This document shows positions 1 to 64,000 of a stretch of DNA of 64,000 nt, in pieces. Made by a program: the position numbers and the translations under genes. Source of the stretch: a virus. Taxonomy: Duplodnaviria; Caudoviricetes. The stretch covers positions 1-64,000 of IMG/VR virus record IMGVR_UViG_3300037067_027683, one strand, 5' to 3'. Within the stretch, counting starts at the first letter, position 1. Each line of letters begins with the position of its first letter. The notes under the pieces are model-generated. The model saw only the letters and a program-made list of their open reading frames with translations, had not been told where the DNA came from and ran no database searches.

Positions 1-692
1 AATTCAATGGCACACAAACAGAGATCCTACCAGACTGCAATATTGCCATAATCCGTGGTGATTCTGGCCCCTGTTCATGGATATATCAAACCAAACGTCT
101 TGATTACGATCAAGGAATGTTAAGTAGAATCGTTCCGTATATTATCTCAAGCAAAGCAGTAATCGACATAGGTGCCTTTGTTGGGTCACACACGTTCGCT
201 TACCTTAAACATTCACCATGTGTCATCTCATTTGAACCTAACCCATCGGCTTTTTCTTGTTTAAGTTATAATTGTCCTAAGGCAATTAAAATTAATATCG
301 CTCTCGGCGATAGGTTCAGAGAGCGATACTGGACCAGAATATACCCAAATTGCGGGGCGTCATACCTAGCTGATGAACCATCACCTGATTGTTTAACAGT
401 ACAAGTTAGACCACTTGATTCATTTAACCTATCGAACATCGGGTATATTAAAATTGACGCTGAAGGTGAAGAAATCAAGATACTCCATGGTGGGTATGAA
501 ACTATCAAGAAGAATAAACCAACTATGTGTATTGAAGTAAACGACGCTGCGCTAAAACGGACTGGAACGAGTAGACAGGAACTTTTGTCGTTACTCAATG
601 AATATGGGTATCATATTGAGCCAATTTATCCTGGTTCTGATGCTGGAGATCAGTGGGATGTTCTTGCCATCCACCTAGATGATTTGAGGTAA
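1..692 (+). CDS. FkbM-family SAM-dependent methyltransferase (5'-truncated by window edge)
   Basis: Motifs VIDIGAFVGSHT, SFEPNP, IKIDAEGEE. The frame is open from position 3 (FNGTQTEILPDCNIAIIRGDSGPCSWIY...), so the real start lies upstream of the window. Confidence 0.85.
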   Translation, partial: FNGTQTEILPDCNIAIIRGDSGPCSWIYQTKRLDYDQGMLSRIVPYIISSKAVIDIGAFVGSHTFAYLKHSPCVISFEPNPSAFSCLSYNCPKAIKINIALGDRFRERYWTRIYPNCGASYLADEPSPDCLTVQVRPLDSFNLSNIGYIKIDAEGEEIKILHGGYETIKKNKPTMCIEVNDAALKRTGTSRQELLSLLNEYGYHIEPIYPGSDAGDQWDVLAIHLDDLR

Positions 693-694
693 AC

Positions 695-1450
695 ATGCGC
701 ATAGATGCTTTCCTTCTCAATACCGAGTTAGACTTATTAGAATTCCGATTAAATGTCCTAGATCAAGTAATGGACCAATTTGTGATCGTAGAAAGCACCG
801 TCGAATTTTCAGGTAGACCCAAACCACTCTATTTTGCCGACAATAAAGAACGCTTTGCCCCGTGGAAAGACAAAATAAAGCATGTAGTCATCTCTGACAC
901 ACCCGACTCAGGATCAAATCGTTGGCCACGTGAATACTTCCAACGAGAAGCAATCATACGTGGACTTCGTGGTTGCAAGACCAACGACCTAGTATTCATG
1001 TCTGATGTTGATGAAATCCCAGACCCAGAAGCGGTAAAGATGAATAAACATGGCGGTTATCATCAGATTTATTCAATGTATTATGCCAATACTGTCTGTG
1101 CCACAGAAAATTGGGTTGGTACGACGGCATTATATTATTTTCAATATCAACACATTGGATGTCAGAAAGTTAGAAATGACAGATATTCTTTTCAGAGAGT
1201 CAATCCTGGTGGTTGGCATTTTGCTTACATGATGAATGTTCAACAAATTCATGAAAAATTGGGTGCTTTTGCTCACGCTGAACATGATACATCTCAAATT
1301 CACGCTAATATAGAAAAACGTATTTCTGAATTACGAGATTTATTTGGAGCACATCAAGAACCTCTTGAGATAACTAATATATCCGGATACTTTCCGAATT
1401 ATCTCAAAAATAACCACCACAAGTACAAAAGCTGGATTAGAAGCGTCTAG
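695..1450 (+). CDS. Glycosyltransferase family 17 (MGAT3/GnT-III-like)
   Basis: ELDLLEFRL, FVIVES..FSG.PKPL.F, REYFQREAI, SDVDEIP and GGWHF are the characteristic GT17 motifs. Confidence 0.85.
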   Translation: MRIDAFLLNTELDLLEFRLNVLDQVMDQFVIVESTVEFSGRPKPLYFADNKERFAPWKDKIKHVVISDTPDSGSNRWPREYFQREAIIRGLRGCKTNDLVFMSDVDEIPDPEAVKMNKHGGYHQIYSMYYANTVCATENWVGTTALYYFQYQHIGCQKVRNDRYSFQRVNPGGWHFAYMMNVQQIHEKLGAFAHAEHDTSQIHANIEKRISELRDLFGAHQEPLEITNISGYFPNYLKNNHHKYKSWIRSV

Positions 1451-2324
1451 ATGCTGTGTTTGGAACACCAATCTTTAATCATTTCTATACCCATTTCACC
1501 CAATCCAAATTTAGCTGCAACTTCTGGCGTAACTGATTTAGATATCCAAATAATGTCAAATTGTGGATTAATCATTGAATCTGCTAATATAACTTGTTTG
1601 CCTCGTGCTTTTTGGCGGAATAACTGCAATTCTTTTCGTTTATGCCACCAAGAGAAAGATACTGTCTCAGTGCAACTGAAACCACCATCCCATTCTGCTT
1701 TAAGATTGGTGCTAAGAATTTCGCGTTCTTTCTGAGACTCTATGTCTTTTTCTCCAAAAATCTTGATTTCTTCTTCAATGTCAAATTTGAAGTCAACATC
1801 ATAATTACAACAACTATTTTTAATGCTTTTGCACAGGCTTGATTAATATCTTCTTTGGTTACATTCTTTGGCCTCAAGATAATACAGTAGTCGCTGTATA
1901 TGGGGTAAAGTGCTGATCTCTTTTTCACTCCTTCGCTTATGGCCTCAACAATCTCTAGCCTAGACAGATCCTCAGATTCATTAATATGAATCCAAGCGTG
2001 TATCATAAATCCAGGTATTGCCAAATTAGAGAGGAACCCTTTTTCTCGATGTATGCCAATATCACCTGCTTTAATTAACTTCATTATAGTTAATGCTTCT
2101 TCTGCTGAAATTAGACGTTCTGAGGTATCCCATGTTATCCATGGGAAGTGGCTAATTCTTCTAATATCACCACCCCAAAATACTATTCTTCTCCAGGCGC
2201 GATGTAACCTAGTTTTCAAGCCAATATCATAATCTCTTCCACTTCTTAAAATATATAGAATCCATATCAACATAATAATTAAAAGTATCAAACTTATAAT
2301 GTTCGTCATAAAAGTTGCCTCCAT
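1447..2324 (-). pseudogene. YiiX/YebB-like permuted papain (NlpC/P60) peptidase with N-terminal TM helix, frameshifted near 1810
   Basis: ORF 1740-2324 has LIKAGDI, PGFMIHAWI (catalytic His) and IVEAISEGV. The expected YDxxF and F-x-C-x-E motifs continue in another frame (CNYDVDF...GFSCTE...) to the stop at 1447. Confidence 0.7.
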
Positions 2325-2337
2325 AGATAAATTTGAA

Positions 2338-2574
2338 ATGAAGATTCTAAAATGGCTAAAGAAAAAGCAGCCTAAGATAGAAATGGTTAGACTCTATAAT
2401 CTAATCATGCATCATACCAATGGAACTTCTATTGAAATTAACAATGTATCAGATCCATCTTTGAAGTTTATACAACAAAATATTGGTAGAGATGAGATAT
2501 ATATTCATGACACCATGTGTTTGAATTTACATGAATTTTATTTGATTGAATTTTCTATTAAAGATTCTAAATAA
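2338..2574 (+). CDS. Hypothetical protein
   Basis: Short ORF filling the gap. The ATG at 2338 avoids overlap with the divergent gene. Confidence 0.5.
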   Translation: MKILKWLKKKQPKIEMVRLYNLIMHHTNGTSIEINNVSDPSLKFIQQNIGRDEIYIHDTMCLNLHEFYLIEFSIKDSK

Positions 2575-2592
2575 AATATATGATAACCAACT

Positions 2593-2619
2593 TTGACATT
2601 CTGCACCTTGTGATACGAT
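2593..2619 (+). promoter_or_regulatory. Possible sigma70-like promoter
   Basis: TTGACA (2593-2598), a 15-nt spacer including TG, then TACGAT (2614-2619), upstream of AGGAGA and ATG 2638. The spacer is short. Confidence 0.4.
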
Positions 2620-2637
2620 CTAGATTAGGAGACACAC

Positions 2638-2958
2638 ATGAATCACATCTATTGTCGCAAGTGTAAGAAAAAACAACAGGTCATCGGGTTCCAAAGAGAT
2701 GACCCAATTCTTTGTTGTGGACATGTCAAAAAAAGCTCAATTCTTGATGATAGAATCAATGAATGCATGAAGATTTTCCAAAACATTTTTGATACTCTAC
2801 CTTCATTAGGGGAGGAGCAGATATCTTATTGTCCTATTTGTGACATGACAGTTTCTATTATGACTGATAAAGATGGAGTCCCTAGGTGTTGTGGTGACAT
2901 GATGACAAATCCAGGTTGTGGGTGTCCAGTATATCCTCATCTTACTTCTTCGACATAA
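2638..2958 (+). CDS. Cys-rich zinc-binding hypothetical protein
   Basis: CRKC, CPIC, CCG and CGCP motifs; good RBS. Confidence 0.6.
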   Translation: MNHIYCRKCKKKQQVIGFQRDDPILCCGHVKKSSILDDRINECMKIFQNIFDTLPSLGEEQISYCPICDMTVSIMTDKDGVPRCCGDMMTNPGCGCPVYPHLTSST

Positions 2959-5306
2959 GATAAATCTTCTGGTTTAGGTCCGGTCTTCTTAACTAGAATC
3001 TTAGTAGGGAATGCATCTCTCATTTCTTCTCGGTGTGAGATTACTAGAATAGTTCTCTGTTGATTTGAGTCTACAAATTCTTTGAATAATAAATTTACAA
3101 ATTCTTGCACACTACCGTCAAGCCTACCGTCAACTTCGTCAAACACCATGACGTTGCATTGTTGGTCATGTATTGACACATATAAGTCATGTTGCGCGAA
3201 CATGATTGCTAAGTCAATTTTTCTTCTTTCTCCGCCAGACCATAATTCATAAGGCCACAAAGAACATTTAATCTGTAAAAATGAATTAAATTCAATAGGA
3301 AAATTGCATCCCATTGCATTTAAATAATATCTAATTCTTTCATTGAAATATGGTATCATTTTGGTGAGAGTGTGGGCTTTGATTTTTCGTCTGTCCGAAT
3401 ATGCTGAACGAATATAGTCAAAATGTTTTAATAGAATATTATATTGTTCAACCCTTTTTTGAGCTATCAGTCTCTTATTCTTGACTTCTTCTAATTCTGT
3501 GTTTAGACCATCGATGATTTTAGTATATGGATTAACTTCGTTTTCTATTTCTACAATGCTATCGCGAATATTTTCTTTAATTTGTTGTCGTTGTTGTTGT
3601 AGATCGCCAATTGATGACTCATGTATTTCTATTTGTTTCTGCTTCGCGTCATATTGTTTTTTGGTAAGTTGAGCTTCTGACATAGTAATGGCTGGTTTAG
3701 TAGCGTGCGTATGTTCTTTCTTTATTATTAATTTCTTACTCTTTGATGTTAGCTCTTGACGTTGTTCAATTATTTCTTGGTCTAACTCTTTAATCTTATC
3801 TTTCCTGTTTTGTTCCTCGGTCATTATTATGTTGATTTTAGAAAGAAGTTCTTGTTTCCTATTAGCTAGTTTTCCTAACGATTCGGTGTTTTGTCTTCGT
3901 ATTTTCTCAGATAGTTCAGCTTCGTCTACGGTAACTTCAGGTTCGATTCTTTTTGCTAATAACCCATCTCTCATATTAATGCATTGTGACAATTCACTTT
4001 GTTTTGATGCGACGTTGGTTTTTAATACGTTTAGTTTTTCTTGTAATGGATTTTCTAATGAATGGACATGCTCCCCCTGGATCGGTTGCTTACATGTGGG
4101 GCATATAGTTCCTTTTTGTTTTTCTAGATGTTCTATCTCATTTGTGATTTGTTCCGTGTTTGATTTTAATCTTATTAATTCATTGTTGACTTCTATAATT
4201 TCGTCTCGCAAAGTTGTTATATTAGTGTCTATCTCTTCTATGATTGCCCATGTTTTCCGTATATTGTCTAGGTTATATGGTATAATTTCGTTCAATCGTT
4301 TGGTGGTTTCTTTGATTTGTATTTCGACTGAATCAATTTCTGCGTGTGTCTCTTCCTGTCCATTGATTTGTGATTCAAGTATTGTCTTTTTAGTTTCTAA
4401 CCCAGTAATTTCTTTTTCCGTCGATTGTAAGTTTTCGGCTTCTTGATTAATGGTGTCAATTCGTTGTTGATATTCATCCCAATCTTTTTCTAGTTTGACT
4501 AAATCATAAGTTCTAATTTCGGATAATTCTTTTCTTATGATGGTGATTAATTCCTGTGTCGATTTAATCTTCGTCTCAAATTGTTTGTCAATCAACAATA
4601 TATCATCATGATATTTAGTAATTCTATTTTTTCTTGTTTTTTCAAAATTCGATTGTTCATCGTTGTTGCTTTCAATTGTTTTACTTAATCGCAATACTTC
4701 TTGCTCGTAGGAAGCCGTCTCGGTCACATATTTGGTCTGATCTAACTCTACTGTTTGACATTTCTCCTTCGCAACTTCTGCATAAAAGTCAAATTTGGTT
4801 AATCCCAATAATCGTTCTAGCATTTTCTTTCTTTTAGTGTCTGGTAATTCAAGAAATGGTTTACCAAACTGCGCAAAAAACACGCTTGCTGAAAATATTT
4901 CATAATCTAACCCAAATAACTTATTGAGATGTTGTTGTGCATTTTGATTTGTAGAGTCAGAAACGTCAGTCCCATTTGGGTGGTGAATGAATAGGTCATT
5001 GTGTCCATTTACTCCTCTTGTTCTAGTTATAGTATATCCTTCGATAGTCTCAATTTTAACAACACAATTACAACCTGTGAAATGATTTATAACATTGTCG
5101 GCAGGTTTGTCCTTACTTGGTAATCTACCAAATAATACCCAGGTTATTGCGTCAGCAATCGAACTTTTGCCCGCCCCACAGGAAAGGTTGGTCCCCTCGA
5201 TTAAGCCCATGATAAAGACTGGACCTAGGCCATATAAATTGACCACTGTGTCATAATCACCATATGATCTGAAATTTCTTATTGTGAGTGTTTTGAGATT
5301 AAGCAT
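2937..5306 (-). CDS. SbcC/Rad50/T4 gp46-like recombination ATPase
   Basis: IRNFRSY, Walker A GAGKSS, long coiled coil with CPTC zinc hook, signature WSGGE, Walker B VFDE, VISH. Confidence 0.95.
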   Translation of the reverse strand: MLNLKTLTIRNFRSYGDYDTVVNLYGLGPVFIMGLIEGTNLSCGAGKSSIADAITWVLFGRLPSKDKPADNVINHFTGCNCVVKIETIEGYTITRTRGVNGHNDLFIHHPNGTDVSDSTNQNAQQHLNKLFGLDYEIFSASVFFAQFGKPFLELPDTKRKKMLERLLGLTKFDFYAEVAKEKCQTVELDQTKYVTETASYEQEVLRLSKTIESNNDEQSNFEKTRKNRITKYHDDILLIDKQFETKIKSTQELITIIRKELSEIRTYDLVKLEKDWDEYQQRIDTINQEAENLQSTEKEITGLETKKTILESQINGQEETHAEIDSVEIQIKETTKRLNEIIPYNLDNIRKTWAIIEEIDTNITTLRDEIIEVNNELIRLKSNTEQITNEIEHLEKQKGTICPTCKQPIQGEHVHSLENPLQEKLNVLKTNVASKQSELSQCINMRDGLLAKRIEPEVTVDEAELSEKIRRQNTESLGKLANRKQELLSKINIIMTEEQNRKDKIKELDQEIIEQRQELTSKSKKLIIKKEHTHATKPAITMSEAQLTKKQYDAKQKQIEIHESSIGDLQQQRQQIKENIRDSIVEIENEVNPYTKIIDGLNTELEEVKNKRLIAQKRVEQYNILLKHFDYIRSAYSDRRKIKAHTLTKMIPYFNERIRYYLNAMGCNFPIEFNSFLQIKCSLWPYELWSGGERRKIDLAIMFAQHDLYVSIHDQQCNVMVFDEVDGRLDGSVQEFVNLLFKEFVDSNQQRTILVISHREEMRDAFPTKILVKKTGPKPEDLSYVEEVR

Positions 5307-6382
5307 TATTCTTGATCTTCCTCAACAACATATCGTTCTTCGGCCTCTTGTGCGATCTGTTTGAACGCGGCTAACAACACATTTTTATCTAGATCCGGTT
5401 TATCTGTCTCCAACCAAGAGGAGAATAAATTTTCTGGTGTATTGATTTCAGATAGTTTAAGTTGTGATGTTGTGATTTCTTGAATTTCTTTCTTTGGTAG
5501 CATCCAATCTACACTTAATGCACCACGTTTCTTGAGTGCATCTTTTAAAGTAATCATTTCATTGTGGGTGTAATCTTTACTTAAGATTATTCTAACATGA
5601 TTCTTATCTAGGAATGATGCGTATTTCGGTATGTCGTCATCTACAATCATTAGGAATTTCGGTGGTCTATCTTTTTCATTAGACAATTCGAATATATTAA
5701 TGAATTCATGTGTTTCATTTTCGATATCATAGACTAGAAAGCCATGGTCCACAACACCTTCGTCGAATCTGAATGGTATTGGACTACCTGGATACCATGT
5801 TTTGTCCCCAACTTGTTGATGACAATGGAAATGACCTGTGTAAATTCTTTTGAATTTAACATCATCAAATGTAATTGTATTCCAATTCTTGACCAAGAAA
5901 CACTCGTTGAGTGTTGCACCGTGAACTCCGACATGGGTAAGGAGTATATCATCGGAACTTGATTCCTCATTGATTTTAGATAATATCTTCATATATTCGG
6001 ACTCATAATGTATGAAAGGTATTACTTTGAATACTTGTTTACCAATTTCAAATTGGCCAGTTCCTTCGAAGATTTGCATGAAATCACCAAAAATATGTAA
6101 TGTATTAATACCCCAAGAATTTTTCAAGAACATGTCATGATTACCAGGAAATACTATCCATTTTTGACCATGTTTTGTGTGATATTCTTTGATTTTGTCA
6201 TAAACGAGACTAGCTGTCTCGATGTTTAGGTTTACACGATCATGGAAGAGATCTCCGAGAATGATGACTGTGTGAATGTCGTTGGTCCGTGCATAATTAC
6301 TAATGGTGTCCATGGACCAGAGGCAATCATGGAGCTTTCCAGGTAAGCCGTTGTGGATATCAGCGGTTATGATAATTCGCAT
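5306..6382 (-). CDS. SbcD/Mre11/T4 gp47-like metallophosphoesterase nuclease
   Basis: ADIH, GDLFH, GNHD, GHFH and YPGSP motifs; coupled to the gp46 gene. Confidence 0.95.
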   Translation of the reverse strand: MRIIITADIHNGLPGKLHDCLWSMDTISNYARTNDIHTVIILGDLFHDRVNLNIETASLVYDKIKEYHTKHGQKWIVFPGNHDMFLKNSWGINTLHIFGDFMQIFEGTGQFEIGKQVFKVIPFIHYESEYMKILSKINEESSSDDILLTHVGVHGATLNECFLVKNWNTITFDDVKFKRIYTGHFHCHQQVGDKTWYPGSPIPFRFDEGVVDHGFLVYDIENETHEFINIFELSNEKDRPPKFLMIVDDDIPKYASFLDKNHVRIILSKDYTHNEMITLKDALKKRGALSVDWMLPKKEIQEITTSQLKLSEINTPENLFSSWLETDKPDLDKNVLLAAFKQIAQEAEERYVVEEDQE

Positions 6383-6396
6383 TTGGGTGAAATACT

Positions 6397-6912
6397 ATGG
6401 ATGTTGCTGAAGTTAATAGGCTAACCAATTCATTGTTAGTAGAGAAGTATTGTGTTCAAAATATACGTGTTAATGTGATAGAAATCAAGAATAATGGTAG
6501 AGACAATATTCCAGTGCATTATGACGATAATCGTGTGGAATATTGTCTAGGTAGACGCAATGGATTCACTATCGAGTGCGCCATAATTGATAATGATTAT
6601 AGATACAACATATCTTTTCATTGTTGGGTTAGAGAATTTGGTCAACCATTATTGAGCAATCTCTTAGCAGAAGGTATAGCTGGAGCCATTGCTAATTATA
6701 TAACCATTAGGGATTGTAGTTATACATCAAACGCTCTGCGCCTTAGTGCTCAACAGATTGAAGTGCAACCTATAGACTTCGTATCAAATATTGCGTTAAC
6801 GAATTTGGCACCTACCAGTCTGGGGGCACCTAGTCATAAGGTAGTTAAGACATTAGAATCCAGCATACCAGAGTCGTTCAACGAATTAGGAGAGAGAAAA
6901 CTAGACCTATGA
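6397..6912 (+). CDS. Hypothetical protein (C-terminal ELGERKLDL)
   Basis: 171-aa ORF overlapping the helicase start by 4 nt. Confidence 0.6.
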   Translation: MDVAEVNRLTNSLLVEKYCVQNIRVNVIEIKNNGRDNIPVHYDDNRVEYCLGRRNGFTIECAIIDNDYRYNISFHCWVREFGQPLLSNLLAEGIAGAIANYITIRDCSYTSNALRLSAQQIEVQPIDFVSNIALTNLAPTSLGAPSHKVVKTLESSIPESFNELGERKLDL

Positions 6913-9590
6913 ATGCTGACATCACGTTGATTGATGACTATTTCCCCTTGCCTGATTATAGGCAAGGACAAAAAGAAGTAATTCAGAGAATTCTCGAATA
7001 CTTCAATAGTGGTAGTCGTTTCGTTCTATTGGAAGGTCCGACTGGGTGCGGCAAATCAGCCATAGGTTATACTTTGGCGCAATTCGCAAAAAATACTTAT
7101 TATCTAGCGCCACAAAAATTTCTACAAGATCAAATTACAGCCGATTTTGGTGAAAATGGTAGATGTCTTGGTGGCCATGTACCAATGATAGATCTAAAGG
7201 GCCGTAATGCGTATCCTTGTGTCTTCTATGACATGATGTTAGAAAAGGAGTTGACTGCTGAAAAACGCGTAGAATATCAGAATAAACAGGCGAAACATTT
7301 TGGTTGTGATCGAGGTGAATGTAAAAGTCGTGGTGAGTCGAAATTACTTGAATGCGTAGAAAATTGCCCCTATTTTATCCAACTTCATAAAGCCATGAAT
7401 GCTCAGATATGCTTAATGAATTTCCATTCATTTTTGTTCCAATCTAGTATTGTCCCGAACTTCCATAAGAGAGAACTACTGATTATTGACGAATGCATGC
7501 ATCCACTGACTAACATTACTACTGATATTGGGAGTATCGAGATTGGTAAGCTGGTAAACCACAAAATTAATTGTAAGGTTCTTTCTTTTAATAAGAATAC
7601 AGGGGTGATTGAATATAAACCAATCGTCCGATATTTAAAACGCAATAATCAGATGACCTATAAGATAGTTGCTGGGAGCAGAGCTTTTTATGCTACATTA
7701 GATCATAAAATTTATACTCCGTTTGGTTTAACTAAACTTCGAAATTTGCATGCTGGCGACTTGGTAATCATCAACAAATGTGAAATCAATAAATTTCAAC
7801 AACAAATTATTTTGGGTAGTTTACTCGGAGATTCTAGTCTTCATGTTATTAAGAGAATTAAAAAAAACAGATTCAAAGGGCCATGTGCCAGAGTTAAATT
7901 TCAGCATGGCCCTAAACAATTTCGATATTTAGATTGGAAATACAATATTATGTCTGAACATGTACGAACACCACCCAAAACAATGGTAAATGCGGGCTTC
8001 ACGAAAACTATTCGTAGATTTAGTACCAAATGTTACTTATATGAATATGTGAAAACAACCTTAATCAATAATAAAAAACACCCGAATCTTAAATGGTTGA
8101 ATCAAATTAATGATTTTGGATTGGCTATTTGGTATATGGACGATGGATCACAAAGTAATGGTGTTGTTCATTTCCACACTGAGGGATACACTAAGCACGA
8201 AAATTTCATAATTAAATCTTGGTTACGTAGCCTTGGTTTCCCCGCAAGGGTCTTAAGTTATTCGAAAAGAAAACACAAATTATATTACATATCAATTGGT
8301 AGAGATGGTGCTAGAAAGTTGGCCAAACGAATAGCACAATTCGTGCCAGATTTTATGAGATACAAACTACCACTTGGTGATTGGGATTTATATGACGTAT
8401 CAATTGAGAATATTAGATCAAAACCAGTAAGTTATCAACCAATTGTGAAAATCGAACCCTTTAAACAAAGTATTACATATGATTTAGAAATTGCCGATAA
8501 TCACAATTATTTTGCTGGGTCAACATTGGTTTCTAATTGTCATGTGTCAGAAGATGTTCTTCTTAAATTTATTGAATTGAGAATTTCTGATAGATCTCTC
8601 ATTAATAAGGGTATCTATTTCCCTAAATTAGAAACCGTCGAACAATATATCGAATATTTAGAAGAAATCAATCTAGAAGAGATTATTCGTGAGCAAATTA
8701 ACCTAGCTAGATTCGAAGATCGTCCAAAAGATGAGGATGAGTGGATGTCCCTCCAGATTAAGTATGGTATTATGACTGATTCAGATCCGAGTAGATGGAT
8801 TTGTCAATGGGAGGAAGTATCATCTAAGGCTTCTCGTACGATTTCATTAAAGCCAATATTTGTAGACGATTTTGCTGAGAAATATCTTTTTAACATGGCA
8901 GATCATGTTTTATTAATGAGTGCCACGATCTTATCGAGGACCGCAATGTGTGATGCTCTTGGTATGGATAGAGACACCACAAAAATGATAAAACTTCCAT
9001 GTTTCTTCCCAGTTGAGAATCGTCCGATTAATTTTAGACCTAGCGGGTATATGAGTTACAATGAAAAAGCAAAAACTCTACCTAAGTTGGCAAAAGATGT
9101 CGATTCTCTTTGTCGTTTCCATGGCAATGAACGTGGAATTATCCATACACATAATTTCGAGATTTGTCAATACTTATTAGAGCATTGTGCCATTGACGTT
9201 AGCTCTAGGTTTCTTTATCAGCGCCATATGGATTTTGATGGTGATAAAAATGCATTACTTGAGAGACATAAATCATCAACCAACACTGTAATAATAGCTC
9301 CTGCAATGCATGAGGGTTTAGACCTTAAAGATGATTTGGGTAAATTTCAAATCATTTGTAAAGTACCTTATCCTTCTAAAGGAGATCCACAAATTTCGGC
9401 CCGAATGGAAGTTTCAAAAGAATATTATGATTGGAGAACTGCCTGTAAATTGGTCCAATCCACCGGCAGAATTATTAGACACGAGAATGATAGTGGTGTA
9501 ACTTACGTACTAGATGAAGATTTCAGGAGATTTTTTAATCGTGCTAAAAATATGTTGCCAAGTTGGTGGAGAGACTCAGTTATTTGGTAA
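6909..9590 (+). CDS. DinG/XPD (Rad3)-like SF2 helicase, intein-containing
   Basis: Q-motif YRQGQ, Walker A GPTGCGKS, KGRNAYPC plus Cys cluster (Fe-S), DE|CH motif II split by the intein, MSATI, EGLD, QSTGRIIRHEND. Confidence 0.9.
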   Translation: MNADITLIDDYFPLPDYRQGQKEVIQRILEYFNSGSRFVLLEGPTGCGKSAIGYTLAQFAKNTYYLAPQKFLQDQITADFGENGRCLGGHVPMIDLKGRNAYPCVFYDMMLEKELTAEKRVEYQNKQAKHFGCDRGECKSRGESKLLECVENCPYFIQLHKAMNAQICLMNFHSFLFQSSIVPNFHKRELLIIDECMHPLTNITTDIGSIEIGKLVNHKINCKVLSFNKNTGVIEYKPIVRYLKRNNQMTYKIVAGSRAFYATLDHKIYTPFGLTKLRNLHAGDLVIINKCEINKFQQQIILGSLLGDSSLHVIKRIKKNRFKGPCARVKFQHGPKQFRYLDWKYNIMSEHVRTPPKTMVNAGFTKTIRRFSTKCYLYEYVKTTLINNKKHPNLKWLNQINDFGLAIWYMDDGSQSNGVVHFHTEGYTKHENFIIKSWLRSLGFPARVLSYSKRKHKLYYISIGRDGARKLAKRIAQFVPDFMRYKLPLGDWDLYDVSIENIRSKPVSYQPIVKIEPFKQSITYDLEIADNHNYFAGSTLVSNCHVSEDVLLKFIELRISDRSLINKGIYFPKLETVEQYIEYLEEINLEEIIREQINLARFEDRPKDEDEWMSLQIKYGIMTDSDPSRWICQWEEVSSKASRTISLKPIFVDDFAEKYLFNMADHVLLMSATILSRTAMCDALGMDRDTTKMIKLPCFFPVENRPINFRPSGYMSYNEKAKTLPKLAKDVDSLCRFHGNERGIIHTHNFEICQYLLEHCAIDVSSRFLYQRHMDFDGDKNALLERHKSSTNTVIIAPAMHEGLDLKDDLGKFQIICKVPYPSKGDPQISARMEVSKEYYDWRTACKLVQSTGRIIRHENDSGVTYVLDEDFRRFFNRAKNMLPSWWRDSVIW
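7494..8537 (+). mobile_element. Intein (348 aa) with LAGLIDADG homing endonuclease
   Basis: Starts CMHPLT directly after IIDE. Block B ATLDHKI; LAGLIDADG-like ILGSLLGDSS and LAIWYMDDG; block F/G TYDLEIADNHNYFAGSTLVSN followed by extein Cys. Confidence 0.92.
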
Positions 9591-10239
9591 TATCACTTAA
9601 TTCTTTTGGCAATATGATTTTGTTTTGTGTCTGGTCATAATCAACGACCTCTTCAGCAGTGTCACTATATCCAGACATCTGTTTGGCTATGTCTTTGGTT
9701 GATGCTAATACATCTAATTCTGTGCTGGCGTTTATGTAGATTCTATCTATCGCATCAACATCGGAATCAATAATATCTAACATTTTTCCATAAGACTTAT
9801 AATTGATGCCATAACAGTGTGTTTTAAGAGTGCCTTCTACATATTTTAGATTACTAGTTACGTCTTTGGTTTTGTTGCGACCGCAACAAGATTGGTAGTA
9901 GAAAAATAATAGATCCCATCTTTGGATATTAGCTAAGTCTGTCATTATCAATTCTGATGTTATATTGAAATCATCAGTAAAACAACAGTCATCTTCTATT
10001 ATTAATATGTTTTTAATTTCCTCGTCCAATGCTTTTTGTATGATGGCCCTATGACTAAGGACGCATCCCCTATGTCCTATTGAACTGAATGTTAATTTTT
10101 CTGTTGGCTCTAAAGCCGTGAATCTTTCTGTGTCTAGGCCGATTTTCTTTAATTCTGATCCAATATGAATTTTCCTATCTGTTCTATGATCTAAATTTAT
10201 GTAAATTGCTTTTTGGAATGTTTTAAGTAGTGGGTGCAT
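9580..10239 (-). CDS. Glycosyltransferase family 25
   Basis: YINLDHRTDR, GCVLSH, ILIIEDD, THCYGI. The start at 10239 has a GGAG RBS. Confidence 0.88.
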   Translation of the reverse strand: MHPLLKTFQKAIYINLDHRTDRKIHIGSELKKIGLDTERFTALEPTEKLTFSSIGHRGCVLSHRAIIQKALDEEIKNILIIEDDCCFTDDFNITSELIMTDLANIQRWDLLFFYYQSCCGRNKTKDVTSNLKYVEGTLKTHCYGINYKSYGKMLDIIDSDVDAIDRIYINASTELDVLASTKDIAKQMSGYSDTAEEVVDYDQTQNKIILPKELSDITK

Positions 10240-10253
10240 TTTTGTCTCCGATA

Positions 10254-11399
10254 TTACCAGTATCCTCTGACACATTTTTGTGATTTACCAACCCATTTGA
10301 TGTTAAGTATACAACCACATCCATCAATTTTAGAGTCTCGCAAAATGTTTTCAGTTCTCAAAGCACCACAAGTGTAATATTTATCATTAATCTTTCTAAA
10401 TAACCTAGCACCAATATGATCTGCCGCTGAACATTTCATACATATTCCTTTCCTTTCTAAATATTTCAGATCATCAACTCTTGGTTCTGATATGAATTTG
10501 ATGACATCAGATATTGATCCATTTAAATCTTTAAGTTGTTTCCAAATTTCTGGGAGACAGCCGCAACTTGATACATTCTTTGGGGCGTGTGGATCAATCT
10601 CATGATATTGAGATTCATAAATACCAGTATCTAAATATTTTTTAAGTTTATTCTCACAATCCACTAAATCCTTGCATATAGCATATTTGTTTTGGCCATG
10701 ATATGGTCTAATATCAAAATCATATGCTATTAAGAACATAGGTATTCCTACGCTATGCATAACATGTGACATACCACTTGATACTCCAACGAATGCATCA
10801 CAAGTTGACGCAATTTCAATACATTTCTTTAAAGATAGATTTCTACCTAGCCTAATGAAATCATAATCTTTAAATTTTTCATAAAAATCTACTAATTCCC
10901 ATCTAGGTGGTCTTGGCACGATGTTAGAATCGAATTGGTAACATATTCGTTTATATCGTCCTGGTGTCCATTCAATCTTAGTTGGTGGATTTTTAATTGA
11001 CCAATATGCATTAGTAATTTTAGCGCCCTTTTGGTCTGTAAATTCTATCTTGCCTTTAGAATTAATCAATTCTAGTATTTCATCAAATCTTGGATTCCGT
11101 GTGACTATTGGTATTTCTCCTGTATCTTCATTTTGTTGTAATAACCAACACATAAATTGCCAGCTATCTCCTAATTTATCATATGCTACTTGGTCAGAAT
11201 AAATGTTATTCTGAATTTCTGGTTGTTGAACGCCTAAATCACCCCAGTTCTTACCATGCGGGCATATAAAATTGTCTTCAGTTATGTCTTCGAATACTTT
11301 TCTCAACTGCGTACGCCATACTTTCCCACCGTCTAGATTTCTACAGAGGGTGCAGTGGGCATTTGACTTGCAATGTATTGATGTAAAGAATTTCATCAT
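10254..11399 (-). CDS. GT9 (heptosyltransferase)-like domain flanked by Cys-rich metal-binding domains
   Basis: Central FVGVSSGMSHVMHSVGIPMF resembles the GT9 motif. N-terminal HC..AHCTLC..CPHG; C-terminal CMKC..CG..GCGC..KC. Confidence 0.6.
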   Translation of the reverse strand: MMKFFTSIHCKSNAHCTLCRNLDGGKVWRTQLRKVFEDITEDNFICPHGKNWGDLGVQQPEIQNNIYSDQVAYDKLGDSWQFMCWLLQQNEDTGEIPIVTRNPRFDEILELINSKGKIEFTDQKGAKITNAYWSIKNPPTKIEWTPGRYKRICYQFDSNIVPRPPRWELVDFYEKFKDYDFIRLGRNLSLKKCIEIASTCDAFVGVSSGMSHVMHSVGIPMFLIAYDFDIRPYHGQNKYAICKDLVDCENKLKKYLDTGIYESQYHEIDPHAPKNVSSCGCLPEIWKQLKDLNGSISDVIKFISEPRVDDLKYLERKGICMKCSAADHIGARLFRKINDKYYTCGALRTENILRDSKIDGCGCILNIKWVGKSQKCVRGYW

Positions 11400-11404
11400 A
11401 TCTC

Positions 11405-13777
11405 CTAACTCAGTACCACTGTGTAGTTACCACAGAACTGTAGACCGTAATTCTGGTATGCTGCTATTACGATTGACCCAACTGGGTGTCCTCCTACTCC
11501 TGTACATGTTATGGCGCCTGATCCAGTGGCTGTAGCGTATCCATTATATAAACTTATGCTTATAGTCCATACTCCACCTGAGCATGTTAATGTATATCCG
11601 CCGCCACCATAATCAGTCCATGTGCAACCAGAACTATGCATAAATGCAGCCCCAGATCTCGCAAAGAACATTGGGGCATTAGTGCCACAAGGACCATATG
11701 CACTAACTGCAACGGTGATTATGCTATTACCTGTACATTGCGCGGCACAATCTGGGCAAGCAGGAGGTGGAGTACTGGAACTGGAGCTAGAGCTTGAACT
11801 AGAACTTGAACCATTTGAACTTGAACCATTTGAACTTGAACTAGAACTACATGGAATCCATTCAAATTCCCAAATAGATCCACAACAGGTATTGCCGTAT
11901 GGATCTCCTTTGAATGTACCACTAACCACAAATTGTGTATGTGCTGGAACAGTCTGACGATTATTGGCGCCATCATCAAATTCCAAGCCTGTGCCATCGC
12001 AAGCAGGATTGTAGCATCCAAAACCTTCGTCATTAGTCTCTGGGCGTAGTTTGCTAGTGTAATTGACACACACGTCGTAATCAGAATAATTCTTGATAGT
12101 CAATACGCCACTGATTGAATTAAACTCTTCATTAAAGCACACACACGTCTCTTTAGATTCTCCAATTAATCTATTATCATTTGTTATCTCAATTTCCCAG
12201 AGTAATGGACTTGTAATAGTTGTTTCATCGCAACCACATGGTCCAGCAGGACTGCTGGACGATGAATGTTGAGAAGATTGCGAACCTGCCGAACCATTTG
12301 AAGATTGTGACGACGATGACGATGAGGAAGATCCCCCTGATGATGATCCAGAAGATGAACTACTTGAAGACGAACTACCTGAATTGGAACCAGACGATGA
12401 AGATGATGCGGAAGAAGACCCACTATTACTTGAGTCAGCGAATGCAGGTTGCGGTGGGACACGCACACGTGGCAAACCTTCTACCGCACAAGCATCGCCC
12501 AAATTCCCACACATGAAGAAATTATCTCGGCAACACATTTCTGGGGGAGATGGGTCAGTGATTATGGTGAATGGGAAAGGACCAGTAATACAATCTGAAT
12601 TCTGCACATTGATTTGTGGTAGATTATTAAACCATTGGAATTTAGATAATTCGTAACGCCTCCGGTCATCACACTTCTTCATCGGAGTCCAGGCTGGTAA
12701 TTTTAATTCTGGGTATTTAACTTCGTCATTAAAAGTATAAAAACCAATATTTTTACAGTTTTTAGTTGTTTGTTCAACTGCCAATGTGTATTGACTGGAT
12801 GGGAAAGTTCCTTCACCAATTGCTAAGCTTGCAGTACAAATTTCATTACTAACTTGAGACTGTATGAATAATATGTTCTCTTTCGAGTTAGTCCTAAGAG
12901 AAGAAACATATTTTTCAAAACGAACCAATGAGTCATCTGGTATTTCGACATTTAATTCAAAAAGTGGGTCTCCGTCAGCCCCAGTTTTCCCTTGTGGGCC
13001 TCGTTGCCTAACTTTATAACGCCAAACATTTGTTTCTAGAGTAAAAACACCTTTTTTCAAAACAATTATGCCAGATACCATATTAGTTGCTGAATCATAA
13101 TGAATATGTGTGTTCTTTTCATCTACTTCATATTCGTCTGTGTCAATAAATTCCAAATAATCAGTGCCAGCTACTGAAATTAATATTTCTATTATCTGTG
13201 TGTCTTGATTAAAAATCCGTAAAGACAATGGCTCAGCTAATGGTGTTGATACTCTGTTATTGAATTCGAATGTCGTAGTCGTCAGTTTAGTTGGTTGATA
13301 GAATTTTTCTTTGGCGGCAGGTATCCCATTTCTACCTTTATCCCCTACCTCACCACGTGGCCCAATCGTACCAATACATGGTGTTCTAGTTAACAATGAT
13401 GAAATATGTGCTCTATTGACTTCTAATCTAATAAGCTTTTGTCCATTCTCTAACGTTTCTGGTTTAAAACGAATAGTGCCATCGTTTGAATTAAGATAAT
13501 AGAAATACGGATATATGCCAGACCCAACATAAATCTTATTTGGACCGAAATCTACACCCAAATCAATTGTGGTCTGTAGTTCTTTGAGTTTGGCGTAAAC
13601 ACTAGGTGGTATTAATCCGTCATTTATTTCGTTAACTAGTGGTGGATTTGGTATTATGCCAATTTGAATCCAAGAATTTTCTTCAGAGTTATATCGGTAG
13701 ATATTGCCATATTCATCTGCAACTTCTTCGCCGTCAGTTGGGTTAGATGGTAATTTTGGGGTAATATCGATGCTCAT
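11405..13777 (-). CDS. Putative virion fibre/surface protein with collagen-like triplets, poly-Ser linkers and Cys-rich modules
   Basis: N-terminal LPSNPTDG..GNIYRY..W (fibre-like), GPRGEVGDKGRNG and GPQGKTGADG triplets, two Ser-rich tracts, Cys-rich C-terminal domains. Confidence 0.65.
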   Translation of the reverse strand: MSIDITPKLPSNPTDGEEVADEYGNIYRYNSEENSWIQIGIIPNPPLVNEINDGLIPPSVYAKLKELQTTIDLGVDFGPNKIYVGSGIYPYFYYLNSNDGTIRFKPETLENGQKLIRLEVNRAHISSLLTRTPCIGTIGPRGEVGDKGRNGIPAAKEKFYQPTKLTTTTFEFNNRVSTPLAEPLSLRIFNQDTQIIEILISVAGTDYLEFIDTDEYEVDEKNTHIHYDSATNMVSGIIVLKKGVFTLETNVWRYKVRQRGPQGKTGADGDPLFELNVEIPDDSLVRFEKYVSSLRTNSKENILFIQSQVSNEICTASLAIGEGTFPSSQYTLAVEQTTKNCKNIGFYTFNDEVKYPELKLPAWTPMKKCDDRRRYELSKFQWFNNLPQINVQNSDCITGPFPFTIITDPSPPEMCCRDNFFMCGNLGDACAVEGLPRVRVPPQPAFADSSNSGSSSASSSSSGSNSGSSSSSSSSSGSSSGGSSSSSSSSQSSNGSAGSQSSQHSSSSSPAGPCGCDETTITSPLLWEIEITNDNRLIGESKETCVCFNEEFNSISGVLTIKNYSDYDVCVNYTSKLRPETNDEGFGCYNPACDGTGLEFDDGANNRQTVPAHTQFVVSGTFKGDPYGNTCCGSIWEFEWIPCSSSSSSNGSSSNGSSSSSSSSSSSSTPPPACPDCAAQCTGNSIITVAVSAYGPCGTNAPMFFARSGAAFMHSSGCTWTDYGGGGYTLTCSGGVWTISISLYNGYATATGSGAITCTGVGGHPVGSIVIAAYQNYGLQFCGNYTVVLS
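11802..11841. repeat. 15-bp tandem repeat encoding the SSSNG linker
   Basis: gaacttgaaccattt occurs twice plus a partial third copy. Confidence 0.8.
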
Positions 13778-13833
13778 ATGTTATCTTTAATCCCAAATTA
13801 TTTATTTTAGATTTCAATATAGAGAGTCTATTT

Positions 13834-14260
13834 AATCCGCATCAAATCCAAGTGATTGACCAGAGAGTAAAATAGATGACTCTGGAATTACTGGATTTTT
13901 ATTGTTTGAACATAAAGGATAGTTACAAGGAGGGGATGACCCCAACTCATTTTAGAGTTATTACTATCCAAGTTCAAACAAGCGGATTTCAGGAGACCAA
14001 ACAAAAACGAATCTTGTTCGTTTTGTCCGACCCAGTAGAGGCCCATCCGCTCCAAGAAACCCTTGAGTCTTGGAGAAGACAACAAGATCGCTCCTGTTGT
14101 CCATCCCAGCTGTGCTGGTTGATGCTTGTGCCCTGGTTCTAGACTCTGTAGATTCACCAGGTGGCCTCTGTCCTACTGGGATTTTACGACATCGTATGAT
14201 GAAGGTTGGTATTATAGGCCGAGTTAGTTATAGTCCAACCTACCAGAACGAATGGGCTTA
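13834..14260. ncRNA. Candidate structured non-coding RNA or structured DNA element in a divergent intergenic region
   Basis: More than 10 nested complementary stems (listed under findings), including a minus-strand 10-bp stem with a GCGA (GNRA) tetraloop. No convincing ORF. Confidence 0.6.
14211..14238 (-). promoter_or_regulatory. Possible sigma70-like promoter pointing into the structured element
   Basis: The minus strand reads TTGGAC-16 nt-TATAAT. Confidence 0.35.
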
Positions 14261-14383
14261 TCACAAACTTCTTACAACCAACATGAGTTTGTGATCACCT
14301 ATTTAATGACTACCACGACCACCGTGGCGTTGATTATATACGTTAAAAACAACTCGATATTTAAATATCTTAAGAGGACGACC

Positions 14384-14935
14384 ATGGACAAAATCAAAAA
14401 ACCAGAATTTGTGCAAATACTCAGATCTAAAAAACCAACTAAAGATGAACGTAAAAAGCTAATTAAGAATTTTAAGAGAAATGGTGTAGAATATGAGGCA
14501 GATGTTAAAGACCAATACAAGAGCATTAAAAAGAGAATTGCTTATTTTTCAAAAGAACATAAGATGATTGGAGAATGGATATATGTTGGTTATAATTGGT
14601 GGTGTAGAAAAATAACTGACTATGAATTTGCTAAAATATATGCTCAGAACAATACGACTTTGGAAGAGGAACCATGGGATGATAAATTTCACAAATTTGA
14701 AAATCCTCCAACCATAGTGTTAAGAGATGTTTCTGGTAATAAGGAAAAGGGATTCCTAGTAGGGTATAATGAGTTTGAATTATTAATTGAATGGATAGAC
14801 CCAATCACTAAAGAGAGAAAACATGCGATTCCGATTAGGGATGTCGAAAATATTTCTTTTGAATGGTTGGAACATTATAAGAAGTATCGGAAAATAATCG
14901 CAAATATATTAAAATCACGTAAGAAGGGGTCTTGA
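14384..14935 (+). CDS. Basic protein with C-terminal Sm/Hfq-like domain
   Basis: IVLRDVSGNKEKGFLVGYNEFELLI aligns without gaps to Hfq Sm1 ([25 protein letters not shown]) and is followed by KHAIP. The start at 14384 has a GAGG RBS. Confidence 0.5.
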   Translation: MDKIKKPEFVQILRSKKPTKDERKKLIKNFKRNGVEYEADVKDQYKSIKKRIAYFSKEHKMIGEWIYVGYNWWCRKITDYEFAKIYAQNNTTLEEEPWDDKFHKFENPPTIVLRDVSGNKEKGFLVGYNEFELLIEWIDPITKERKHAIPIRDVENISFEWLEHYKKYRKIIANILKSRKKGS

Positions 14936-14936
14936 G

Positions 14937-15179
14937 ATGTTTGGTTGGTTTAAGAGGTTATTTAAAGATAAATCAGAGATAGTGATCACAATTAATGTAC
15001 CCCCGATTCAGGTGTTTGTACATGAAGATCAGAACGATAGACCCGTTACACATAATAAACAAGAAAGACATACCACCGTTGATCCAACCGGTGTATGTAA
15101 TGAAGAAAATTTCGACCAACTTTCAGATAAATTCAAGAAAACCAAAACCTCAGAAACTCAATTTGGAATTGGTACATAA
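14937..15179 (+). CDS. Small protein with N-terminal amphipathic helix
   Basis: MFGWFKRLFK N-terminus; lies between the Sm-like and actin-like genes. Confidence 0.6.
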   Translation: MFGWFKRLFKDKSEIVITINVPPIQVFVHEDQNDRPVTHNKQERHTTVDPTGVCNEENFDQLSDKFKKTKTSETQFGIGT

Positions 15180-15213
15180 CACTGGAACATTCCTGAGAAG
15201 GAGTAACATACCC

Positions 15214-16260
15214 ATGAGATTGATCGGATTAGATCTTGGGACTAAGCATATTGTATTGTCATGGAGAGATCCTCAAAATGCGGTCAAGACTAGTTATGAG
15301 ATCAATGGATATGTGATTTTTCCTAGAGCAGATTCTTTTACTGAATCATTGTTGAAGCAGAATGGTGTTCCATTTGTTACAAGGGAGGTTGGTAATAGGA
15401 AAGAGTTAATAGCAATTGGTCAGAAAGCTGAGAAGTTGGCTTACTCTTTTAATCAGACTTTACGTAGACCCATGGCTGAGGGTGGTGTTTCAAAATTTGA
15501 TGATGATGCTCAGGAAATTATGGCTATTATTATTAAATCTATGATTGGAAAGTTAGCAGAGGATGCTTTAATTTATTATTGTACCACTGCTGCTCCTATT
15601 AATTCCGATAATTTGAATGTCGAATTTCATAAGAGGATTGTTAAATTAATAATTGAGAGTTATGCTAATGAGAAAACTAAGGTTCGTGCATTCCATATTA
15701 ATGAGGCTAGATGTTTGGTTTTAGAGGAGAAAGGTGAGGCTATTGGTATTAGTTGGGGTGCTGGAACTATTACTGTACATGCTGGTGTTTTTGGTATGCC
15801 GATTTTTGAATTTTCGATTGTGGGTGCTGGTGATTGGGTTGATGTTGAAGCTGCGAAGCGTTTTGGTTATGACCCATCTCACCCTGATCATAGTACTATC
15901 GAAACTCCTACTTCTATTTGTCGTAGGAAAGAGACTATAAGTTTATCCAAAATACCTGACGATAAGGTAGGACAGGCAATTTATTTGATGTATGAAATTC
16001 TTATTGAGAAAGTTGTTGATCAATTGGTGATCGGATTTAGGGAAAATCGTGATAAATTCAGATTTGATAAACCAATACCTGTTATTAATGCTGGTGGTAC
16101 TTGTATGCCGGATGGATTTATGGATTTGTTTAAAAAGAAGATGAATGAAGTTAAAGATGATATGTCAGTGCCAATTGGTGATATTACTAAGTTAGACAAT
16201 ACTCTGTTTGCTGTGTCTCATGGTTGTCTGAAGGCTGCTGAATTACATAAAGATGAATAA
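15214..16260 (+). CDS. Actin-fold ATPase (MreB/ParM/MamK/volactin superfamily)
   Basis: Phosphate-1 IGLDLGT, RRPMAEG, connect-1 INEAR, phosphate-2 GISWGAGT, GAGDWVD, adenosine NAGGT. The start at 15214 has an AGGAG RBS. Confidence 0.85.
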   Translation: MRLIGLDLGTKHIVLSWRDPQNAVKTSYEINGYVIFPRADSFTESLLKQNGVPFVTREVGNRKELIAIGQKAEKLAYSFNQTLRRPMAEGGVSKFDDDAQEIMAIIIKSMIGKLAEDALIYYCTTAAPINSDNLNVEFHKRIVKLIIESYANEKTKVRAFHINEARCLVLEEKGEAIGISWGAGTITVHAGVFGMPIFEFSIVGAGDWVDVEAAKRFGYDPSHPDHSTIETPTSICRRKETISLSKIPDDKVGQAIYLMYEILIEKVVDQLVIGFRENRDKFRFDKPIPVINAGGTCMPDGFMDLFKKKMNEVKDDMSVPIGDITKLDNTLFAVSHGCLKAAELHKDE

Positions 16261-16281
16261 TTATTTTGTTAGGGGAATACT

Positions 16282-16635
16282 GTGAAGTGGAATGGTTTTG
16301 CTGCGGTGTGTATATGCGGTAAATTGTGCACCAGTAAACCTGGTTTAACGATGCATCATAAACACTGTAAGGAAGCTCAAGCATCATTTAAGAAGAATGG
16401 ATCTGGTATTCAAAAGACCAATATTATTGAATCTGAGTTAGTATATACACCAATGGTTAAGGAATTAGTTGATTTAGTTAGAGATTTATCTATTGATGCT
16501 CATTATGCAATAACCGAGAAGAATAAATCTGCTGGTCGGAGAGCACGAGTTGGTCTTAATCGTCTAAAACATAAAATCACACCTCTTCGGAAGGTCATTT
16601 TACAGAAGATTAAGATTAAACGTGATAGTATTTAA
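16282..16635 (+). CDS. C2H2-like zinc finger fused to an Hc1 histone-H1-like domain
   Basis: CICGKLCTSKPGLTMHHKHC followed by NKSAGRRARVGL...LRK, resembling the Hc1 family motif NKxAxxRxR. Confidence 0.6.
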   Translation: MKWNGFAAVCICGKLCTSKPGLTMHHKHCKEAQASFKKNGSGIQKTNIIESELVYTPMVKELVDLVRDLSIDAHYAITEKNKSAGRRARVGLNRLKHKITPLRKVILQKIKIKRDSI

Positions 16636-16641
16636 AGGCTT

Positions 16642-18051
16642 GTGGAAGAGTCTCAACTGATACAACCAATTTCGGCCCAGGAGGCTGAAAATCTTTTTCC
16701 TGGTCCAAGCGATTTCGTACATTTACATAATCATACATTATTTAGTATTCTTGATGGTGTTGCTTCTCCAGAGCAATATTTCAAAGATGCTGCTGCACGT
16801 AAATCACCAGCTTTTGCTATTACGGAACATGGTGTTCTTAATAGTATTCCAGATGGTTATTTAGCATCTAAGGAGTTTGGTGTTAAATTTATTGCTGGTG
16901 TCGAGTTTTATTATTGTGATTATGATGATTTACGTAAAGATTTACAAAATAAGGGTATAACGCCTGCTATGTTGAAGGAGCAAAATCAGATCCATATTTC
17001 TTCAAGGGTTTATAGGAATCGCCATTTGACCATATTGTCTAAGGATATGGGTGGTTATGAGAATCTTCTTTCTTTAAACAAATATGCTTTTGAGAACAAT
17101 TTCTATTATAAACCTAGGACTTCTATTGAGCAATTGGCTAAATTTAAGGATGGTTTAATTGTTTTATCTGGATGCTTGAATGGTCCGGTTAGTCATGAAT
17201 TGCGTGCTGATAATTTGACAACTAAAGATGGATGGAGAGGTGCTGTTGAATATGTTCGTGACTTCAAGAATTTATTTGGGGATAATTTTTATGTGGAACT
17301 ACAAATGCCTGGGGTCGCTAATGATAAAGAAGTGTTCACTAAGTTGGTGACTTTGGCTGATCATTTTAAGGTTAAGACTGTTATTACAAATGATTGTCAT
17401 TATACTGATCGTAAAGATTTCTTAATTCAAAAAGTCATGATGGCTATTGATCAGAAGACCACTATTGATGATCCTGAATTATTTCATGTTAATTCGGATG
17501 ATCAATATATGAAGACTAGACATGAATTGCGTGCTACTTTTATTAGACGTGGTTATATATCTGATGTTCCATTGAGTGTTTTTGAACAATCTTGTAATAA
17601 TACTCTTGAAGTTGCTGATAAGTGCAAAGCTTTTAAACCTAATCTAGAACCGAAATTACCAAAGATTGATGACGCTGAAAATAAGCTATGTGCTTTAGCT
17701 CTTAACGGTTTGAAAAATAGGGGTCTGGATAAAGATTCTAAAAGATATTTTATTGATGGGCGTGAGGTTACATATTATGATCAGATGATCATTGAGTTAG
17801 ACAGGATTATTGAAAAAGGTTTTGCTTCATATTTTTTAATAACTCTTGATTTGGTAAGCAGGGCTAAACGTGAGGGTTGGATGATGGGTCCTGCTCGTGG
17901 TTCTGCTGGTGGGTCTTTAATTTGTTTTCTGATTGGTATTCAGGAACTTGATCCTATTAAATGGGGGTTGTCTTTTAATCGCTTCTTATCTCCTGCGCGA
18001 GGTGGTTTTATGCTTAATATTGGGATGCCTAAGAAGGAGAAGCCTAAATGA
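16642..18051 (+). CDS. dnaE: DNA polymerase III alpha subunit, N-terminal part (PHP domain plus start of palm)
   Basis: FVHLHNHTLFSILDG, ITEHG, GFASYFLI, GPARGSAGGSL, DPIKWGLSFNRFL. It ends before the catalytic PDxDxD. Confidence 0.92.
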   Translation: MEESQLIQPISAQEAENLFPGPSDFVHLHNHTLFSILDGVASPEQYFKDAAARKSPAFAITEHGVLNSIPDGYLASKEFGVKFIAGVEFYYCDYDDLRKDLQNKGITPAMLKEQNQIHISSRVYRNRHLTILSKDMGGYENLLSLNKYAFENNFYYKPRTSIEQLAKFKDGLIVLSGCLNGPVSHELRADNLTTKDGWRGAVEYVRDFKNLFGDNFYVELQMPGVANDKEVFTKLVTLADHFKVKTVITNDCHYTDRKDFLIQKVMMAIDQKTTIDDPELFHVNSDDQYMKTRHELRATFIRRGYISDVPLSVFEQSCNNTLEVADKCKAFKPNLEPKLPKIDDAENKLCALALNGLKNRGLDKDSKRYFIDGREVTYYDQMIIELDRIIEKGFASYFLITLDLVSRAKREGWMMGPARGSAGGSLICFLIGIQELDPIKWGLSFNRFLSPARGGFMLNIGMPKKEKPK

Positions 18052-18980
18052 GTCAAAATGGCTTAATTAACGCAGACGACACAATGGCAGTCATAGCAAC
18101 TAGTGAATCTATTCCGATTATTACCAATAGGATTGAATTGATTTTGGCAGATACTATTGGTGGGGCCTTTACTATTACTTTACCAGCAGTACCAATAGTT
18201 GGTCGTTCGATCCGCATTATTGATCAGAATTCGAATTTTAATATCAATAATTTAATGGTTGATGCTACTCCAAATAAATTTATGAATAACGATTCGATCC
18301 TGATATGTGATGTGAGTGGTATGGATATAAAACTAGTTTATGCTGATGACGTAGGATGGGTTATTTCTGATATTAACACCAACACTAACACGAACACGAA
18401 CACGAACGATGGTGTTATTAATTCGATGCGGAGGTGGCTTAGTGGCATTTGGAATAATAGAAACGTCGCGATTGGTTACGATCAAGCAGTTAGGGCTGAT
18501 TCAAGCGTTGCTATTGGCTATAACAATGTTGCTATTGGTTTCGGGGCCAATGCTTCTGGGGGTGGTGGAGGTGGAGGGGCAAATAGTGGGGTTGATAACG
18601 CTCCTGGTGGGGGCGGGGGTGGTTTAATTAATATTCCGCTTGTGCGGACGACTTTTGATGATGTGAGAATTACTGGTCCTAGGGGTATGACTGGTCCTAT
18701 TGGTATTTATGGTCCTATCGGGCGCACTGGACCTATGAGGATTTATGGTTCTTCAATGTCTTCTTCAATGTCTTCGGAATTTTTAAGAACATCAAGATCA
18801 TTTAATAAGATAGAAGAAATTTATTGGAGAATACAGAATTTGAGTGAAGAAGATTTAAAGATTATGATGCCGCAATTACAATTAGAACTTAGTAATGTGT
18901 TGCGAGAAGAAATGAAACCAGCGGTACCTAAAGATGTTGTTGAACTTGGTGATCGAAATTTGGAGTTGGGCAATGAATAA
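18048..18980 (+). CDS. Mosaic protein: fibre-like ITLPA domain, VAIG (YadA-head-like) repeats, Gly-rich and collagen-like segments
   Basis: FTITLPA, (NT)n, three VAIG, GGGGG, GPRGMTGPIGIYGPIGRTGP, C-terminal ELGDRNLEL. Confidence 0.55.
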   Translation: MSQNGLINADDTMAVIATSESIPIITNRIELILADTIGGAFTITLPAVPIVGRSIRIIDQNSNFNINNLMVDATPNKFMNNDSILICDVSGMDIKLVYADDVGWVISDINTNTNTNTNTNDGVINSMRRWLSGIWNNRNVAIGYDQAVRADSSVAIGYNNVAIGFGANASGGGGGGGANSGVDNAPGGGGGGLINIPLVRTTFDDVRITGPRGMTGPIGIYGPIGRTGPMRIYGSSMSSSMSSEFLRTSRSFNKIEEIYWRIQNLSEEDLKIMMPQLQLELSNVLREEMKPAVPKDVVELGDRNLELGNE

Positions 18981-19404
18981 AATTAAATTGGTTATTGAGG
19001 CGAAGCAATCATATGCTCTTTTTATGAGTTTTACTATGGAAATGAATTATCATGAAGCTATGAATAATGATTATATTCATAGAGCATTATTGTTAAAGTG
19101 GCCTGATGTGGTTGATGATTTATTGAATAATGATGATGGTCACTTTTATGGCGACATGCGGATATTAATTGTTAAACCAATTGAAATCATAGCTGGTGGT
19201 TTGGTAGATGTTATTAAGATGACTGGTTCTCATGGTGGATTTTGTGATGAAATGAACAAGAAGATACAGGTTATTATGAAAGACAATGTTGATCCTGAGC
19301 ACCCAATAATTATTAAAACTAAACTAATTGAATGTATTGATGAAACGATTGTTTTTATAAATACGAGACTTAACATGAAGATTAAGCCGATAAAGGAGAG
19401 ATAA
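18973..19404 (+). CDS. Hypothetical protein
   Basis: ORF coupled to its neighbours. Confidence 0.55.
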   Translation: MNKIKLVIEAKQSYALFMSFTMEMNYHEAMNNDYIHRALLLKWPDVVDDLLNNDDGHFYGDMRILIVKPIEIIAGGLVDVIKMTGSHGGFCDEMNKKIQVIMKDNVDPEHPIIIKTKLIECIDETIVFINTRLNMKIKPIKER

Positions 19405-19405
19405 T

Positions 19406-19825
19406 GTGATTAAGATTTACGTTGATGGTAGAGGTTTTGGTAAAGCTGGTGTTGGATTTAGTATTTTCTTGTGTTGTGGGAAACATGAATGGAAGCGCTC
19501 TTTTAACGGTGGTAATATTACTTCTAATCAAGCAGAGATGAAAGCGGTTGAATATGCCATTAAAAGCATTAAACCCGAATTTGCTAATGAAGATATCATG
19601 ATTAAAAGCAGTGGTAGGTATGTCCAGATGATGTTAGAGCGTAATCAGGGTAAATGGGTTAAGGAACCTCGTACTAATATTGAGTTAACTAAGGAGATAA
19701 GGTCGTTAGTTGAACGTTTTGGTAAATTTTCTATTGAGTCATGTGATGATAATATCATGCAAGATTTGAAAAAGCTTACTGAGGCCGCAGTTAAAAAAGG
19801 TCGTGAGGTTTTTGAGAAACGATGA
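19406..19825 (+). CDS. RNase HI-like protein (degenerate active site)
   Basis: IYVDG...G.G, TSNQAEMKA, W....NIEL. The expected TDSxY is replaced by SSGRY. Confidence 0.7.
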   Translation: MIKIYVDGRGFGKAGVGFSIFLCCGKHEWKRSFNGGNITSNQAEMKAVEYAIKSIKPEFANEDIMIKSSGRYVQMMLERNQGKWVKEPRTNIELTKEIRSLVERFGKFSIESCDDNIMQDLKKLTEAAVKKGREVFEKR

Positions 19826-20688
19826 GAGTAATAGAATCATTACCACAACCTGCATTAGAGGAATATTGGCGTGGCTCTAGAACTAAAGAGAATAATCTGT
19901 ATGAGTCAGATGGCTCAGTTGCCCTAGTAAAGAAAGAATGTCATAATTTTGGCCCTATAGAAGCATCTGTAAGAATAGGCGATATTGGTATTGATAGTAT
20001 TGGGCGGTTAATAGACAGCATGAATCGCAGTAATGATTTGTTGGTTGTAAACTTGATTGGGTGGGTTGATATTGTAGAAGATAGTATTGATATTACTGGT
20101 TGTCGTCGCATAGCTTGTTTTGTCGCTGCTGACAATAGTTGTGTTTTTGCTTCTGCTGCTAAAGTGTCGATGATATTAAAAATGCTCAATGGCGAAGTCA
20201 CTTATAAACTTAAGAAGTCTGTTGGTTGTAATATAATAATTATTTATAAGAAGGATAATATTGCAGCTCTTTTAGTTTCGTTAAATTATGATGACAATGT
20301 TAACAAAAAGTTATCTGATTATGTTCTTCAAAAACCATCAAATCCGTTTGATACTATTAAAAATGTGGTTGGTGGCGATGATTCAAATAAGATTGTGACA
20401 TATATTTCTGCTTTAGAAGGTATAAAGGATGACTTCAATTCTAGATTACAGAGTTGTTATGAGGTTTTGAGTAGAGATCTCAGGGATATCTCTGAGGAAG
20501 ACAGAACCGATTATAAGAAGATTATGATTCTGTTTAATTCTTATGTTGATGGTGTTAATGTTGCCATGAATGCTTTTAAGGTTAAGGCAGAATTAAATGT
20601 TCCTGTCCTCTCAGATTTTATTAAAGAGATGAGAACAGAAGTGGATCAGTCCTTATTTGATACTAGGCGTCTGGACTTAGATCCGTAG
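19822..20688 (+). CDS. Hypothetical protein (C-terminal RRLDLDP)
   Basis: 288-aa ORF coupled to the upstream gene. Confidence 0.6.
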   Translation: MRVIESLPQPALEEYWRGSRTKENNLYESDGSVALVKKECHNFGPIEASVRIGDIGIDSIGRLIDSMNRSNDLLVVNLIGWVDIVEDSIDITGCRRIACFVAADNSCVFASAAKVSMILKMLNGEVTYKLKKSVGCNIIIIYKKDNIAALLVSLNYDDNVNKKLSDYVLQKPSNPFDTIKNVVGGDDSNKIVTYISALEGIKDDFNSRLQSCYEVLSRDLRDISEEDRTDYKKIMILFNSYVDGVNVAMNAFKVKAELNVPVLSDFIKEMRTEVDQSLFDTRRLDLDP

Positions 20689-20700
20689 TATTTAATCCAG

Positions 20701-23178
20701 ATGGAGTGGTTAGAATTAAAAGAATATGCTGTGAATCTTCTAAAAGAACGCAATCTCATTGATGAATATGAGAAGCGTCTAGATAAAGAATTATATGAAA
20801 TAGAGAAACAGGGTGCTAACGGACTATGGGTCGATTATTTTAATAATAAGGAAACATGGTTGGAGAATCCGAATGGTTTAGTCATACCATGGTTGTTGGG
20901 CATGACCCAAATAGACCCTGTTGCTTCTAATATTCCCCATAAAGAAACGTATCAAACAGATTTTCCCGACATCGATTTGGATTTCTTGCCCCTGGCTCGT
21001 GAAACTATTAAGAACTATGCTATAGAGAAATATAAATATGTTTGTAGTGTCGGTAATTGGGTGACTTTTAAACCGAAGTCTGCTCTCCAGGACGTGGCTC
21101 GTGCGCTCGGTATTGACGCTAGGACCATCCTTGATGTGACCTCAAATTTACCAGATGAGTTTGATGATCTTGATCTTGAGGACCATGAATTAATTTGGAA
21201 GGATCTAAATAATCCAGATGAGAAGAAGAGGGAAGAGGCTGGTCGTGAAATAGCAAGATATAAGACATTTTACGACTTCAAGGATTCAAATCCAGAAACT
21301 GTTGATATTGCTTATCGTCTTGTCGGTAAACTTCGTACACAGAGCATGCATGCTGGTGGTGTTATTATTGCTGATAGACCTATTGAGAATTTAGTACCTT
21401 TGTCATTATTGAAAAAGGGTTGGGCTAGTCAATGGACAGAAGGCAAACGAACGCAGTTGTCTAAATTTGGGTTAGTTAAGTTTGATATATTGGGAGTTAA
21501 GACTATCTATTACATCTGGCAGGCTGGTAATCTTATTAAAAAGAATTTTGGAATTACTATTGATTGGTCTAGCATGGACCCTTTGGCAATCCCAATGCGC
21601 TTGGGTTATGAAATTTTGAAAGATGGCACTAAGAATGATATAATATTTGATGATGCAACGCTTAAAATGACTAATGAACTTAGGACTGATTCTGCTTTTC
21701 AAATTGAAAGTCAGATTCAAAAAGGCATCATTCGTGATGGTAAGATTAGGTCATTTTGGGATTTGGTTGTTTATAATGCACTCGGTCGTCCAGGTCCAAT
21801 GGATTGTATTCCTGAATACATCAAGCAACGTGATGATCCTTCTGAGGGGTGGAAACAGAATGAAGATTCTCGTGTCATAAAGATTCTGCCAGACACTTAT
21901 GGTGTTATCTGTTATCAAGAGCAATTGCAAGCTATGTGGCAATCGTTGGCTGGTTTTACTGTTCCTGAAGCTGAAGATGCTAGAAAGATTATTTCTAAAA
22001 AGTGGGTTGATAAGTTACCCAAAGTAGAAGCAAAATGGAAAGCAGGTGCGTCTAAAACGATTGGTGAGGACGCCACTAATGAATGGTGGAATAAGATGGT
22101 GTCATTTGGTCGTTACGCTTTTAATAAAAGTCATGCTGTAGCTTATTCTGTGGTTACTTTTAGATGTTTGTGGTTAAAGTCACATTATCCACAACAGTGG
22201 TGGGCGGCTGTTATGTCTGAATGTCACCCAGATAAGTTGCCTGGATATATGACTGCTGCCAAGGTTGATGGTGTGCAATTTGGTGCTTTAGATGTTGACA
22301 ATCTTACACATGATTTTGACGTTGACCTTAATAATAAAGTAGTTCCTGGTATAGCTGCGATTAAGGGGATTGGAGAGAAGGCGTCTAGGAGATTTACAGA
22401 TATAAAGGGTCCATTTAAATCAATTGAGGATGTTGTCGAAAAATGTGGTAAACACAAAAAAGTTTTTGAACGTTTAATTAAACTAAATGCCTTTAGTAAG
22501 TTCTATTCAAACAGGAGAGGATTGTGGATATGGTACCAATGGGCGTACACAAATAACCCCGAAATTAAAAAGTTTGTTCGTGACGTATTCAAGTGGTCTG
22601 AAGAAGCTATTATGATGGAACGAGATAGACAGCGACAGAATTTTCTTCGTGAACATCCAAAACGTAAGGTCCCAAAGAAGATTGAATCTTGGTTACCGAA
22701 AATCAATCCGCCAAGAGATGAATTCTTAAAAATAATACCAGATTATACTCCATTTGAATCATTACAAATAGAAAAAGAGTTACTTGGTTATTATTGGAGT
22801 TCGCCTATGGATATTTATATGCACGATTCGACTAAAACCATAACAAAGGCCAAAAATGATGGTAAGAATGGCATAATTGATGTTGTGATCCAGAAAGTTA
22901 CTAGTAGACGTTCGAAGTTAGGCAATGAGTATTATGTTCTCAGGGTGTCGGATGGTGTTCAAACCGCCGACGTTATGATATGGTTGAATATTTATAACTC
23001 AGTTGATAATAGAATATTCCAGGAAGCTGTTGGCGTCAGGCTTTTTGTTGAGTATAATGTTGAGCACAACAGTTTTAAGATAATGAACGGGACAACTCCG
23101 ATACCACTACATAGACGTGGAGCGTCTAATGCCGAAGAAGTAGCCCAAATTGAAATGGAGGATTACCCATTATGGTAG
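20701..23178 (+). CDS. dnaE: DNA polymerase III alpha subunit, catalytic C-terminal part
   Basis: FPDIDLDF, HAGGVII, GLVKFDILG, RPGPM, YQEQ, YAFNKSHAVAYS, IKGIG (HhH), EKELLGYY, OB fold. Confidence 0.92.
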   Translation: MEWLELKEYAVNLLKERNLIDEYEKRLDKELYEIEKQGANGLWVDYFNNKETWLENPNGLVIPWLLGMTQIDPVASNIPHKETYQTDFPDIDLDFLPLARETIKNYAIEKYKYVCSVGNWVTFKPKSALQDVARALGIDARTILDVTSNLPDEFDDLDLEDHELIWKDLNNPDEKKREEAGREIARYKTFYDFKDSNPETVDIAYRLVGKLRTQSMHAGGVIIADRPIENLVPLSLLKKGWASQWTEGKRTQLSKFGLVKFDILGVKTIYYIWQAGNLIKKNFGITIDWSSMDPLAIPMRLGYEILKDGTKNDIIFDDATLKMTNELRTDSAFQIESQIQKGIIRDGKIRSFWDLVVYNALGRPGPMDCIPEYIKQRDDPSEGWKQNEDSRVIKILPDTYGVICYQEQLQAMWQSLAGFTVPEAEDARKIISKKWVDKLPKVEAKWKAGASKTIGEDATNEWWNKMVSFGRYAFNKSHAVAYSVVTFRCLWLKSHYPQQWWAAVMSECHPDKLPGYMTAAKVDGVQFGALDVDNLTHDFDVDLNNKVVPGIAAIKGIGEKASRRFTDIKGPFKSIEDVVEKCGKHKKVFERLIKLNAFSKFYSNRRGLWIWYQWAYTNNPEIKKFVRDVFKWSEEAIMMERDRQRQNFLREHPKRKVPKKIESWLPKINPPRDEFLKIIPDYTPFESLQIEKELLGYYWSSPMDIYMHDSTKTITKAKNDGKNGIIDVVIQKVTSRRSKLGNEYYVLRVSDGVQTADVMIWLNIYNSVDNRIFQEAVGVRLFVEYNVEHNSFKIMNGTTPIPLHRRGASNAEEVAQIEMEDYPLW

Positions 23179-23441
23179 CACATATTGATCAGAATAAGAA
23201 AATTAATGGGATAATTTGTGATTTGTGTGGTAAAGTTTTTATTGATAAATTCAAATATTATTCTGCGAAATTTGATTTGGTAGAATCAGATCGATCGATA
23301 GCTAAAGTTGGTCCTGTGCGTGTCGATAGAAGGTTTCTTGATCTTGATTTGTGCCTAGATTGCATGGAGGAAATCAAGAAAAAGGTGTTGATTAACATCC
23401 ATAAGCGTGATGGAGGTGGGACATGGACAACCAAAGCATAA
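23172..23441 (+). CDS. Small zinc-binding hypothetical protein
   Basis: CDLC...DLCLDC. Confidence 0.6.
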   Translation: MVAHIDQNKKINGIICDLCGKVFIDKFKYYSAKFDLVESDRSIAKVGPVRVDRRFLDLDLCLDCMEEIKKKVLINIHKRDGGGTWTTKA

Positions 23442-23806
23442 ATCCATATGAGCGGCTCGATGTTGTGGTGGTTGGTAATAGGTTGACTGCTCGTCCTATT
23501 GATTTTTTATACGAGGACGGCAAGCCTGTGGCGGCAACTAAATATGAGACTACTTGTCCTAATTGTGGGTCAATGTTGCAATTCTCTGTTGAGGAAGTTA
23601 TTGGTGTTGGTTCCGATAATTATGTGGGATGCCACACTTGTGGCGAAGGTTTTGTTGAAAATAATACTCAAGAAAAACCGATTGTAGAAGATAAAATAGT
23701 AATAATTCAAAATATGGAGTTTAAGAAAAAAGATCAACCTCCTGTTGACCGTGGATGTCCTTTCATCGACCCAGTAGAAGCTGGTTTTGAGCCATCTAAA
23801 GTATGA
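23423..23806 (+). CDS. Zinc-ribbon hypothetical protein
   Basis: CPNCG...CHTCG. Confidence 0.6.
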   Translation: MDNQSINPYERLDVVVVGNRLTARPIDFLYEDGKPVAATKYETTCPNCGSMLQFSVEEVIGVGSDNYVGCHTCGEGFVENNTQEKPIVEDKIVIIQNMEFKKKDQPPVDRGCPFIDPVEAGFEPSKV

Positions 23807-24717
23807 ATTTAATTTTAGGGTCTGGTATTATAGGTTATCTTGCCAAGCATATTCTTGGTAGTGAGTGGGAATGGATTCCATTTAAAAAATCTAGATATTT
23901 CACTTTTGAAATTCCATATGCCGATAATTTCGTGGCGTTCGATGATCAAATTGACCCAATTATGTTAGAGATGTCTCCTAAGAACAAAACTAAGATCTTT
24001 ATGAAGAGAGCTTTTTCGCTATCTGGCCAATTGATGTATCAGGAATCTTCATTGACTATTGACACATATTTACAAAAGGTATATGGTGATCAAATTCCCA
24101 GTCTTGCCCAACAATTAATTAAGACTAATTTGACCACATATCCAATGACTGCTAAACAATTACACGACAAATTATATGAAATTTATCTTAATCAAGTTAA
24201 CACATATAGTGAGAAATATGGTACTCTTAGTAAAATTGATTTGAAATTACATAAAATTTATACGAGTATTGGTGAATTTGGGTATGACAAAATTGTTAGT
24301 ACTATTCCATTAGATGCTTTGGTAGATTATTGTGGTCTTAAGATGAATTTACCCTCGAAAGCCGTTTGTTATTACCTGATTAAATCAGGGAACATTAATT
24401 TAGAGGGAGCCGATCAAGCTTTAATATGTGATTCAGTGATTGACTTTTTTAAAGTTCAGAAAATCGATGACTATCACCAATTTTGGTCATTTGATATAAT
24501 AAATATGCCATATCAATATTTTGGGTCTATTATTGGTTATGATTTCGATTTATTAGAAGCTAAACGCATTGATAATGTTATACCATTAGGGGAACCGCCC
24601 AATCTTGAGTTGATTGAGAAACATGGTGTATTTTGTGTTGGGAGCAATGCTCAATGGGACGATTTTGTTGGTATTACTACTGCGGTTAAGAGATTATTTA
24701 GGATCAAGTCGTCTTGA
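23803..24717 (+). CDS. FAD-dependent oxidoreductase-like protein (UDP-galactopyranose mutase/protoporphyrinogen oxidase fold)
   Basis: N-terminal ILGSGIIG, YDKIVSTIPLDAL, C-terminal VFCVGSNAQW. Confidence 0.65.
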   Translation: MNLILGSGIIGYLAKHILGSEWEWIPFKKSRYFTFEIPYADNFVAFDDQIDPIMLEMSPKNKTKIFMKRAFSLSGQLMYQESSLTIDTYLQKVYGDQIPSLAQQLIKTNLTTYPMTAKQLHDKLYEIYLNQVNTYSEKYGTLSKIDLKLHKIYTSIGEFGYDKIVSTIPLDALVDYCGLKMNLPSKAVCYYLIKSGNINLEGADQALICDSVIDFFKVQKIDDYHQFWSFDIINMPYQYFGSIIGYDFDLLEAKRIDNVIPLGEPPNLELIEKHGVFCVGSNAQWDDFVGITTAVKRLFRIKSS

Positions 24718-25084
24718 GATAATATCGTATCTTGCCTTCTTTATGAGTTTTCTTTAATTTCCATAAATTACCTCTTTTCTTAATTAAATTGTTAAGTCTA
24801 ACAGTAAGACTTATGATATTACCTTCATAACCTTTTATAACATCGTCAATGAGCATGCCATTGGAACCAGAATCCATGAGAGATTTGAAGATTCGCTCTA
24901 TATGATTGTCTTTTTCAGATAATTTGTTTTGCAGAGCGACAGCAGCATCTTTTCGATCTTCTGCTATATTGATGATGTTGGCTATCTTTTCTTGGGTTGG
25001 CTGTGACACTACAGGTATTTCTTGTGTCTGTAATTTTTGACTAATGCCAAGTTCTAAATTAACTATCTGTAATCTTTTTGCCAT
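24704..25084 (-). CDS. Hypothetical protein, possible winged-helix C-terminus
   Basis: GAGG RBS before MAKRLQ; basic helix followed by a beta-hairpin-like C-terminus. Confidence 0.55.
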   Translation of the reverse strand: MAKRLQIVNLELGISQKLQTQEIPVVSQPTQEKIANIINIAEDRKDAAVALQNKLSEKDNHIERIFKSLMDSGSNGMLIDDVIKGYEGNIISLTVRLNNLIKKRGNLWKLKKTHKEGKIRYYLKTT

Positions 25085-25122
25085 GTGACACCTCAAAGGT
25101 ATCTAGATGAAGAGGGTTGGTC

Positions 25123-25995
25123 ATGAATCTTAGATCCAAGTGTATTCGTTGTGGTTCAACCACAAGTTTAAATACAATTTTGCCTGTGACTATAGAAAAT
25201 GTGAAATATGAAGTAGCTTTATGTGACGAACACGCTGAGGATACTACTATTAAACAAGTTAAAGAATGTGTGATTCAACGTTTAAAGGAAATTGATGAAT
25301 TACTAAAGAAAGCCAATGAACTTGGTATTGAATTGGGTGATAAGAAGCTGATTATTATAGAGTCTCCGAAAGAACCTGAGGCATCCCCACAGATGCCCCC
25401 ACAAGAACCTGAAACGACGCCTTCGACATCTCCACAGACGAGTCATAAGATTGTCAAGAAAGCACCTGCGCCTAAAACAACTATCCAATATAAGAAGAAT
25501 AATCCTCAACCAAAACCAATTTCTTCTAGTATGGTCCGAGGTGTTCATGGTGTGGCCCAAGGCAAAGTTGCTGCGGCCAATTTAGAAAGACGAGAATCAT
25601 TAAGTACATCATCAGTTGTGGAAGGTGCTATTAGAAACGCTAAGAAGAGAAATCTAATTGACGAGGATAAAGAAGTAAGTTTACCAACCATTAGATCTAA
25701 AGAACAACAAGTTGTTGAAGGTCGTGGTAGGAAACCAATGGTTATACCAAAGACTATTAAATATTCAGATGGTGTTACTAACATTCATGTGGTTAATACT
25801 GGTGGAGACAAAACAATCCAAGATCGTTTTAGGGATTTAGCACAAGATAGCATGCAAGGCGATAGACCAAGATTCTGTTATGGCGCAGATGGCTATGATG
25901 TCATACCTTGTAATGCTTGCGATGGAACAGGGACAGCTAAGGTTGGTACTGGACCTTGCCCTAAATGTCAGGGTGTTGGTTTCTTAAATAGATGA
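25123..25995 (+). CDS. Hypothetical protein with N-terminal Zn finger and C-terminal DnaJ-type CxxCxGxG repeats
   Basis: CIRCG...LCDEH; Pro/Ser/Thr linker; CNACDGTG...CPKCQGVG. Confidence 0.65.
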   Translation: MNLRSKCIRCGSTTSLNTILPVTIENVKYEVALCDEHAEDTTIKQVKECVIQRLKEIDELLKKANELGIELGDKKLIIIESPKEPEASPQMPPQEPETTPSTSPQTSHKIVKKAPAPKTTIQYKKNNPQPKPISSSMVRGVHGVAQGKVAAANLERRESLSTSSVVEGAIRNAKKRNLIDEDKEVSLPTIRSKEQQVVEGRGRKPMVIPKTIKYSDGVTNIHVVNTGGDKTIQDRFRDLAQDSMQGDRPRFCYGADGYDVIPCNACDGTGTAKVGTGPCPKCQGVGFLNR

Positions 25996-26424
25996 TCTAA
26001 ATATTATGCCACGACTTGGCATTTGAATTGGGAATGATGCGGGGGTATTATTCTGTGATCTGGACGTAGTAAGTCTAATATTTGATAATCTTGATATTAG
26101 TTTATCGTCTGGTATTATAGCCCTCAATGCTATGTTAATAGCATAATAGATTGTATTGCGGACTGGTATGTCTTCATATGATACTTGTGTCCATTTGTAA
26201 TCATAAACGAAATTTTCTATGTGACTATCAAGATATAATACATAGGTACTCTGAAAAATTCCGAACTGTGCCATTAATTCATGTAATCTTGTATACTTTG
26301 GGTCATAACCAACCATGTTCAATTGATTGGGGCTACTTAGTTGGTCTATTCGTATTATCTCTATATAATTGGTGAGACTGGGTGGGACATATGATTCTGC
26401 TTGTCCACTAGATCCAATACTCAT
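25984..26424 (-). CDS. Hypothetical protein
   Basis: Part of a coupled three-gene minus-strand unit. Confidence 0.5.
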   Translation of the reverse strand: MSIGSSGQAESYVPPSLTNYIEIIRIDQLSSPNQLNMVGYDPKYTRLHELMAQFGIFQSTYVLYLDSHIENFVYDYKWTQVSYEDIPVRNTIYYAINIALRAIIPDDKLISRLSNIRLTTSRSQNNTPASFPIQMPSRGIIFRSSI

Positions 26425-26621
26425 TTGGTTAATGAACCTCCAAAATATTGTTTGAAGCGTGGATTTTTGTCAATCTGATAACCTTGTGGTGGTTCTGATG
26501 ATCTTGGTTGATAGTATGGTGGCGGTGCTCTGCGTGACTGGTGTAATAGATATCGCCTGCCTAAGTTTTTGACTAGGTTAGATTCTAGAGGACTCATTTC
26601 ATAAAGCTTATTAAGCTTCAT
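26421..26621 (-). CDS. Hypothetical protein
   Basis: 4-nt overlaps with both neighbours. Confidence 0.5.
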   Translation of the reverse strand: MKLNKLYEMSPLESNLVKNLGRRYLLHQSRRAPPPYYQPRSSEPPQGYQIDKNPRFKQYFGGSLTK

Positions 26622-27115
26622 TTTGCTGCTAACTCTTCACGATCAGGGGCTGCTCCACCCCCTGAGTATGGTGTGGTATTTTCTGATTTTCTGTCATGTG
26701 CTTTGTTAGTTATGTCTGCTATACTTGCTAATTCGGGTGGCCAACCTGCTTCTTTCTCTTGAAACTTCTCCCCACCCATTTCCTTGATTACTTCTCCGAT
26801 GTATTTTATAGCGTTGGTTCGTTCGGCTAAGGGGATACCAATGGCACTAAGTCGTTTATCTAGAGCGATTTGGAATGTGGGGTCTTCGAGGTATTTGTAA
26901 CTATGAATATCAGTAAATGCAGATACGAGACTCTCGTAAAATGGGGAATCTGCGCATTTCAGCGAGAACATTTCTCGTATAATATTCCATTGAAACTCAG
27001 CTCGATGGCTTGTCTCTTCATCTGGTTTGCCTTCACCGGTTATGCCGAGACTAGAGGCTTTGTTATTGAACATACTACTAATTGCCTCTACCAACATTTG
27101 TTCGCGGGGGTCCAT
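26618..27115 (-). CDS. Hypothetical protein
   Basis: 165-aa ORF with GGAGG upstream. Confidence 0.6.
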   Translation of the reverse strand: MDPREQMLVEAISSMFNNKASSLGITGEGKPDEETSHRAEFQWNIIREMFSLKCADSPFYESLVSAFTDIHSYKYLEDPTFQIALDKRLSAIGIPLAERTNAIKYIGEVIKEMGGEKFQEKEAGWPPELASIADITNKAHDRKSENTTPYSGGGAAPDREELAAK

Positions 27116-27151
27116 CTCAATGCCTCCAATGACTCTTCGTACATATATTTG

Positions 27152-27421
27152 ATGAAAAGATTTGCCCTCGTAAAAATAAGTACCACTCGAAATGTAGAGT
27201 GGTTATCTGGCCCAGCTGGTCGCCCAGCTAATCCAAACAATATTTGGTCAGTAGTGGGTGGGGTTGGCCAACACAAACTAATGTTAGCAAGTGATGAAAC
27301 ATTGATAATCATACCAAGTGACGATGTGATGTTGATTGCTGATTACGACACTAAATACGCAATCGAGAAAATTCGCAAGATCAGATCTAAAGCAGATTTC
27401 AAGGAGAATACGAATGGCTAA
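27152..27421 (+). CDS. Hypothetical protein
   Basis: MKRFALVKIST...; overlaps the recA start. Confidence 0.55.
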   Translation: MKRFALVKISTTRNVEWLSGPAGRPANPNNIWSVVGGVGQHKLMLASDETLIIIPSDDVMLIADYDTKYAIEKIRKIRSKADFKENTNG

Positions 27422-28460
27422 GAAAGAAGAAGATCCAATCCAAGTAGTTGTTGATACTATCCAGAAGAAGCATGGTAAAGATTCATTTAGAAGGGGCATA
27501 GTTTCTGGCGTCATGATGTGTCCTGCTATTTCGACAAGGTGTTTGGCTTTAGATATTGCTCTTGGTATTGGTGGAGTACCAAAGGGTAGAATAATTGAGA
27601 TCTACGGCCCTGAGTCTAGTGGGAAGACCACACTTGCTTTGACCATAGTTGCCGAAGCTCAATCTCATGGGGGAGTAGCGGCTTTTATTGATGCCGAACA
27701 CGCTTTGGACCCCCTCTACACGTCGAAGTTGGGCGTTAATCTTGACGAATTGCTTTTTGCGCAACCAGATTCTGGAGAGCAGTGTTTGGAGATTTGCGAA
27801 CAATTAATTCTAACTAATAAGTTAGATGTAGTAGTAGTTGATTCTATTGCTGCTTTAACTCCAAAAGAAATCCTTGAAGGTCAGATTGGCGATCAGACAA
27901 TTGGTGCTCAAGCTCGTCTAATTAGCCAAGCGTTAATGAAACTTAAGGGCGCAGTTCGTAAGTCTAAGACTTGTTTGATTTTTACCAACCAACTTCGTGA
28001 CAAAATTGGTAAATTATTCCCAGGTCAATCACCAGATCAGACTCCTGGTGGTCGTGCTATGAAGTTCTACGCTTCAGTCCGTGTCGATATCCGAAGAATT
28101 GGTAGTTTAAATGAGGGTAGTGGAGATGATAAGGAAAAGTTAGGCAACGTGACTAGGGCTAAGATTGTAAAGAACAAAGTTGCCCCTCCATTTAGGGAAG
28201 CAGAATTTAACATTATTTTCGGCAAAGGTATTTCTGCTGCTGGTAGTATACTTGATTACGCTTGTAGGGAAGGTCTTGTCGAAAAGAGTGCTGCGACTTA
28301 TAGTTATGGTGGCCAGAGGATGACGATGACGGGTTCTTCTGGTTATAATAGTGCTGTTGAATGGTTAGAAAAATGTCCTGACCAAATGAAGGAGTTAGAT
28401 GTGGTACTCCGAGATAAACTCCTGCCCAAACCTACTATAGAAGAAAAGGTCGAGGCATGA
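27414..28460 (+). CDS. recA: RecA recombinase (bacterial type)
   Basis: LDIALGIGGVPKGRIIEIYGPESSGKTT, FIDAEHALDP, VVVDSIAAL, TPGGRAMKFYASVR, KNKVAPPF. The start at 27414 has an AGGAG RBS. Confidence 0.97.
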   Translation: MAKKEEDPIQVVVDTIQKKHGKDSFRRGIVSGVMMCPAISTRCLALDIALGIGGVPKGRIIEIYGPESSGKTTLALTIVAEAQSHGGVAAFIDAEHALDPLYTSKLGVNLDELLFAQPDSGEQCLEICEQLILTNKLDVVVVDSIAALTPKEILEGQIGDQTIGAQARLISQALMKLKGAVRKSKTCLIFTNQLRDKIGKLFPGQSPDQTPGGRAMKFYASVRVDIRRIGSLNEGSGDDKEKLGNVTRAKIVKNKVAPPFREAEFNIIFGKGISAAGSILDYACREGLVEKSAATYSYGGQRMTMTGSSGYNSAVEWLEKCPDQMKELDVVLRDKLLPKPTIEEKVEA

Positions 28461-28463
28461 TGA

Positions 28464-29183
28464 TTGATGTCCAATGACAGGACTATTCTTAGACCACCTG
28501 CTCCACGTTTTGCGATTAGGGAAACTGCTTATGCCAGAGTATCTGCTACCAAAGGCTATGTCGAACCGTTGGTAGTCACCGATGTTGTGTTTGACCCTGG
28601 AATCAATGGTTATCTTTATACATTTAGTAGATATGCTACTCCAGAGGTTAATACTAAGGAGAAGTTACGAACACAGTTAAGAGAAGATGAATTAATAACT
28701 TTATGTGAGGCTCTTGATCTCCAGATTACAGAATTACAACGTGAACTTACAGATGCTGAAAATAAGCAAGTTTCTTGTTGTCCAACAGTAGAGACACAAC
28801 CATCATTACCTGCCATTGAGAAGCGTGGTCAGGCAACGGTTGTTCCACAACCTCGTTTTGGTTTTAATCAAGTGGTATATCTTAAAGATACAGCTTTGTC
28901 TGTTGGTAGACTTGAAGCTTATCGTATTGATGGCATGTATTATAATAACAATATAAATCAATGGGTTTATGTTTTTTACTTGAAGAAAACTCCGAGTGGT
29001 GGTAATATTATGGTTGGTGATAGAGACAATTTAAAACGTACGATAAATCTTGAATACCCAGAATCAGAGCTGCTTTTAGTATGTGAAGCATTGCCCCTAG
29101 TGGTGTCGTTCCTAAGGACGGCACTAAATAGAGCAGTGACGAAGAAGGCCATATATTGTCCTTCTTCTTCTGGAAGCGTCTGA
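28464..29183 (+). CDS. Hypothetical protein with two internally repeated domains
   Basis: The pattern PxPRF..(V/A)Y...E...Y.F...E.EL...CEAL occurs twice. Confidence 0.65.
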   Translation: MMSNDRTILRPPAPRFAIRETAYARVSATKGYVEPLVVTDVVFDPGINGYLYTFSRYATPEVNTKEKLRTQLREDELITLCEALDLQITELQRELTDAENKQVSCCPTVETQPSLPAIEKRGQATVVPQPRFGFNQVVYLKDTALSVGRLEAYRIDGMYYNNNINQWVYVFYLKKTPSGGNIMVGDRDNLKRTINLEYPESELLLVCEALPLVVSFLRTALNRAVTKKAIYCPSSSGSV

Positions 29184-29198
29184 ACATCGGAGTGAGTA

Positions 29199-30629
29199 AT
29201 GCCAGACATTGAAATCCAAGATTCTGATGAAGCAGTGTCGTCTAGTGACATTAAATTCGGGAAAGAAGAAGAAAAAGGTATTATATCTCTGGCCTTTGAC
29301 CAGCCTGATTTCTTCTCTGCTATCTTACCATTTTTACAGATTGAATTTTTTGATTTACCAGAAGCGCGATTTGTGATTGGTGTGATTAAGATTTATTTTG
29401 ACAAGCATGGTGTTATTATTACTCGTGGTATTTGTAGAGACGAAGCTAAAAAACATCTGACAGTTGATGACCCATTCAAAGAAGTTCTTGATTTAATTGA
29501 TCGCGAGCTTGATCCACGTGAAGCCCCAATTATCATAGACAATATGACCAATTGGGCGAAGAAGAGAGCACTTGGTAGAGTTTATTCTAAAGAATCGATT
29601 GAGGCTTATGAGCGCGGCGACACTGATGTTATTGAGAAGATAGTTGAGGAATCCCAAAAAGTTACTAATATAAGTACACAATGTCACTTCTTTTTTGATG
29701 AAGTTCAGACATTATATGTAAAAGAAAACGAAGAAAAATTTACGACTGGTTTCCCAATACTTGATATGCAAATAAACAGTGGTGGTCCGACCAGAGGTGA
29801 ATTATTTTGTTTTATGGCTCCTACTGGAAAAGGCAAATCTATTGCTCTTAATAACGTTGGTGCAAGTAATATTAAACGCAAGAAGAACGTATTACATGTG
29901 ACTTTGGAGATGCCATGGAAACAGACGGCAGCACGATATATGGCGTGTTTCACTAAAATTCCATTGTTTGAACGTTTTAATGAGAGTAAGCAGCCTACAA
30001 TAACTGAGTTATTGTCTGGTATACGGGATACATATAATTCAGAATTAATAATAGTTGAATTCCCACCAGATGAAATTTCGACTGATCATGTTGCTGCAGT
30101 TATTGATAATTTGCGTAAAATTCATGGTATTAAGATTGATGTCGTGATTATTGATTATCTAGAATTACTTCTTGCTAGACATTCACATGACAATAAAGAA
30201 GATTATGTGCGGCAAAAGCGTGTGAGTACAGAATTAAGTAGATTGGCTAAAAAAGAAAATGTGGTTGTTTACACTGCAATGCAGACCAACAGATCTGGCA
30301 ACACTCAAGTTGCTAAGGGGAAAGAGGATACTGGGTCTGGTGTCATAGGCATTACTCATACGTCAGAGAGTTATGGTAAAACAATGCCTATGAATTATAT
30401 AGTTACTCTTAACCAGAATGAACAAGAGTATAAATCAGGCAGGCTTGATAAGGACAATGAGAAGTCTCCGAATATTAATTCAACCATGAGATTCCACATA
30501 GTAAAGAATAGAAATGGCCCACAATTTGTGACAATTAGTATTTTTGTTAATTATGAGACCATGCGAATGTGGGACGCCGATTTACCAACATCGACTAAAC
30601 CTGGAGACATAACCAATATTGAGGAATAA
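29199..30629 (+). CDS. Replicative helicase, DnaB/T4 gp41-like
   Basis: TTGFPILD, APTGKGKS, TLEM, IIDYLELL, AMQTNRSG, IVKNRNGP. Confidence 0.93.
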   Translation: MPDIEIQDSDEAVSSSDIKFGKEEEKGIISLAFDQPDFFSAILPFLQIEFFDLPEARFVIGVIKIYFDKHGVIITRGICRDEAKKHLTVDDPFKEVLDLIDRELDPREAPIIIDNMTNWAKKRALGRVYSKESIEAYERGDTDVIEKIVEESQKVTNISTQCHFFFDEVQTLYVKENEEKFTTGFPILDMQINSGGPTRGELFCFMAPTGKGKSIALNNVGASNIKRKKNVLHVTLEMPWKQTAARYMACFTKIPLFERFNESKQPTITELLSGIRDTYNSELIIVEFPPDEISTDHVAAVIDNLRKIHGIKIDVVIIDYLELLLARHSHDNKEDYVRQKRVSTELSRLAKKENVVVYTAMQTNRSGNTQVAKGKEDTGSGVIGITHTSESYGKTMPMNYIVTLNQNEQEYKSGRLDKDNEKSPNINSTMRFHIVKNRNGPQFVTISIFVNYETMRMWDADLPTSTKPGDITNIEE

Positions 30630-30631
30630 AA

Positions 30632-31027
30632 ATGACACTCACTAAAAGCCTTAATTGGTACATCATAATTGGATCATCTACAGATAAACAATTGGCGTAC
30701 TTTATTGAAAGACCAAAATATAGTTTCCCTAAGATCATAGAAAAGAGGGGTAGTAAGGTTATTTTGTTACCAAACAAGAATCCAGTATGGAGTCCAATTG
30801 CTTTGGAAGTACCAATTAAAACTTTAATTTCTACGAATACATGGCTGGAGGAGAAATCTAAAAGAGATTTGTTAATGTGTTGTGTGGACCAGGATGGGCA
30901 TCTAATAGAAGAATGGCAAGTTAAAGGAGTAACTATTATTGGGCAGATGAAAAAACGTAGTCGCTGCATGGATGCTGAAGTTTTAAGCATTATGTTGAAG
31001 TACGAATGGGCGAGGAGATCTAAATGA
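30632..31027 (+). CDS. Possible tail-tube (gp19)-fold protein
   Basis: RPKYSF, W.PI.LE and KRDLLM..D.DG..IEEW.VKG resemble gp19-like tube protein motifs. Confidence 0.45.
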   Translation: MTLTKSLNWYIIIGSSTDKQLAYFIERPKYSFPKIIEKRGSKVILLPNKNPVWSPIALEVPIKTLISTNTWLEEKSKRDLLMCCVDQDGHLIEEWQVKGVTIIGQMKKRSRCMDAEVLSIMLKYEWARRSK

Positions 31028-31356
31028 GATACGATTACCAATGCAATAGTTGTGCAGTTATTTTCGAGATAAGTCACGGTATGAACGAAAAACCAAGGGT
31101 TAAATGTCCTAATTGCGGTGGCTTAAAGACACAAATTGCATTCTTATCAACACCAATGACGTATATTAGGGGGTATGGCTATATGGATAAAGAAGGTCGT
31201 CGTCGCGATATGAATTTATTCAAGCTCCAAAATGATGATCCTTATAAGAAATATCGTGCGCCAGGTGAGAAAGATGATCTAGCCCATCGGCTACGTCGTG
31301 GTGGGAAACACAATCCTAAACGTAAGACTTATCTGATGAATAGAAAATCTAAATGA
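31024..31356 (+). CDS. FmdB-family zinc-ribbon protein
   Basis: YDYQCNSC..FE...CPNCG...GYGY. Confidence 0.8.
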   Translation: MRYDYQCNSCAVIFEISHGMNEKPRVKCPNCGGLKTQIAFLSTPMTYIRGYGYMDKEGRRRDMNLFKLQNDDPYKKYRAPGEKDDLAHRLRRGGKHNPKRKTYLMNRKSK

Positions 31357-31373
31357 GTTTGTATTTGACGTGA

Positions 31374-32510
31374 ATGGTTTATGTGTATACATTATTCAAT
31401 TATAAGTCAGATTCACAACCCATGCAAACCGTGGTGATTGATGACGACATATTATTTTTCACGCAGTATCTTCGTGGTTCTGGTGTAACTATCAAACAAA
31501 TTGAAGAATCTCAGGCTATAATAAGAAAAATTTTTGATTCATCAAATATTTGTGTCAATGATTTTAAGTCACATATTAGAGCGTTAGGTATTGAAAGGTG
31601 TGTGAATTTTGATGTGTATGATTTATCATTATCATATGAATCTATAACTCCAAAAGATGAGTGCCATGGTAAGCTAATACTAGCTAACATTGCAAAAGAA
31701 ATGATGGGTATTAAGCCACAAAAATGGCATAGATTGTTGGCTAATGCTTCGTCTGTTTATCAATATTTAGAAGACGTTGGTATTCGGTATGGTATTAAGA
31801 AAGTAACACCCAGATATAGTTTGGATACAACTACCGGACGATCAAAATCACTCGGATTTAACGTACAAGGGACATCAGAGGACTTTGATATTCGATCTAC
31901 GCATGATGACTTTAATGTTCTTGTGCACTTTGATTGGATTGCTGTTGATTTGCGTATGGCTGCTTTTATGTCAAATGACAGTAAAATGAATGCTATATTC
32001 ACTAGTTCTGATCCATATACCGAAATAGCCACATATTATAAACTTACTAGGAGCGAATGTAAAGGTAAATTATTGAAAGCAATATATTCACTTTCTATTG
32101 ATGACTCTGTATTGGACATTTTCCCTTCGTTCCAGAAATGGGCAAATTCTAGAATTAAGCAGATGCGTACTGATGGATACCTAACATCAATTATGGGGAG
32201 ACGTTTTGATTTGGACGGAGATAATGATAAGACTGTCTTTAATGCACAATTCCAAGGCAGTGTTGCTCAGGCTATGCAAGCAGCTTTGGTTAAAGTTTTC
32301 CCGAAATATAAAAATCATCTAATTGCAGAAATCCACGATTGCTTGGTTTTAAGTTGTCCAGAAGAAATGGTTGGTTCAATAATTAAAGATGTAGTTCCGA
32401 TTATGTTAGATCCGCTTTATGGATGGGTTAGTCCATCTCCAAGGATGCCAGTGAGAGTTAGTGTTGGCAAAAAGTGGAAATCATGGAAAGAATATAAAGT
32501 GTTCCGATGA
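31374..32510 (+). CDS. Minimal family A DNA polymerase-like protein
   Basis: TTTGRS, motif A FDWIAVDLR, motif B RSECK....IY, QGSVA, motif C EIHD. Only 378 aa. Confidence 0.75.
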   Translation: MVYVYTLFNYKSDSQPMQTVVIDDDILFFTQYLRGSGVTIKQIEESQAIIRKIFDSSNICVNDFKSHIRALGIERCVNFDVYDLSLSYESITPKDECHGKLILANIAKEMMGIKPQKWHRLLANASSVYQYLEDVGIRYGIKKVTPRYSLDTTTGRSKSLGFNVQGTSEDFDIRSTHDDFNVLVHFDWIAVDLRMAAFMSNDSKMNAIFTSSDPYTEIATYYKLTRSECKGKLLKAIYSLSIDDSVLDIFPSFQKWANSRIKQMRTDGYLTSIMGRRFDLDGDNDKTVFNAQFQGSVAQAMQAALVKVFPKYKNHLIAEIHDCLVLSCPEEMVGSIIKDVVPIMLDPLYGWVSPSPRMPVRVSVGKKWKSWKEYKVFR

Positions 32511-32554
32511 TTCAATGAATAAATAAAGAGGCAAAAATAGATGTTGCAGGACAA

Positions 32555-32700
32555 GCAAATAAGAGCAAGAAGCAAGAAGCCAGCAGGTCAGAAGAAAGCA
32601 GACAGAAGAGATGAGCAAGCAGATGTTCTCCCACCTCATTCTTCCCACCAACTTTCTTGATGTATCTGACCTTGTGGCCTTTTTGCATTTGGCCATCAAG
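32555..32700 (+). promoter_or_regulatory. Structured purine-rich leader with GCAAG repeats
   Basis: Nested stems gcaagaag/ctttttgc, aggtcaga/tctgacct, agaaag/ctttct, gaaga-g-atgag/ctcat-tcttc. Confidence 0.5.
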
Positions 32701-32711
32701 GAGCAAGGATT

Positions 32712-33191
32712 ATGGGTTGGGTAGATGAGAATGTACCAAAAGAAGTTGCAGATTATCTTTTCAACATAAAGTTGAATTTGCCCGAGCGTGTCGGTGTCTT
32801 CCAACGCGATGTTAGAAAAGATCTCGAAACAGATTTTGATATGCTTGAGGAGCAGTTGGCTGAAACGCCCGCAATGATGAATTTTTATGATCAATTGGTT
32901 GCTGAACAAAAAGCCGTTGTAGCTACTCTAGAGCGTAAAGCCGAAGTAATGAAAGGGAAGATTGTTGAACGTATTGTAACAGACGCCAATGATCGTGGGG
33001 TTAAAATTCGTCGTGAGGATGTTAAAGACATTATTGAATCAGATGACGAATATATTATGGTTAAAGCCAAAATCATCCTGGAGACATTGGTTGAAGACAA
33101 AATCAGAGCAGTTGCTAGAAATCTAGGTGCTAAAAATGATAATTTACGTAGTCTCGCAGGCTTCAAACGTGAAGAGAAGAGGCAAGCGTAA
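32712..33191 (+). CDS. UvsY-like recombination mediator
   Basis: Helical 159-aa protein (DVKDIIESDDEY, NLRSLA) immediately upstream of the SSB gene. Confidence 0.55.
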   Translation: MGWVDENVPKEVADYLFNIKLNLPERVGVFQRDVRKDLETDFDMLEEQLAETPAMMNFYDQLVAEQKAVVATLERKAEVMKGKIVERIVTDANDRGVKIRREDVKDIIESDDEYIMVKAKIILETLVEDKIRAVARNLGAKNDNLRSLAGFKREEKRQA

Positions 33192-33224
33192 GCAGAGGCA
33201 AGCAAAAGCGAAAGGAGCTAAGCC

Positions 33225-34325
33225 ATGCCAAAGCAGATGAACACGGAAGAGATGTTGGCGAGGGTTCGCCAGAAGATGCAGGAGAAGTCGAAGAGCAGGA
33301 GAGATCCTGATGAATTTCGACCTCCTAAGGCGAAGGACAATGAGACTCTAGAATTCTACTTTAGAGTTCTACCTGAATTGTCGAAGGGCGATAACTGTAA
33401 GACTGGTGTTTGCGAAAATGGTATGGATTTGTGGTATCTTGAAAATGGATGCCATTTTCATGACAACGAGCGTCATGAATGTCCTAGACTCCATGACCAA
33501 GAAGAGTGCGCAATGTGTCAATTGGGTTTCGACCTTCAAAAAGACATTGAAGGTGACGAAGCTAAGAAGAAAATCCGCGATCAATACTTGGCTAGAAGTT
33601 ATTATGCAATGAACGTTTATTTTCTAAATATCGCTAAGAATCCAGAATCAGTACGTGGTAAGATTTTGTGGTTTAATTCCCCAAGACAGATCTGGACCAA
33701 AATGGAGGCATGTATACTGAGTGATGATGAAGGTGATTCAGAAGAACCAAAGGCATGCGGTCTGTTTACTGACCCCTATGCCAATGGTTACACCTTTAAG
33801 TTGTCGGTTAGGAAGAAGGGCGATTATAACACTTATGAGGATTCGCAGTTCTTGCCTAAATCCAAAGGACCGTTGGTCAAGGATGAAAGTCACAAAGCGA
33901 ATGAAGCTGCGATTCAGCAGATTCTGGATCAACGACATTCGTTGACTGCTAAGTTTAAGCCGAGGGATAAGGAAAAGCTCAAGGCAATGGCAGCTGCGAT
34001 GTTGAAGAAGGAATCGGGCGCTGATGCTGACGATGAGAACGTAGAAGAAATTAGTGGTATAACTAAAGGTGGGGCTAAGGCTTTAGCTAATAAGCCTAAG
34101 TCAGCACCCAAACAGGAAGAGTCAAAACCTGCGCCAGCCAACACTGACGAGGATTTAGAGGAAACGCCAAAACCAAAGACTAAGACTGAAACAAAGACCG
34201 AAGAAGTAGAAAAGAAAGAAGTAAAGAAAGAGGAAACCAAAGAAGTAAAGACTGAAGCTGCTGTTGAACAAGATGATCCGGCTCTGCAACTGTTGCTTAA
34301 CCAGATCAAAAACAAAAAGAAGTAA
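33225..34325 (+). CDS. gp32-like single-stranded DNA-binding protein
   Basis: FRVLP, H...CP....CAMC zinc site, YYAMNVY, G.TFKL, YNTYEDSQF, charged flexible tail. Confidence 0.8.
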   Translation: MPKQMNTEEMLARVRQKMQEKSKSRRDPDEFRPPKAKDNETLEFYFRVLPELSKGDNCKTGVCENGMDLWYLENGCHFHDNERHECPRLHDQEECAMCQLGFDLQKDIEGDEAKKKIRDQYLARSYYAMNVYFLNIAKNPESVRGKILWFNSPRQIWTKMEACILSDDEGDSEEPKACGLFTDPYANGYTFKLSVRKKGDYNTYEDSQFLPKSKGPLVKDESHKANEAAIQQILDQRHSLTAKFKPRDKEKLKAMAAAMLKKESGADADDENVEEISGITKGGAKALANKPKSAPKQEESKPAPANTDEDLEETPKPKTKTETKTEEVEKKEVKKEETKEVKTEAAVEQDDPALQLLLNQIKNKKK

Positions 34326-34334
34326 GAATAGGAG

Positions 34335-34360
34335 TGGGAAGCCCCGAAAGGGGCTTCCCA
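34335..34360 (+). terminator. 11-bp perfect hairpin with GAAA tetraloop after the SSB gene (terminator or mRNA stabiliser)
   Basis: tgggaagcccc-gaaa-ggggcttccca; no U-tract follows. Confidence 0.7.
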
Positions 34361-34369
34361 TGAAGTAAA

Positions 34370-35239
34370 ATGTATACACACATGTTGATTGACGCACGAA
34401 ATGCACTCTATAGAGCAGTCTACGCTGGCTTATCTGATCCAAATAATTCTGGCGGTGACTACTGTACAATATTTTTCCGATTCGTGTCATCCTATATTAG
34501 GAAATTTAAGCCTAAGATGGTGCATTTCTTTTGGGACGCACCTAAAGAAGCAGTTTGGAGGAAGAAAATCTATAAGGAATACAAAGCACATCGAGATCAT
34601 TCTCATGGCGGTAAATATTCGGCTGATCAAGTTAAGATATCGATGGACAGAAATACGACTATTTGCCAAGAGGTTATAACCTGTTCGGGGTGTAGAAATT
34701 TTGTTTATGATAATCAAGAAGCTGATGATCTGATTTATGCTTTTTGTAGATTTAAGAGGAGTGATAAGATAATTATTGTTAGTAGAGATAGTGATTTTCA
34801 GCAAATACCTTTTCTCTTTTCTAATGTTGATTTATATGACCCAATGGCTAAGGATGATAAAATTTGGAAGACAGATGATGTTGATCCAGTAGAACTTAAG
34901 TGTTTCTCCGGAGATGCTGGAGATAATATTGATGGATATTATAATATTGGACCAGTTAGAGCCAAACAGTTGGCAATTGATGCCCAAAAACGCGACGATT
35001 TCTTCAAGACACATGGCGATGAAATATACCGTCTGAATAGGATTCTAATTGATTTGTCTCTATGTCCATATACTTTACAAAATATTACCTATATTGATGA
35101 GGTTTTAAGGACACGATGCTCTTTCGATATGAAGTCAATTCATGAAATAATACAGAGACATAAAGTTAGGGGTTTGGCTGGTGACCTTAGTAATAGTATA
35201 TTGCCATTTAAATTTTTAGGGTCAGAGAATCAAAATTAA
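34370..35239 (+). CDS. 5'-3' exonuclease/flap endonuclease (T4 RNase H-like)
   Basis: LIDARN, FWD, YKAHR, EADDLI, SRDSDF.Q, GDAGDNI.G...IGP. Confidence 0.92.
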   Translation: MYTHMLIDARNALYRAVYAGLSDPNNSGGDYCTIFFRFVSSYIRKFKPKMVHFFWDAPKEAVWRKKIYKEYKAHRDHSHGGKYSADQVKISMDRNTTICQEVITCSGCRNFVYDNQEADDLIYAFCRFKRSDKIIIVSRDSDFQQIPFLFSNVDLYDPMAKDDKIWKTDDVDPVELKCFSGDAGDNIDGYYNIGPVRAKQLAIDAQKRDDFFKTHGDEIYRLNRILIDLSLCPYTLQNITYIDEVLRTRCSFDMKSIHEIIQRHKVRGLAGDLSNSILPFKFLGSENQN

Positions 35240-35260
35240 AAACAGACGGAGGATTGATAA

Positions 35261-35530
35261 ATGGCTATTGATGTGCATTATGTAACTATTGATTTGATCA
35301 AAATAGCGCCAGATGGATCTGCATATCACTCATCTGGCAACAATAGAACTATTGGTGAATGCCTGAGATTTACGACTGAACACCGGATAATGTCAGATGC
35401 ATCGATTCCAAATAGTGCAAATAATCCTACAATACAACAATATTTGGTTTTGGAAGGCGCTGATGATTATGAACCAGTTCAGATTGGTCAATATTTCATT
35501 ATAACCATGAAGAGAGATTCTGGTTCTTAG
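35261..35530 (+). CDS. Hypothetical protein
   Basis: GGAGG RBS. Confidence 0.65.
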   Translation: MAIDVHYVTIDLIKIAPDGSAYHSSGNNRTIGECLRFTTEHRIMSDASIPNSANNPTIQQYLVLEGADDYEPVQIGQYFIITMKRDSGS

Positions 35531-35551
35531 TACGTATAATAAGGAGATAAC

Positions 35552-35935
35552 ATGTACACTAGAAAAGTGACGCAATGCCAAATCATATTGTTGCTGCTTA
35601 TCATCTCTGCCTGTACGTCTAGGACTAAAGAAGTGTTAAAACAGAATTATATCATTACTGACATCCTGGTCCAAAGAGTTGAAGATAGTGCTTGTATGGA
35701 CAAACCAACTAGACAAAATCTTGAGGATTTTGTTCAATCTACCAAACGCACTTTTGAATCATTAAAGACTAAGGGAGTTGCTATTAGTGAAATAGTTTAT
35801 ATTAAAGCTACTACTCTTAATGAGCGAATTGCAAATAAAGATCCTTCTCTGACAGATTTTGAGCTGGTCCAATTTTTGAAGATGACCAGAGATGTATACA
35901 AGATGCTGACTGAGGAGAAGAAAAATGGACAATGA
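35552..35935 (+). CDS. Putative lipoprotein
   Basis: Signal-like MYTRK...IILLLLIISA-C lipobox. Confidence 0.55.
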   Translation: MYTRKVTQCQIILLLLIISACTSRTKEVLKQNYIITDILVQRVEDSACMDKPTRQNLEDFVQSTKRTFESLKTKGVAISEIVYIKATTLNERIANKDPSLTDFELVQFLKMTRDVYKMLTEEKKNGQ

Positions 35936-36311
35936 TGATAAATGGTTTGACAATTTCATTGAATCTACCAAGAAACCTATTATGGTAAGAGATGGCGTAC
36001 AAGATATAGCCGTCAATATTTCATTAGAATTAGTCCAATACATGATTACCAATAGATATCAAATTGTCAAAGTAGGCAAACAAACATTTCAAGATTTCTT
36101 AATGCTGATGTCTAATGGTCAACAACTTGAGGCCATTAGAACAGTATATCAGGGGTTAAGCACTAGTGATTTAATTGCACAATACCACGAGAACGCAATC
36201 AAAGTTGAAGAAATAATCAAACAAGAACAAGAGAGACGTGAATTTTGGTTTCAAATGGCAATGTCACTAGGACAGAAATTAATACCTCTTGCTCTTGGTT
36301 CTTTGTTATGA
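35925..36311 (+). CDS. Hypothetical protein with hydrophobic C-terminus
   Basis: Coupled ORF ending LIPLALGSLL. Confidence 0.6.
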   Translation: MDNDDKWFDNFIESTKKPIMVRDGVQDIAVNISLELVQYMITNRYQIVKVGKQTFQDFLMLMSNGQQLEAIRTVYQGLSTSDLIAQYHENAIKVEEIIKQEQERREFWFQMAMSLGQKLIPLALGSLL

Positions 36312-36355
36312 TTTATTGTAGATATGTTAAATAGAATCCCAATCAAATATAACAC

Positions 36356-36817
36356 ATGAAAAAGAAAAAAAGTAAGTTACAGAAAAAGTTAGACGACCCA
36401 AATTCGTCACTTTATAAACATAAAGCTGACAAATTATGGAAAGAGTTGATTTTTAATCGATTTTCTGGTAAATGCGCAATATGTGGGAGCAACCAATGGA
36501 CGCAGGCACATCATCTAGTCCCAAGAGAGATGATATCACATAGGCATAATGAGATGAATGGTATGTTATTATGTGCCGCGCATCATCGTTTTAGTTTTGT
36601 GCTATCACCACACAAAGCTCCGATTGCTTTTGCTAAATGGATGATTGAGCACAGAAGTGAACATTGGAATTGGTTGTTAACCCAAGAACCAACTCGTCAA
36701 AACACAACTACTTCATTTAAAGAAATAATACAAAAATTGGAGAATGACATCCGTGCCATGGAAAGACAAGCAGAAAATAAAGGCATATCAAACGAAATAC
36801 AGAAAATTACATCGTGA
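36356..36817 (+). CDS. HNH endonuclease (NinG-like)
   Basis: CAICG...AHH...RH...NG..LC..HH. Confidence 0.8.
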   Translation: MKKKKSKLQKKLDDPNSSLYKHKADKLWKELIFNRFSGKCAICGSNQWTQAHHLVPREMISHRHNEMNGMLLCAAHHRFSFVLSPHKAPIAFAKWMIEHRSEHWNWLLTQEPTRQNTTTSFKEIIQKLENDIRAMERQAENKGISNEIQKITS

Positions 36818-37172
36818 ATCAATAGTAGAATATTCTTTAAAATATAGACAAATTAATTGTGTTGTGATTAGCAATAAACAGAAGTTGCGCCGTAGCGCAC
36901 TTAAACTTCAGGCTTATATGAATTATGGTGGTTCAAAGTGTTGTTGGTGTGGAGAAGATGATGTGGGCACATTAAGTATTGATCATATTGAGAATAATGG
37001 TAATAGACATCTTGATGCAAAGGGATATAAGATACAAAGTTCGCGATTGTATTCTTGGTTAAAGAAACATAATTATCCTAAAGGTTTTCAGATACTTTGT
37101 TTTAATTGTAATTATGCTAAGACGCAAAATAATGGCGTCTTGCCTGAAAATAGAAAGAATATACATACATGA
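36744..37172 (+). CDS. HNH-type endonuclease, copy 1
   Basis: YGG.KCCWCGE...LSIDHI.N.G...YPKGFQILCFNCN. Confidence 0.8.
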   Translation: MTSVPWKDKQKIKAYQTKYRKLHRESIVEYSLKYRQINCVVISNKQKLRRSALKLQAYMNYGGSKCCWCGEDDVGTLSIDHIENNGNRHLDAKGYKIQSSRLYSWLKKHNYPKGFQILCFNCNYAKTQNNGVLPENRKNIHT

Positions 37173-37556
37173 GAAAGAAAGATTATACGTCAATGACTTT
37201 AGATCGACAATTACGGCATAAAAAGAGAATGAAACTTTATTTTCAGAAATATAGAATTAAGAATCGTGATAGAGTAAATGAAATTTCAAGATTGAGTCGC
37301 GCAAAGGCTAAAGTCAGATGTTTTAAAGCTTATGGTGGTTGTCATTGTTGTTGGTGTGGAGAACAAGATATGATTGTTTTGACAATTGATCACATCAATA
37401 ATGATGGGGATATACATCGTAGAAAAATCAATAGTGTTTGGATATATTCTTGGTTAAAGAAACATAATTATCCTAAAGGTTTTCAGATACTTTGTTTTAA
37501 TTGTAATTATGCTAAGACGCAAAATAATGGCGTCTTGCCTGAAAATAGAAAGAATA
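37050..37556 (+). repeat. 112-bp exact direct repeat (37050-37161 and 37445-37556)
   Basis: Identical sequence tattcttggttaaag...gaaaatagaaagaata in the 3' ends of both HNH genes. Confidence 0.95.
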
Positions 37557-37612
37557 AATATGCAAATCTTCAAAATAAAAGACCAGCCAAAATTATGAAT
37601 GGAGTCCCATAA
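37169..37612 (+). CDS. HNH-type endonuclease, copy 2
   Basis: YGGCHCCWCGE...LTIDHI.N.G...YPKGFQILCFNCN. Confidence 0.8.
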   Translation: MRKKDYTSMTLDRQLRHKKRMKLYFQKYRIKNRDRVNEISRLSRAKAKVRCFKAYGGCHCCWCGEQDMIVLTIDHINNDGDIHRRKINSVWIYSWLKKHNYPKGFQILCFNCNYAKTQNNGVLPENRKNKYANLQNKRPAKIMNGVP

Positions 37613-37625
37613 TAGGAGATATCCA

Positions 37626-37877
37626 ATGGGTTGTGGATGCGGGGGTGGTAGTAGGGGTGGGACGAGTGGGGTAAAGATACAGTATAAATCTACATCATTA
37701 ACTGCTGGTGTTAAATCGCAACCAATTGTAAGACCAATACAAACGAGAATTACTTCTTCGAAAAGATGTTCGAAATGTAATTGGCCAATGGCTAGTCTAC
37801 GAAGATATAGTCCACCTTCTGGGAAACAAGTTCATATATGGCAATGTATGAATAGGAAATGCCAATACCGAGAGTGA
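37626..37877 (+). CDS. Small Cys-containing protein (MGCGCGG...; zinc ribbon)
   Basis: AGGAG RBS; CSKC...C...C. Confidence 0.6.
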   Translation: MGCGCGGGSRGGTSGVKIQYKSTSLTAGVKSQPIVRPIQTRITSSKRCSKCNWPMASLRRYSPPSGKQVHIWQCMNRKCQYRE

Positions 37878-37896
37878 ACAATAGTATATAGTTAAG

Positions 37897-38304
37897 ATGA
37901 TAAAGATAATCATAATCTGGTTGGCTGTCACAATAGCTGTTGAGGCTTTAATAGAGTTAGTTGTGGATAGTACAATGCCTGTCTTGAATTGGTGGCGTAA
38001 TCAGCTCAATAAATGGAATCCGCGCTTCTTTGGCAAGTTATTCTCATGTGGATATTGTTTCTCTGTTTGGGTCGCTGCATCCGTGGCTTGGGCATTGCCT
38101 GGGTCGTTGGTCGAATGTTGGTGGCTAGATATCATAATTAAGACATTTTTGTTGCACCGTCTATCTAACGTCATGCATAAAATTATATCTAGATTAATGA
38201 ATAGATTGCCATTTGAGATTGTTGTGACTAGTATTAGGGGTGAATTAGAGAATAATAAAGAAGTGACAATTGAGGATGGAGAGGGAGAATCAAAACATGA
38301 ATAG
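37897..38304 (+). CDS. DUF1360-like membrane protein
   Basis: TM segments plus LFSCGYCFSVWVA. Confidence 0.65.
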   Translation: MIKIIIIWLAVTIAVEALIELVVDSTMPVLNWWRNQLNKWNPRFFGKLFSCGYCFSVWVAASVAWALPGSLVECWWLDIIIKTFLLHRLSNVMHKIISRLMNRLPFEIVVTSIRGELENNKEVTIEDGEGESKHE

Positions 38305-38821
38305 GCATGTTAAAAGACAGACGATGACTACTGAGCAAATGGATTCGGTGTTGCGCGAACGAAATAAACCAGTTGTGTGTACGACCCTACAAGACATTTG
38401 GAAAGTTGTCCAGATATTCCAGAAAGTGATCCCAAAAAATGTTGTTGAAATATCATGTGATTTGCCATGGAATGATCCTGAAACTAAGAAAAGTGGTGTC
38501 GATAAGGTAATAGGTACTACGGTTGATTCATCAATGCGCCAACTTTTAATTGATGGATTAGATGTAGTAAAAAAGCGTCTAGAATCTCAAAATAAACTAA
38601 AAGAACAAATTGAGCAAGCTTCTAAAGACGATGAATTTCCGATTAGTCTTACTGCTTGGGATGTTGATTCGATGAGATTCCACGTTGATTCGTTAATAGA
38701 ACGTAAGCTTGGTGGTAAAAGGCGTGGTCTGGTGATTTATTGGAAGATTGAGGAAGGAGAATTTGAATTTGAGCCATATCAAGGAAAGCTATATAAGGTA
38801 GAGACCAAAAATGAAACGTGA
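38297..38821 (+). CDS. Hypothetical protein
   Basis: Coupled ORF with GGAG RBS. Confidence 0.6.
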   Translation: MNRHVKRQTMTTEQMDSVLRERNKPVVCTTLQDIWKVVQIFQKVIPKNVVEISCDLPWNDPETKKSGVDKVIGTTVDSSMRQLLIDGLDVVKKRLESQNKLKEQIEQASKDDEFPISLTAWDVDSMRFHVDSLIERKLGGKRRGLVIYWKIEEGEFEFEPYQGKLYKVETKNET

Positions 38822-39137
38822 AGCATCAGTCATATCATCTCCGACATATCTAGATGGGGCTGAGATAGCCCGCTATAGAAGTCTAGGTGTTTGGACTCCT
38901 AAAGTTGGTGATTTTATTATATGGCATGGTTTCTTCAAGAGATGGTATGGTATAATTCATGATGTAAGTGGCGATCGTCTAATGATTATTAGAGAACATT
39001 TGCCAAAATTGTTGTTTTCTTTACCTTCTAGCGAATACAAAACGAATTCTATTGAATTATCGTCCGGAATAATTCGTTCGTCACGTGGTGGAGAATACGC
39101 AATACTGCAAGATGGGGCTTGGTATATTGATGAGTAA
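38811..39137 (+). CDS. Hypothetical protein
   Basis: Coupled ORF; WTPKVGDFIIW (SH3/KOW-like). Confidence 0.6.
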   Translation: MKREASVISSPTYLDGAEIARYRSLGVWTPKVGDFIIWHGFFKRWYGIIHDVSGDRLMIIREHLPKLLFSLPSSEYKTNSIELSSGIIRSSRGGEYAILQDGAWYIDE

Positions 39138-39696
39138 GGTAATTAACATACCTGATGTATTACCTTACCCAAAATTGTATCAACTGAAGGATATCCCCGA
39201 ATTTAAAAACAAATTCTGTTATATATTGAAATCTTTCCCAGACAATGGTTTATCGGTGCTTATTCTACGAGATAAGGGAGATATATGTGTACGCATGGGC
39301 GATTTTTCCGGTAACATTATTGACCTTAACCAACCTAATGATTATGTCAAGCAAGTTTCTGGATTTTTATCGAAGATTGTGACCACAATGCGTTGTATAG
39401 CTATCCCAAAAGCAATCTTTTACTTTTCTAATGATAATGGTGTGGCTAGATTAGTTGATATGCGTCTGAATACTAATAAATTTTGTGGTCCTGGATATTT
39501 ATATGACTTTTTTGGGAAGCAGGATATACCAGTACAAGTTAGAATTGGGGAACCAATTATTTTAGATGACACTGTAATTTCTGATCTATTGTGTCATCAG
39601 AATGCTTATAAAGATAATTGCGTAATTAAGCCGTCAGCGTTCAAAACTATTATTAGAGAAGATCAAATAGTCCCGTTATACGGAGTTACTTCGTGA
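39130..39696 (+). CDS. Hypothetical protein
   Basis: Coupled ORF. Confidence 0.6.
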   Translation: MSKVINIPDVLPYPKLYQLKDIPEFKNKFCYILKSFPDNGLSVLILRDKGDICVRMGDFSGNIIDLNQPNDYVKQVSGFLSKIVTTMRCIAIPKAIFYFSNDNGVARLVDMRLNTNKFCGPGYLYDFFGKQDIPVQVRIGEPIILDDTVISDLLCHQNAYKDNCVIKPSAFKTIIREDQIVPLYGVTS

Positions 39697-39965
39697 AACT
39701 TAAAATGCTACACGAATGTACGACTACTGGTGCTTTGGCCATGACTCCTGGTCCAATATCACCAGTTGTTAAGAAACGCAAAAAGAAGAAATATTTTGCA
39801 GAGGATACTTTTATAGAGGACACAAGATCTTTACCACATAAAGTTAAGACTAACACAAAGGAAATTGCGCAAGACACCGCACAAAGGACAAGTGGTCCCC
39901 CAATTCTAAGCCCGACTGGTAAGAGGTATGGACCAGGTAAAGTGCCCGTAAAGAAATATTATTAA
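39693..39965 (+). CDS. Small basic hypothetical protein
   Basis: Coupled ORF, Lys-rich. Confidence 0.5.
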   Translation: MKLKMLHECTTTGALAMTPGPISPVVKKRKKKKYFAEDTFIEDTRSLPHKVKTNTKEIAQDTAQRTSGPPILSPTGKRYGPGKVPVKKYY

Positions 39966-39998
39966 AAATTTAAAGTATTTAAAGTCGGAGGATAACAC

Positions 39999-40529
39999 AT
40001 GGTTATCTTTATGGCTGGTCACCCGTTTTCTGGTAAATCATTCATAGTGTCCATGATTAAAGAAGCACTCGGAACCATTGGGATAGTGCCGATGGTAATT
40101 GATCCAAAGACATTTCGTGATAGTAATTACGATATTTTAGATGAAGATTCAAAAAGAGATATGAATTTGGCGGCATGGGAGGTTTCTCAGGAAGTACTTG
40201 ATGAGTATGTTGTTGACAATATGAATGATATTATAATCTATGACACTGCCTGTGCGTCCTATCAAAGAATGGAACCTCATTTTAAGCATGCTAGGGATCA
40301 CAACCATAAAATTCTCTATGTTATGGTTACTGCTTCATTAGATGTGTGTAAAAAAAGAGCTGGTAAAAATTGGTTATCTGAAGAGGTTCTTAAGAAATAT
40401 GATGTTAGTTTTTCTGTATACACAGATCAATTTTCGGGGTTGGCTGATAAAACAGTTTTTATTAAAAATGATTTTGATAGGCCACCTAACATAAATAAAG
40501 TTATTGAGGCGGTGATGGAATGCCAATGA
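39999..40529 (+). CDS. P-loop kinase (AAA_33/polynucleotide kinase-like)
   Basis: MAGHPFSGKS, IIYDT, SLDVCKKR. Confidence 0.75.
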   Translation: MVIFMAGHPFSGKSFIVSMIKEALGTIGIVPMVIDPKTFRDSNYDILDEDSKRDMNLAAWEVSQEVLDEYVVDNMNDIIIYDTACASYQRMEPHFKHARDHNHKILYVMVTASLDVCKKRAGKNWLSEEVLKKYDVSFSVYTDQFSGLADKTVFIKNDFDRPPNINKVIEAVMECQ

Positions 40530-42409
40530 TTGAATTTGTTAATCCAACAGGTCATTCTATTGTGCTTGCAGGTCCTAATGGTGAACAGATACATTTAAAG
40601 AAGTTCGAAAGAAGGACAATGTCAGATTATTTCAAAAAGTATGCTCCTCGTTATTTGAAAATCATAAAGATGGTTAATACACCACCAGCTCAACCAAGAC
40701 AATTTGCAAGACCCCCGATAATCAATCCGACACAAATACGTAGAGAAGCACCAACAACACGACCGACAGTAACTCAGCAAACATCTACTCGCCAGAATAA
40801 GCCGGTGATTGTTAAAATTAAACAATCACCAGTCCAAAGAATTGTGCGTTCACAAATCGTTGGTAGAACAGCAATGGTGGCTGAACGTGCGACAGCGTAT
40901 TATCGTGATTTAATGTCTAGAATTAAAGTTTCGATCTCAAATGATATTGGTGTTGGCATATTAAGCTTCAATCGCAAAGATTCTGTGTCACGTCTTGTTG
41001 AATCTATTAGAAAATTCACTGACTTGAGTAAGACAACTGTTTTTATTAGTGATGAATCGACCGATGCGCCAACTAAGGATTACATAAGAACTATCAAAGA
41101 CATGGTTGTTTTGGATAATCCAAATAGACTTGGTGTGGCTGGTAATACAAATAGATTGCTGAGATGTCTTGAACGTTTTAGGTTCAAATTGATTTTAAAT
41201 GATGATGTGGAGATTATTGCTTCTGGTTGGGAAAATCTCTATTCTTATGCTATGAACGTTACTGGATATCATCATTTTTGTATGCGTCAACCTGGAATTT
41301 GTGGTGCGACGATTTCTGACGGCATAATTCAGGACATTAAGGGAATTAAAGTTCAGACTATACAAGAGAAACCTCAAGGTGCCATTTTTGCTTATGATAA
41401 TGTGGCTCACAACACAGTGGGTTATTTTGATGAGAATTTCGGGACATATGGCATGGAGCATGTTGATTGGTCCAATCGAGTCTGTATAAGTGGTATACAA
41501 CCACACGGTTTCCATGATGTAATTGGTTCTGAACACTTTTTTAAATTACATAGCGATAAATCGGCAGTTGAGGATAGAGTTAAATATTTAGCTTCTGCGA
41601 AGAAAATTTTTGAATCAGTACGGGACAATAAATCTCGTGTTTACATATCGCCAAGCGATAAATCAATAGTACCAACAGTATCTTATATCATCCCTTTTCG
41701 GGGGATTGACCGAGGTAGTGCCATCAAAGTAGTTTTACAGAATATTAAAGCACAATTATTCCCAGCAATAGAAATCGTAATGGCAGAACAAGATTCAGAC
41801 ACAAGAATATCGATACCAGAATTTAATAGTGTTAAATATGTTTTAGCTAAAGCTAATTTGCCATTTACTAAAGCGCTTGCATTCAATCTTGGATCGTCCA
41901 AGACTACTAGTAAATTCTTGATTTTGCATGATGCTGATATGTTAGTACAAGACGACTATACACAATTCATGTATAATCTTTTACAAAATCATGATGGTGT
42001 TCATGTTGGTAAGAGTGTGCTGTATTTATCAAATGACGCTACTAATAGAGTTGTTTCTACACAAAAGATGGCTAACGATTTGCGTATGGATCGTAGTGTT
42101 GATTATTTCGAAGGCGGATCACTTGGGTGTAGGCGAGATATTTATATCAACATTGGTGGTTTTTGTGAAGATTTTGTTGGGTATGGCAACGAAGATTGTG
42201 AATTTTTTGATAGATTGGCAAAATCATGTAGGTTTTATAACACCAGAACATATGATTTTATTCATATGTGGCATGGTAGGACACCTGGTTGGAAAGAGTG
42301 CCACGAAAAGAATAAATTAATTGAGGGCAGATTAAAGAGAATGGCTATCCAAGACCGTGTGGCATATATTAAAAGAGCAATTGTAAAATATGGCTTAATT
42401 ACTCATTAG
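40520..42409 (+). CDS. Bifunctional glycosyltransferase (GT2-like plus GT2/GT7 C-terminal)
   Basis: ILSFNR...SDES...LNDD...FDE.FG.YG.EH.DW; second domain IIPFRG...FNLG...LHDAD...GGFCEDFVGYGNED...HMWH. Confidence 0.85.
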   Translation: MPMIEFVNPTGHSIVLAGPNGEQIHLKKFERRTMSDYFKKYAPRYLKIIKMVNTPPAQPRQFARPPIINPTQIRREAPTTRPTVTQQTSTRQNKPVIVKIKQSPVQRIVRSQIVGRTAMVAERATAYYRDLMSRIKVSISNDIGVGILSFNRKDSVSRLVESIRKFTDLSKTTVFISDESTDAPTKDYIRTIKDMVVLDNPNRLGVAGNTNRLLRCLERFRFKLILNDDVEIIASGWENLYSYAMNVTGYHHFCMRQPGICGATISDGIIQDIKGIKVQTIQEKPQGAIFAYDNVAHNTVGYFDENFGTYGMEHVDWSNRVCISGIQPHGFHDVIGSEHFFKLHSDKSAVEDRVKYLASAKKIFESVRDNKSRVYISPSDKSIVPTVSYIIPFRGIDRGSAIKVVLQNIKAQLFPAIEIVMAEQDSDTRISIPEFNSVKYVLAKANLPFTKALAFNLGSSKTTSKFLILHDADMLVQDDYTQFMYNLLQNHDGVHVGKSVLYLSNDATNRVVSTQKMANDLRMDRSVDYFEGGSLGCRRDIYINIGGFCEDFVGYGNEDCEFFDRLAKSCRFYNTRTYDFIHMWHGRTPGWKECHEKNKLIEGRLKRMAIQDRVAYIKRAIVKYGLITH

Positions 42410-42773
42410 AATGTCCTTCTTGTTTATCCAATTGTAATTCTTGCATTACTCGATCTCTAAGTACGAGCGCAGCAGCACGTGCGATCTTGGCGCATGTATA
42501 ATTGTTTCCATTGCCCATTACAAATGGAGTTTTCATACAAGGATGGAGAATACTCATTTGGAATGTTGTTACACCATGTTTTGATAACACCTCAGATACC
42601 TGTTTTTGTACTGTGTCTAACCATTCTTCTAAAACTATCACAGCTTTTTTGCGGTCATCGACATTTTCGATCTTACGCGGGTCTATTTCCCATGGCTTCA
42701 AATTGTTAAAGTTGGACACTTTGGTTGGAGTTTCTGATGCTCCATTTGGTTGATTTGCTGATTCTTCGGCCAT
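42399..42773 (-). CDS. Hypothetical protein
   Basis: GGAG RBS; 124 aa. Confidence 0.6.
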   Translation of the reverse strand: MAEESANQPNGASETPTKVSNFNNLKPWEIDPRKIENVDDRKKAVIVLEEWLDTVQKQVSEVLSKHGVTTFQMSILHPCMKTPFVMGNGNNYTCAKIARAAALVLRDRVMQELQLDKQEGHSNE

Positions 42774-42825
42774 TTGGTTTCTCCGGTATTTGAGGTTTCG
42801 GCTGCGTTTATTTACGGAGGTAAAA

Positions 42826-43470
42826 ATGCTAGTAATAGAAGACGAAATGATCGAATCACAAGAGAGGAAAGTTCTACATGCGTATCAAATTTTTAAGCAG
42901 AAAATGGCACAATGCGGGAAAATGATATCTTTCCCAAAAAACACAGACCCACGTAAAACATATAGTTGGCGTTATGTGCTTAATTTTGTTAAAAAGTTCG
43001 ACGAGAATGAATTGCCTAACGAATCAATGACTATGGTAATAGGAGCTATAATCAAGCATGCAAATGAACGAGGGATGATTGATCGTGGATTTGCTATTCT
43101 TGGCCATGGTGACTTATTATCAATTATCCATCAGAAATTAGCACATGATGTTAATGAAGAACATGATATATTGATGCTTGTGTCTAAATCACATGAGTTT
43201 CTGACTCAACAAGATAAAGGAGCATTGACTAATTATTCTACAAGGAATGGTTTTGCGAATATAACGCGCTGGTATGAATCTGGACATCTTGATATTAATC
43301 ATATTGCAATATCTAAAATATGTCGTAGATCCCTGAACGCTATTAAAAGTCATGAAAGAGGATTATTCCCAGATACTAAGAGTCTATATAAGCTTCGACT
43401 TAAGTTGATTAATTCACCTTTGTTAGGTAAATTAAGAGAGATTTTGGGTGATGATTTGTTTGAGGAGTAG
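42826..43470 (+). CDS. Hypothetical protein (possibly helicase-loader-like)
   Basis: GGAGG RBS; helical. The functional guess rests on context only. Confidence 0.5.
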   Translation: MLVIEDEMIESQERKVLHAYQIFKQKMAQCGKMISFPKNTDPRKTYSWRYVLNFVKKFDENELPNESMTMVIGAIIKHANERGMIDRGFAILGHGDLLSIIHQKLAHDVNEEHDILMLVSKSHEFLTQQDKGALTNYSTRNGFANITRWYESGHLDINHIAISKICRRSLNAIKSHERGLFPDTKSLYKLRLKLINSPLLGKLREILGDDLFEE

Positions 43471-43472
43471 AC

Positions 43473-45752
43473 ATGGCGACTCGTGAAGAAGCGTACAAAG
43501 CAACTTTAGCTGAAGTTGAAGACGACTTAGCTGCTAATGTTTTTATTAATAAATATCTTCTTGTTAAAGATAATAATTATTTGGAAACCACACCAACACA
43601 AATATGGCATAGATTATCTAAAGCAAATGCAGCAGCTGAGCAGCCCAAATTAAGTATGGAATTTTCATCTGCATTTTATGAAATGATGTCGAATTGTAGG
43701 TTTGTCCCAGGTGGTAGAATCATATATGGTTTGGGTAATGATGCTAATATAACTTTGAAAAATTGCTATGTGATTGCGATTCGAGAAGATTCAATTAAAG
43801 GAATTTTTACTGCTAATTATGAAATAGCAGAGACATTTAAAGCGGGTGGTGGGTCTGGAACAGATATTAGCATATTGCGTCCAAAAGGATCTATCGTCAA
43901 TAATGCTGCTCGCGTTTCTAGTGGTTCTGTTTCGTTTATGCATCTATTCAGTCAGATTGCTGGGACAATCGGGCAGCATGGAAGAATAGGCGCATTATTG
44001 ATTAGTATGATTGATCATCATCCAGATATTTTCGATTTTATTAAGGTTAAAGGCGATGCATTAGAAGCAGTTAGTAATGCCAACATATCAGTTAAAATTA
44101 CCGATAAACTTCTAAGTGCAGTTGAGGTAGACGGAGATTTTGATTTACATTGGGGAGGTAAGGTCTACCGCACTATTAAAGCTCGTCAATTGTGGGATTC
44201 TATTATACATTATGCTTGGAAGAGGGCCGAACCAGGTTTACTTTTTTGGGATACTATTAGGAGAGATGGTCCAGCTGAACAATATGAAAAATTTCAGACT
44301 TTAACTACTAATCCGTGTGGTGAGGCTACATTGAGTGATGGAGATTCATGTAATCTTGGATCTCTTAATTTTGGAAGATATGTCCGCAATTCTTTTGAGA
44401 AAAATGCTGATTTTGATATTCATTTGTTTAAAAATGATATTCGTAAATCTGTCAGATTCCTTGATAATATTATAACTCTTGATAGATCTCCACTTCCATT
44501 CCAACAATGGGCTAACGATCATGGCAGGAGACTTGGACTTGGTATAATGGGAATGGCAGATGCTTTCATGCGTCTAGGTATAAAATACGATTCAGAAGAA
44601 GCTTATATTAAAGCTGAAGAAATTATGAATGTTTTCAGAGATACATCATATGAAGCATCGTGTGAGTTAGCGAAAGAGAAAGGATCATTCTCAGAATTTG
44701 ATGCTAAGAGACACATGAATTCACCATTTATTCAGAGACTTCCTGATCATATTAAATCAATGATTGAAAAGACTGGAATTAGGAATGTTGCTATTCATGC
44801 TATCGCTCCAACCGGATCTCTTAGTTGCATAGCCAAATGTTCGGGTGCTATTGAGCCAGTGTTTAAAGTTCGCTACTTTAGAAAGACTAACCTTGGCACG
44901 GCTAAGGAAGTTAAAGAGTTTGAAGTTTTACATCAAGTGGCTAAAGAATATGTGGAGAAGTTTGGTAATAAGGAATTACCATCATACTTCATGGGTGCTC
45001 ACGAAGTTCCTCCTATGGCTAGAATTAAATTACAAAGCATGGTTCAGAAATATATTGACCAGGCGATTTCTAACACTGTTAATTTGCCCGAAAATTGTAC
45101 TGAACGTCAGATTAGTGATATTTATTTCCAAGCTTGGAAGAATGGATTGAAGGGCATCACCGTTTATCGCGAAGGTTCACGCCAGAATGTATTGTCATCT
45201 AAATCATCTAAGGATGCTACAGATAAAATCGTGGTCCACAACGCACCCAAGCGTCCAGATTCGTTAGATGGTGTGGTACATGTGATTAAACCAAATGGCA
45301 AGCGTTACGCTGTGTTTGTCGGTTTAATGGGTGAGCGTCCCTATGAAGTTTTCGCTTTAGATCATAAGTTGACTGGTCTTGAAGATGGGATGCGTGGTAA
45401 AATCGTTAAAGAGAAGGCAGACAAGACTCAGAATTATTATCATTTTGAAAGTGGTCCATTGATGGTCAGAAAATTGAATAATTTCGAAGATGATGAAGCA
45501 TCACTGATCACTAGAATGATTTCCACCGCATTGAGGCACGGAACTCCGTTAGAATTCTTGATTGATCAGATTAATAAATCTAAGGCTGGCTTCCACTCCT
45601 TCGCCCGTGCAATTGCTCGTGCGTTGTCTTTGTATTTGAAGCAAGAAGAGGTTGCTGGTAAATTTAAATGCCATAAATGTGGTAGTACGAACATTAAATG
45701 GTCTGGAACATGTTGTACTTGTCTTGATTGTCAGGAGAGTAAGTGCTCGTGA
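43473..45752 (+). CDS. nrdJ: Class II (adenosylcobalamin-dependent) ribonucleotide reductase
   Basis: FVPGGRI, NCYV, GGGSG, TNPCGE, CNLGSLN, RRLGLGIMG, IAPTGS, KGITVYR, C-terminal PKRP..L domain and Cys zinc ribbon. No beta subunit nearby. Confidence 0.9.
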   Translation: MATREEAYKATLAEVEDDLAANVFINKYLLVKDNNYLETTPTQIWHRLSKANAAAEQPKLSMEFSSAFYEMMSNCRFVPGGRIIYGLGNDANITLKNCYVIAIREDSIKGIFTANYEIAETFKAGGGSGTDISILRPKGSIVNNAARVSSGSVSFMHLFSQIAGTIGQHGRIGALLISMIDHHPDIFDFIKVKGDALEAVSNANISVKITDKLLSAVEVDGDFDLHWGGKVYRTIKARQLWDSIIHYAWKRAEPGLLFWDTIRRDGPAEQYEKFQTLTTNPCGEATLSDGDSCNLGSLNFGRYVRNSFEKNADFDIHLFKNDIRKSVRFLDNIITLDRSPLPFQQWANDHGRRLGLGIMGMADAFMRLGIKYDSEEAYIKAEEIMNVFRDTSYEASCELAKEKGSFSEFDAKRHMNSPFIQRLPDHIKSMIEKTGIRNVAIHAIAPTGSLSCIAKCSGAIEPVFKVRYFRKTNLGTAKEVKEFEVLHQVAKEYVEKFGNKELPSYFMGAHEVPPMARIKLQSMVQKYIDQAISNTVNLPENCTERQISDIYFQAWKNGLKGITVYREGSRQNVLSSKSSKDATDKIVVHNAPKRPDSLDGVVHVIKPNGKRYAVFVGLMGERPYEVFALDHKLTGLEDGMRGKIVKEKADKTQNYYHFESGPLMVRKLNNFEDDEASLITRMISTALRHGTPLEFLIDQINKSKAGFHSFARAIARALSLYLKQEEVAGKFKCHKCGSTNIKWSGTCCTCLDCQESKCS

Positions 45753-46771
45753 GTATCAAACTGTCACCGGACCAAATAGAAAGATGGGTAGCGAGGCATT
45801 TTAAATTTAAGAGAAGAAGTCACGGTAATCAATTAGCTATTAATAATCCTTTCATAGACGATGATGATTATCATTTTTGGATATCGACCAAGGAAGATGT
45901 TCTAACCAATGGCCCAAGAAAGGGTGCTAAGGGATATTGGGTCCACGATTTCCGACCAGGATGTCATCAATATGATGGTTCATTCCTAAATTTCGTGCGT
46001 CGTTATAAAAACATCACTTTCTTTGAGGCGGCTGCTGATGTATGTGGTGGGGATGCCAAAAGTGTAAGAGAATCGTTCCGGCAAATAAGAGCTGGCCTTC
46101 AGAATATCAAGGAAGAAGAGTCTGAAGTCGAGACAATTATCGAATTGCCACCTCTGAGTGTTAGTTTTTCTGAAAAGAATAATACTAAACTCAGAGAGAT
46201 ATCTCTGAATTATCTCAATAAGCGTAGGGTGTCTGAGAATCTTGCAATTAAATATGGTCTAATGTATACACCAAGCTCAATTGTGTTTCCTTATCTAGAA
46301 TATGGATTATTGGTGTATTGGCAAGAGCGGAGTATATGCAATAAACGATTTAATTTTCCTGATGAAGTTAAGACAGGTCTCAGAAAGACTGATTATTTGT
46401 TTAATTTTGATAATGTCGAAGTATCAAGTGATTTAATAATAGTCGAATCAATATTTAATTCTATTAGTGTTGGTGACAATTGTGTGGCCACTGGAGGGGC
46501 TACTATAGTGGGGAATCAAGTACGAAAAATAGGTTATTTAAATCCTAAAAATGTGATTCTGGCTCCAGACCATGATGAAGCTGGTCTTAAATCTTTACAT
46601 GATAATTTCTTTGAACTTAAGGATAAATACCCATTAGCTTATTGCTTGCCGCCTAAAGATGTGGATTGGAATGATCTTGAACAGCAGAATGGTCTTGGGG
46701 CTTCACGTCATTATATCGAAACCCACACCCATAGGCTTACTTTATCGACTCTGTTGAAGTTGGCTGCTTAA
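45743..46771 (+). CDS. DNA primase (DnaG/gp61-like TOPRIM)
   Basis: YL.KR.V, IVFPY, YWQERS, LFNFD, IIVESIFNS, APDHDEAG, DWND. Confidence 0.8.
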   Translation: MLVSIKLSPDQIERWVARHFKFKRRSHGNQLAINNPFIDDDDYHFWISTKEDVLTNGPRKGAKGYWVHDFRPGCHQYDGSFLNFVRRYKNITFFEAAADVCGGDAKSVRESFRQIRAGLQNIKEEESEVETIIELPPLSVSFSEKNNTKLREISLNYLNKRRVSENLAIKYGLMYTPSSIVFPYLEYGLLVYWQERSICNKRFNFPDEVKTGLRKTDYLFNFDNVEVSSDLIIVESIFNSISVGDNCVATGGATIVGNQVRKIGYLNPKNVILAPDHDEAGLKSLHDNFFELKDKYPLAYCLPPKDVDWNDLEQQNGLGASRHYIETHTHRLTLSTLLKLAA

Positions 46772-47087
46772 GTTTCTGTTCTAATCCTTTTAATCCAAGA
46801 TTTTTCACAACAAATAATTTATTACTATCAAAAGTTCTATAGGTGTCCCTATTGTTATTAAATATTGAAGTCATGTTGGTTTTGAACCATTGCATAGCAT
46901 CGCCAATATTGAGTTGTCGCAAAATATTAAGATTAGCTCTAATGATTGCGATTTCATGATCCAATATTTTATCGGCGACAAAAGCTAGTGTCTTTCCATT
47001 ACTCTGCCCGAGGTATAGCAATAGGTAGAATTCGTGCGGATTTTTCACTTCATATCTAGCCCATATTAATTCAAAATTTTGAACCAT
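46737..47087 (-). CDS. Hypothetical protein
   Basis: Abuts the upstream minus-strand gene. Confidence 0.55.
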   Translation of the reverse strand: MVQNFELIWARYEVKNPHEFYLLLYLGQSNGKTLAFVADKILDHEIAIIRANLNILRQLNIGDAMQWFKTNMTSIFNNNRDTYRTFDSNKLFVVKNLGLKGLEQKLKQPTSTESIK

Positions 47088-47927
47088 TTAAATATCCTCG
47101 TCTTGAAATTTGATGGCTTTATTATGTGCGTAGAAGAACCAATAAATTGAATTAAGCGCGATCAACACGCTAATAATCATAAGATCAATGTGGGAACCAT
47201 AGGTGCCACCATAATATCCTCTAACTGGGTAAGTCGTATCATAATCTTTAGTTAGAGTCTCTCCTTTAGATGCGTCATTGTTATATTTATTATAGTTTAG
47301 AACTCTTTTCATCTCAACCATTTGAGATCCAATTCCGCCAAAGTCGTTGACGACGAAATCGTTAGTTTTCATGGTATCTGTATTTCTTACTTTAATCGTG
47401 ACTGGCCCCATTTTGGGTGTGTTTGGTGATGTACTCAAGTAGAAGATGCAGTTCTTCCCATCGACGGGACCAATTACGTATATTGGTGGACCTTCGACTA
47501 TTGGTTTGTCACAGTATTCCCAGGTATGTCCATTAATCCAATTAGCTTCAAAGACGCAGCCAGCAATTGGGGGTTTAAAGAAAGTCATTTTATTGTATCT
47601 GATTTGGTAGTCATAAGTATCACGAGGATGCATAAATTGGTCTGGGTTTTCTTGGTAATTGTCTTGTTGTTCCTTCAGATAAGAATCGAACATAATGGGA
47701 GCGATGAAACACCACCAGACTCCTATGCCAATAAAGAACGATTCTCTTGGGCCAGGAATAATCCAGGCACGAGATGGTTTGATCAAAAGCCTAGTCAGGA
47801 AAACCACCAAATAGCCTGTTACGGTGAAGATGAAACCAGCAATGGCTACGGTTAGTAAAGCCCTTAGAATAAAGGCTCGGTGTTTGCCGATTTGGTCGTC
47901 GTAGTGTTTAATTTCTGTCTGACTCAT
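47088..47927 (-). CDS. Membrane protein (2 N-terminal and 1 C-terminal TM)
   Basis: Hydrophobic segments; GGGAGG RBS. Confidence 0.65.
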   Translation of the reverse strand: MSQTEIKHYDDQIGKHRAFILRALLTVAIAGFIFTVTGYLVVFLTRLLIKPSRAWIIPGPRESFFIGIGVWWCFIAPIMFDSYLKEQQDNYQENPDQFMHPRDTYDYQIRYNKMTFFKPPIAGCVFEANWINGHTWEYCDKPIVEGPPIYVIGPVDGKNCIFYLSTSPNTPKMGPVTIKVRNTDTMKTNDFVVNDFGGIGSQMVEMKRVLNYNKYNNDASKGETLTKDYDTTYPVRGYYGGTYGSHIDLMIISVLIALNSIYWFFYAHNKAIKFQDEDI

Positions 47928-47999
47928 TTGTTATTCCTCCCAATCTAATATATCTCTGGAATGAGTCCTGTAAAGAAGATAAATACATAAGGTGATAAA

Positions 48000-49286
48000 A
48001 TGGGCCAACCAAACGTATCTCACGCCCCTAGACTTTTCCTATCAATAGGCGATGGTCAAGATGCTGGATATATGTTCGAGAAATTTGAATGGAAGTCGTT
48101 TATTAATGAGGGTTATGTCGTACGTGCTAAATTAATAGACCCATATTGGAATATTATTCGTGATCTGGCAACAACAACATATTTAAGTCAGGGCAGAAGG
48201 AAACCTACCAAGGTTACATGGGAAATTGAATGGCCGACCAATGAAAAGACAGGTAAACATATTGGTTATATTACAGATCTAGATGCACGTGGGATAAATT
48301 CAGGTGGTAAACTTGAATTTATTGCCGTAGACCCACCATCTTATTGGCTAAATGCTGGGGATTCTTCTGGTAAACAATTTGAAGGGAATTTAACCAAAGT
48401 AATTGAGGACGTAATCAATCAATATTTCATTGGCCCAAATGGGAATGGTAAAAAAGAGGTAAGCCAGACATCGGACGACCAAAAAGGTTCTTGGTGGATG
48501 ATGAGAATGGACCCCAAGACCTTTTTAAGTTCTTTACTTGAATGGTCTGCGTCTCTTACTAAAGGCAAGACTAATTGGATTGTTTCAAGCAGTGGTAGCG
48601 TTGAAGATGAGCCAACAATTTGGGTAAAAGAGCAAGCAGATCGTAAATCTGAGGATTATGGGTTATATGTACTTGATATGAATACGCCCGCAGCAAATGA
48701 TGCTTATAATTTCGAATTTTTATCAGACAATTTCATTTCAGTCTTTCAGAGACAGATGATAACTCAGGGTATTTCTAGGACATCGGGTAAATTTTATGAT
48801 AGGATCACCGACCAAGATAGAAAAATTGTCCATGTCGATGACACCACAACTGGCGAGAAAAAGAAAGTTGATATCGATGCTGAGCATGGTTTTGCGAAAC
48901 CAGGAGCTGTTCCTAGTGCGATGGGGACGCCACATGAATGGTCAACTTCGTTAATGGCTGTGCCGCAACACAACGCTGGGGACATAGGTGTCAAGTATAA
49001 AGATTATATAGATGGTCGTGCTCGTAGTGTGTTCCTAAATATGCTTCGTTTTGTAATGCGTATTAAGCTGCGTGTAAATGGTGATCCGTCGAAGACATTG
49101 GCTAATAGCCATAACCTTGGTGTTTCTAAATTAAAGATTGCTTGGATTGATGGCGATGGTAAATCTTACTTTTTGGATGGCGAATGGTTGGTCTATGGTT
49201 TTCACCATCTTGTTACTAGGGGCGATTGGTATACAGATTTATATTGTTATAGGACTGATTATGATTCCTCTGGGCAAAATGTTTAA
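48000..49286 (+). CDS. Putative baseplate hub (gp27/late control D-like)
   Basis: C-terminal V.GDP...LDGEWLVYGFHH...WYTDL pattern; lies before the tape measure gene. Confidence 0.6.
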   Translation: MGQPNVSHAPRLFLSIGDGQDAGYMFEKFEWKSFINEGYVVRAKLIDPYWNIIRDLATTTYLSQGRRKPTKVTWEIEWPTNEKTGKHIGYITDLDARGINSGGKLEFIAVDPPSYWLNAGDSSGKQFEGNLTKVIEDVINQYFIGPNGNGKKEVSQTSDDQKGSWWMMRMDPKTFLSSLLEWSASLTKGKTNWIVSSSGSVEDEPTIWVKEQADRKSEDYGLYVLDMNTPAANDAYNFEFLSDNFISVFQRQMITQGISRTSGKFYDRITDQDRKIVHVDDTTTGEKKKVDIDAEHGFAKPGAVPSAMGTPHEWSTSLMAVPQHNAGDIGVKYKDYIDGRARSVFLNMLRFVMRIKLRVNGDPSKTLANSHNLGVSKLKIAWIDGDGKSYFLDGEWLVYGFHHLVTRGDWYTDLYCYRTDYDSSGQNV

Positions 49287-49320
49287 TGGGTATCAAAACT
49301 AATTTAGTGGAGTGTTGAGA

Positions 49321-52300
49321 ATGGCTGACCCAAATGCTTTTGCTTTAAGTTTAGAAATGACGCTTAATGACAATGCGTCTAAAGTCTTGGAGAAAATTGA
49401 TAAATTAACGTCTACAGTAGAAAAGGGACTCAATTCATTAGCCAATAAAATGACTAAATTTGGTGATGTCGATTTTAGTCGTGGGGTTAGTAGACAGTTC
49501 AAGATGATTAACGAAGACGCCAACAAATATGGCGGAATATTGAACGACCTTAGCAAGAAGATGATCGAACTATCAAGGAATGAGTTAACTGCTCCAGATG
49601 TAGACGAAGTGGCTCATGCTGTCAAATTACATGAAGAATTGTTAGATATCACTAATAAGGTTAATTTAGAGTTAGAGTTGGGTTCTATTAAACAAGAAGA
49701 AGCTGATTCAATAATGCATAAGGCTAACGTGGCGAGTAGACGATATCAAATATGGCGTCAACAATCAGATAAAAGTCATGTTGGATACCAAAAGTTAGAT
49801 GAACAGTTAATTAAGAGTCTTCGTCATTATGAGACTAAAACTGGTATTAAACTACGTGGCATGGAGAAAATTGGTTTCTTGGACAAGTTTAGATTTTATA
49901 ATCAGGAAGCATCAACTATCAAGGATGCTATTGGACTTCTTGAGAAACAAGAAAGAGCAGCTCTGCAGGCTGGTAAATTTGCTCAGGCCGAACATCTAAA
50001 GAAATTGCGTGATGTAGTTACTAAGATTGGTGAGGTTAAGGCTAGCTGGGATCAAGTAAAGGCTGGAGTATCAGGCGTAGCAGGAACTATAGGATCAGTA
50101 ACAAGAACCATTGGTCTTGGTGGCATAGCAGACGCAGCATCTGCATCTGGTTTATACACAGCGGCAATCCAAAAAGCCGGAGAGCAACAAGAGCGTTTTC
50201 ATGAAGCTATTTTCTCTGGTATGGATGACCTGAACTCAACTCAAGTGTACATGAAGGATATTTCAACACACGCCAGAAAAATGGCTACTAATTTTAAATT
50301 TTTACAAAAAGAAATTGAGGACGCTATTGTTTCTATGCGCCAAGTCGGCATGGCTAGAGACCAAATTATTGAATTAGACAAGTATAGTGCGATGTTGACA
50401 AGAACTACTGGCGCAAACACACAAGCAATAGCACAATATTCAAAAATGACGACTGTTGCAGGTATGAGTACTAGAAAATTAACTCAACAATTATTAGCAA
50501 TGAATCGTTACGCCAAATCAGCTGGATTGTCGGGACAAGATTTGAATGACATTATGGCCGAACAAGCTCATTCGGCGCAAATGGTTGGTAAGGACGGGAC
50601 ACAGGCTCTGGTTGGATACAACCAGATGATGTTGAGGTTAGCTGGATCAGCCAAGGCATTTGGTGTCAACACTCAAGAAGTTATTGGTATTGTTAATAAT
50701 CTGAAAGATCCATTCCGTGCTGTGTGGGCTACTGGCGGGAATATGTTTGGAACATTGGAGGATAGAACTAAAGGTGTTTCAGACACTATAAATGAGTTGG
50801 AGAAGGATATGAAGGGCATGAGTGCAGAAGAACGGCGTATGACAATTGGTATTTATACACAACAGGGATTACTTGGCGAAGCAGGCATCAATACAATTGA
50901 ACAATATGAAAGATTATCTCCTGCAATCCGTGACGCCATGGGTGATCAGAAGAAGTTGCAGGAAAGCATGTCTGGGATTTTCAAAGAAGCAGCAGATCCT
51001 GAAGCAGAGATGAAGAAAAATTTACAAGACACAAGTACTATTATTAGAGAACAAGCTATAGCCGTAGAAAAAGTGATTACACAATTGCAAGAGAAATTGT
51101 CTGGTGTTCTTGATAGATTAGAAGCCATGCTTAATAAGTTTAATGGTTCAACCATGGCTCAGACAACTACGGCTTGGGGAGTTATGGGTACTGCTGGAGT
51201 TGGCGCATTTTTGGGTATTTTGAAAACTATCGGTGATGTCGGGATGGCTGTTCGTGGTTTGAGGGATACGTTCGGATTGTTAGGAAAGATTCCTGGACTT
51301 AAGCAACTTGGTGGATTGCTTGGTAAAATTCCACTAATTGGTAAATTGTTCGACAAGGGTGCTGCAACTGCTGTCGGTGACACGTTTACTGCTACTTTAG
51401 AACGCTTCAAACTGATGCAGTCAGCACGAATGCCAGGAGTGGCTAATTTAGAAGGCATTACAACAGCAACTAGTAAGTTGCCAGGGATTTTTGGCACAGT
51501 ATCGAAAGGCGCACAAAGTTTAATGGGTAGCATGCAATCAACAGTTAGTTCGTCTAAATTGTTGAGTTTAGCTCTAAATCCAGCGACGTTGGCTATTGCA
51601 GCAATCGCTGCTAGTGCGTATTATTTTTACACACAAATAAAGATGACAAAAGATGTACTTGAGGAACTTGAAAAGACTAACGCTAAGATTAATGAAGATA
51701 CAGCTACTACTGCTAAGCAATTGGAGGCAACCGGCGTAATTCGTAGAAAAGGATATGAAGATCAGCAGAAGCAAATTGACGATATGTTAAAAATGCAAGA
51801 GAAAACTGAGGATACTTATGCTGGTTGGCGTGAGAGGTTACTTGGTCTATCGGTTAAACAATCGAAATATGACATGATGTCTGCCGAAGAGAAAAATGCT
51901 TATAATACAAAATTGGCGAAGTTGAATATGGAGAAGAAACAGAAGCAGGACGAGCTTAATAAGAAAATGACCGCAGATGAGAAAAAAGCTGACCAAGATA
52001 AATTAATGAGGTTTAATAATCTTACAGAAGAGGAACGCAAGAAATGGGCGGCTGAATCTGAGCAAGCTAAAGCCGCTGAGAAAGCAGCTGGTAAGGCCGA
52101 TAAGGCATCGGAAGATGCTGTTACGGCACCAGTGCTGAGTTGGGAAGAAGGTATGAAGCAATCTTATGCCAAATTTGGTATCCTTGATAAATGGGCCAAA
52201 GGATCAGATGAGCTTAGGGGTAAAAGCTCAAATGCAATGCCAGATGGTGAGGCTGGTGGATCATTCTGGAAAACAGTTAAAGACATAACTTCGCGACCAA

Positions 52301-52527
52301 AAGTTACGCCAATTGTTACGACAAAAGTAACTGAGGATACTGGTAAATCACCAACTAAGCGCGATGAAACAGCTGCTAAAGTTGGAGATATTCGTGGTGA
52401 TTTAAAACAAATTATTGACAACAAATCAGTCGATTCGATTGTTGGATTGCTTCAGCAATTCTTGCCGAAGATGATTGATAGTGGCGATACAGGTTTGGCG
52501 TCGGTTGCTAATAGGTGGAACACATAA
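49321..52527 (+). CDS. Tail tape measure protein
   Basis: ~1070-aa helical Ala/Gly-rich protein with hydrophobic segments and GKIPG repeats, within the tail module. Confidence 0.85.
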   Translation: MADPNAFALSLEMTLNDNASKVLEKIDKLTSTVEKGLNSLANKMTKFGDVDFSRGVSRQFKMINEDANKYGGILNDLSKKMIELSRNELTAPDVDEVAHAVKLHEELLDITNKVNLELELGSIKQEEADSIMHKANVASRRYQIWRQQSDKSHVGYQKLDEQLIKSLRHYETKTGIKLRGMEKIGFLDKFRFYNQEASTIKDAIGLLEKQERAALQAGKFAQAEHLKKLRDVVTKIGEVKASWDQVKAGVSGVAGTIGSVTRTIGLGGIADAASASGLYTAAIQKAGEQQERFHEAIFSGMDDLNSTQVYMKDISTHARKMATNFKFLQKEIEDAIVSMRQVGMARDQIIELDKYSAMLTRTTGANTQAIAQYSKMTTVAGMSTRKLTQQLLAMNRYAKSAGLSGQDLNDIMAEQAHSAQMVGKDGTQALVGYNQMMLRLAGSAKAFGVNTQEVIGIVNNLKDPFRAVWATGGNMFGTLEDRTKGVSDTINELEKDMKGMSAEERRMTIGIYTQQGLLGEAGINTIEQYERLSPAIRDAMGDQKKLQESMSGIFKEAADPEAEMKKNLQDTSTIIREQAIAVEKVITQLQEKLSGVLDRLEAMLNKFNGSTMAQTTTAWGVMGTAGVGAFLGILKTIGDVGMAVRGLRDTFGLLGKIPGLKQLGGLLGKIPLIGKLFDKGAATAVGDTFTATLERFKLMQSARMPGVANLEGITTATSKLPGIFGTVSKGAQSLMGSMQSTVSSSKLLSLALNPATLAIAAIAASAYYFYTQIKMTKDVLEELEKTNAKINEDTATTAKQLEATGVIRRKGYEDQQKQIDDMLKMQEKTEDTYAGWRERLLGLSVKQSKYDMMSAEEKNAYNTKLAKLNMEKKQKQDELNKKMTADEKKADQDKLMRFNNLTEEERKKWAAESEQAKAAEKAAGKADKASEDAVTAPVLSWEEGMKQSYAKFGILDKWAKGSDELRGKSSNAMPDGEAGGSFWKTVKDITSRPKVTPIVTTKVTEDTGKSPTKRDETAAKVGDIRGDLKQIIDNKSVDSIVGLLQQFLPKMIDSGDTGLASVANRWNT

Positions 52528-53094
52528 ATGGCTGGCGACTCTTCGTTATGTGATTTTGATAGGGGCTTGGTAGAATCAGCTACCTTGATTGTTCTGGCAT
52601 TAACTCCAGAACAAAAGAATGTAGAGTTTCAATTTCCTCCAAAGATTGTTGGTGAAAGTAATGCGTCTAATTGGAATGAAACATCAGACGTAATGTCAAT
52701 TGAACGTGTTAAATATATGATGGGAGCGCAAGGCCGTAGGCTTGATGTTGAATGGGAACATATTGCTACTGACAATGTTTGGACACCTGATAAAATCTTT
52801 ACGCAATTGAATAATCTTAAATCATATTTTTATGAATTTAGTAAAAATGGATATCCAATAATAAGTTTTAAATATACCAAAATTTTAGATTCTGATGGTG
52901 GAGTGCCATTTAGAATGAAAGACTTTAATATTAGTAATGGTCCTGAATACATAAAAGGTACTGGAGGATATTTTCCATTGTATTCTAAGGTTAAAATCGG
53001 TATCGAATTAGTAACAACTTTGGCTTCTGCAGAAGATGTGAACAAAAAGGTAAAGATGCCTCAACTCAAGAATGTTAGAAAGGAGTGGTATTAA
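52528..53094 (+). CDS. Baseplate/tail-tube initiator-like protein
   Basis: FQFPP.I....W; position between the tape measure and gp53 genes. Confidence 0.55.
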   Translation: MAGDSSLCDFDRGLVESATLIVLALTPEQKNVEFQFPPKIVGESNASNWNETSDVMSIERVKYMMGAQGRRLDVEWEHIATDNVWTPDKIFTQLNNLKSYFYEFSKNGYPIISFKYTKILDSDGGVPFRMKDFNISNGPEYIKGTGGYFPLYSKVKIGIELVTTLASAEDVNKKVKMPQLKNVRKEWY

Positions 53095-53402
53095 TGCCAG
53101 ATAGTACTTCTAGGTTCGCAGAAACCGAAGTCATCATGGTCAATAATGTGACTACTTATGGATTATGGGTTCGTCCTGATGTTGTTAATCCTGATGATTT
53201 GAACCAAGAAGACATAGTTACATATGCAGTCGATCAGGCAACTGCAGGTAGACCTGATTTAATTTCGAATCAACAATATGGTACTCCATTCCTGGAGTGG
53301 GTAATTGTGATGTTTAATAGGCCACTTAATACTCTTGGATGGCCTAAAGCAGGAACAGTCATTAAATTCCCGTCAAAACAGGCAGTGAGAAGATTAGCGT
53401 AA
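53094..53402 (+). CDS. Baseplate wedge gp53/tail X (LysM-like)
   Basis: GRPDLISNQQYGTPFLEWVIVMFN...G..IKFP. Confidence 0.85.
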   Translation: MPDSTSRFAETEVIMVNNVTTYGLWVRPDVVNPDDLNQEDIVTYAVDQATAGRPDLISNQQYGTPFLEWVIVMFNRPLNTLGWPKAGTVIKFPSKQAVRRLA

Positions 53403-55598
53403 ATGTCAGACCAAAGTGGAATTTCACTTGTATGGGAGCGATTCCATCGCGAAAGGACTAAACCGTTATTTGACCGTTTCCCAGGATATTATTGCGCAGT
53501 AGTAGTAGAGACCAATGATTCTCTGCAGAATTATCGTGTGCGTTTTAAATGCCCTGAGTTACATGATTGGTCTTTAGAACCAAAACAATGCCCGTGGGCG
53601 GATAAAGCTCCATGGTTAGGTGGCAAAAATGCTGGGTCTTGGTCACATCCTATAATTGGTGATTTGGTGTGGATAATCTTTGAAAAACAACATCCTTATG
53701 GACCAATATGGGTTGGCTTTGCAACTCCCACTCGCAGGAAATATTATCCATTAGAATCAATATATACTCGTTCTCCTTTGGCGGTTAATGCGGATGAGGA
53801 ATCAGATGGGAAACCAGATGATTATTTAGAGGAATATTTACCCAAAGATTTTAGGCCGATGTCTTTTGGATCACGTGATCGTTATGGTAATGCTACAATT
53901 ACGTCAGCTGTTGGGTTTTTCCCGAAAGAACATGATATTGAACCCGCAGTTGTTGGACAGGATGCAATATCTAAGTCGGATTTTGAGAGAGGCAAAAAGC
54001 CAGAGGTTAATAATCCAGATAGAAAATATAATGTTAAAGCAACCAAATATGGTATTTATGAAATATTATCCGATGTCGGTTACTATTGGAAAAATGATGG
54101 CGACACAGGTGAATTTGAAGGTGATTTTGATAATGATCATGATTTTGAGATAGAAAGAACTAAATACTTTGTTAAATTATTAAATGAAAATGAACCGAAT
54201 TCTGCTAATAGAGATCAAAGACGATATGAAATTAGAACTCGTGCTGGCCATAAGTTTGAAATGCGTGATGTCGGTTATGCACAACAGGGAGGAGCAAGAT
54301 CTGGGTGTGAAGAGGTATCGAATGCTAAATCTCGTCCTGAATATGGTAAAGCACGAATTCTCTCTAAATGGAATCAGACCGACGAACGATGGGTTAAGTT
54401 TCGTTCTAAAGGTGGACACCTAATCCAGTTGATGGATATGGGTTTTCATCCTGAAGAAGATAATTTTTATAAACGTCAATTAATTGAGGAGATTGGGCCT
54501 GACGCAGACGATGAAAAGACTGGTAATTGGACCGGTAGAGATTCGCGTCAGATTCGTTTTGTTAGTCGTTGGGGTAGTAAATTCGTTTTAGATGATCGTG
54601 GCACAGATCCAAAGGAAGCTGAAACTAAAGAGAAACCTCGTGGAAATGGTTGGTTCCTAAAGACTCGTCGTAGTTGGACAACTGAGCCTAGTACTCCTCG
54701 TGGATTTGCGTTTGAAGCTATTGATAAGGATGAACTTAATACTACTAGATGGTATACTCCTAAATCCAAGATTATCGAGATGAATGATCGTAAAGATTAT
54801 ATGATGTTCTGTACTGATACTTCATCTGAAATATCTCGTGAGTGGAAAAAGCTTCTAGAAAATGAGTTTGCTCTTAAGATTGCTATGACTGATAATCCAG
54901 AGTTGAATACTTACCATCTCAAGTTGGATAAGGCTAATGGTTATGTTCGTTTGAAGACTGCTGTTGGTGGCGATAATAAGCTAAGACCAGAACCAGAGCA
55001 ATTTCCAGATGCCGATCCAACAGGTGGTATCAATCAAGGTATCGAAGCTAGAGATGGTCGTGTTGGTGTTGATGGCGCTTGGGTAGAGACAGTTGATGTC
55101 AGTGAACGTGGTATTTGGTTTTCTGAAAAGAATAAACTTGGTATTTGGCGTTCTAGGACTGGTAAAGATCAGTTTATCATGATCATGGACCAGGATGGTG
55201 CTGAGAAGATTGTTATACGCAATAATGAGAATGGACCAATACAGATTTATTGTAAAGGTGATATTGAAATTGTTTCTGAACGAAATATAGCTTTGAAGGC
55301 TGGAGATAGGATTACATTGAAGGCCGAGAATGAGATAGCCTTCGATGCAGGTGGTGGACAAGCTAAGTTGAATCCAGGTGGTTGGTACATGAATGTAAAT
55401 GACAATGCACCAGCCCATACTGGTTTCTTACCGTTGGCTTTCCCAGGGGGTGGTGCTCAGAATGATACTGGTGCGGCGGCGACTGTGATTGATCCAACGC
55501 CAATTGACCAGGAGAAGAGAGTACCAGCGGATAGAGGTGTTGTTGGCAATGGGCCATTCAATGAGGTCCCAGAGAAGGTTGTTAAGGTCTGCGAATGA
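53403..55598 (+). CDS. Central spike gp5/VgrG-like protein
   Basis: OB domain Y.AVVVE..D....RVRFKCPEL...PWA...P.IGDLVWIIFE..HP..PIWVG; beta-helix repeats; GDIEIVSERNI.LKAG. Confidence 0.85.
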   Translation: MSDQSGISLVWERFHRERTKPLFDRFPGYYCAVVVETNDSLQNYRVRFKCPELHDWSLEPKQCPWADKAPWLGGKNAGSWSHPIIGDLVWIIFEKQHPYGPIWVGFATPTRRKYYPLESIYTRSPLAVNADEESDGKPDDYLEEYLPKDFRPMSFGSRDRYGNATITSAVGFFPKEHDIEPAVVGQDAISKSDFERGKKPEVNNPDRKYNVKATKYGIYEILSDVGYYWKNDGDTGEFEGDFDNDHDFEIERTKYFVKLLNENEPNSANRDQRRYEIRTRAGHKFEMRDVGYAQQGGARSGCEEVSNAKSRPEYGKARILSKWNQTDERWVKFRSKGGHLIQLMDMGFHPEEDNFYKRQLIEEIGPDADDEKTGNWTGRDSRQIRFVSRWGSKFVLDDRGTDPKEAETKEKPRGNGWFLKTRRSWTTEPSTPRGFAFEAIDKDELNTTRWYTPKSKIIEMNDRKDYMMFCTDTSSEISREWKKLLENEFALKIAMTDNPELNTYHLKLDKANGYVRLKTAVGGDNKLRPEPEQFPDADPTGGINQGIEARDGRVGVDGAWVETVDVSERGIWFSEKNKLGIWRSRTGKDQFIMIMDQDGAEKIVIRNNENGPIQIYCKGDIEIVSERNIALKAGDRITLKAENEIAFDAGGGQAKLNPGGWYMNVNDNAPAHTGFLPLAFPGGGAQNDTGAAATVIDPTPIDQEKRVPADRGVVGNGPFNEVPEKVVKVCE

Positions 55599-56323
55599 TA
55601 ATTAGCGCTCCTACTGCCTTATATAAATCAATCTTGCCAAAGAGTGAGAGTGATCCCTCTAACGTTACCTTTACGGTATCTAGTAACGATCCACCTAGGA
55701 GTAGCCAGAATTCCCAAATTATTTCTAGCGTTGAAGAATTGCGACAATTACCGGAGAGAGTTGTTTCACAGGACGATAGAGAAAAAACATATGGAACTTA
55801 TGTGTTCAGTGTTGCGGCTGGTAGCCAAACCCAAGTTGGTTTGGGCACAAAATCATTCGAGGTTGGACAAATTCTAGAATTCGAAGAGGAAATTCCAGGG
55901 ACTGTGACGCCGTTAGAAGTGCCTGAGGAAGTTGATATTCAACACAACACAAATTTGTTGGATTATCAAATGCTTGGTCTTACTCAAGCTGAGACTAATT
56001 TACTCATAAAGGATGCGAAGAATGATTTTAATAAAATTTTAGACGAGTTAAATCTTACTATGACTAATGTTAATAATTATCAGATTAAGGTTCAAGATAA
56101 TCAAAAAGAAATTAACGAAACTCGTAAGGCCAAGGATGCTGCGAAAGTGGTGTTGGAATATAGTGGTAGTACGGCTGCTGGTGAGATATATGATAAGTTG
56201 GTTATTAGAGAAGCAGAATTGTTAAGACAACGTCAAATTATAATTGACGAACTTAATGCTCTAAATTCTACAGCTAAGGATTTATATAATAAAACTCTTG
56301 AATTGCAGGAGGTGGTCCGTTAA
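55595..56323 (+). CDS. Hypothetical coiled-coil protein in the baseplate module
   Basis: Coupled ORF with heptad-rich C-terminus. Confidence 0.6.
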   Translation: MIISAPTALYKSILPKSESDPSNVTFTVSSNDPPRSSQNSQIISSVEELRQLPERVVSQDDREKTYGTYVFSVAAGSQTQVGLGTKSFEVGQILEFEEEIPGTVTPLEVPEEVDIQHNTNLLDYQMLGLTQAETNLLIKDAKNDFNKILDELNLTMTNVNNYQIKVQDNQKEINETRKAKDAAKVVLEYSGSTAAGEIYDKLVIREAELLRQRQIIIDELNALNSTAKDLYNKTLELQEVVR

Positions 56324-56739
56324 TGGCAAAATATTATGGCTATAATGCTCCATTCATGGGTGGTAATCAGATGGTTTTATCACAGCAAGTTGATGATCGT
56401 CTTATCAGAAACGATCTTCTTCAATTGTTATTGACTGCTCCAGGGGAACGAATGATGCGTCCTACTTTTGGCACTCCAATTAGACGTTTTGTTTTCGAAT
56501 CTATGACTGATTCGAATATAAATCAACTTAGATCTGACATCATTGCTGCGATCAAACAGTTTGAACCTAGAGTAATTGTGTCCGATGTTAAAATGGAAAC
56601 GACAGATGATAATAATTTACTAAGTATAAAGGTTTATGGTACATTCAATTTAGATCCATTTGTTGGTGCGCCAGTAACTACTCCTAATTTGTTGGTGGAA
56701 TTAAATATACCAACGAAGACCTCTAACCCAGTCACTTGA
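56323..56739 (+). CDS. Baseplate wedge gp25/gpW
   Basis: LLLTAPGERMMRPTFG...FE...FEPRV. Confidence 0.92.
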   Translation: MAKYYGYNAPFMGGNQMVLSQQVDDRLIRNDLLQLLLTAPGERMMRPTFGTPIRRFVFESMTDSNINQLRSDIIAAIKQFEPRVIVSDVKMETTDDNNLLSIKVYGTFNLDPFVGAPVTTPNLLVELNIPTKTSNPVT

Positions 56740-56748
56740 GGTGAATTA

Positions 56749-58428
56749 ATGGGTACGGTTATTTTCGAAATGCCGAATTCTCCTGAGGAATTTGGAGTCT
56801 CCCTAGCTCCAGCTCAGTTACGTAGTCTCGATTTTACTGCTCTTGATTTTCCGACTCTTAATCGTGCTGGCGTTGAATATATAAGATCTTATTATCCAAA
56901 TGATTTTAATGATTTCTTTGCTAGTAATGGTGTTATTATGATGTTGGAGTTGGTTGCTTACATTGGTGGTGTTATTTCTGAACGCTCGGATATTTTGGTT
57001 GACGAGTCATTTTTGTCTACCGCACAAACCAAGCAAGCAGTGATTCAGCATCTAAACCTTATTAATCAACGTTATATGCGTGCTACTCCAGCGATTGTTG
57101 ATGTTGAAATCAGCTTGCCGAATGCGGTTCCTTCTGAAGTGAGAATACCATCTGCTACTAGATTTACCCTTGGTGGTCCAGATGGGAGACAGGTCAATTA
57201 TGAAATATATCGTTCGCCTGGTGATTGGACTTCATTCATTGTTATTCCTCCAAACAAACGTGGTATTATTGCATACGGCATAGAAGGGCAAACTGCGACT
57301 CCAATAATCGTTGTGTCGCCAGGTGGTCCAGATCAATATGTTGATATTGAGTTAAGCAATGTTTTGGAAGAACCAATTATTGTTCAAATTACTTCTGGGC
57401 AGACAGTGCGTACATGGCGTCAAATTGAGATGATTGAGACAGCTGAGGCGAATGATGAAGTATATGAGGTGAAATATCTTGGGGATCGTACTCGGATTGT
57501 CTTTGGTAATAATCAAGCTGGTAAATCTCCATTAGCTGGACAGACAATATCTGTCCAGTATCGTGTTGGTGGTGGTGTGCGTGGTAGAATTGCTTCTAAC
57601 ACGATTAACGAGACTAGACCTATTTCGCCACAACCACCTGCCTCAGCTTCGGTTGAAGTATTATTTAGAAATCCTTCGCCTTCATCTGGTGGTACTGATG
57701 AAGAAACTCTGGATCAAGCAAAACGTCGCGCACCAAAGCAATATGCTACACATGGGAACGCTGTAAGTGGCGAGGATTATGGTTTATTAGCATCAGAGTT
57801 TAAGCATCAATTTTATGGTGCAGTATCCAAGGCGATTGGTGTCATTCGAACTGGTGTTGATCAAGATTTAACTTCGGTAGTGACAGCTGTTCGTGCTGCA
57901 CCTACAGTCGAAGATGGTGTTAAAATAATTCAAAATAATTTTATTAATAGGAATATTGTGGAGGTATATGCGTTAGCTGAGGGTCCTGATGGTCCGGTTA
58001 AACCGAGTAGTGGTCTTAAGCAAGGTTTGATTTCTTATCTGGAAGAGATCAATGTTTTGACTGATGAAGTTCGCGTATATGATGGAGCAGTGAAGCCAAT
58101 TGATGTTGACGCTACAATAGTAATGAGTAGAAATGCCGATCCTGGTACAGTAAAGGTAGCGGTCCAAAATGCTATTGATGACTTCTTTAATATTGATAAT
58201 TGGGATATGGGAACTGCCTTGTACGTGTCTAAGCTTTATCAAATTATCCAGGATATACCTGGAGTTACTTATGTTGATATTTTCAAACCAGTTGATGATG
58301 TTTTACCGACCGAATCTTTGGCTTCGGACTCGGATCAAGGGATTGGATTTAATGGTGTCATTACTAAAGGACAAATTACTTTGCGTTATTATTTTGAGCA
58401 AGGTAACTTTAAGGTTACTTCTCACTGA
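56749..58428 (+). CDS. Baseplate wedge gp6/gpJ-like
   Basis: DFTALDF, ESFLSTA, FGNN..G, YRVGGG..G, GG.D.ETL, AVS.EDY. Confidence 0.9.
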   Translation: MGTVIFEMPNSPEEFGVSLAPAQLRSLDFTALDFPTLNRAGVEYIRSYYPNDFNDFFASNGVIMMLELVAYIGGVISERSDILVDESFLSTAQTKQAVIQHLNLINQRYMRATPAIVDVEISLPNAVPSEVRIPSATRFTLGGPDGRQVNYEIYRSPGDWTSFIVIPPNKRGIIAYGIEGQTATPIIVVSPGGPDQYVDIELSNVLEEPIIVQITSGQTVRTWRQIEMIETAEANDEVYEVKYLGDRTRIVFGNNQAGKSPLAGQTISVQYRVGGGVRGRIASNTINETRPISPQPPASASVEVLFRNPSPSSGGTDEETLDQAKRRAPKQYATHGNAVSGEDYGLLASEFKHQFYGAVSKAIGVIRTGVDQDLTSVVTAVRAAPTVEDGVKIIQNNFINRNIVEVYALAEGPDGPVKPSSGLKQGLISYLEEINVLTDEVRVYDGAVKPIDVDATIVMSRNADPGTVKVAVQNAIDDFFNIDNWDMGTALYVSKLYQIIQDIPGVTYVDIFKPVDDVLPTESLASDSDQGIGFNGVITKGQITLRYYFEQGNFKVTSH

Positions 58429-58449
58429 TACTTTGATTGGTAATATACC

Positions 58450-59022
58450 ATGATACTACAACCAGGGGTGGTTATGGAAACAATACGACAGTTGGCCACG
58501 ATTGAGAATGTAAGAGACAGATTACAGGCTCTTGCTTCAGGTCGTGGTGTTCCTGAAAATGTCGTGAAGCAATTAAAAGAAGAATCAGCATCTCTTGAGT
58601 GGGCCTTCAATCAACTACGTTTAGTTCATTTGAAAGAAACTTGGATGGTAGTTGGTGATCCGAATTATGTGACTGAATTAGTTAAATGCTTTGATGCGAG
58701 TAATATTCAGTTATCTGACGTTGACGGGTTAACTACGTTGGTATTGATTCAACCTACAGAAGAAGTTAAATCTTCTGTCTTTAAATTCTTAGTACCACAG
58801 GAATGGCATGGTAATAGGCTTTCTCTTGATAAGGTTCCACAATTCATGTTGTGTCGTAGATATTTTGCCTCCGCCAGCGCGATTGATAATACTCGGAGAG
58901 TCTTGTTTTTTGAGACAGACATTTCATCTCGTTGGCGGTGGGATAGAAACGCTGTGGATACGTGGTTGGTCGGCTTGTATAAGTCGATCAAATGGGATGA
59001 AGCGAAACCGGTAGGGGGATGA
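58450..59022 (+). CDS. Hypothetical protein
   Basis: 190-aa ORF. Confidence 0.55.
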   Translation: MILQPGVVMETIRQLATIENVRDRLQALASGRGVPENVVKQLKEESASLEWAFNQLRLVHLKETWMVVGDPNYVTELVKCFDASNIQLSDVDGLTTLVLIQPTEEVKSSVFKFLVPQEWHGNRLSLDKVPQFMLCRRYFASASAIDNTRRVLFFETDISSRWRWDRNAVDTWLVGLYKSIKWDEAKPVGG

Positions 59023-59088
59023 GGTTATTGGTGGTCGTCTGTATACGAGCACAATTTCCAATCTCCCATCAAAGAAAGGAAGAGAGCA

Positions 59089-59697
59089 ATGCCAGACAAT
59101 GAACCAGTGTATGATGATCGTGTTGCAGTATTGGTTGATGTGCAGAATATGTTTTATTCTGCAAAATACCTTAAACAGAGTAAAGTAGATTATGGTAAAC
59201 TACTTACTGGCATTTTAGATGGCCGTAGTCTCGTTCGGGCTATTGCTTACATTGTGCAGAAGCCTGATGTCGATCAGAGTGGGTTCCATGATGCTTTGTC
59301 AAGGATCGGCTTTGATCTTCGTGTTAAAGAGATGAAGATTCACCCACAGGTGGGCGATAAGAAGTCAGTTGCTAAAGGATCTCATGATATCACAATTACT
59401 TGTGATGCATTGATGCTTGCACCAAAAGTTGACACGATTGTATTGGTTACAGGGGATGGTGATTTTGCGATTTTGGCTGATCGGTTGAAGGCACTTGGTT
59501 GTCGTGTTGAAGTCGTGAGTTTTGATGGTTCTACTGCTGGTGATTTGATTCATGCTGCTGATGAGTTTATTCCTATTAATGATGAATGGATCTTTAAAGA
59601 GAAGAAGTTCGAGCAACAAGCGACTGCAACAGCGGCAGTAGCACCTTCTTATGAAGGTCTTCCTGCTGACGATGATGAATCAATTGGCAATAAGTAG
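59089..59697 (+). CDS. NYN-domain (LabA/DUF88, PIN-like) protein
   Basis: VLVDVQNMFY, K.K, D..ITCD, LVTGDGDF, G.RVEV, ADEF. Confidence 0.9.
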   Translation: MPDNEPVYDDRVAVLVDVQNMFYSAKYLKQSKVDYGKLLTGILDGRSLVRAIAYIVQKPDVDQSGFHDALSRIGFDLRVKEMKIHPQVGDKKSVAKGSHDITITCDALMLAPKVDTIVLVTGDGDFAILADRLKALGCRVEVVSFDGSTAGDLIHAADEFIPINDEWIFKEKKFEQQATATAAVAPSYEGLPADDDESIGNK

Positions 59698-59705
59698 TAG
59701 ATAGT

Positions 59706-59738
59706 AGCAAGGCCCCACTATATTGGTGGGGCCTTGCT
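59706..59738 (+). terminator. GC-rich hairpin after the NYN gene
   Basis: agcaaggccccac...gtggggccttgct (13-bp perfect stem). Confidence 0.7.
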
Positions 59739-59828
59739 GTATTTGGAATTATTTCATCTGATGATGTACGAGCAAAAATAATACTGAACAGGATGGCGGT
59801 TGCCATCACACTTGTAGGAGGATGGAAA

Positions 59829-60221
59829 ATGGCGAATTCCCAACCGGCTAATGCGACAATCTCGATTTTCCGCAGACTGCGGGTGGTCAGAGATAATCGC
59901 AGGCACACGAGCGTCAAGCATCTGACGACTCCATTTGACACCAATTACGTACCGGTGCCAGGTGAAGAAGTCCAGGTTCTTGAGAATCGTGATGCATCGT
60001 TCCGCACTGATGCATTCCGGTACGGTCATCCGGTTACGGTGGAGCCACGAGCCAACTGCACGCTGGCGGACATTTACGCTGGTATTGCTGGACTGGACTT
60101 CCCAGTTCGCCTGCCAGGAAACTTCCGCGAGATGCAAGTTCAGCTGGTTCCTGGTCACGTTACCGACGACCTGTACGGCGAAGCGCAGGCTGTTTGTGCT
60201 GGCCACGCCTTCGTTGTTTAA
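59829..60221 (+). CDS. Hypothetical protein with GC-rich codon usage
   Basis: AGGAG RBS; many CTG/CGC/CCG/TTC codons, unlike neighbouring genes. Confidence 0.7.
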   Translation: MANSQPANATISIFRRLRVVRDNRRHTSVKHLTTPFDTNYVPVPGEEVQVLENRDASFRTDAFRYGHPVTVEPRANCTLADIYAGIAGLDFPVRLPGNFREMQVQLVPGHVTDDLYGEAQAVCAGHAFVV

Positions 60222-60237
60222 TCTGGCTGCTTAGCGG

Positions 60238-60270
60238 GATGATAGACACCATAATCTGGTGTCTATCATC
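60238..60270 (+). terminator. 14-bp perfect inverted repeat
   Basis: gatgatagacacca-taatc-tggtgtctatcatc. Confidence 0.7.
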
Positions 60271-60297
60271 TTATCTGAACCACAGCCGAGGTGACTT

Positions 60298-60840
60298 GTG
60301 GCAGAAGTTAGCATTCCAACAAGATTGTCTACGGCTCCTGGTGCTCCACCGCATTTGATTACTAAATATGCTCATGTTCCATTTACCTGTTTTCTCAGAA
60401 TAACTCCGTTGCGACCAGCCAAACGCGAAGAAACAATACGAGAAGTCGAGAAAAATATCGCTTTTGTTGAATCAGTGTTGGACAATCTTTGTGGCGCTGG
60501 CTCTGGATCAGATGGCACTTTGTCTTTTGATTATACCAAACCTGTGGCTTATACACCACAATTTGGTGATAAAACTGCTCGTTTATCGTTTAATGGACAT
60601 ATTTGTCGTAGAGATGCATTTGCTAAAACACCAGTTGGTGAGAGAATCGTTGTAAATGCTGGACAATTCTGGGTTGGTCCTGGTGCTTCCAATGCGAGTA
60701 ACAGGCAACCAGATGTTCAGTTAGATAGCGTCGTTGCAGATTTCAAAGCTATAATTGAGGCTGCTACTGGTCTAGTAGTTATTAGATTAGAAGTTGCAAG
60801 ATATATTTATGGTGCTGGTGGTACTACTTTCCCATCTTAG
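60298..60840 (+). CDS. Hypothetical protein
   Basis: GAGG RBS with GTG start. Confidence 0.6.
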   Translation: MAEVSIPTRLSTAPGAPPHLITKYAHVPFTCFLRITPLRPAKREETIREVEKNIAFVESVLDNLCGAGSGSDGTLSFDYTKPVAYTPQFGDKTARLSFNGHICRRDAFAKTPVGERIVVNAGQFWVGPGASNASNRQPDVQLDSVVADFKAIIEAATGLVVIRLEVARYIYGAGGTTFPS

Positions 60841-60881
60841 TGTCTTCTGTTTAATAAAACATATCGTGGAGGAACACAGGC

Positions 60882-61388
60882 ATGGGTTCGGGCCTAATGC
60901 AATTGTCTAGAGGTATTCGTGCTAGCTCTAACCCATATAGAGCAATCGCTGCTGCTGGTTTTGATAGACCTACTAGTCAACCAAGAAAATATGAATTAAA
61001 ATTTGGAGTCTGTCGTCATCATGGTTATACGGAATTCAGATCAGACAAGGATTACAGAAAGAACAAAACACCAAGGATTACGTTTCGCTGCTTATTATGT
61101 TTTAAACTTAAAAAGAAGAAACATAGATTACGAAATTCGAAATCTACTGCTAGAAATAAGAAATATAAATTAGTGCAAATGGCTGGTGGTTCGTGTAAAC
61201 TATGTGGGTACGACAAATGTTTATCGGCAATGCATTTCCATCATAGAGATAGATTAATGAAGAATTTTGAAATAGCATATGGGTTGCGTCGTTTTACGTT
61301 AGAAAAACTATCAGAAGAGATCTCTAAATGCGTTTTACTTTGTAATCGTTGTCATGCTGAATTAGAGGAGGGGTTGGTGAAACTATGA
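60882..61388 (+). CDS. HNH endonuclease
   Basis: C..HG...C..C, GG.CKLCGYDKC..A..FHH.D...K.F, KCVLLCNRCH. Confidence 0.85.
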   Translation: MGSGLMQLSRGIRASSNPYRAIAAAGFDRPTSQPRKYELKFGVCRHHGYTEFRSDKDYRKNKTPRITFRCLLCFKLKKKKHRLRNSKSTARNKKYKLVQMAGGSCKLCGYDKCLSAMHFHHRDRLMKNFEIAYGLRRFTLEKLSEEISKCVLLCNRCHAELEEGLVKL

Positions 61389-62125
61389 GTATTTTAGGGC
61401 CGGATCAATTACCAGTAGTACTCAAGGTGGATTCAGATCCAATAAAGTTTGAGACTTTGAGTACGCTTGGTCATCCTGTAGTAATGGTTGAATTGACAGA
61501 AGCACAGCTTGAACAAGCAATTAGAGTGACATCAGATTTCATTTCTACATACTTTTCATTTGAAGAAAAATATGCGTATTTCTACACACAACCGTTAGTG
61601 AATGATTATGAATTACCAGCAGATGCATATTGGATTAAAGATGTAAAATGGGACCCTGCAACCACTAGAATCGGAGACATATTCGGAGCAGAGAGTTTCC
61701 TATTCAACGTGGGCAATGTTACTGGTATTCAGAATATTTTGCTTGATTATCATTTATTGATGTCATATAGGAAGTTTAGTCAACGAATTTTGGGAACAGA
61801 AGGACAATGGGAAGTACTCGGGAATAACAAAATTAAATTATATCCAACTCCGCGTGGTAGTTTCCCTGTAGTTGTCGAATATATTCCACCAGTTAGAAAT
61901 TTTAGGACTCCATGGGCTAGAGAATTAACAAAACGCGCACTAGTTGCTGAAGCCAAAATCATGCTGGGGAATATTAGAAGTAAATTCGGAAGCATGCCAG
62001 CACCAGACGGTGGGACGATCAATCTTAATGGAGACGCATTGAGAACTGAAGGTCAAGCAGAAAAGGATAAGGCAGTAGAGGACGCCATTTTGCATGGTGA
62101 ACCTCTAGGGCCGATTTTGTGGTAA
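61385..62125 (+). CDS. Neck protein gp13-like (head-tail adaptor)
   Basis: LG.PVV.VEL...QL, A.AK..LG..RSKF...P....I.LNG..L..EG..E. Confidence 0.8.
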   Translation: MSILGPDQLPVVLKVDSDPIKFETLSTLGHPVVMVELTEAQLEQAIRVTSDFISTYFSFEEKYAYFYTQPLVNDYELPADAYWIKDVKWDPATTRIGDIFGAESFLFNVGNVTGIQNILLDYHLLMSYRKFSQRILGTEGQWEVLGNNKIKLYPTPRGSFPVVVEYIPPVRNFRTPWARELTKRALVAEAKIMLGNIRSKFGSMPAPDGGTINLNGDALRTEGQAEKDKAVEDAILHGEPLGPILW

Positions 62126-62580
62126 TGATTAATATAGCTAATAAGCTAGAAGTGATGCCTGGAGGCGTTATCCAGGTGCCTGGATGTGAGCCAGTAAGCT
62201 CAGTCACAGGGACTGCTTTATTGCGTGACATGCATTGTAATGCTTCGATTATTCCTGTAAGTGATGTATTGCGTTTGATTCCTGGTTCTAAACTTGTCTG
62301 GGTGATGCGTCCATCAGGGACAACATCTACTGGATGGTTCGTTCAATTACCAGAAGGACCGCCAACTCAAGGCAATGATTGTCCTGGTCATTGTATAGCT
62401 GATTATTATGCTATTTTGAAAGCTAATGCCAGAGTTTTATCACAAGAAGAATCAGAAGAAGCGGCTGGGCCATGTGCTGGATTTAATTATAGTGGTTGTG
62501 TGAATAGTCGGGACATTTTTCATACCACTCGTGATCCAGATATGCGTCCGAATTCGCAACCATTAGGAGCGATATTATAA
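62125..62580 (+). CDS. Hypothetical protein
   Basis: Coupled by TAATG overlaps on both sides. Confidence 0.6.
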   Translation: MINIANKLEVMPGGVIQVPGCEPVSSVTGTALLRDMHCNASIIPVSDVLRLIPGSKLVWVMRPSGTTSTGWFVQLPEGPPTQGNDCPGHCIADYYAILKANARVLSQEESEEAAGPCAGFNYSGCVNSRDIFHTTRDPDMRPNSQPLGAIL

Positions 62581-63194
62581 TGTCAATCACTGATTTCGAC
62601 CCACAGCAACAATTTTCGAGTATTGATAAATTACCAGATCATCGTAGTGATGCTGAGCGTCTTAATTCATTGCTTTCAATTTATAATCACGATAATCCAG
62701 ATATAGCTTATGTCGAGAGGTTGGCTGAAGAGATGATTAACATATCAGGAACGTGGATAACTGTATTTAGACGCCAACGTAATGAGGCTAACCGAGATGA
62801 TGTTTGGGAAGAAGATCCAGATCCAACTTATAGAAATGGCATTAAACTTAAAGGTCGTTTTGTGCCCGCACCAGCTGAGGCACAATTAACACGTTGGGGT
62901 CTGGATCTCCCGAACCAGACGACAGTTCAATTCTCTAGAGCTAATGTTCTTAAGATGTTCGGTAAGAAGATGATTGCGGAAGGTGATATACTTATAATTC
63001 CTCATAATACTTTGTCTATCGCGCAAGTTACTGATTTGCGTGATGGGCCTACTAACAGGATTGATACATTTCGGTGCTTGAAATCAAGTGAAAGCGGTAA
63101 TTTCAAGTATCGTTGGATATATTGGACATGTTTGGTTGAGAATGTGACTGGTGATAAGACTATCCAAGTTGATTTTAGGAAAGAGAATTCATGA
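62580..63194 (+). CDS. Neck protein gp14-like (head closure)
   Basis: E.INISG..I.VF.R...D.VW.ED.DP.Y, LTRWGLD, EGDIL; context. Confidence 0.65.
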   Translation: MSITDFDPQQQFSSIDKLPDHRSDAERLNSLLSIYNHDNPDIAYVERLAEEMINISGTWITVFRRQRNEANRDDVWEEDPDPTYRNGIKLKGRFVPAPAEAQLTRWGLDLPNQTTVQFSRANVLKMFGKKMIAEGDILIIPHNTLSIAQVTDLRDGPTNRIDTFRCLKSSESGNFKYRWIYWTCLVENVTGDKTIQVDFRKENS

Positions 63195-63490
63195 ATATTA
63201 GTAAACAACTTCTAGATGTTGGATTGAGAAAAATAGCAGAAATGCGGTCGGAAGCATTGTCTAAGTTGTCTGAAGACGCACGCACACAAATCGAGTCACG
63301 CTCAAAAGGTAGACTAGCGCCAAAGGTGACCATAACTGACGATAAGGCAATTATTTTTATCCAGAAAACTGACGATGATCCTACTGGTAGCAAAGTAAAA
63401 AAGATAGAATTGGAATCACAAGCTTTTAGTACTGCAATTAGTAATCTGCGAAATGAAGCATATGTAAAGAATCTCTTGAAGCAGAAGTAA
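63191..63490 (+). CDS. Hypothetical protein
   Basis: Coupled ORF in the neck module. Confidence 0.55.
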   Translation: MNISKQLLDVGLRKIAEMRSEALSKLSEDARTQIESRSKGRLAPKVTITDDKAIIFIQKTDDDPTGSKVKKIELESQAFSTAISNLRNEAYVKNLLKQK

Positions 63491-63524
63491 TCTCTATCTC
63501 AAACATATCAAATGGAGGTTTGGT

Positions 63525-64000
63525 ATGCCAGTTTATCAATTTGAATATGATGATGGTGCTAATCCAGTTAAGGTTACTGATCAGCGTTTTACCCCAAAGG
63601 ATAGGGATGGGGAACCGATTGTCAGAACTCTTATTAGTCCTATACCGCAACCACCAGTTGCTAAACGTGAAGATATCCTTTTTGAGAATCAGAATGTTAA
63701 TACTTCATTTGATATTAATGAATTTCTGCCACAGGGTTATAGAACAATGGATCGTGGCATTAAGAATTATTTTTCTGGGATCCCCGTACCGACTAAGGAT
63801 GGTTATCGTATTATGGAAGTTAGAATTAGTGGTGGTGATAAGCCTTATCTAATTTGGGCGCAAGATTTGGTTCGTGGACGCGTACAATTGCCTATTATGT
63901 CAATTAAAAGAGAAGGCGATGAACATTACCCGCCAAAATTTAGTCCAGCTCATACACATTACATGAGTAAGCGTTTTGTTGACACTGAAGGTACTAAAGT
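63525..64000 (+). CDS. Putative tail terminator/sheath stabiliser gp15-like (3'-truncated; absent from the ORF track)
   Basis: GGAGG RBS and ATG at 63525. Reads MPVYQFEYDD...MDRGIKNYF...GRVQLPIMSIKR... and stays open to the window end. Confidence 0.6.
   Translation, partial: MPVYQFEYDDGANPVKVTDQRFTPKDRDGEPIVRTLISPIPQPPVAKREDILFENQNVNTSFDINEFLPQGYRTMDRGIKNYFSGIPVPTKDGYRIMEVRISGGDKPYLIWAQDLVRGRVQLPIMSIKREGDEHYPPKFSPAHTHYMSKRFVDTEGTK

Follow-up and report, generated by a model that had tools for sequence, protein, structure and literature searches.

In ParMRC, the type II partition system of the R1 plasmid, a cis region is followed by the gene for an actin and then by the gene for a DNA-binding protein. 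The known phage-built cytoskeletons are the PhuZ tubulin of the nucleus-forming jumbo phages, which forms a spindle (PMC8314001), and one prophage actin, AlpC. In the AlpAC system of the Corynebacterium glutamicum prophage CGP3, the actin and its DNA-binding adaptor are required for efficient phage DNA replication (PMC4446434). In Haloferax volcanii, the volactin VolA (HVO_2015) assembles into dynamic filaments that contact the membrane at their tips; the neighbouring gene encodes HVO_2016, a CdpA-like membrane protein (PMC10869688, PMC12126565). Membrane-targeting amphipathic helices are found at the N-terminus of Escherichia coli MreB (PMC3163269) and in E. coli MinD, where the targeting sequence is KGFLKRLFGG (PMC5471200).

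The locus described here lies in the window, a stretch of 64,000 nucleotides from a 102-kb record that represents a fragment of a huge phage. Four tightly packed, co-oriented genes on the + strand, separated by gaps of 1, 34 and 21 nt and each with a Shine–Dalgarno (SD) site upstream of its start, precede a split dnaE gene. They encode a basic protein of 183 residues, a small partner protein of 80 residues, a predicted volactin-family actin-fold ATPase, and a protein that joins a zinc finger to an Hc1 (histone H1-like) domain. The N-terminal part of DnaE (16642–18051, + strand) matches the PHP domain (PF02811, E-value of 1.7e-35) and the beginning of the Pol III alpha domain (PF07733, E-value of 2.7e-24). 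The C-terminal part is listed as an open reading frame at 20701–23178 on the same strand, with four genes between the two parts, and relatives also give dnaEN and dnaEC as separate tblastn matches. The four-gene arrangement followed by dnaE, as described in an earlier sequence-only reading, is confirmed by these assignments, which also support the presence of an actin cassette where the replication genes begin. No paper describing an actin, a partner, a DNA-coating protein and a folded element beside DNA polymerase genes was found in a literature search, and the reviews and papers that it covered make no mention of a phage volactin-type actin with a partner.

The actin (348 residues; 15214–16260, + strand) matches the Pfam family Volactin (PF25216) with an E-value of 2e-34 and a score of 120 bits (cut-off of 35), covering profile positions 3–321 of 321; the score in the genome-wide search is 119.6 bits. 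The motifs LGLDLGT, GISWGAGT and AGGT are invariant, and over 25 homologues the phosphate 1 (D7-x-G9-T10), phosphate 2 (G178-ISWGAGT185) and adenosine (A293-GGT296) motifs are invariant or nearly so. The AF2 model has a core pLDDT above 90 and is structurally similar to MreB (Foldseek E-value of 2e-14 with PDB entry 4czj) and MamK (TM-score of 0.69 with PDB entry 5ljv). MreB, MamK, BeeR and actin are matched with E-values of 1e-10 to 1e-14 and ParM ranks lower, whereas by sequence profile the nearest PDB protein is MamK (E-value of 3.5e-4). The earlier call of an actin-fold ATPase is therefore upheld by family membership and by fold. As in H. volcanii, where VolA belongs to the same family, the actin gene is adjacent to that of a membrane-associated partner, here a predicted anchor. 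The phage actin differs in belonging to a viral cassette with DnaE, an Hc1 protein and a structured element, and its partner is an 80-residue amphipathic-helix protein, whereas HVO_2016 has four transmembrane segments. Relatives of the actin form 123 protein clusters and occur in 213 IMG/VR stretches, including very large phage contigs that reach 408 kb; an identical actin is encoded on a contig of 372 kb.

Comparison across these relatives separates a widely kept pair from more restricted neighbours. In the close clade, which comprises relatives at 53–72% actin identity, the order is 183-residue protein gene, partner, actin, Hc1 gene and dnaE, with the Hc1 gene inserted between actin and dnaE. 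The expectation that the cassette neighbours would be syntenic holds within this clade; partner and actin form the only pair kept in all clades, down to approximately 33% actin identity. The Hc1 gene and the gene of the 183-residue protein are limited to the close clade and the loci L004 and L005.

The small partner (14937–15179, + strand), delineated from alignment A8 and frame analysis in relatives, comprises an N-terminal amphipathic helix with the sequence MFGWFKRLF, a β-segment (ITINV..VFV), a hydrophilic linker and a C-terminal tail containing ..QFG... The amphipathic start, which had been noted from the sequence, has a hydrophobic moment (μH) of 0.67 and is conserved in relatives. The first 10–11 residues of the partners (MFGWFKRLF, MFGFLKGLFG, MGFLSRLFG) follow the same pattern as the helices of MinD, FtsA and MreB, and their hydrophobic moments, 0.28–0.84 overall and 0.61–0.84 in seven of ten homologues, are comparable to or higher than that of the MinD sequence (0.45). 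On this resemblance, the proposed role of the partner as a membrane anchor is plausible. The basic and aromatic pattern of the helix is conserved in alignment A8. In contrast to MinD, FtsA and MreB, the helix, with its predicted membrane binding, is N-terminal and is carried by a small protein of its own, not by the protein expected to form the filaments. Tethering of this kind is not general in the family, because the partners in the clades at 33–37% actin identity are without the amphipathic N-terminus.

Of the 122 distinct loci compared, at least 68 carry an open reading frame ending in FG just 5′ of the actin gene, against one control stretch, and such frames occur in every actin-identity bin from approximately 33% upwards. 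In the window, the partner gene stops 35 nt ahead of the actin start, with an AAGGAG site after the stop; in the close clade the distance is 11–50 nt, and the SD site again follows the stop. The FG tail was considered as a by-product of the ribosome-binding site of the actin gene, and this was rejected for the close clade, since the SD site is 3′ of the partner stop. In the 33–37% clade, the actin ribosome-binding site could contribute to the 'GKKE' ends of the partners.

The protein encoded 3′ of the actin (117 residues, pI 10.1; 16282–16635, + strand) has a two-domain architecture, as the sequence-only reading had suggested. Residues 59–108 match Hc1 (PF07432) with an E-value of 1e-7 and a score of 32.1 bits (cut-off of 23.5), and the spacing of the C2HC finger, CxCGKxC-x8-H-x3-C, is preserved among homologues. 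The gene is found 3′ of the actin in 18 loci, and its position makes the protein a candidate DNA-binding adaptor for the actin.

The first gene of the cassette (14384–14935, + strand) encodes the clade-specific protein sm183, which has homologues in the same position in 12 loci. It is basic, as had been stated (pI 9.5), and comprises a basic N-terminal segment, a β-domain with the motif WxYVGxxWWCR...YEFAR, and a C-terminal small β-barrel with a helix (residues 109–183); the AF2 model has a pLDDT of 93.6. A profile of 11 homologues retrieved only 66 clusters, all clade-specific, among 1.84 billion proteins. No Pfam family, LSM and Hfq included, was matched at an E-value of 0.1 or below, and Foldseek returned nothing for the model at 0.001 or below. 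A word-based search found only the protein itself, a single-protein scan of viral contigs gave no match, and neither PHROGs nor the ESM Atlas yielded a useful match. The barrel aligns with SmE and SmG at TM-scores of 0.33–0.39 (r.m.s.d. of about 4.5 Å) and bears a weak likeness to the C-domain of RimP (PDB entry 1ib8, probability of 0.93). Its best VIA matches, with Z-scores of 4.8 or lower, are SH3, Tudor and PH domains, which score as well as or better than the Sm proteins. The Sm/Hfq-like identity previously assigned to this protein is consequently not supported; it is possibly a nucleic-acid-binding protein.

Upstream of the four genes lies a conserved structured element of approximately 430 nt (13834–14260). 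A variable left domain (13834–13988) begins with AUCCGC and ends in the pairing of an AATCCGC/GCGGATT closing stem; it is followed by a hairpin with the loop AUCUUGU (14008–14028), a multi-branch core (14030–14203) and a 3′ domain containing GUUAGUU (14204–14260). The region 13834–14270 folds on the + strand with −144.8 kcal/mol, corresponding to a z-score of −6.7 against shuffled sequences, and on the − strand with a z-score of −4.7. In the alignment, 88.8% of cells pair, as against 32–45% in slid controls, and 34 of 42 pairs carry double changes, a level reached by none of 500 shuffles. The element, first noticed as a densely base-paired intergenic region, is thus a genuine covarying structure, and it belongs to a new family. 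Its pairing is almost entirely Watson–Crick, with 12 GU-type and 7 AC-type cells among 321. Both strands fold about equally well, and neither the GU/AC balance nor alignment folding discriminates between them; the element could be either a non-coding RNA or single-stranded DNA.

Model R1 of the element matches the window and L084, L088–L091, L092, L094 and L099 with E-values of 1e-36 to 1e-54, L004 with 5e-9 and the L010 record with 2.5e-7, and gives weaker matches in L009 and L006. In these approximately ten lineages the element is located 0.2–4.5 kb upstream of the actin in either orientation. It is inverted in four of them, and topoisomerase IB, a 2H phosphoesterase and a 338-residue open reading frame intervene between element and cassette in some relatives. 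No element was detected in L085 or L096, both of which keep the 183-residue protein, L096 together with the Hc1 gene. A structured analogue was rejected for both, where the fold is weak or absent (z-scores of −2.3 and 0.0). Synteny of a covarying element with the actin was thus recovered as far as a shared neighbourhood, but not as a fixed distance or orientation. Because of this variation, and because L085 and L096 yielded no match, the element is only loosely linked to the actin.

Known RNA families, with Y RNA/YrlA, tmRNA, RNase P and large non-coding RNAs among them, were rejected for the element, as Rfam gave no match at an E-value of 1 or below in 13000–17000 and none at the gathering score in the whole window; no tRNA or tmRNA was found. 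A Y-RNA identity is further opposed by the lack of a TROVE/Ro60 gene in the 102-kb record and by the distance of Ro60 in relatives. Two complete related genomes encode Ro60 at 120–170 kb from the element, accompanied by YrlA-like RNAs of its own, and the R1 match beside Ro60 corresponds to a terminator hairpin only. When IMG/VR was scanned with a DNA pattern of the element, the four matches obtained were due to chance. A reading of CTATTTAAT/TATTTAAAT as promoter was rejected, the motif not being enriched in the window.

On balance, the locus is probably a huge-phage cytoskeletal cassette based on a volactin-family actin, with membrane-tethered filaments that act together with the replication module. 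Its conserved core comprises two genes, the actin and the small partner immediately 5′ of it. In this lineage, the MinD-like helix of the partner would bind the membrane while the conserved FG tail docks on the actin, which is expected to polymerize; such a helix and tail would together produce membrane-tethered, probably dynamic filaments. The Hc1/zinc-finger protein, which is likely to coat DNA, is a lineage-specific addition that would link the filaments to phage DNA, and the basic β-barrel protein encoded upstream is a second one. We infer that the likely task of the cassette is to position or organize replicating phage DNA, as in AlpAC or ParMRC.

The resemblance to these systems is partial. 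Like AlpAC (PMC4446434), the locus joins a phage-borne actin to a small partner, here probably co-transcribed with it, and a DNA binder, here a candidate, would tie the system to phage DNA replication. However, AlpC belongs to another actin family, and the consensus site that AlpA recognizes lies in the promoter of its own gene, whereas such repeats were not found here in 13700–14400; the candidate DNA binder is the Hc1/zinc-finger protein 3′ of the actin, and the membrane-anchor-like partner is separate. ParMRC shares the gene order and the combination of an actin with a small adaptor, presumed to engage the actin through its C-terminal peptide. It differs in that a ParR-type ribbon-helix-helix protein and parC iterons are lacking here (13700–14400 contains just two two-copy short repeats, of 11 and 9 nt), in the closer relation of the phage actin to MreB and MamK, and in the predicted membrane-targeting helix of the present cassette. 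The PhuZ spindle is likewise a cytoskeletal polymer of a very large phage, and the filaments here may similarly organize replication in space, but the polymer is an actin rather than a tubulin, and no tubulin gene is present in the 102-kb record.

A different function for the pair, in virion assembly or in manipulation of the host envelope with the adjacency to dnaE being accidental in this lineage, would fit the universality of the partner–actin pair alone, the lack of replication neighbours in approximately half of the loci, and the 48 loci in which a Ser-rich fibre-like protein and glycosyltransferases adjoin the actin. It would also fit Haloferax volactin, which changes cell shape rather than segregating DNA (PMC10869688). 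We nevertheless consider it unlikely, although not far-fetched, given that in 78 of 162 loci, from clades of 36% to 72% actin identity, the actin gene is followed directly by dnaE, that the close clade has the gene of the DNA-coating Hc1 protein inserted between these two, and that AlpC, the one phage actin studied, supports replication (PMC4446434).

Two further accounts concern the element. That it acts at an origin of replication, as a conserved set of DNA-level hairpins or through a primer transcript and independently of the actin, is suggested by its location near dnaE, where leftward structural and glycosylation genes diverge from rightward replication genes, by its nearly pure Watson–Crick pairing, and by the nearly equal folding of both strands and the occurrence of either orientation. 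The GC skew also changes sign at the element. In phages, such a change also tracks a switch of transcription direction, and it therefore does not mark an origin here. A five-way junction, conserved loop sequences and the 34 covarying pairs are typical of functional RNA, neither iterons nor an AT-rich unwinding element was seen, and in L099 and L004 the element is kilobases away from replication genes; an origin is accordingly rather improbable. More doubtful is the proposal that the element RNA, bound by a ring of the 'Sm-like' 183-residue protein, is a cis element or adaptor through which phage DNA or cargo would be loaded onto the filaments. The element was found only in actin-carrying lineages, never more than 4.5 kb upstream of the actin, and all seven of its strongest members and L004 possess the gene of the 183-residue protein. 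Moreover, a conserved single-stranded U-rich tract (GGAUUUUAC) between two helices resembles Hfq/Sm binding sites, and the protein is basic with a barrel weakly like those of SmE, SmG and the RimP C-domain. Against this, the protein is not demonstrably Sm-like, other genes separate the sometimes inverted element from the cassette, parC-like iterons are lacking, and co-occurrence is confounded by shared descent. The two components also part company: L085 and L096 have the protein with no element found, and L010, L009 and L006 have the element with no detected homologue of the protein. The RNA and Sm ring of the sequence-only reading are therefore unsupported as a cis element or adaptor. It is very improbable that the element RNA and the 183-residue protein form a particle serving as cargo, nucleator or regulator of membrane-tethered actin filaments; a particle of this kind, for which no counterpart is known, would make RNA part of the cytoskeleton of a prokaryotic virus.

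Volactin-type actins, each accompanied by a small partner of its own, occur across hundreds of very large phage contigs. In the present lineage, the genes of a MinD-like peptide that is a predicted anchor, of the actin, of a predicted Hc1-type DNA coater and of the replicase stand in one compact, testable row, which makes the question of actin-organized replication in huge phages that form no nucleus directly approachable. The 430-nt element, as a new structured nucleic-acid family with strong covariation, is of interest separately from the question of the actin.

The actin reading frame is also open upstream of the assigned start, in a stretch that overlaps the partner gene (14995–15213, + strand). 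In every locus of the close clade this stretch stays open over 70–100 codons, with the motif lDP.H.i.KKDlP.LlqP, and shuffling the partner gene synonymously seldom leaves it open (0.015–0.31 per locus). A long actin isoform of 421 residues, although suggested statistically by these shuffles, was not adopted, in view of the AF2 model, in which the additional 73 residues have a pLDDT of 34–69, and of the missing SD site upstream of the ATG at 14995. The stretch may represent an N-terminal extension of such an isoform or a by-product.

The best-supported reading of the cassette is a phage actin system, the conserved core of which comprises an 80-aa partner protein (14937–15179, + strand) and an actin of 348 aa (15214–16260, +). 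The actin belongs to the Volactin family (Pfam PF25216, E of 2e-34; 120 bits, where the cut-off is 35), and this match, together with a model resembling MreB and MamK, bears out the actin-fold ATPase proposed in the sequence-only reading. The AlphaFold model has a core pLDDT above 90 and matches MreB (4czj, E of 2e-14 and TM of 0.65), MamK (5ljv, TM of 0.69), BeeR and eukaryotic actin; a profile built from 25 homologues matched MamK alone among solved structures (E of 3.5e-4). Among the homologues there is little or no variation in the nucleotide-binding motifs LGLDLGT, GISWGAGT and AGGT. Relatives fall into 123 clusters of the protein collection and 213 confirmed stretches of IMG/VR, many of the latter on contigs of 100–408 kb, and the deposited huge-phage genomes LR756511 and LR745208 encode actins of 35% and 27% identity, respectively. 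The IMG/VR record behind the window is 102 kb long, with the window (G+C approximately 37%) as its first 64 kb; since the record is estimated to be 28% complete, the window represents part of a huge-phage genome. A 372-kb contig on record encodes a protein identical to the window actin.

The genes as far as 13777 point leftward and those from 14384 onward point rightward; the sign of the GC skew flips at this switch. The four tightly packed, co-oriented genes described previously are present on the + strand, separated by 1, 34 and 21 nt, each start preceded by a Shine-Dalgarno site, and are followed, as also described, by the N-terminal part of DnaE (16642–18051, +), which comprises PHP and the beginning of Pol III alpha (Pfam). 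The remainder of DnaE is encoded 2.6 kb further on (20701–23178, +), with four genes in between, for a tail-fibre-like protein (18048–18980, PHROG tail matches), an RNase H (19406–19825) and two further ORFs of 156 aa and 288 aa; many related loci likewise encode the N- and C-terminal DnaE parts separately, often with an RNase H gene in the middle.

Window proteins were mapped onto 80 IMG/VR and 80 metagenome loci with actin alignments. The order of the 183-aa gene, partner, actin, Hc1 protein and dnaE is preserved in the close clade (related loci L084–L102, actin identity of 53–72%). The 183-aa gene is found in 12 loci and the Hc1 gene in 18. Taking all clades together, 78 of 162 loci have the N-terminal part of dnaE downstream of the actin. 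On the − strand, 10254–13777 encodes a Ser/Cys-rich protein of 790 aa (11405–13777) and a GT9-like glycosyltransferase, homologues of which adjoin the actin in 48 loci; both their side and their orientation vary.

Three-frame translation upstream of the actin revealed a conserved small protein in nearly all lineages; of 122 distinct loci, 68 have the end of a partner-type ORF ahead of the actin by a crude motif test, compared with one control stretch. The partner opens with a helix of the form M[FL][GR][WF][FL][KR]x[LW][FL] in clades down to approximately 43% actin identity. The next parts are a beta segment (VEVxINV..V.V type), a hydrophilic linker and, at the C-terminus, a tail that differs between clades: P[EQ]VxFGxE in the close clade, GGFG[ST][KR] in some members of the 40% clade and WEIPDF..K[IV]xFGKK in the 33–37% clade. 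The partner gene, in the window as in the close clade, stops 11–50 nt short of the actin start, and the AAGGAG site comes after its stop codon, so the tail motif there is a feature of the protein; a ribosome-binding site of the actin read as protein is thereby ruled out in the close clade. The terminal GKKE of the 33–37% clade may be partly due to such a site. The partner gene of L092 (1343–1676) is seemingly frameshifted, the FG tail being out of frame with the helix and beta segment; the cause may be a misassembly or a genuine break.

The hydrophobic moment of the first 11 residues is 0.61–0.84 in seven of ten homologues, compared with 0.45 for the membrane-targeting sequence of Escherichia coli MinD, KGFLKRLFGG (PMC5471200), which partner N-termini such as MFGFLKGLFG and MGFLSRLFG closely resemble. 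Because of this amphipathic, MinD-like N-terminus, the membrane-anchor role suggested earlier is a reasonable prediction for the lineage of the window; it is not universal, as partners in distant clades lack the helix.

The Hc1 protein (16282–16635, +, 117 aa) carries an Hc1 domain at residues 59–108 (PF07432, E of 1e-7) and an N-terminal CxCGKxC-x8-H-x3-C motif that is kept in homologues. The C2H2-like finger noted before thus has the classical zinc-finger spacing, but with Cys instead of His at the final position.

The 183-aa protein (14384–14935, +) has no Pfam match. Eleven homologues align at 20–34% identity, with W.YVG..WWCR, YEFAR and GLWD..RH strongly conserved, and a profile search of 1.84 billion representatives yielded just 66 clusters, all of similar size or cut down to the N-terminal 120 residues. 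A confident model (pLDDT of 93.6) presents a predicted basic (pI 9.5) multi-barrel protein. Foldseek returned no match at E ≤ 0.001; weak matches included the KIN17 tandem SH3-like domain, NusG/Spt5 KOW, RimP and SmE/SmG (TM of 0.33–0.39), VIA-align of residues 109–183 gave PH, SH3 and Tudor barrels at Z ≤ 4.8, and an ESM Atlas search added nothing. The Sm/Hfq-like domain previously assigned to this protein is not established.

By analogy with volactin, whose filament tips touch the membrane and whose gene volA neighbours that of a CdpA-like membrane protein (PMC10869688, PMC12126565), the actin filaments would be dynamic. The partner tail would dock on the actin, in the manner of ParR–ParM and AlpA–AlpC (PMC4446434), and in the lineage of the window the amphipathic helix would keep the partner membrane-bound. 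A link to DNA would most obviously come from the Hc1/zinc-finger protein, and the location before dnaE suggests a part in organizing replication. The main rival to such a replication role is that the actin pair works in virion assembly or envelope remodelling. No description of a volactin-type phage actin with a partner was found in the papers and reviews searched. This locus stands out by its replication context, a MinD-like anchor on a partner of soluble size, the Hc1 protein, the 183-aa protein and a new structured element.

That element, the densely base-paired intergenic stretch at approximately 13834–14260, is confirmed by folding of 13834–14270 (−144.8 kcal/mol and z of −6.7 on the + strand; z of −4.7 on the − strand). 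A search of Rfam gave no match, even at E ≤ 1, and tRNA and tmRNA searches found none. The right-hand 250 nt (approximately 14000–14256) recur in L084, L088–L091, L092, L094 and L099 (blastn, nhmmer). A covariance model built from the recurring members (R1; 176 positions, 42 pairs, spanning 14030–14203) matches seven distinct members (E of 1e-36 to 1e-54) as well as a divergent, GC-rich member in L004 (5e-9). A shorter version in L010 (2.5e-7) and weaker ones in L009 (1e-4) and L006 (5e-3) all share an AGGCC/GGCCU inner helix, a CUCUGUC internal loop and a GGAUUUU tail. Among the eight best members the paired fraction of cells is 88.8%, falling to 32–45% with partners slid, and 34 of 42 pairs show double-sided changes, values reached in 0 of 500 shuffles; the alignment was fitted to the model and is biased toward the structure, but the margin is large nonetheless. 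A variable left domain opens with AUCCGC, often repeated, and is closed by GCGGAU pairing just before the core. Next come a hairpin (loop AUCUUGU), a four-hairpin junction enclosed by a long helix (loops GUCGCC and UAUAGA..AAGAUUC, junction AUCCGC), single-stranded GGAUUUUAC, a covarying hairpin and a 3′ domain, GUUAGUU..GGUCCAACC.

The element lies 0.2–4.5 kb upstream of the actin, on the strand of the actin in seven lineages and on the opposite strand in four. Searches with filters off did not find it in L085 or L096, where the upstream DNA folds weakly or not at all. In several lineages unrelated genes intervene between element and cassette: a 338-aa ORF in L084, and in L099 a eukaryotic-type topoisomerase IB core (4233–5066, +, E of 1e-12) and an Acb1/2H-phosphoesterase-like gene of the anti-CBASS family (3448–4011, −, E of 6e-8). 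The record holds one copy. Pairing cells include 12 of GU type and seven of AC type, and the alignment has a slightly lower folding energy when reverse-complemented (−44.1 versus −37.5). With so few wobble pairs, the structure may form in single-stranded DNA, perhaps at an origin. The position of the element where two gene blocks diverge is consistent with this; the skew change, however, also tracks the direction of transcription, and iterons are absent.

An exact 9-nt direct repeat, CTATTTAAT, flanks the element (13828–13836 and 14299–14307, the sole two copies in 64 kb), and in L099 a similar CACCTATTA lies on each side; the two copies may be paired promoters or the scar of an insertion. The records of L006 and L009 (L173 and L174) are complete huge-phage genomes of 341 and 395 kb with terminal repeats; their TROVE/Ro60 gene is distant from the actin locus and adjoins tRNA arrays and YrlA-like RNAs of sub-threshold score.

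The actin frame is open upstream of the core Met (14995–15213), overlapping the partner gene in another frame. Every close-clade locus has 70–100 such open codons, with a common motif lDP.H.i.KKDlP.LlqP; synonymous shuffles of the partner gene kept the frame open that far in just 1.5–31% of trials per locus (approximately 5e-4 combined over seven lineages by Fisher's method). The stretch may represent dual coding or a long actin isoform. It is modelled at pLDDT of 34–69, and ATG 14995 lacks a Shine-Dalgarno site, whereas a strong one precedes the core Met.

Follow-up and report, generated by a model that had tools for sequence, protein, structure and literature searches.

Few non-coding RNAs combine large size with an intricate fold, and historically those that do have proved to be ribozymes, ribonucleoprotein cores or unusual assemblies. 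GOLLD, ROOL, HEARO, OLE and raiA are the described RNAs that come closest to the locus considered here: they are several hundred nt long, contain multi-way junctions and invariant unpaired blocks, and were found by sequence comparison, free of particular neighboring genes. Self-assembling RNA architectures have recently been described for other large phage-associated RNAs. Jumbo phages are noted for protein novelties (the phage nucleus, tubulins and actins); to our knowledge, almost nothing is known of their own structured RNAs beyond tRNAs and tmRNAs. The element described below shares all these features of GOLLD, ROOL, HEARO, OLE and raiA and is phage-borne, as is often the case for GOLLD and ROOL. 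In contrast, none of their Rfam models matches it, it lies 75 kb from the tRNA array of its phage instead of adjoining it, and its family is tiny, with three deep lineages on jumbo-phage contigs only. Previously undescribed as a putative structured non-coding RNA, it is probably a free-standing gene for a large, complex-folded non-coding RNA of a jumbo-phage clade that is small as far as found, its main domain most likely being read from the minus strand.

The window, i.e., the whole 64,000-nt stretch of viral DNA that was analyzed, makes up the initial 64 kb of a 102-kb viral record that CheckV rates at 28% completeness. This low completeness, a protein shared with a 372-kb contig and the 29 tRNA genes in the record identify the window as a jumbo-phage fragment. 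tRNA arrays are typical of jumbo phages; here the 29 genes form an array at G000 89512-102004, beyond the window (ARAGORN). The element lies in a 606-nt gap bounded by two divergent genes (Table 1). The left neighbor encodes a 790-aa protein with long poly-Ser tracts and Cys-rich segments, which account for the G+C-rich patches inside the gene. Relatives of this protein, taking only its N-terminal ~440 residues as query, are 451-607 aa long and 34-36% identical; the copy in L029, one of the loci that carry the element, is 46% identical across residues 8-436. To the right, the gene for a 183-aa protein is followed by an 80-aa ORF, an actin-like (Volactin) gene, an Hc1-like gene and a split DnaE. 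The Volactin-family gene is free of an intein in the window (14995-16260); in several relatives it contains one with a LAGLIDADG domain (L003:5001-7118; L013-L015:4001-6115). The DnaE-type polymerase is apparently split between 16642-18051 and 20701-23178, the first gene comprising only the PHP domain and the start of the NTPase region, and the same first piece occurs in L003 and in the Logan copy of the window's phage. In L031-L034, which carry related actin and 790-aa genes yet lack the element, the 790-aa homolog directly follows the actin-like gene on the same strand (compare window 11405-16260). The divergent order of these two genes in the window, with the RNA element between them, suggests an inversion.

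All stems listed in the preliminary description between 13834 and 14260 were found at their positions. This stretch folds at -144.8 kcal/mol on the plus strand (z = -6.0) and at -145.0 kcal/mol on the minus strand (z = -6.6; RNAfold), energies that none of 100 dinucleotide shuffles reaches and that do not decide the strand. Among 150-nt windows of the 102-kb record, the element ranks with the strongest fold outliers other than tRNAs, and its G+C content is 0.43-0.50 vs. ~0.33 for the genome. Other non-tRNA outliers (window 59601-60300 and 26001-26150; G000 67551-67700, 68951-69150 and 90851-91050) may be further structured RNAs or merely G+C-rich coding stretches. The architecture consists of two closed multi-helix domains linked by a hairpin, H0, with a near-invariant loop. 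On the plus strand the order is an AT-rich box, the left domain, H0, the right domain, an invariant block, hairpin E, a 17-nt block, hairpin F and a second AT-rich box.

Table 1. Parts of the element and its two neighboring genes, in window coordinates; for the RNA parts the strand is the one on which they are most probably read (., not assigned).
Feature	Position	Strand	Description
790-aa Ser/Cys-rich protein	11405-13777	minus	left neighbor of the element
Conserved AT-rich box AAUAUAGAGAGUCU	13816-13829	.	just outside the left domain
Left domain	13834-13988	.	closed multi-arm fold; z about -7 on either strand
Left-domain closing stem	13834-13840 / 13982-13988		AAUCCGC / GCGGAUU
Left-domain arm 1	13844-13898
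Left-domain arm 2	13902-13981		holds a three-way junction
Hairpin H0	14004-14024	minus	links both domains; loop UCUUG plus / CAAGA minus
Right-domain core, multi-way junction	14031-14180	minus	four hairpins (A-D) inside a two-part helix
Right-domain closing strands	14031-14043 / 14163-14180		CCCAGUAG+AGGCC / GGCCU..CUACUGGG
Helix P3a	14031-14038 / 14173-14180
Helix P3b	14039-14043 / 14163-14167
Asymmetric internal loop	14168-14172
Invariant junction strand	14044-14049	minus	CAUCCG plus, CGGAUG minus; identical in 6/6 aligned sequences
Hairpin A	14050-14075	minus	different complementary stem in each lineage
Hairpin B, GNRA-capped arm	14078-14101	minus	minus-strand reading GACAACAGGA-GCGA-UCUUGUUGUC
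Hairpin C	14102-14124	minus	variable sequence; hairpin at this position in every lineage
Conserved junction strand	14125-14131	minus	CUUGUGC plus, GCACAAG minus
Hairpin D	14132-14161	minus	large, partly conserved 18-nt loop (..AGAUU..)
Invariant block	14178-14189	minus	GGAUUUUACG plus, CGUAAAAUCC minus; identical in 6/6 sequences
Hairpin E	14190-14201	minus	CAUC-GUAU-GAUG
Conserved 17-nt block (contains GUUAGUUAnnGUCCAAC)	14223-14239	minus	GUUAGUUAUAGUCCAAC plus, GUUGGACUAUAACUAAC minus
Hairpin F, AUCACAAACU..AGUUUGUGAU	14260-14295	.	beyond the core
Conserved AT-rich box	14334-14341	.	TTATATAC plus, GTATATAA minus; right-hand end of conservation
Basic 183-aa protein	14384-14935	plus	right neighbor; RBS AAGAGGA

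Diverged copies of the element, 58-61% identical to the window, were found in metagenomes, in four additional phage lineages or variants (L003, L029, L038/L039 and L044); L002 is an identical copy in another assembly and uninformative for comparison. The 50-kb scaffold with L003 was reached via the actin-like neighbor (63% identical, with an intein), and its element lies in a 750-nt gap upstream of a 30%-identical homolog of the 183-aa protein. L029 (355-kb metagenome contig) was reached by a two-block DNA pattern common to the window and L003, and L038/L039 (205-kb contig) and L044 by a profile of the 183-aa protein. R1, a covariance model trained on the window, L003 and L029, gives 176-228 bits for six sequences (the window, L003, L029, L038, L039 and L044), the three not used for training reaching 177-198 bits, and matches nothing else in the ~210 kb of DNA retrieved or in the record of the phage itself. 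L003, L038 and L044 form one subclade (88-94% identity), and there are only three deep lineages among the homologs; 86 of 264 alignment columns are invariant.

Pattern scans of viral contigs added no member to the family, which is therefore rare in the collections reached. Nineteen loci in viral contigs (L006-L011, L016-L028) match CCTACTRGGATTTTACG and TTAGTTAWRGTCCAACCT by chance, in unrelated coding or tRNA sequence. L037, in a Bryobacterales MAG, was the sole pattern match in genome contigs and is also due to chance, with no model hit. Further combined patterns had no match in viral contigs, a neighbor-based search of viral contigs (790-aa, actin-like and 183-aa proteins) found no relatives, and blastn of the phage collection gave no match. 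The gap beside the 790-aa homolog in L030 is repetitive coding-like sequence, not the element. In a more distant phage (L015; actin 46% identical, with an intein), the corresponding position ahead of the actin module is taken by a different G+C-rich intergenic sequence (L015:1745-2125, also in L013 and L014), which folds at z = -3.8 and is matched by neither R1 nor Rfam.

The preliminary description had proposed covariation among homologs as a check, and it is found: stems are exchanged for other complementary sequences and the single-stranded blocks are invariant. For the 26 pairs of the helices in MAFFT register (H0, P3a, P3b, D and E), 96% of cells are paired and 12 pairs are changed on both sides in three sequences, 94% of cells and again 12 pairs in six sequences, in both cases with none of 500 column shuffles as high and with 23-57% of cells paired in slid-partner controls (25-57% for the three sequences); these counts lean towards the structure, which was drawn from the tested sequences and to which the six-sequence alignment was fitted. 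Four of the five pairs of H0 are changed on both sides, with the loop kept (UCCUG in L038/L039), as are 4/5 pairs of hairpin D, whose loop motif AGAUU is invariant, and two pairs of P3a (six sequences). The stems of hairpin E covary as CAUC/GAUG, CUACC/GGUAG and CAGC/GCUG. Hairpins A, B, C and F stay paired with different sequences, including double changes between L003 and L038 (two in hairpin A); hairpin C of L038 reads GAC-UUCG-GUC on the minus strand, and a hairpin of different sequence stands at the place of F in L003, L038 and L029. Helices are thus kept via compensatory changes, the general mark of a structured non-coding RNA.

Several unpaired strands are conserved in sequence. Invariant unpaired blocks flank the right domain (CGUAAAAUCC and GUUGGACnnUAACUAAC, minus strand), and within it the UUGUG of the conserved junction strand is kept in the window, L003 and L029 and is 1-2 bases off in L038/L039 and L044. 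Fourteen of the 17 positions of the 17-nt block are identical across all six sequences, and a search of both strands of the 102-kb record for a pairing target gave no other match at ≤3 mismatches. The palindrome AGGUUGG/CCAACCU (14203-14241), read as a stem in the preliminary description, is present in the window; in relatives the stem is not kept and only its 3′ half is conserved, as sequence (block GUUAGUUAnnGUCCAAC). A tRNA-like 3′ end (AGGUUGG/CCAACCU + ACCA in the window) is likewise not kept in relatives, and neither CsrA-type GGA loops nor a Y-RNA-like GUCCGA extend beyond one or two sequences; these candidates were set aside.

In the left domain it is the closing stem (AUCCGC/GCGGRU) and the closed multi-arm architecture that are kept in L003, L038 and L029; the arms cannot be aligned as sequence between the window and these copies, and their length differs too. 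L003 has an extra ~155-nt domain directly left of the element (L003:3178-3333), closed by a 14-bp stem, AAAUGCCCCAAAUU / AAUUUGGGGCAUUU, and absent in the window and L038. At L029:5875-6073 (minus strand of the locus) the left domain contains a ~250-nt G/U-rich low-complexity insert with GCUGUUGUUUUGU-like words.

No known family accounts for the element. Rfam release 15 has no match in the whole window at the gathering threshold, and at E<10 both strands of the region give sub-threshold noise (best 20 bits vs. a threshold of 50); L003 and L015 likewise match no family and give noise only. ARAGORN finds no tRNA or tmRNA in the window. That the stretch is instead a small protein gene (ORF 13876-14142 on the plus strand or ORF 13888-14157 on the minus strand) is extremely improbable: both frames are open in the window (88 and 89 codons) and there is one weak PHROG match (E = 0.004), but translated similarity to L003 or L029 is absent at the default E cutoff (best E = 0.03), the longest open frame in the L003 copy has 69 codons, no Pfam family matches, and substitutions keep base pairs, not codons. 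ORF 13888-14157, which the preliminary description had singled out as the possible coding alternative, is conserved in neither L003 nor L029, and a protein gene is contradicted by the absence of a conserved frame. The refuting conditions set out there all turn out to favor an RNA: the stretch folds far better than its shuffles, homologs covary and this ORF is not conserved. The suggestion of a novel non-coding RNA made there has held, with compensatory changes in homologs, no Rfam family and no conserved ORF, as has the strand on which its GNRA arm had pointed; the sigma-70 promoter and the U-rich end proposed with it have not.

The strand of the right domain is indicated by several features. 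The GNRA arm, hairpin B, points to the minus strand in all relatives as it does in the window: the minus-strand loops are GCGA (window), GCAA (L029) and GUGA (L003, L038 and L044), all GNRA, on stems of unrelated sequence, and their plus-strand counterparts (UCGC, UUGC and UCAC) correspond to no known motif. Among the hand-listed right-domain helices of five distinct sequences there are 241 Watson-Crick pairs and, on the plus strand, no G·U pair and eight A·C mismatches; the latter are G·U pairs on the minus strand, six of them in hairpin B. The minimum free energy of the P3-closed core is lower on the minus strand in 5/5 sequences, by 6-12 kcal/mol. Unpaired positions contain a fraction of 0.39-0.44 A on the minus strand vs. 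0.18-0.27 on the plus strand, where they are C/U-rich, and neighboring genes are co-oriented with the minus reading in 6/9 cases vs. 3/9. On these grounds (hairpin B loops, wobble pairs, energy, composition and gene context), the right domain (14031-14180 and flanks) is most probably a minus-strand RNA. G·U pairs are rare overall, which is also compatible with a constraint on both strands.

In the left domain the strand signals are mixed. A U·G pair occurs in the closing stem of L003 and L029 and a G·U pair in an arm of the window, and plus-strand A·C mismatches are found in L003 (one) and L038 (two), both of which fold better on the minus strand. The left domain of L029 folds only on the plus strand (-112 vs. 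-78 kcal/mol), in a stretch that is low-complexity and G/U-rich. The simplest model would be that the whole ~0.45-0.6 kb element forms one minus-strand transcript. Its main alternative, itself unlikely, consists of two convergent structured RNAs or a sense/antisense pair, in which the plus strand would give the left domain and H0, and the minus strand the right domain; the transcripts would meet at H0, a shared, partly bidirectional terminator. Two transcripts would fit the split of wobbles by domain, with none on the plus strand of the right domain beside its A·C mismatches and several plus-strand G·U pairs in the left domain and the outer H0 helix, the A-run before and U-run after H0 in the window, and AT and GC skews that switch sign between the domains. 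However, the A·C mismatches of L003 and L038 and the greater stability of both on the minus strand extend to the left domain, H0 lacks a U-run after it on the plus strand in the L003 clade and on both strands in L029, no H0 hairpin comes up in the terminator scan, and a plain terminator would not need a near-invariant loop.

Transcription signals were examined on both strands. The minus-strand promoter TTGGAC-16-TATAAT of the preliminary description is specific to the window: its -35 has only 3/6 matches and falls, as a -35-like word, within the conserved 17-nt block, its -10 occurs in no homolog, and the promoter consensus scan of the window does not list it. The U-rich end after H0 on the minus strand is present in the window and the L003 clade and missing in L029. 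In the window alone, the minus-strand TATAAT, the ~200-nt structured body and the hairpin with a U-run thus resemble an intrinsically terminated sigma-70 sRNA; such a reading differs in that the -10 is absent from all relatives, the U-run does not extend to L029, and the best-conserved block would be placed ahead of the transcription start so defined. Promoter and terminator consensus scans of both strands of the window and relatives give no shared site, and such a scan may miss the promoters of these phages. The two AT-rich boxes delimit conservation and may be promoter elements. The left one has the form ATAGAg..TCT in the window, L003 and L038 and a looser one in L029; its minus-strand reading contains a -10-like TATATT, for which the consensus scan gives TTGATG-18-TATATT. 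The right one is TTATATAC in the window and L029 and TTAGATAC in L003 and L038, and could be a putative promoter element for either strand. Hairpin F may be part of the transcript.

The gene context bears on whether the element serves a particular gene. Oriented as the window's plus strand, the order is 790-aa (-), element, 183-aa (+) in the window; 207-aa (+), element, 87-aa and 173-aa (+) in L003; 790-aa homolog and 200-aa (-), element, fiber-like 455-aa (-) in L029; 80-aa (-), element, SOD (-), then the 184-aa operon (+) in L038; and element, DUF6899 (-), then the 177-aa gene (+) in L044. The element thus adjoins the 790-aa gene in the window and L029 and precedes the 183-aa/actin genes at a short distance in the window, L003, L038 and L044. 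The left-flank genes are unrelated between lineages, and so are the genes downstream on the minus strand (the 790-aa gene, a 200-aa gene or an 80/91-aa gene). Because flanking genes differ between lineages, the element is not the leader of one particular gene; a cis-regulatory leader of one gene family, for which the same downstream gene would be expected in every lineage, was rejected. It is quite unlikely that the element is a plus-strand RNA, be it a gene standing by itself or the long structured leader of the 183-aa/actin-like operon. Such an RNA would agree with the position of the element, which precedes this operon and shares its orientation in the window, L003, L038 and L044, with the G·U pairs of the left domain and with the A-rich loops of the left domain in the window. 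However, a minus-strand gene (SOD or DUF6899) intervenes in L038 and L044, the operon is not near the L029 element, hairpin B would have up to three A·C mismatches and a non-standard loop, and the core would be the less stable of the two strands, by the 6-12 kcal/mol given above, in every sequence compared. Homologous across lineages, with covarying helices, variable neighbors, no known family and no conserved ORF, the element itself is the conserved unit, free-standing in the genome.

Structured RNAs beside replication genes offer a further comparison. ColE1 RNA II and the T4 origin transcripts are examples of structured primer or R-loop RNAs. Like ColE1 RNA II/RNA I and phage origin transcripts, the element is structured, non-coding, several hundred nt long and beside replication genes, and its helices could form on both strands, as with RNA II/RNA I. 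In contrast to RNA II/RNA I, it has no conserved antisense promoter pair, the wobbles of its right domain are one-sided, and it forms a closed junction instead of successive stem-loops. It is improbable that the element acts at a replication origin, as a structured primer or R-loop RNA or as an ssDNA fold recognized by replication proteins. Such a role would suit its setting within or next to the replication module (split DnaE, helicase, Hc1-like and actin-like genes) in 4/5 contexts, its nearly pure Watson-Crick helices (241/251 pairs), as expected if both strands must pair, and the cumulative GC skew, which is flat over 0-14 kb and rises steadily from the element onward. However, the skew is not specific to the element: it changes where gene orientation switches, and its global minimum falls at 5.4 kb, away from the element. 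L003, L029 and L038 lack divergent flanking genes, and in L029 the neighbors are fiber-like genes. One-sided wobbles, invariant junction strands and GNRA loops distinguish a folded RNA from a DNA site. Against both an ssDNA origin and a sense/antisense pair, a junction with invariant unpaired blocks that combines such loops and wobbles argues for a one-strand RNA, at least in the right domain.

On the plus strand, part of the right domain bears a likeness to a group I core. A closing helix, an A/U-rich joiner (AUUUUACG), a short hairpin and an ..AUAGUCC block (..AGUUAUAGUCC) follow in the order of P3′, J3/8, P8 and J8/7-P7′, with GUUCUAGACU upstream; this order resembles P3, J3/8, P8, J8/7-P7, R and S. 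Between the window and L003 a U-A pair is replaced by C-G, in agreement with a P7-like pairing. It is nevertheless highly improbable that the element is a group I intron or a group-I-like ribozyme, and this reading was rejected on topology, the third homolog, the lack of an interrupted gene (absent exons) and the strand of selection. The topology is broken by hairpin D, which covaries, and by helix P3b, both placed between the P7 candidate strand and P3′, and the P7-like pairing is disrupted in L029, where GAAU faces AGUC. A P4-P6 stack is lacking and Rfam gives no intron match; neither side has an interrupted gene or tRNA or a conserved frame, and the flanks differ between lineages. Moreover, wobbles, GNRA loops and energy favor selection of the helices on the opposite strand.

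For a free-standing minus-strand RNA, a role in trans may be envisaged, as a folded scaffold or as the RNA of a ribonucleoprotein. The GNRA tetraloop of hairpin B would probably dock elsewhere in the fold, and the invariant single-stranded blocks could be binding surfaces. The RNA may cooperate with proteins of the adjacent replication and actin-like module, e.g., the 183-aa protein. The link between the two consists of adjacency in 4/5 contexts and a medium-confidence protein model with no significant fold match. This AlphaFold model (two-sequence input, pLDDT 63) has a C-terminal five-stranded small β-barrel; no Pfam family matches the protein, and Foldseek gives weak Sm, KOW and Tudor-type rows only, none at E≤0.001. 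An Sm/Hfq identity was dropped in view of this pLDDT, the weak Foldseek rows and the lack of a Pfam match. Judging from the model, an RNA-binding role for the 183-aa protein is possible.

The small family could still be a lineage-specific regulatory or origin element. That it represents a new class of large, tertiary-folded phage RNA with its own function, be it a ribozyme, a self-assembling architecture or a ribonucleoprotein subunit tied to replication or segregation, is rather doubtful. For the biology of jumbo phages, the element would provide a defined putative RNA for which a candidate neighboring protein, a probable strand and five natural variants are at hand, along with a model of the secondary structure.
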